This document shows, piece after piece, positions 1-20,000 of a DNA stretch of 20,000 nucleotides (position 1 is its first letter; each line of letters starts with the position of its first letter). Source of the DNA: Neolecta irregularis DAH-3 (taxonomy: Eukaryota). Location: positions 56,947 through 76,946 of the forward strand of contig LXFE01002636.1 of the NCBI GenBank assembly GCA_001929475.1, in the 5' to 3' direction. Both the position numbers and the translations under genes were made by a program. The notes beneath the pieces were generated by a model. The model ran no database searches. It worked only from the letters and a program-made list of their open reading frames with translations, and was not told the DNA's origin.

Positions 1-878
1 ACCATGCTGGGTAAACCAACTTTCAAGCTCTGATTGAGTGGTATCGTGAGGGAGATTGCGCATATGAATGATCTTTGATCTTTCTTCCAAGAAAGCTCGA
101 ACATCTGCTCGACCATCGAGTGGCCGAGAAAAGATGTCTTGATGTTGTTCTGCAGGAACAGATTTCCTGACGATTTGTCGAACAACCTGAGCGAGAATCA
201 AGCAGATCTCAGAAGCGCGTCTAGGTAGAGTCTGTATCTGATGATATGTATTATGCTGGGCATTCGGATGTGGATCGACATCTAGAGCGGCACAGATGTT
301 GGTCAAGGATGACGGACCAAACACCAGAGCTTCTGGATGGTGAACTTGCCACTTTGTATACTCGGCTCGAAGTTCATATGTCCGTGAATGTTGGAGATAG
401 AGCGGAAGGGCAACATGTTTATCTCGAGCCTCTCGAGGGATCTGCACTCTGATGTCCCATGAATCGAGAACTGCAAAACTAAACTCTAATCCCTTATCGA
501 TAAGATGCTCTTGAACAAAAGAATCAAATCGGTGAATTCCTTCTCGAAAGATTCCAGCGGACCGCACATGTTCCCAAGTGAGTCCAGCCAGGCTTGCTAC
601 AAAGGGTCAGTAGGGGCGGATCAAGGTGTTTTCGCCATACTGCAAGCCTCGGTAACCGGTGTATTTTGTGGGCGGATAAGGATGCTATCGCGATGTTTCT
701 TCGAATAAATCAGCATGTAAATAGCGACTTGGCATACCTCTGTCAGGGTTTTCGTGTCAAGAACAATCCATGCAAGCTCGATGACCTCCGAGCTATCTTT
801 ACCAACACACACGTTATGATCGTCGCAGGTACACGAAACATGAAGAACAATAACGGCGTCGAGACTCTCCGGTAGCAT
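1..878 (-). CDS. NRP1: NRP1/ARP-type RNA-binding protein (N-terminal exonuclease-like domain followed by RRM), 5' part only; continues beyond the left edge
   Basis: Exons 878-738, 698-641, 596-<1 (introns 699-737 and 597-640, GT-AG). Translation MLPESLDAVIVLHVSCTCDDHNVCVGKDSSEVIELAWIVLD...LTWEHVRSAG...LDSWDIRVQIPREARDK...DVRAFLEERSKIIHMRNLPHDTTQSELESWFTQHG. The LPxDTTQSELESWFTQ segment is the RRM start I recognise from fungal Nrp1/ARP proteins. Confidence 0.88.
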
Positions 879-1027
879 GGCGGAGTAGGAGTGTGTTGGT
901 GATATACAGGGGTAGCCGGAAGGAGGGAGGAGGAAGGGACAGCGTGGTGGTGAAAAAAAAAGAGCCAAGCCGATATAAAGCAAGACAGTCACAAAACTCT
1001 TTACACGTATATACGATACAACGAGAA

Positions 1028-4000
1028 CTATCTAGTTGGATCTGTTCGAGTACTACTCTGCTGCTTCAGCGGGATCACCAGCTAAAACTTCGAGAAGTTT
1101 CCGTATCGATACTTCAAACCGAGCCAGCGCATTCTTGGCAATAGTATCCGTAACAGCTTTGGTCTATTCCTTCTAAGAACATGTACTTTACGAGATAATA
1201 CCTCACTAATCTCTGCGGCCATATCGTAGACTTTTTGTAACTTTGTCGAGTTGCACTCGTTTGTGATATGTAATTTGCATAAAATGGAACATAGTGCTCT
1301 CCTTTCGTCCTCTATTCATGAGACAAAGATTTCCAAATTAGTGCCGTACTCGTGCCTATCTGCACTATTTGATGAAGAGCGTCGAGCGCCAGGTCCAGAT
1401 GAATATCCACATTGAGCATTTTCTTGGGTTCTGTTTTATATTTCAACGAAATCTCTTGAGCCGCTGCAAGTTTACGAGGATCTGTCCAATCAACTAACTG
1501 AGCGGCAATTTGGACAGGCGGCAGCATCTCTTCTTCCTCTTCCAACTCACTGTAAATTCGTGAAAGCTTATGTAATGCGGAGATGGAGATCTTGAGCAAG
1601 TCAGTCTTTCGAATATCTCAAGCTCCAACCTTTTGCATACGATATTGGTTTTCAGGGACAGAATGACAATAAACTGGTAGAAAGTAGCTGAGTGCTTGAC
1701 GGAGAGGTAAGTTGGTACTTGTGGAAGGTTCCATGTACAGTACAATAAGCGTTTCAAGAAGCTGTTGTTATTTAGCTCATACGACACTGATACACGTACC
1801 TCGTCATCTTTCAAAACCGAAGATAACATCAGCTTCGCAGCACCAATGCAAGCATTGGCTTGAACTTCAGGCGCATCTTCCAGAGATAATGCCTTTATGA
1901 AAAATTTGACAAGTTGATCAAAAGAGAGGGATCGATCGCCAAGCACTTTATCAGCATGTACCATTACAATATCAGATATAATGTGGATCGCTTCTATCTG
2001 CAATACTTCATGACCTTGGTGAAAACAATGAATAAACAGCATCAAATTTTCAGTTGCAAGAACCTAGTTATTAGACTGCAAAACGACGGAGTAGGCACGC
2101 TATCCAGTAGACAGCAAAGTCCCAAGCAATGAAGACCTCGTTCCCGAACAGGAGCTTCATGGCTTCTGACAGAAGGTACAATAAGAGCGCTCAAGATGCT
2201 TTTCAGCTGACTGTTATATTGTAATCCCTAGCAAATTAGCCCAAATTTAAAGGGACCAGTCTTACTCCAGATATATTTTCCAATAAGCACTGGACAATAT
2301 GCAGACATCTCATGTTTACGATAATTTCCTTAACAAGTCGTTCTTCGCCCGTGTCAATCACAGATGGTGATTCAGGCTCCTTCCTATGAGTTCTAGCGAT
2401 GTGTTTCCTGGGCGAAGTTCTGGGTGTAGTTTGATCAGAAGTGTCAGAATGTGCAGAATGAAATGATTCATTTGCCGGTGTCCCAGGTATAGATGTGTTT
2501 TCTCCAATAGTGATACTGTCGATGGTATCGTGGAGATCAGAGATAACTTCCAAGATAATTTGACAGAAATCTGTTTCGCGAGGCGTAATAACTTTGATTA
2601 CTTCAACTGTCCTGGCAGTGAGACTTTCGCCCAAGTCACTTGAGCGCAAAAGTTCGCCTGATAATAAGCAAGCAAAAAATCAAGTTTCTTACGAAGTATA
2701 GTAAACATCTTGCGCCTTCCAATTTCGTCGCTATAATCCATGGTAGAAGCGATCATCAGTAATTGCTCTACAATAAACTCAACTTCTTGTCTCATTTCTT
2801 CATCTGAGTTTCTTAGTTTAGAGACGTATTCGTGTATAATAAAAGCCAATTCGGTTACTTCTGGCATTCGATCTTCAATAAGATGCGAGACTTGGTTGTT
2901 TTCGTAGCAAAATTCGTTAAATGTTCGAGCCAAAAAAGCCGATTCTGCGGTCAAGTTGTTCCAGATAAAATCTGTTTATTCAGTTGAGAATGAGCAACGC
3001 CAGATACCATTGAATTCTATACCCTCCATGAACTCGGGCCTGGTTTTAAAAAATCTCATTATAGCCTCTTCAGCGATTTTGCTATTGACCACATCAAGCC
3101 TTTCGAAAAGCTGAATGTTAGTACTAATAGATGATTGCCAAACACCTCGAGAATATCATCATTCGCATGTCCAATCCACCCCATTGAAAACATATTTGTC
3201 GCCGCTTTTTGGACTTGGGCATCTCGATCTCGAAGGCCCCAACGAAGAAGTTTTTCTCGTTTTCCTATGCTGAGAAGCCTGAAATCTCCCAATTCATTCA
3301 AAGTGCGCGAGTAGACGTATTTCCTATTTATCGCATCTAAATCGCGGGCCCGCTCAAGAAGGTACGGCAATGTAATTTTACTTTGCGCTAGATTCAATAA
3401 AACGGCTCTACGAACTTCTCTGAGTCCTTTAGTATCCTTTGATATCAGATTTTGACGTACGCACTAGGGTCGTGCTGTAACAGTTCCAGAAGAACTGCTT
3501 GTATTCCTTCCCCACTTTCGTCTTCACCTTGTAGTCTTGCCAAAGCCGAAACTGCTTGCGCTCGGACCGAAGTCTCGCGATCTCGTACTCGCTTCATTAA
3601 TCCTAATAGCAAAGCTTGGTACAGGTCGTCACTATGTAGATCAATAAACACGCTCATGACGATGGGAATACTCTATTTCTCCAAGACATGCCATAACCAT
3701 TGCAATTGACTGGCAAACGCGTAAGCGGACAGATTTCTCCTTGGCTTCTAGGCCTCGTAGTAAATGAGTAATAAAAAAGGCGACGAAACGCATTGTTGTT
3801 GAATCTTCGTCGTCTTCCATCATGTCTTGCCGTTTAGTTGCATCTGTAATTCTCAGTGAGCGCATGCCGTCGATATACCCTTTTTTTGAATATGTTGTAC
3901 AAATGCAGCAGAAAACCTGATAATCCGATCTGAAGTAGGTTCACTCTTTTTGAGCGGCAAAATTCGATTAAAATTCCGCTTAAACTCGTCATTAAAGGCT

Positions 4001-4149
4001 CTTTCGCCCTTTAAAGCATGCTTGGTCGCGCAAGCATCTTGAATTGACCGGAGAGAATTGACTAGCTTTCTGTGTGTAGCTGTGGTTCTTTGCGCGTCTG
4101 AAAAAATTAGAGGAAGAGTCGAACAAATGTTTTCGACTGGATCTGCCAT
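1028..4149 (-). CDS. YCG1: Condensin complex HEAT-repeat subunit G (Ycg1/Cnd3/CAP-G)
   Basis: 13 exons joined through 12 GT-AG introns (3844-3878, 3632-3671, 3420-3460, 3111-3145, 2972-3007, 2658-2692, 2228-2265, 2064-2098, 1762-1799, 1591-1629, 1312-1349, 1164-1201) give one continuous frame. CAP-G motifs: IFSDAQRTTATHRKL, GLEAKEKSVRLRVCQ, RVRDRETSVRAQAVSALARLQ, LQHDPSAEVRRAVL, ERARDLDAINRK, DYSDEIGRRKMF, QLVDWTDPRKL. Stop TAG at 1028-1030. Confidence 0.93.
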
Positions 4150-4262
4150 GCTGGCAATCAAATATTCGGATGCAAGATAATAATAGTTGTATACAAAATA
4201 GCTCAATCGCGTCGGGGTGGTGTTGTTTCAGATAACTGCCTCTTGTTGTTTTTGTTCCCAGT

Positions 4263-5560
4263 ATGTTTGGTTCTTTTATACGCAGAAATATGCGTGCTGT
4301 AAAGCTCTGTTCACCGGTGGTTGATGATTTTGCTGGAGCTGTTGGGGGTACGCGTCTCGTATGTGATTTTTTTAATTGCTGCGTCTGAGAAATGCAGATT
4401 CGGTTGAACAACGTGTCTCGGGCGACAGGATGTGATATTTACGGCAAAGCAGAGTTCATGAATCCTGGAGGTTCAATCAAAGACCGCGCTGCGCTTTATG
4501 TTGTTCAAAATGCGGAAAGAGAAGGGTTGATTAAACCTCAAGGCACGATTGTGGAAGGTACGGCTGGAAACACGGGAATTGGTCTGGCACATATATGTCG
4601 GACCAGAGGATACAAGTGCGTGATATACATGCCAAACACCCAAGTAACGAGCTTGATACACCTATTCTTACTCTTTGAAGAGCCCAGCAAAAGTGGATCT
4701 GCTCCGCATGTTGGGCTGCCAAGTATATCCAGTGCCGGTACGATTCACTGGTACTCAGGCTCATAAGAGGCTGTTGCGTTCGATGACCCGGAAAACTACA
4801 ATCAGTATCGTTCATTTTCTGCTCTTGTCGCTTATGGACAAGCCAGGCAAGACGCCATGCCGAACGACTAGAAAACGCGGCTTGGACAAATCAGTTTGAC
4901 AACATGGCAAACCGACAAGCGCATATTGAAACAACTGGGCCCGAGATCTGGGACCAACTCCAAGGAAAGGTCACTTTTTTCCTTTTCATCTTTGCTTGAC
5001 TATCTCGCAGGTTGACGGGTTTGTTTGCGCAACCGGGACGGGAGGAACTCTTGCAGGAGTCTCACGATTCCTCAAAGAGAAGAGCGAGGGTAAGACTCAA
5101 TGTTATCTAGCAGATCCGCCGGGGAGTGTGCTCTACAGCTATATCAAATCTAGGGGTAAACTAAGATATCGAACAGGAAGTTCAATAACTGAGGGCATCG
5201 GTCAAGGTCGAGTCACGGAAAACTTAAAGCCAGATATCAGCTTGATCGATGACGCTCTCTATATACCAGACGAGAAATCCATAGAAATGCTTTACTGTCT
5301 GCTTGATGAGGAAGGTCTGTATTTAGGAGCTTCAAGTGCACTCAATGTTGTTGCTGCTTATGAAATGGCTAAAATTCTTGGACCTGGGAAGAAAATAGTT
5401 ACTGTTCTTTGCGGTATAAGCAAGCATTACAAAACACTACTCACTGTCAGATGGCGCATATCGATACCAAACACAGTTATTTAGTCGGAAATGGCTCGAT
5501 AGCAAAGGTTTAGTCTCTGCAATCCCTTCCCATCTACAAAAATATATTGTCTTGGCCTAA
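4263..5560 (+). CDS. cys11: Cysteine synthase (O-acetylserine sulfhydrylase, PLP-dependent), with a probable N-terminal mitochondrial presequence
   Basis: 7 exons; introns 4359-4397, 4644-4680, 4738-4769, 4805-4842, 4970-5010, 5414-5450. Motifs [14 protein letters not shown] (PLP lysine), [39 protein letters not shown]. The N-terminus [15 protein letters not shown] is Arg-rich and lacks acidic residues. Confidence 0.95.
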
Positions 5561-5747
5561 ACTTGTCGGTCGGATATTAATTGTTTGACGAAGTACTCTA
5601 GATGACACATTGAATTATGTTGATACCCCCTGTAATGCAGTCGTAGTTACAGGACACCCCAGAAGGTGTTAGATCAAGCCCCTAAAGGATTACAAAAAAG
5701 CTATTGGATGATACACACAAACTATCAAACAAGTTTACAATCCACTT

Positions 5748-8700
5748 TTAAACACCAACCCATCGTCTTGCAGATCTAAACATCTCGATCCAAGGGCCAA
5801 AATCACCCCATTCTTCCAATTTTCCATCGGGAACCCAGCTGTTCGCTTCGGCCAATATAACTCGTTCTGGATGTGGCATCAGTGCAAGAACTCGTCCGTC
5901 TGAACTTTGCACGCCGGCTACAGCATCTATGCTGCCGTTGGGATTATACGGAAAGTGTTGAGTGGGATTGCCATGATTATCTGTGTATCGAAGGACTATG
6001 TGCCCATTGCCTTTGGCCCGCAATAAATGATCCTCGGTTGTGAAAACAGCACGACCTTCCCCATGGGCACAGACAGCCGGGAAGTTCGATCTAGCCATAC
6101 TAGATAAGAACACAGAATTGATTTTAGGCGTGTCCATTACTTTCAACATGGAAACTCGGGCTTCGAATTGTTCGCTTATATTACGCTGAAAAGACGGCCA
6201 ATGTTCGGCACCAGGTATCAATTCCCTGAGATAACTCAAGAACTGACATCCGTTACAAACTCCAAGCGTAAATGTATCTTTTCTACTCAAGAATCGAAGA
6301 AATTCACGACGCATTTTTTGGTGAAAAAGGACTGATTTAGCCCATCCAGCACCAGCACCTAAAACATCTCCATAGGAAAACCCTCCGCATGCTGCGATTC
6401 CTACAAATGAGTCGAGTGTGACTTTTCCAGATAATAGATCAGTCATATGGACATCAACAGCAGTAAACCCCGACGAGTGAAACGCAAAAGCCATTTCGGA
6501 GTGGCCATTGATACCTTGTTCCCTGAGAATTGCAACTCTTGGACGCGATGAGAGCTGAATGGGAAGAATTGTTGTAACATGATTAAAAGTTAACTGATAG
6601 GATAACCCAGGATCAGGGCTCAAAATTGTTTCGTACTCTTGCTCGGCACAACTTGGGTTATCTCGAAGTTTTTGCATGGTGTATGACGTTTCCGCCCATG
6701 TGCTCTGAAGTTGTCCGCGGGTAGAAGAGAATAAGATTGAGCCATTGTGAAGGATTGTGAAATCATCCGTCTCTTGAACTGACGCAATGACGTGAATTGA
6801 AGTGGTAGATATTCCACGATTATTAAGGACGGCTGAAAATTCGTCCCTATCTTTCTCCAGGATTTGGAAAACAGCTCCAAGTTCTTCGTTAAAGAGGGTA
6901 GTAATTGCATCTTGTGTATCCAGCTTATCCAGGTCGACTAAGACTCCAGTCCTGCCGGCAAAAGACATTTCGGCGATAGTTGTAAATAAACCACCGTCAG
7001 ATCGGTCGTGATATGCCAATACGAGTCGTTGCTTTCGATGCAGGTCTCCAAGAGATAAGATGAACGCCTTAAGTAGTTGGGCGTTGACAAGGCATGGTGT
7101 GTCGTTGCCAATAGTAGAGAACACCTGAGCCAGCGCAGAGCCTCCCATTCGTTGACATCCTGTTGCAAGGTCGACAAACACCAAAACTGACGGACCGACA
7201 TTTTGAGGATTTCGCAATTGCGGGGTCCAGGTCTTTCGAACATCTGACACTGGGCTGAATGCAGTAATGACCAGAGATAATGGTGCGGTGACTTGGTAGA
7301 TGTCATAAGTTTGTTCATCGAACCATTTCATCTTCATGGACATTGAATCCTTTCCAACAGGAATACTGATGCCCAATGCAGGACAAAGATCAAGACCAAT
7401 CGCCTGGACAGCTTCGTAGAGTTTCGCTCCTTCACCATCATGGTCCGGGGCAGCCATCCAATTTGCACTTAATCTTACAAGAGATAAAGAAATATCCGCA
7501 GCAGCTAGATTCATTAAAGATTCAGCTACAGCCATTTGTGCAGATGCTTTTGCGGAGATGAGTGCAATCGTAGGTTTCTCGCCCATAGCCATTGCCTCGC
7601 CAGTTTGGATTCCCTCACCGAGAGATGACCGGGTAACACCAACGTCTGCGACTGGCACTTGCCATGGTCCAACCATCTGATCTCGAGTTACTAAACCAGT
7701 GACAGAGCGATCACCGATAGTTATCAAGAACGACTTGGATGCAACGGATGGTAAACGTAGTATACGATTGGCGGCTTCTTGAATGATTTCCGTCTGGGGA
7801 AGCGATGGCAAGTAACTTGTAAGGGAGGAATCAAACGGTGGATAAATGAGATTCCGAGAAACAACTGTTCTTGACATCTTTGGTGGTTTCCCAAAGAGAA
7901 CTGACATTGGCAAGTCAATTGGCGTAGTTGAGAAGAGTCGGTCCGTAAGGACTAGGCATTGCTCTTTGGTAGCATGACCGATAACTGCAAACGGACAACG
8001 TTCTCTATTTGCAAATGATTTAAAGAGATCGAGCTTTGCAGGACTGATAGCCAAAACATATCGTTCCTGAGCCTCGCAGCACCAGATTTGCATTGGTGAC
8101 ATTCCAGACTCGGCGCATGGTATGTCCCTCAATTCAAATCGTGCGCCATATCCAGCGTCATGGACAAGTTCTGGCAATGCATTGGATAGACCACCGGCTC
8201 CAACATCATGGATCGACTGAATCGGATTCTCGTTTCCAAGTCCCGCACAGGCGTCGATTAGCATTTGAGCTCGTCTCTGCATCTCGGGGTTTCCCCTTTG
8301 AACAGATGAAAAGTCGATATCTAATGACGATTCTCCCGAAGTCACACTCGAAGCTGCCCCGCCGCCAAGACCGATGAGCATCGATGGTCCTCCAAGTACA
8401 ATAATCGCAGCGTCGGATGTCATACCGGTTTTCAGAGCATTGCAGGGTCGCACAGTTCCAAGACCGCCAGCAATCATGATGGGTTTGTGATACCCTCGTA
8501 TTTCTGATTCCTCTTCCGTTACTGGAAGCTTCATGGTCAAAGTTCTGAAATATCCTGTTATTGATGGTCTTCCAAATTCATTATTAAAAGTAGCACTTCC
8601 AATCGGTCCGTCAATCATGATCTGATAGGGAGAAGATATATGTTCAGGTTTGCCAACATCGAGTTCCCAAGGTTGAATGTAGCCCGGAATATGCAAGTCC

Positions 8701-9852
8701 GAAACGCTAAAGCCCGTCAGGCCGGCCTTGGGCTTGGAGCCCTTCCCCACAGCGCCTTCATCTCTGATTTCCCCACCAGATCCAGTTGCTGCTCCTGCAA
8801 ATGGAGAGACAGCGGTAGGATGATTATGCGTTTCAACTTTTGTAACAAGATGGACTTTCTCTGGAGATAACTTCCATTCATGACTCGTGGATTCATCTGG
8901 TGAAAACACAAAACCGGGCGAACCTTCAAGAACTGCCGCATTATCAGAATAGGCGGAAATTGTAGATTTAGGGTTCAACAGGTGAGTGTTTCGAATCATC
9001 GAGAAGAGAGATTGATCTCGAGCTTTACCGTCGATTGTCCAATCTGCATTGAAGATTTTGTGTCGACAATGCTCTGAATTGACTTGCGAAAACATGAATA
9101 ATTCGACATCAGTAGGATTTCTGAGCTTCTCAAAGGCTCCATCAGAATTTTGGACGAATGCATTGACGAGATACTGGATTTCATCTTCGGCGAGTGCAAG
9201 ACCAAAATTCTCGTTTGCTTCTCGTAATTTATTTGAGGAAAACAAGAGATCCGGGGGATCAGCGGCGATCTCGACTTCGAGAAGGGGCGCTGGATCATAA
9301 TGAGTAAAGAAAGAAGCTGTAGGAGGTGTGGTTTGTATGGCTTGAGTCATTTTATCGTGCAATATATGTGAGATGGCTGAAAAGTACGGTAAAATATTCT
9401 TGTCATTTACAGTTTCGATTTGCAAGGCCATTCCACGTTCGATACGAAAGATTGAATTACCCAACCCGCAGACTTGAGCAATATTAGTGGCCTTTGACGA
9501 CCAGGGCGAAATTGTTCCTGGTCTCGGGAGGATATAAAACACATCTTTGGCATGGGTCTGGAAGAGTACGGTGCGCACAAGAGCGGCATCCTTTGGGCCG
9601 GGCGGTTCATCGTATCTGAGCAAAAGATCAAGTGTTTTCTGGACATTCTCGTTCCAGGATGATTTTGAGACCGGATTTAAATGAACATAGTGGACGTAGA
9701 TTGCGCGTAATGCGCATGGAATAGGCGCATCTGGAGGAATCGCAGCTGCTATACTAGATAAAAGCTCATCTGCACGAAACTGCGACAAGGCAATAGGACC
9801 TGCAGTATGAGAAATTGCAAAGAGCGCAAAATATACCTGGTAGAACCAGCAT
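5748..9852 (-). CDS. ADE6: Phosphoribosylformylglycinamidine synthase (FGAM synthase, large PurL type)
   Basis: Short exon 9852-9837 (MLVLP), intron 9800-9836, then a ~4.05 kb exon. Motifs PRPGTISPWSSKATNI, QVNSEHCRHKIFNA, KVETHNHPTAVSPFAGAATGSGGEIRDE, HDVGAGGLSNA, YHDRSDGGL, glutaminase GGFSYGDVLGAG / GVCNGCQ / MPHPER. Confidence 0.98.
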
Positions 9853-9954
9853 TTTCAACAAGAAAGTTGGAGGTTGAGGTCACCTGCCCAAAGTTTTAGC
9901 GAATTCCGGGATCGATCCACCATCCGCCAGGGTCCCCGAATTTATTTTCAAATA

Positions 9955-11086
9955 ATGGCCGAAACACCTTTTCCTGCATCTCCAGATCCGCGCTTGCACA
10001 TACTAAAACAGCTGGCTGCGAGCTATAAAGTCTCCTGTTCGGCCGCGGCCGCTTCAATCGTCTCGACTACCGTCGGATTTCCATTCGATAGCGTTAAAAC
10101 AAGAGTAAGTTTGTACAAATTCACCTCCGTATGGCATTGCATTAAAGAAACCCGCCGCATGGAAGGAATAAGGGGGTTTTTCCGGGGTATATCTTATTTC
10201 TATGGGTGATAACAGTGCTAAGGTATCTGGGTGCCATTATGTTCCATCACGGCTGTTAGAACCTGTTCTTTCTCGATTTACGCAAATACGAAGGATAGAT
10301 ATCGGGAGATACTCGCTCCAAATGTCCCTCCCCCACATGTCTCCCAGTTCACTAATACAGTCGCTGCAACGTTGGCTGGCCTGACCTCTGGAGCAGTTAT
10401 TTCGGTATAATCACACCTTATCGATGTCTCTTTAATTTACTCAAGGTCATCAGCTGCCCTTTTGAATTCACAAAACTCGCCATGCAAATCGAATACCTAC
10501 TTGCGAAAGCAAAATATAGCAGTGCGCCTGATTTTCCCAGTTACCCCGAGATTACACCCAAGGGAAGCCTGGAAACAGCAAAAGAAATCGTCCGAAACCG
10601 CGGTCTCCTCGGCCTCTACTCGGGGTTTCCATATCATCTACTCCGAGATGCTGCAGGCACCGGGCTGTATTTTACATTTTATGAATCATTCAAATGGGCT
10701 CTTACTCCCCATGACGGGGATGCAGGCACACTAACATTCGCTCTGAGTGGCGGGCTATGTGGTAGAAATCTACTCTAGTTCTCGGCTCATGAGAAATAGG
10801 CGTATTCAGCTGGCTTTTAGTGTTTCCGATCGATACATACAAATCAATACGACAAAGAGATATACTCACCAACCCACCTGGTGTTCTCATCACTCGCACC
10901 CGTCCGTTGAATTATAAGAGCCTTCGAAGGATGTACCGTGGGGTTGGGTACATACGCTAATTTGAATATAAAAAAGGCTAATTACATAGCGTTTCAGTGA
11001 TTCGGAGCTGCATAGTCAATGCCATCAATTTTACAGTATTTGAAAATATGAAGAAATGTATTGACAGATGGTCGAGTGATGAGTGA
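9955..11086 (+). CDS. Mitochondrial carrier family (SLC25) protein, substrate uncertain (amino acid/carnitine-carrier-like group)
   Basis: Introns 10187-10222, 10405-10445, 10762-10799, 10947-10989. Three PX[DE]XX[KR] signatures (PFDSVKTR, PFEFTKLA, PIDTYKSI) and EGIRGFFRG / RGLLGLYSG / RRMYRG motifs. Stop TGA at 11084-11086. Confidence 0.9.
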
Positions 11087-11210
11087 TACAGTATGATTGC
11101 AGTGCAGGAACGATAAAAAGATACATGGGACTCGATTGCTTTATGGAGTCTGTGAAACCAGGGTGGCATTTATGCATGGAATAATTAGGCTTCTTATCTA
11201 AACCGCAACT

Positions 11211-11933
11211 CTATGCCGTTATAGGATCGTTAGTCTGTAGATCTCTTGCCAGTTCCATTGAAGAGCGGTCTACTTTTGTAAGATAACATCGGAATTAGCT
11301 ATACCTTGCTCCTGTTTAGATGGTGCCTTTGCATCTGGGACGCTTGGCAGTTCAGGTAGTTCAGCAATTGCGAGTTGCCTTTGAATCTCTTCTAATTCCT
11401 CAAGGACTTCCTCTTCCTCTGCATTGGTAATCTTGGTTCCAAGCATCTCATTAATTTCCTTTACTCTCGGATCAAGGCAGAAAATACGAACATACGTTCT
11501 GATAAGCGATAGCTTCCGCAGTATCCTCCATTAATTTCTCAACGGCTTCTAACGACATCTCCAGATGCAGTTCCTTTAATACTGAATTTCCCTGTTTAAG
11601 TCCATATATCACATCCTTTTCGACTAGCGCAAATTCAATAGAAGAAGTCTAGATCGTTATTTAAACTGCTTTGATTGGGGATACCAATTGTTCCAATGTT
11701 GCCAACTGTTGATCAGTTTTTGCCAATAATTGCTCCTGATATTTCCTCCGTCTGAGAGCAAGTAAAGCACGATCTTTATCCTTTTTCTGTAAACATTCTT
11801 TAGCCCATCCCCGTTCTTTATCCAGCACCACTTGAATCTTGCGTTGATACATTTTGACTTTATCACGCTGGACTTTCATGTCGAGAATTGCACGATCTTG
11901 CGAGGTAATTCTACGACTCGAAGTCACACCCAT
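11211..11933 (-). CDS. VPS20: ESCRT-III subunit Vps20 (CHMP6, Snf7 family)
   Basis: Starts MGVTSSRRITSQDRAILDMKVQRD (myristoylation-type Gly2; ITxQDRAILxxKxQRD is typical of Vps20), then ALLALRRRKYQEQLL, SIEFALVEKDVIYGLKQGN, MIM2-like LPELPSVP. Introns 11649-11684, 11459-11495, 11270-11304. Ends ...NDPITA*. The last exon is less certain than the rest. Confidence 0.92.
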
Positions 11934-12108
11934 AACTCCTTTGTAAACCGAAAAAGGTGGGCTAGATTTGAATAATATCGTAGGAAAGCGAAACAAAAAT
12001 GAGTTCAGGAGATACCTTCGGTCGTTATCAATATTACGCCGTTTCCCGATTAGGTTAGCGTCAAATAACAACCGTTGAAACTCAAAAAATCATTCATTCT
12101 TTTTTAAA

Positions 12109-14777
12109 ATGCCGCCACGTAGAGCCACAAGCACTACTTTGACAGGAGTGCTTGATACAAAGATTATGGCAAAGATACACGAATTAGAAGAATATGAAAC
12201 GTCGAAAAATTCAAACGATTCCCTAACCGTCTCGCGAATTTACCAATATCTGCAAGAATCAGATCATGCATTTCGGAGGATGAAGAAGTCCATTCTTGAA
12301 AAAAGCATTGGACGGATATTGACAAGTTTCCAGGGAGAATTTAATGAGGAAGAACCTATCTCTCTCGATAGTGATTTTGAAGGGTTGGAAGAACAAGATT
12401 TGGTACAAGTTAAAGTACAAAGTCCACTTTCCTCGGACAATTAGAGCTGATACGTATCCTAGAACAAGAATGCGATGAATAAAGGGATAACCAGTTTATG
12501 GAAATCGCAAATTCCTTTCAATGCATCCGCAGAATCTATAAATCCGGATGACAAGAAACGTGATGGACTTCAGGATGAATCGACTATGCCGCCGAGTAAA
12601 CGAAAAGAAAGACCTGATGGAAAAGAAAGCGGATCTTCAAAGAAACATAAAGGTCAAGCTTGAGGTATATATAAGCTGACTGCTACAGTAGAAAACAAAT
12701 GGGCATCTCCTTCCAACATTAGTCTAGAAGATTTAGGAGGAGTAGAGGACTGTGTGGAGGAAATTCTGGAGCTGATTGCGATGCCGTTGTCTCATCCAGA
12801 GGTATACGCTTATACTGGAATTCAACCACCAAGGTATCCAAGGATTTTTTTTTGCCTAAGTTTATAGAGGCATACTTCTTCATGGACCACCAGGTTGTGG
12901 AAAAACCATGATGGCAAATGCTATTGCAGGAGTACTACAACTTGACTTGTCAGTCTTCTAACCCATATAGGAATTAAAAATTCCATTTATGTCTCTTTCT
13001 GCACCTTCAGTCGTATCTGGAATGTCTGGTGAATCAGAAAAGAAAGTTCGTGATATCTTTGAAGAAGCAAAACAGCTTGCACCGTGCATCGTATTCCTGG
13101 ATGAGATCGATGCAATCACTCCTAAACGTGAGAATGCTCAGCGAGAGATGGAAAGACGGATAGTCGCACAACTATTAACTTGTATGGATGGTACGTACAT
13201 CACATTGCTTTGAACTAGTTCATATTCAAGATCTATCCTTTGAGAAAACAAATGGGAAGCCAGTTTTGATTATTGGAGCTACGAATCGTCCCGATTCTTT
13301 AGATCCCGCGCTACGGAGAGCTGGACGATTTGACCGAGAGATTTGTATGAATGTACCCAGTGAAAAAGGTCGCGAGAGGTACATGAACAAGGAAATTGTT
13401 CCGCTGATTGTAATACAGTATTCTAAAAGTAATATCCAAAGGACTGCGATTATCTGGAGATTTAGATTTCAAATCGTTGGCTAGAATGACACCTGGCTAT
13501 GTTGGTGCTGATTTGAAAGCATTAACGGGTGCCGCTGGAGTTGCTGCTATCAAAAGAATATTCAAAGACCTGGCCCTCGTATTACCAAACCTGGATTGTA
13601 TAGATCTTGACAACGAAGATGATTCTGCCATGATCATCGAGGCCAACGATACAATGCCTCCCAATCAATTTTCTGCTGTACAAAAATTCCTGCAAATCCA
13701 TAAAACTGCACTGACACCCGAACAACTCGCACCATTGTCGATAACTCCAGAAGACTTTCTGACTGCTTTGCCGAAAATTCAACCCTCTTCGAAACGGGAG
13801 GGTTTTACTACTGTTCCAGATGTAACTTGGGCTGATGTCGGAGCTTTACAATCTATTCGGATCGAACTCCAGATGGCTATTGTACAACCCATCAAACGAC
13901 CAGAGTTGTATGCCAGTGTAGGTATCACAGCACCGGCTGGTGTTCTCCTCTGGGGCCCTCCAGGATGCGGTAAAACCTTATTAGCAAAAGCTGTAGCGAA
14001 TGAAAGTAAAGCGAATTTCATATCTGTCCGTGGACCTGAATTGCTAAACAAGGTTTTTCATTTCTTTTATGGAGGGATTCTAATAATTTAGTATGTTGGT
14101 GAATCTGAACGAGCTGTTCGGCAAGTGTTTCTTCGAGCGCGTGCATCAGCTCCCTGTGTAATATTTTTTGATGAGTTGGATGCATTGGTACCTCGACGAG
14201 ACGATTCCTTATCCGAGTCCTCCTCAAGGGTTGTTAATACGCTGCTGACCGAACTTGATGGCCTTGGAGATCGAAATGGCGTATATGTTATTGCGGCTAC
14301 CAACCGGCCGGATATAATTGATCCGGCAATGATGCGGCCGGGTCGACTCGATAAACCGCTATTTGTTGACCTGCCTAGCAAAGAAGAGCGGTTTGAGATA
14401 TTGAAGACATTGACCAAGAAGACACCGTTGTCACCAGATGTCCATCTAGCCGAGATTGCCATTGACACAAGATGCGAAAACTTTAGGTAATAGTTTCAAG
14501 ATCAACGGATGCTGATTATCGAAGCGGGGCTGATTTAGCTGCACTTGTCCGGGAAGCTGCTGTGGCTGCTTTGCGCATTGCTGTATTTGAAGATATTGCA
14601 CAGGGGGAACCATTGCTGAATGAATCTTCGAGCAAGTCGATCAAAGTGACCAGTGGAGATTTCCATAAAGCTTTCTCGAATGTACAGCCAAGTGTGTCTA
14701 CAAAAGACAGGCAAAAGTATACAATACTGAGTAAACGATATGGAATTCCAACCGCAGATCCAACCAAACAGTATTAG
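12109..14777 (+). CDS. RIX7: Ribosome biogenesis AAA+ ATPase Rix7 (NVL2 orthologue)
   Basis: 9 exons; introns 12415-12462, 12653-12688, 12834-12867, 12932-12970, 13191-13230, 13379-13418, 14053-14091, 14487-14524. Two AAA modules (GPPGCGKT twice; FLDEID and FFDELD Walker B) and Rix7-typical [34 protein letters not shown] and [10 protein letters not shown]. Confidence 0.95.
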
Positions 14778-14791
14778 ACTAGACTCGGTTA

Positions 14792-15355
14792 TTACGACTC
14801 CGTCTCTGCAGTTTGATAGCTAGGAGTAAACAATAAGGCTTATGGTAGATATGGGACATACTAGGAAGATTCTAGATCATGGGGCTTGTTTAATGTAATT
14901 ATAATGGTGATTATCGGTTTGATGTGTCTATATTATGAGAAATGCTGGAATCAACAGTACTTTGTCTCTTGTTTGAGCAACGACGGCTGAACTGGTTCGA
15001 AATCGTCTTCTGTATCCTCACAATGTCAATTTCGGAATGATAATAAACATACCTGGTGGCCGGTGGGATTAGACTTTGCCTTTTTTACGATTTCCAATGA
15101 AGCCAAGTTGGTCTTTTGCCACCAGATTTTCCCGGATTCATCCAAGCGACGTTTAATGATTTCGGAGATTGTGATGGCTTTCCCTGCTGCCGCGCCTGTT
15201 CCTTTAAACGAAACCGAATGGTGTTTGCCTAATGTTTCGAGTCCCCTGTTTACTGCTTTTGTAATATTACAAGACAGCGCGATATCCACCTCGTCAGATT
15301 CCTCTGTGATCTTTCTTTTTGCGCCCTGTGCATCTACAACAACATCTTGCGGCAT
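14792..15355 (-). CDS. Alba-domain protein, probably the Rpp25/Pop6-type RNase P/MRP subunit
   Basis: Exons 15355-15053, 15016-14961, 14927-14862, 14819-14792. Alba core VSFKGTGAAAGKAITISEIIKRR, then an acidic insert (DTEDDFEP), then a C-terminal beta strand PIITIIITL that appears only after splicing, followed by ..YQ.., matching the Rpp25/Pop6 layout. Confidence 0.72.
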
Positions 15356-15541
15356 GGACGACTGGTTTAGATGATTATAGTTTAGATGGTCCAGTTAAAA
15401 GGAGGCAAACACATCAAGGTGCCCTGGCGCAAAAAGACTGGGAATGTGCCTCACTCGCCATTCTCCCTCTCCTTCCCTTGTTTTCATGTGGGTGATTTTC
15501 TCGCTTCTTATTTGACTACTATTTCATGGTGGAGCCTCCAA

Positions 15542-16971
15542 ATGGGCTCCAAATGCAACGCGGCACATGATTGCCATACTGCTCTTTTGTCCTCTTGTAA
15601 GCTCTACTGTTCTCGCCGCAAATGCTAAATCCTAGCCATTGCAGATGCACGGTCGTTGTCGGATATCCTTGCCGAACAAATCGATCTCGAAATTCTGATT
15701 CGGCACAAGGAACTGCAAGAAATAGACCAGCAGATCCAGAGAGCAGAGACTACCCTATCGATCATAGTGCAGAGCAATGGTATCCAGCATGCCTTGATGT
15801 GTTTATCAAATAGAATACTCTTCAACCAAGACGCCCGTAAAAGCTCGCCACGATGCAACGAAATCCCCTTTCACTCCACCCTACTCGAATTCGCCCAAGA
15901 GGTTTGATACCACAGCCGCTGAACAATCTATCTCGGGGTATAGAGGTATAAAGGAAAAGAAAACACCAAGAATGTAGGCATAATCCAATACTGCAATTAA
16001 CTCTGTCAGGCTGACTTGTCCCGGCTGCAAACGCAGTAATTTCAGGAATATGGTGACCCTTCTTGCCCACTATCGTAGAACCCATGATGATAACCACTCG
16101 GCCAAAGAAACTGCTCCAATCTCTTGCAAATACGACGATGACCATCACATCGTTTCTCCGCTTCCTATACCATCAAAGCTACGCAACACTGAGCAAGAGA
16201 GGTTTTCTTTTTCCACACCATTTGCTTAGATTTAGTTCGCTTGATATTGTCGGCCTGTATTGTTCCTCTGGTGCCGATAAATTCTCGACGAGCAACGTAA
16301 AATATATCATCAGACACCCAACTGATACAGTCTAGGCCAATAATGGTTCGCAGAATAAGGAAAGTTTCCATGTAAATTGCCCTCAATTTCTCAAATCATT
16401 TCTTGAGAGTCAGTCCTCTGATATCGATATTACAGCGATTTACAACCACGTTACTGAACCAATCAACAATTACGAGTCAAATTCAACACCGTCGTCGAAT
16501 AAAGGTTCAGGCGTTGACTCTGGTCAGTATCATTTAAACCTGAGACCTGGACACCCGAAGCATAAAATTACTAAACAACAACAAAAACGAAGGAATCTTA
16601 CGAAACAAAAATGTCCAAAAGTACCACGATTGGTACCTATGGCCTCGAATATACCACAACGACGAATAGGCTTGAAATCACCGGATACACTACTTCATGT
16701 CCACCAAGGCCGCAAAACTCTCAAGTATCTTCGCAGTGAAAAGATACAGTCCACTGTAGGTTTAATGGAACGAACTGTATTGTCAAAGTCAAGATTTTAT
16801 CAAAAATTATTTCAGGCGACAGTAAATCGTGCGGATCTACTCACACCAACTAAATCCCACTCGCCATTTTCAAAAGGAAAAAACGCAAGTGTTGGGCTGG
16901 TTCCATATTCCTCTAAAACTCTTAAAAATTCGGTACATTCCTTTTGTCTAGATTTGATGCTAACTAAATAG
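15542..16971 (+). CDS. Ahc1-like protein (ADA histone acetyltransferase complex component) with a C2H2-type zinc finger; both ends of the model uncertain
   Basis: Predicted introns 15597-15635, 15780-15813, 15974-16009, 16202-16235, 16297-16335. N-terminal EQIDLEILIRHKELQEIDQQI resembles the fungal Ahc1 'LEILLKHxELRLIDQE' block, and LTCPGCKRSNFRNMVTLLAHYRRTH resembles the Ahc1 zinc finger. The frame is open from 16336 to the stop at 16971, but further introns there cannot be excluded. Confidence 0.62.
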
Positions 16972-17480
16972 TCTTGTCCGAGTGACACAAATTTGACGGA
17001 AAACTAGCAAATTTTTCTAATCCGTTAGCAACATTTAAAACTCGGATAAATTTGTCAAAACTAGGGGTTATGTCTTATTGCTTGTGGTACGCCGCCTAGT
17101 CAACTATATATATCCTGACATTATTAGCTTATCCAACTAATTTATTGGCCCCTGGCTGCGACTTTTGCTTAGTTCATTCGAAACAACCTTTTTTTGCAAT
17201 TCAATCATGACATTTACTTGCTGGTCATTTGTAAATATTCTGGTTGGAAGGATACCCGTATTATTTGTAGTCAGTGACGTATAGCTTGTGACAATGCGAT
17301 GTACGATAAGGATTACCTGGTTGGATTTATATCATATCTGGCTGTTTAAAGTGTAATAATCGCGGAGAGGGATTGCGTGTGATGATGATCGATTGGAAAG
17401 CGTTAGTTCAGTACAGTCGAGTACGTGCCACACCGCGTGGAAGGAATTTGAAACGACACGTAGTAACAGGATTTGCAATG

Positions 17481-17488
17481 TATATAAG
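17481..17488 (+). promoter_or_regulatory. TATA-box-like element upstream of the coiled-coil gene
   Basis: TATATAAG lies about 40-47 nt before the ATG at 17528. Confidence 0.4.
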
Positions 17489-17527
17489 GCGAGTCATCCC
17501 TGAGATTGACCTTCAATAAGAGTAAAT

Positions 17528-18020
17528 ATGACAGTGCCAAAGGTCGAGACTTCATCATCAAGGCCTCTTGCTCTCTGTCCCCTTCGTCGCTACGATGATG
17601 CATATGTCCAGTTACGTACGATTCACGAATTGGAAGACCTCAGGGACCGGTTTGCAGTCATGGTTTCTAGACTCAAGGAGTCCATGCTGCAAACTCGGGA
17701 AGAAATCGACCAATTGCAAGTTTCGTACAAAAAGCTCCAAACTGAGAACGAAGAGCTACAAAAGTCCAAATTCTCGCTTGAAGAAGATTTAGCATCTTCC
17801 ACAGAAGCTCATCAGAAAGAAACCGAAGCCCACAAGGATGAAGTCGCTGCCCTTCGCAAGGAAATCGCAGAGTTGACTGGTAAAAGTGAGGGTAAGGGCA
17901 AAAGACTGAACTTGCTAAATATCCTTATTAGCCGCCTCTGCTGAGTTGGCTGCTATCGAACGAGCTGGATCTTTAATGAGTAAAAAGAAAAAGACAACCA
18001 CTTTTTTTTCTCGGACATAG
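17528..18020 (+). CDS. Small coiled-coil protein of unknown function (~150 aa) with a polybasic C-terminus
   Basis: Exon 17528-17891, intron 17892-17931 (GTAAGG...GCTAAAT...TAG), exon 17932-18020 (AASAELAAIERAGSLMSKKKKTTTFFSRT*). Heptad-like E/K/Q/L-rich body. TATA-like element ~45 nt upstream. Confidence 0.7.
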
Positions 18021-18294
18021 GGGGTGGGGCAACGGAGATATGGGGGGGGGATTAGGAGGAATTAGTGTATACTTAGGTGTGCAGATATCGGCAAGATATG
18101 GTTAACTAGAAGAGAAGCCTTTGACGCCGCATTCCAGCATCGTTTATGCGTTATTAATACTGCAGAGTTTGTAAATTTTGATATTGAATGAATGTCATAA
18201 TATCGCTAAATTGCCAATACAAAAAAGTTCCCAACAAATCCAATGATGCTATATTCCAGTGAAAGCCATGCAAAAATCCAATGGTAGTGCAAGT

Positions 18295-18758
18295 TCAAAG
18301 AGACATTAATTCATCCTCACTGTCTCCTACGCTCAGTTTTTGACTCAGCTTGCGAACCCATAAGGTGTTGTTGCTAATATGTTCCTCAGGAACTCGAGCC
18401 AACCTCATATCCCAGATATCATCTTCCAGCTGAAGAAAAGGAATGTTATCGTGGCCTGGACTGTTGTTTGGAGTAGAAGTAGCTCTTGGAACGATCTTTG
18501 TGTAAAGCGGCCGAGACGCTTTAGCGCCAAGTGAGAGTGGTTCAGAAGGTTCAACTTTTTGCTTTAAATTGGTCTTGGAATTGGTCTTGATGCCAAGAAC
18601 ATTGATTGGTTTCCTGGTAGTGTGGACGAGAGAAGGTTCCGAATCTTTTGACTAAATAAGGCAAAAGAAGAGCAAGAACCTTGGTCTAGATGGACCTTGA
18701 AAGAACGAGCGTTCTTATAAGTAGATACTCTTCGAAATTTTTCCCGATGATCAGGCAT
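18295..18758 (-). CDS. Small (142 aa) disordered protein; candidate Moa1/Spo13/MEIKIN-type meiotic kinetochore factor
   Basis: Exon 18758-18680, 35-nt intron 18645-18679 (GTTCTT...AAAG), exon 18644-18295 (350 nt, stop-free until TGA). Protein: MPDHREKFRRVSTYKNARSFKVHLDQDSEPSLVHTTRKPINVLGIKTNSKTNLKQKVEPSEPLSLGAKASRPLYTKIVPRATSTPNNSPGHDNIPFLQLEDDIWDMRLARVPEEHISNNTLWVRKLSQKLSVGDSEDELMSL*. The existence of the gene is fairly well supported; the functional call is inference from short motifs. Confidence 0.6.
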
Positions 18759-19120
18759 GTTTAATCTGATTGCAGTGATAGTGCAGACTAGAGAAAGGTA
18801 GGGGGACGAGCTATTTTGGTGATGAGTAATAAACTGCTATGATTTGCCTGCAGTGCATACGACGCTATTTGTAGCGACGAGAAAGAATTTCAGAATTGCA
18901 CCAACGGGGATGAAGCATATAGTCTAGAAGAATGTTCTTTCTCTAGATGGAACATGGTACAAAATCGTAAAGAAATGAACCGCTGCTTTCGTTCTACCAC
19001 GAGCTAATAATATACTGAAAATAACCAACAAAACCGGCGAGGAACGCCTGACACCATAACCCCTTTTATGAACGACAACCGACACCGACCGTACCCATAA
19101 TGAAAGAGAAAAGGCGAGGT

Positions 19121-19476
19121 TTAAAAGGTGATAGTAATGCGTTTCCTCCAGAGATTGCCGGTCCAGAGCGGAGGCGGATGGTCTGTCGGAGAGTGCGGCC
19201 TGCAAAAAGCCTGCTGCTGTTGCAGCTGCTGGGTGCGGTGGGCGGTGGTGTTCTTTGAGTAGGAGTAGCGATCTGCGGAGGATAGTAGAGGCAGGGCGGC
19301 GGATGCAGAATGGGATCTGGGAGCCTGCAGATCTGCGAGGCGGCAGGTCTGGATACAGTCAGAAACCAATTGCAGGTTGGAGCAGTTAGCCGTGCCTGGG
19401 AACAGTACACAGCGCCTTCACGGACGCATTTATCGCAGACGAGACAAAAATCGAGACCAGGCACCTGCATTGCCAT
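19121..19476 (-). CDS. ecl1: Ecl1-family (extender of chronological lifespan) small Cys4 protein, 102 aa
   Basis: Exon 19476-19396 (MAMQVPGLDFCLVCDKCVREGAVYCSQ), GC-AG intron 19349-19395, exon 19348-19121 (TCRLADLQAPRSH...). Splicing gives the family motif FCxxCD..YCSxxCRLxD. Confidence 0.82.
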
Positions 19477-19939
19477 TGTGCACGTATTGTATTGTTGGGA
19501 TACGAAGCTGGTACGAATACAGGGTGTATGTTAACAGTACTGCATACGAGTCAGTCCTGCAGATGACGCCTGATACATGATTACCAGGTGCTTTTGAGCC
19601 AGAAATCGGGTGATACACAGAGGATGGTGGTGAGGAAAGTGTCTGCTCAATGCAAAAGATGCCGGGCACCCGGCGGCTTTTGTAGTAACGCACTTATGGC
19701 GTCACCCTCGCCCGAAAGGGACTAGCACGGTGCCCTGTGATCCGCTGCTTACAACGCTCATCACGCAATGGTCTCCTCATCGCTTTTGTAATCAAATCCA
19801 CCAATCACGCGCCCTTGTCTGACTGGTCCTGTGCATTTCGCCTTCTCTCTGGATAGATTGCACCGCAACACATGACTGTAAAGATAAACTGATAAACACC
19901 AAACATTCTCCATATCCTGTCTATCTAGACCTTATCTAC

Positions 19940-19949
19940 NNNNNNNNNN
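19940..19949. other. Assembly gap (10 N)
   Basis: Run of ten n characters. Confidence 0.99.
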
Positions 19950-20000
19950 TTGAGTACTCGTTCCGCCAAAGTGCTGCTCATCCCCATCTCATACTTGATC

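Follow-up and report, generated by a model that had tools for sequence, protein, structure and literature searches.

Gene Model and Genomic Context

A two-exon gene, NEOLI_000229, lies on the minus strand at 18295..18758 of the window (the whole 20,000-nt stretch of Neolecta irregularis DAH-3 DNA that was analysed) and encodes a protein of 142 aa. Exon 1 (18680..18758, minus strand) starts at the ATG (18758), which has an A at -3, and comprises 26 codons plus one base; its product, MPDHREKFRRVSTYKNARSFKVHLDQ, is basic, includes an RRVS site and equals the N-terminus of the public protein OLL22924.1. The exon is followed by a GT-AG intron of 35 nt (18645..18679, minus strand; GTTCTT ... CTTAT ... 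AAAAG), whose junction is the same as in OLL22924.1, and by exon 2 (18295..18644, minus strand), which encodes residues 27-142 and ends with the stop codon (18297..18295). In the plain ORF list the same region appears as a 64-aa ATG ORF (18564..18758, minus strand), the fragment that the first-pass annotation had pointed out, and as a stop-to-stop frame of 118 codons (18295..18651, minus strand) without an early ATG. Removal of the intron (18679..18645) joins the ATG exon to this 118-codon frame. The spliced product proposed in the first-pass annotation proved correct, being letter for letter the same as OLL22924.1 (A0A1U7LJV3), which is deposited as "hypothetical protein NEOLI_000229" of Neolecta irregularis DAH-3. 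The gene had also been described as hidden, a description that has to be dropped because the identical model is already public. The frame can also be restored through two other GT-AG pairs found by intron enumeration, at 18695..18652 (44 nt) and at 18706..18645 (62 nt); either would alter only residues ~17-28 of the protein.

The Neolecta genome is reported to have 14.5 Mb and 4.3 introns per gene, with DNA and RNA obtained from field-collected whole fruiting bodies and an annotation made with MAKER by merging ab initio, homology and transcript evidence (PMC5309816, available part of the supplement). In the best explanation, NEOLI_000229 is a real, already annotated, lineage-restricted two-exon gene of Neolecta irregularis.

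Upstream of the ATG, an intergenic region of 307 nt (18759..19065, minus strand), presumed to hold the promoter and the 5'UTR, extends up to the stop codon of an Ecl1-like gene. This region contains two TCTAGA palindromes (18923-18947), 13 nt apart, which flank GAACATTC (a GAAnnTTC dyad) at ~165-190 nt upstream of the ATG; of the regulatory-type patterns scanned for, this arrangement alone is present in the presumed promoter. The gene upstream, also on the minus strand (19066-19476), starts with MAMQVPGLDFCLVCDKC, has a low codon score (0.011) and shows a sub-threshold Pfam match to Ecl1 (TORC1 inhibitor; E 0.0033, with 19 bits where the cut-off is 28.3). The convergent neighbour (17528-17944, plus strand) encodes a coiled-coil protein of 138 aa, for which only generic coiled-coil Pfam matches were found (ADIP, CENP-F_leu_zip, CENP-H and others), all of them below the cut-offs. 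Positions 1-15400 of the window carry common housekeeping genes of a compact fungal genome, named by eye from their translations. These include a single-exon FGAM synthase of 1368 codons (5748-9854, minus strand), as well as cysteine-synthase-like, mitochondrial-carrier-like, AAA ATPase, Snf7/Vps20-like and condensin-subunit-like genes.

Orphan Status and Predicted Disorder

The protein has no recognisable relative in the databases searched. Pfam returned no family for either exon frame at E<=10, and a PDB sequence search at E<=10 returned no match. A word-seeded search of 5.8 billion proteins with exon 2 as the query examined 10 candidates and returned only NEOLI_000229 itself (100% identical), which is also the one member of its protein cluster. 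Against 1.84 billion representatives, phmmer at E<=0.001 recovered two proteins, the query itself and one rodent protein, and no other fungal match; any similarity to Moa1 would lie below that threshold. The rodent protein, a 607-aa protein of Scotinomys teguina with seven tandem repeats (E 5.5e-6), was treated as spurious, because its E-value sums seven weak repeat matches; its best single BLASTP piece reaches 27 bits with 14/49 identities. The expectation of the first-pass annotation that ordinary searches would miss relatives in this lineage agrees with these results, the organism belonging to the Taphrinomycotina and Pfam, PDB, the word-seeded search and phmmer all being without a relative.

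The whole protein is predicted to be disordered. Its ESM Atlas entry has a pTM of 0.14 and a pLDDT of 0.50, and the best of its Atlas neighbours (feature score 0.76, TM<=0.33) falls inside the stated noise. AlphaFold2 without an alignment gave a pLDDT of 42 and a pTM of 0.13, with 138/142 residues below 50, no secondary structure and no helix of at least 4 residues. With such predicted disorder, any function of the protein must lie in short linear motifs.

Short Linear Motifs

Two motifs occur in the protein, at the positions given for them in the first-pass annotation: VLGIKTN at residues 42-48 (18600..18580) and PRATSTP at residues 79-85 (18469..18489, minus strand). The first is part of INVLGIKTN, a putative D-box-like element at residues 40-48 (18580..18606, minus strand) with L43, K46, T47 and N48, directly followed by a second KTN at residues 50-52. 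INVLGIKTN fits the non-canonical form of the D-box that lacks the first R; it has neither a basic first residue nor an acidic residue, and it is not an LxExxxN motif. PRATSTP includes S83-T84-P85, a candidate Polo-box docking site by the definition S-[pS/pT]-P, as worded in the accessible literature, and T84-P85 is in itself a minimal proline-directed (Cdk-type) site. In the motif listing, a second minimal site, S88-P89 (18457..18462, minus strand), may likewise be a target of a proline-directed kinase. The C-terminal tail (residues 124-142; 18298..18354, minus strand) reads RKLSQKLSVGDSEDELMSL and ends as had been described, basic R/K-x-S sites giving way to an acidic/hydrophobic end; no structure is predicted for this tail, for which the first-pass annotation had proposed binding to CENP-C.

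Internal echoes were also observed (residues 28-39 and 60-72; 18568-18582 and 18445-18561, minus strand), KTN occurring twice (IKTNSKTN) and SEPSL...RKP being echoed by SEPLSL...SRP. Additionally, the string EKFR (residues 6-9), of the ExxR type, superficially resembles the separase site ELFR of MEIKIN; it is probably there by chance, because it is so near the N-terminus.

A Candidate Meikin-Type Regulator

Meikins (MOKIRs) are the factors that establish the reductional pattern of the first meiotic division. In the available text of PMC10577557 they are described as weakly conserved, disordered proteins that bind Polo kinase and occur in meiosis I only; another source describes their conservation as restricted to the Polo-box motif. 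Spo13 and Moa1 have no sequence conservation, and both carry a short STP motif and are destroyed at anaphase I (PMC4683677, part of the text). The Polo-box motif of Spo13, in the S132/S134 region of a protein with 10 S/T-P sites, is printed there as the conserved string STSTP, exactly as the first-pass annotation had given it. The APC/C degron of Spo13 is given as LxExxxN, with L26A stabilising the protein, which is consistent with the LQEKTPN that the first-pass annotation had given for it, a string not seen in print among the matches listed. The Moa1 string ALQDKTN of the first-pass annotation is also in print, within the functional D-box RPALQDKTN (residues 32-40), in which L35A makes Moa1 persist through meiosis II, and the same source reports the D-box KCILKDKTN of Sgo1 (residues 182-190), stabilised by L185A (10.1101/2025.09.19.677360, part of the text). 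In shugoshins, functional non-canonical D-boxes without the first R have been reported, together with a Polo consensus, D/E-x-S/T, that lies within the box (10.1101/2025.09.22.677724, part of the text). MEIKIN binds Plk1 through three STP motifs and has two Ile-rich motifs at its C-terminus (bioRxiv 2020.11.29.402537, part of the text), and both Moa1 and MEIKIN are described, in the passages available, as targeted to the kinetochore via the C-terminal/cupin region of CENP-C (Cnp3). The string PVATSTP, also given for Moa1 in the first-pass annotation, was not found in the literature among the matches listed, of which a paper with this string would have come first; nor, among the matches listed and the parts of them accessible, was any link between Neolecta and Moa1 or meikin.

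Compared with this class, NEOLI_000229 is small, poorly conserved and predicted to be disordered, a combination that is generic, and it has the STP Polo-box motif (S83-T84-P85), which is weakly specific. Judged from its motifs and their order, it is a plausible candidate for a meikin-type protein, put forward tentatively and at somewhat less than even probability. In the mechanism proposed here, a proline-directed kinase would phosphorylate T84 in PRATSTP, and the resulting S-pT-P would dock the Polo-box domain of Polo kinase. INVLGIKTN, through L43, would act as a non-canonical D-box by which APC/C-Cdc20 would remove the protein at anaphase I, and the C-terminal third, which is hydrophobic and acidic, would serve as a tether, perhaps to CENP-C. 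On the present analysis, a meikin/MOKIR-type regulator is the most likely specific mechanism for NEOLI_000229. The first-pass annotation had gone further and named the protein a meikin orthologue. Of that proposal, the splice, the product, the positions of the motifs and the Moa1 and Spo13 strings hold, and the orthology is a lead and not a finding, because the KTN box differs from those of Moa1 and Sgo1 and from LxExxxN, and because PVATSTP was not found. True orthology of NEOLI_000229 with Moa1 is doubtful. No FLEX, MCB, MSE or URS1 consensus, searched as plain strings, was found in the upstream 307 nt; this empty promoter scan is weak evidence against a meikin.

In the accessible parts of the literature, no conservation of meikins beyond STP is described. 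A Neolecta protein that combined a KTN D-box of the Moa1 type with a TSTP like that of Spo13 could serve as the bridging sequence from which a family profile is built. If NEOLI_000229 were truly orthologous to Moa1, the family would have a recognisable ancestral layout, made up of a D-box of the L..KTN type near the N-terminus, a (T)STP in the middle as the Polo dock and a tether at the C-terminus. Spo13 and more than one class of Taphrinomycotina would share this layout. Moa1 and Spo13 could then be tied together as homologues and not analogues, and a motif-order profile could find meikins in fungi where BLAST fails. Were the resemblance due to chance, NEOLI_000229 would simply add to the annotated orphan genes and would illustrate how little an STP proves.

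Alternative Explanations

The alternative that survives best, although it is rather unlikely, is that NEOLI_000229 encodes a genuine but unrelated orphan protein, small, disordered and specific to its lineage, in which STP and L..KTN occur by chance. Its function would then lie outside Polo, APC/C and the kinetochore, and it might be, for example, a structural, stress or fruiting-body protein with generic kinase sites. The failure to find a homologue anywhere (Pfam, word-seeded search, PDB, phmmer, ESM Atlas) is consistent with this, as is the S/T/P/K-rich composition of the protein, which makes such motifs frequent. Among 200,000 composition-matched shuffles, S[ST]P was present in 17.7%, STP in 7.25%, KTN in 4.7% and TSTP in 0.39%, and L..KTN was present in 0.51% of 300,000. 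Of the 24 ORF pieces of the window taken as coding, with 4,625 residues in all, four have an S[ST]P and two an STP. In the six-frame translation of the window (39,996 residues), STP was found 12 times and TSTP once, at the NEOLI_000229 site, and L..KTN three times, one being that of NEOLI_000229 and one spanning a stop. A further uncharacterised open frame of 211 codons (16336-16971, plus strand), rich in S/T/K/Q and without a Pfam family, has an STP of its own (..YESNSTPSS..), so that STP alone is not distinctive. The D-box-like motif also lacks two positions seen in Moa1 and Sgo1.

Against a chance origin, L..KTN followed by STP was present in only 0.018% of 300,000 composition-matched shuffles, a figure for a pattern defined after the sequence had been seen, and the motif pair is at Moa1-like positions; furthermore, a purely unrelated orphan offers no mechanism. 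By a rough estimate that allows for motif flexibility, between a few tenths of a protein and about one small protein per proteome may look as good by chance. This estimate, combined with a modest prior for a recognisable Moa1 in Neolecta, leaves the meikin-type reading credible while keeping it short of an even chance.

Less probable still, and clearly unlikely, is an annotation artefact, in which a chance frame of 118 codons in a 1.1-kb intergenic stretch was joined through a weak pair of GT-AG sites and may overlie a non-coding transcript. The absence of any relative among the 1.84 billion representatives, the single-member cluster and the low-complexity, predicted disordered protein are all compatible with such an artefact, and the window contains 48 ORFs of at least 90 codons, many of them shadows. 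The coding signal was assessed with a codon log-odds model trained on 2,840 codons from well-recognisable genes within the window. The CDS scores 0.131 bit/codon and exon 2 alone 0.141 bit/codon, and the annotated frame scores highest, the other five frames all being negative. These values lie inside the range of real genes, whose windows (n=52) average 0.184 +/- 0.047, an optimistic average because the windows overlap the codon training set, and above the maximum of 0.049 seen in 260 non-coding-frame windows. When stop codons are left out of the scoring, exon 2 comes 9th among the 68 stop-free ORFs of at least 80 codons; two shadow ORFs score about level with it, which makes the codon support for coding moderate and not decisive.

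The splice signals, a GTTCTT 5' site and a CTTAT branch-like element, look weak, but the other introns of the window are equally degenerate. From frame continuity and conserved junction peptides, five further short introns of 32-41 nt were inferred, with 5/6 targeted junctions recovered, all on the plus strand: 4738-4769 (32 nt, 5' site GTACGA), 4805-4842 (38 nt, GTATCG, with the CTTAT element as in NEOLI_000229), 4970-5010 (41 nt, GTCACT), 13379-13418 (40 nt, GTACAT) and 14053-14091 (39 nt, GTTTTT). The last of these lies within the AAA ATPase gene (ELLNK|YVGESE), so that a similarly degenerate 5' site is in use in a recognisable gene. The 5' splice sites of the five have nothing constant beyond the GT, and branch-like CTNAT/TTGAC elements lie 6-13 nt from their AG. 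Judged by sequence, the 35-nt intron of NEOLI_000229 resembles these local introns and appears typical of them. The ATG with A at -3 is found exactly where a short frame-restoring intron exists, and Rfam and tRNA scans of the window gave no match; both speak against an artefact. Moreover, MAKER by default keeps evidence-backed models, and for this gene only transcripts could have supplied the evidence, which, if the default applied here, would also count against it.

Another small APC/C-linked cell-cycle regulator, such as a securin-like or Mes1-like substrate or inhibitor using the D-box-like INVLGIKTN near its N-terminus, is very improbable: LEDDI (residues 99-103) fits the phi-E-x-x-X separase pseudosubstrate pattern, in the form given in the accessible text, but that pattern is too loose to carry weight, and the 142 aa contain no KEN box and no RxxL and have no Pfam match at E<=10, to securin or to any other family. 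Known securins are longer than 142 aa and have an N-terminal KEN box or RxxL D-box and a C-terminal region that binds separase, the animal forms being covered by Pfam Securin; the Mes1-type inhibitor, a meiotic protein of ~100 aa, requires a KEN box beside its D-box. For the small meiotic protein Mes1 of S. pombe, a D-box of non-canonical form is described, quoted as RxxLxxxI (10.1101/2025.09.22.677724, part of the text).

Comparison with Known Systems

As a putative meikin-type regulator, NEOLI_000229 can be set beside five described proteins, for which the features given here are those in the accessible text of the sources. Any likeness to MEIKIN would lie in its STP motifs for Plk1 and its C-terminal kinetochore-targeting region. 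MEIKIN is much longer, with a C-terminal domain at 328-373 and the conserved separase site ELFR at 151-154, whereas the only ExxR of NEOLI_000229, EKFR, is at its extreme N-terminus. The Ile-rich ICCII/DIII motifs with which MEIKIN binds CENP-C have no likeness in the C-terminal tail, and NEOLI_000229 is without an Ile-rich motif.

Matrimony of Drosophila is a small Polo regulator and a likely MOKIR orthologue, with L21 in an APC/C motif of the LxExxxN type, which NEOLI_000229 does not fit. Sgo1 of S. pombe has L..KTN in common with NEOLI_000229 in its box KCILKDKTN, and its class is described as being without the first R; however, Sgo1 is a coiled-coil/SGO-motif protein, and the D-K-T Polo consensus in its box is absent from NEOLI_000229.

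No similarity to Spo13 was found by sequence search. The candidate elements of NEOLI_000229 follow the order seen in Spo13, where the APC/C degron (L26) is N-terminal and the Polo-box motif central, and TSTP is common to the STSTP of Spo13 and the ATSTP of NEOLI_000229. Spo13 is described, and NEOLI_000229 predicted, as disordered. The degron of Spo13 is LxExxxN, whereas the putative one of NEOLI_000229 is LxxxxN, without the E, and the 10 S/T-P sites of Spo13 compare with two.

Moa1, also small and also from the Taphrinomycotina, was compared by its printed motifs only. Unlike the Moa1 box, that of NEOLI_000229 has I for R at position 1 and I for D at position 6. The L, K, T and N of RPALQDKTN (residues 32-40) and INVLGIKTN (residues 40-48) are identical and in the same register, the two boxes are at a nearly equal distance from the N-terminus, and in both proteins an STP Polo-box motif follows downstream of the KTN box.
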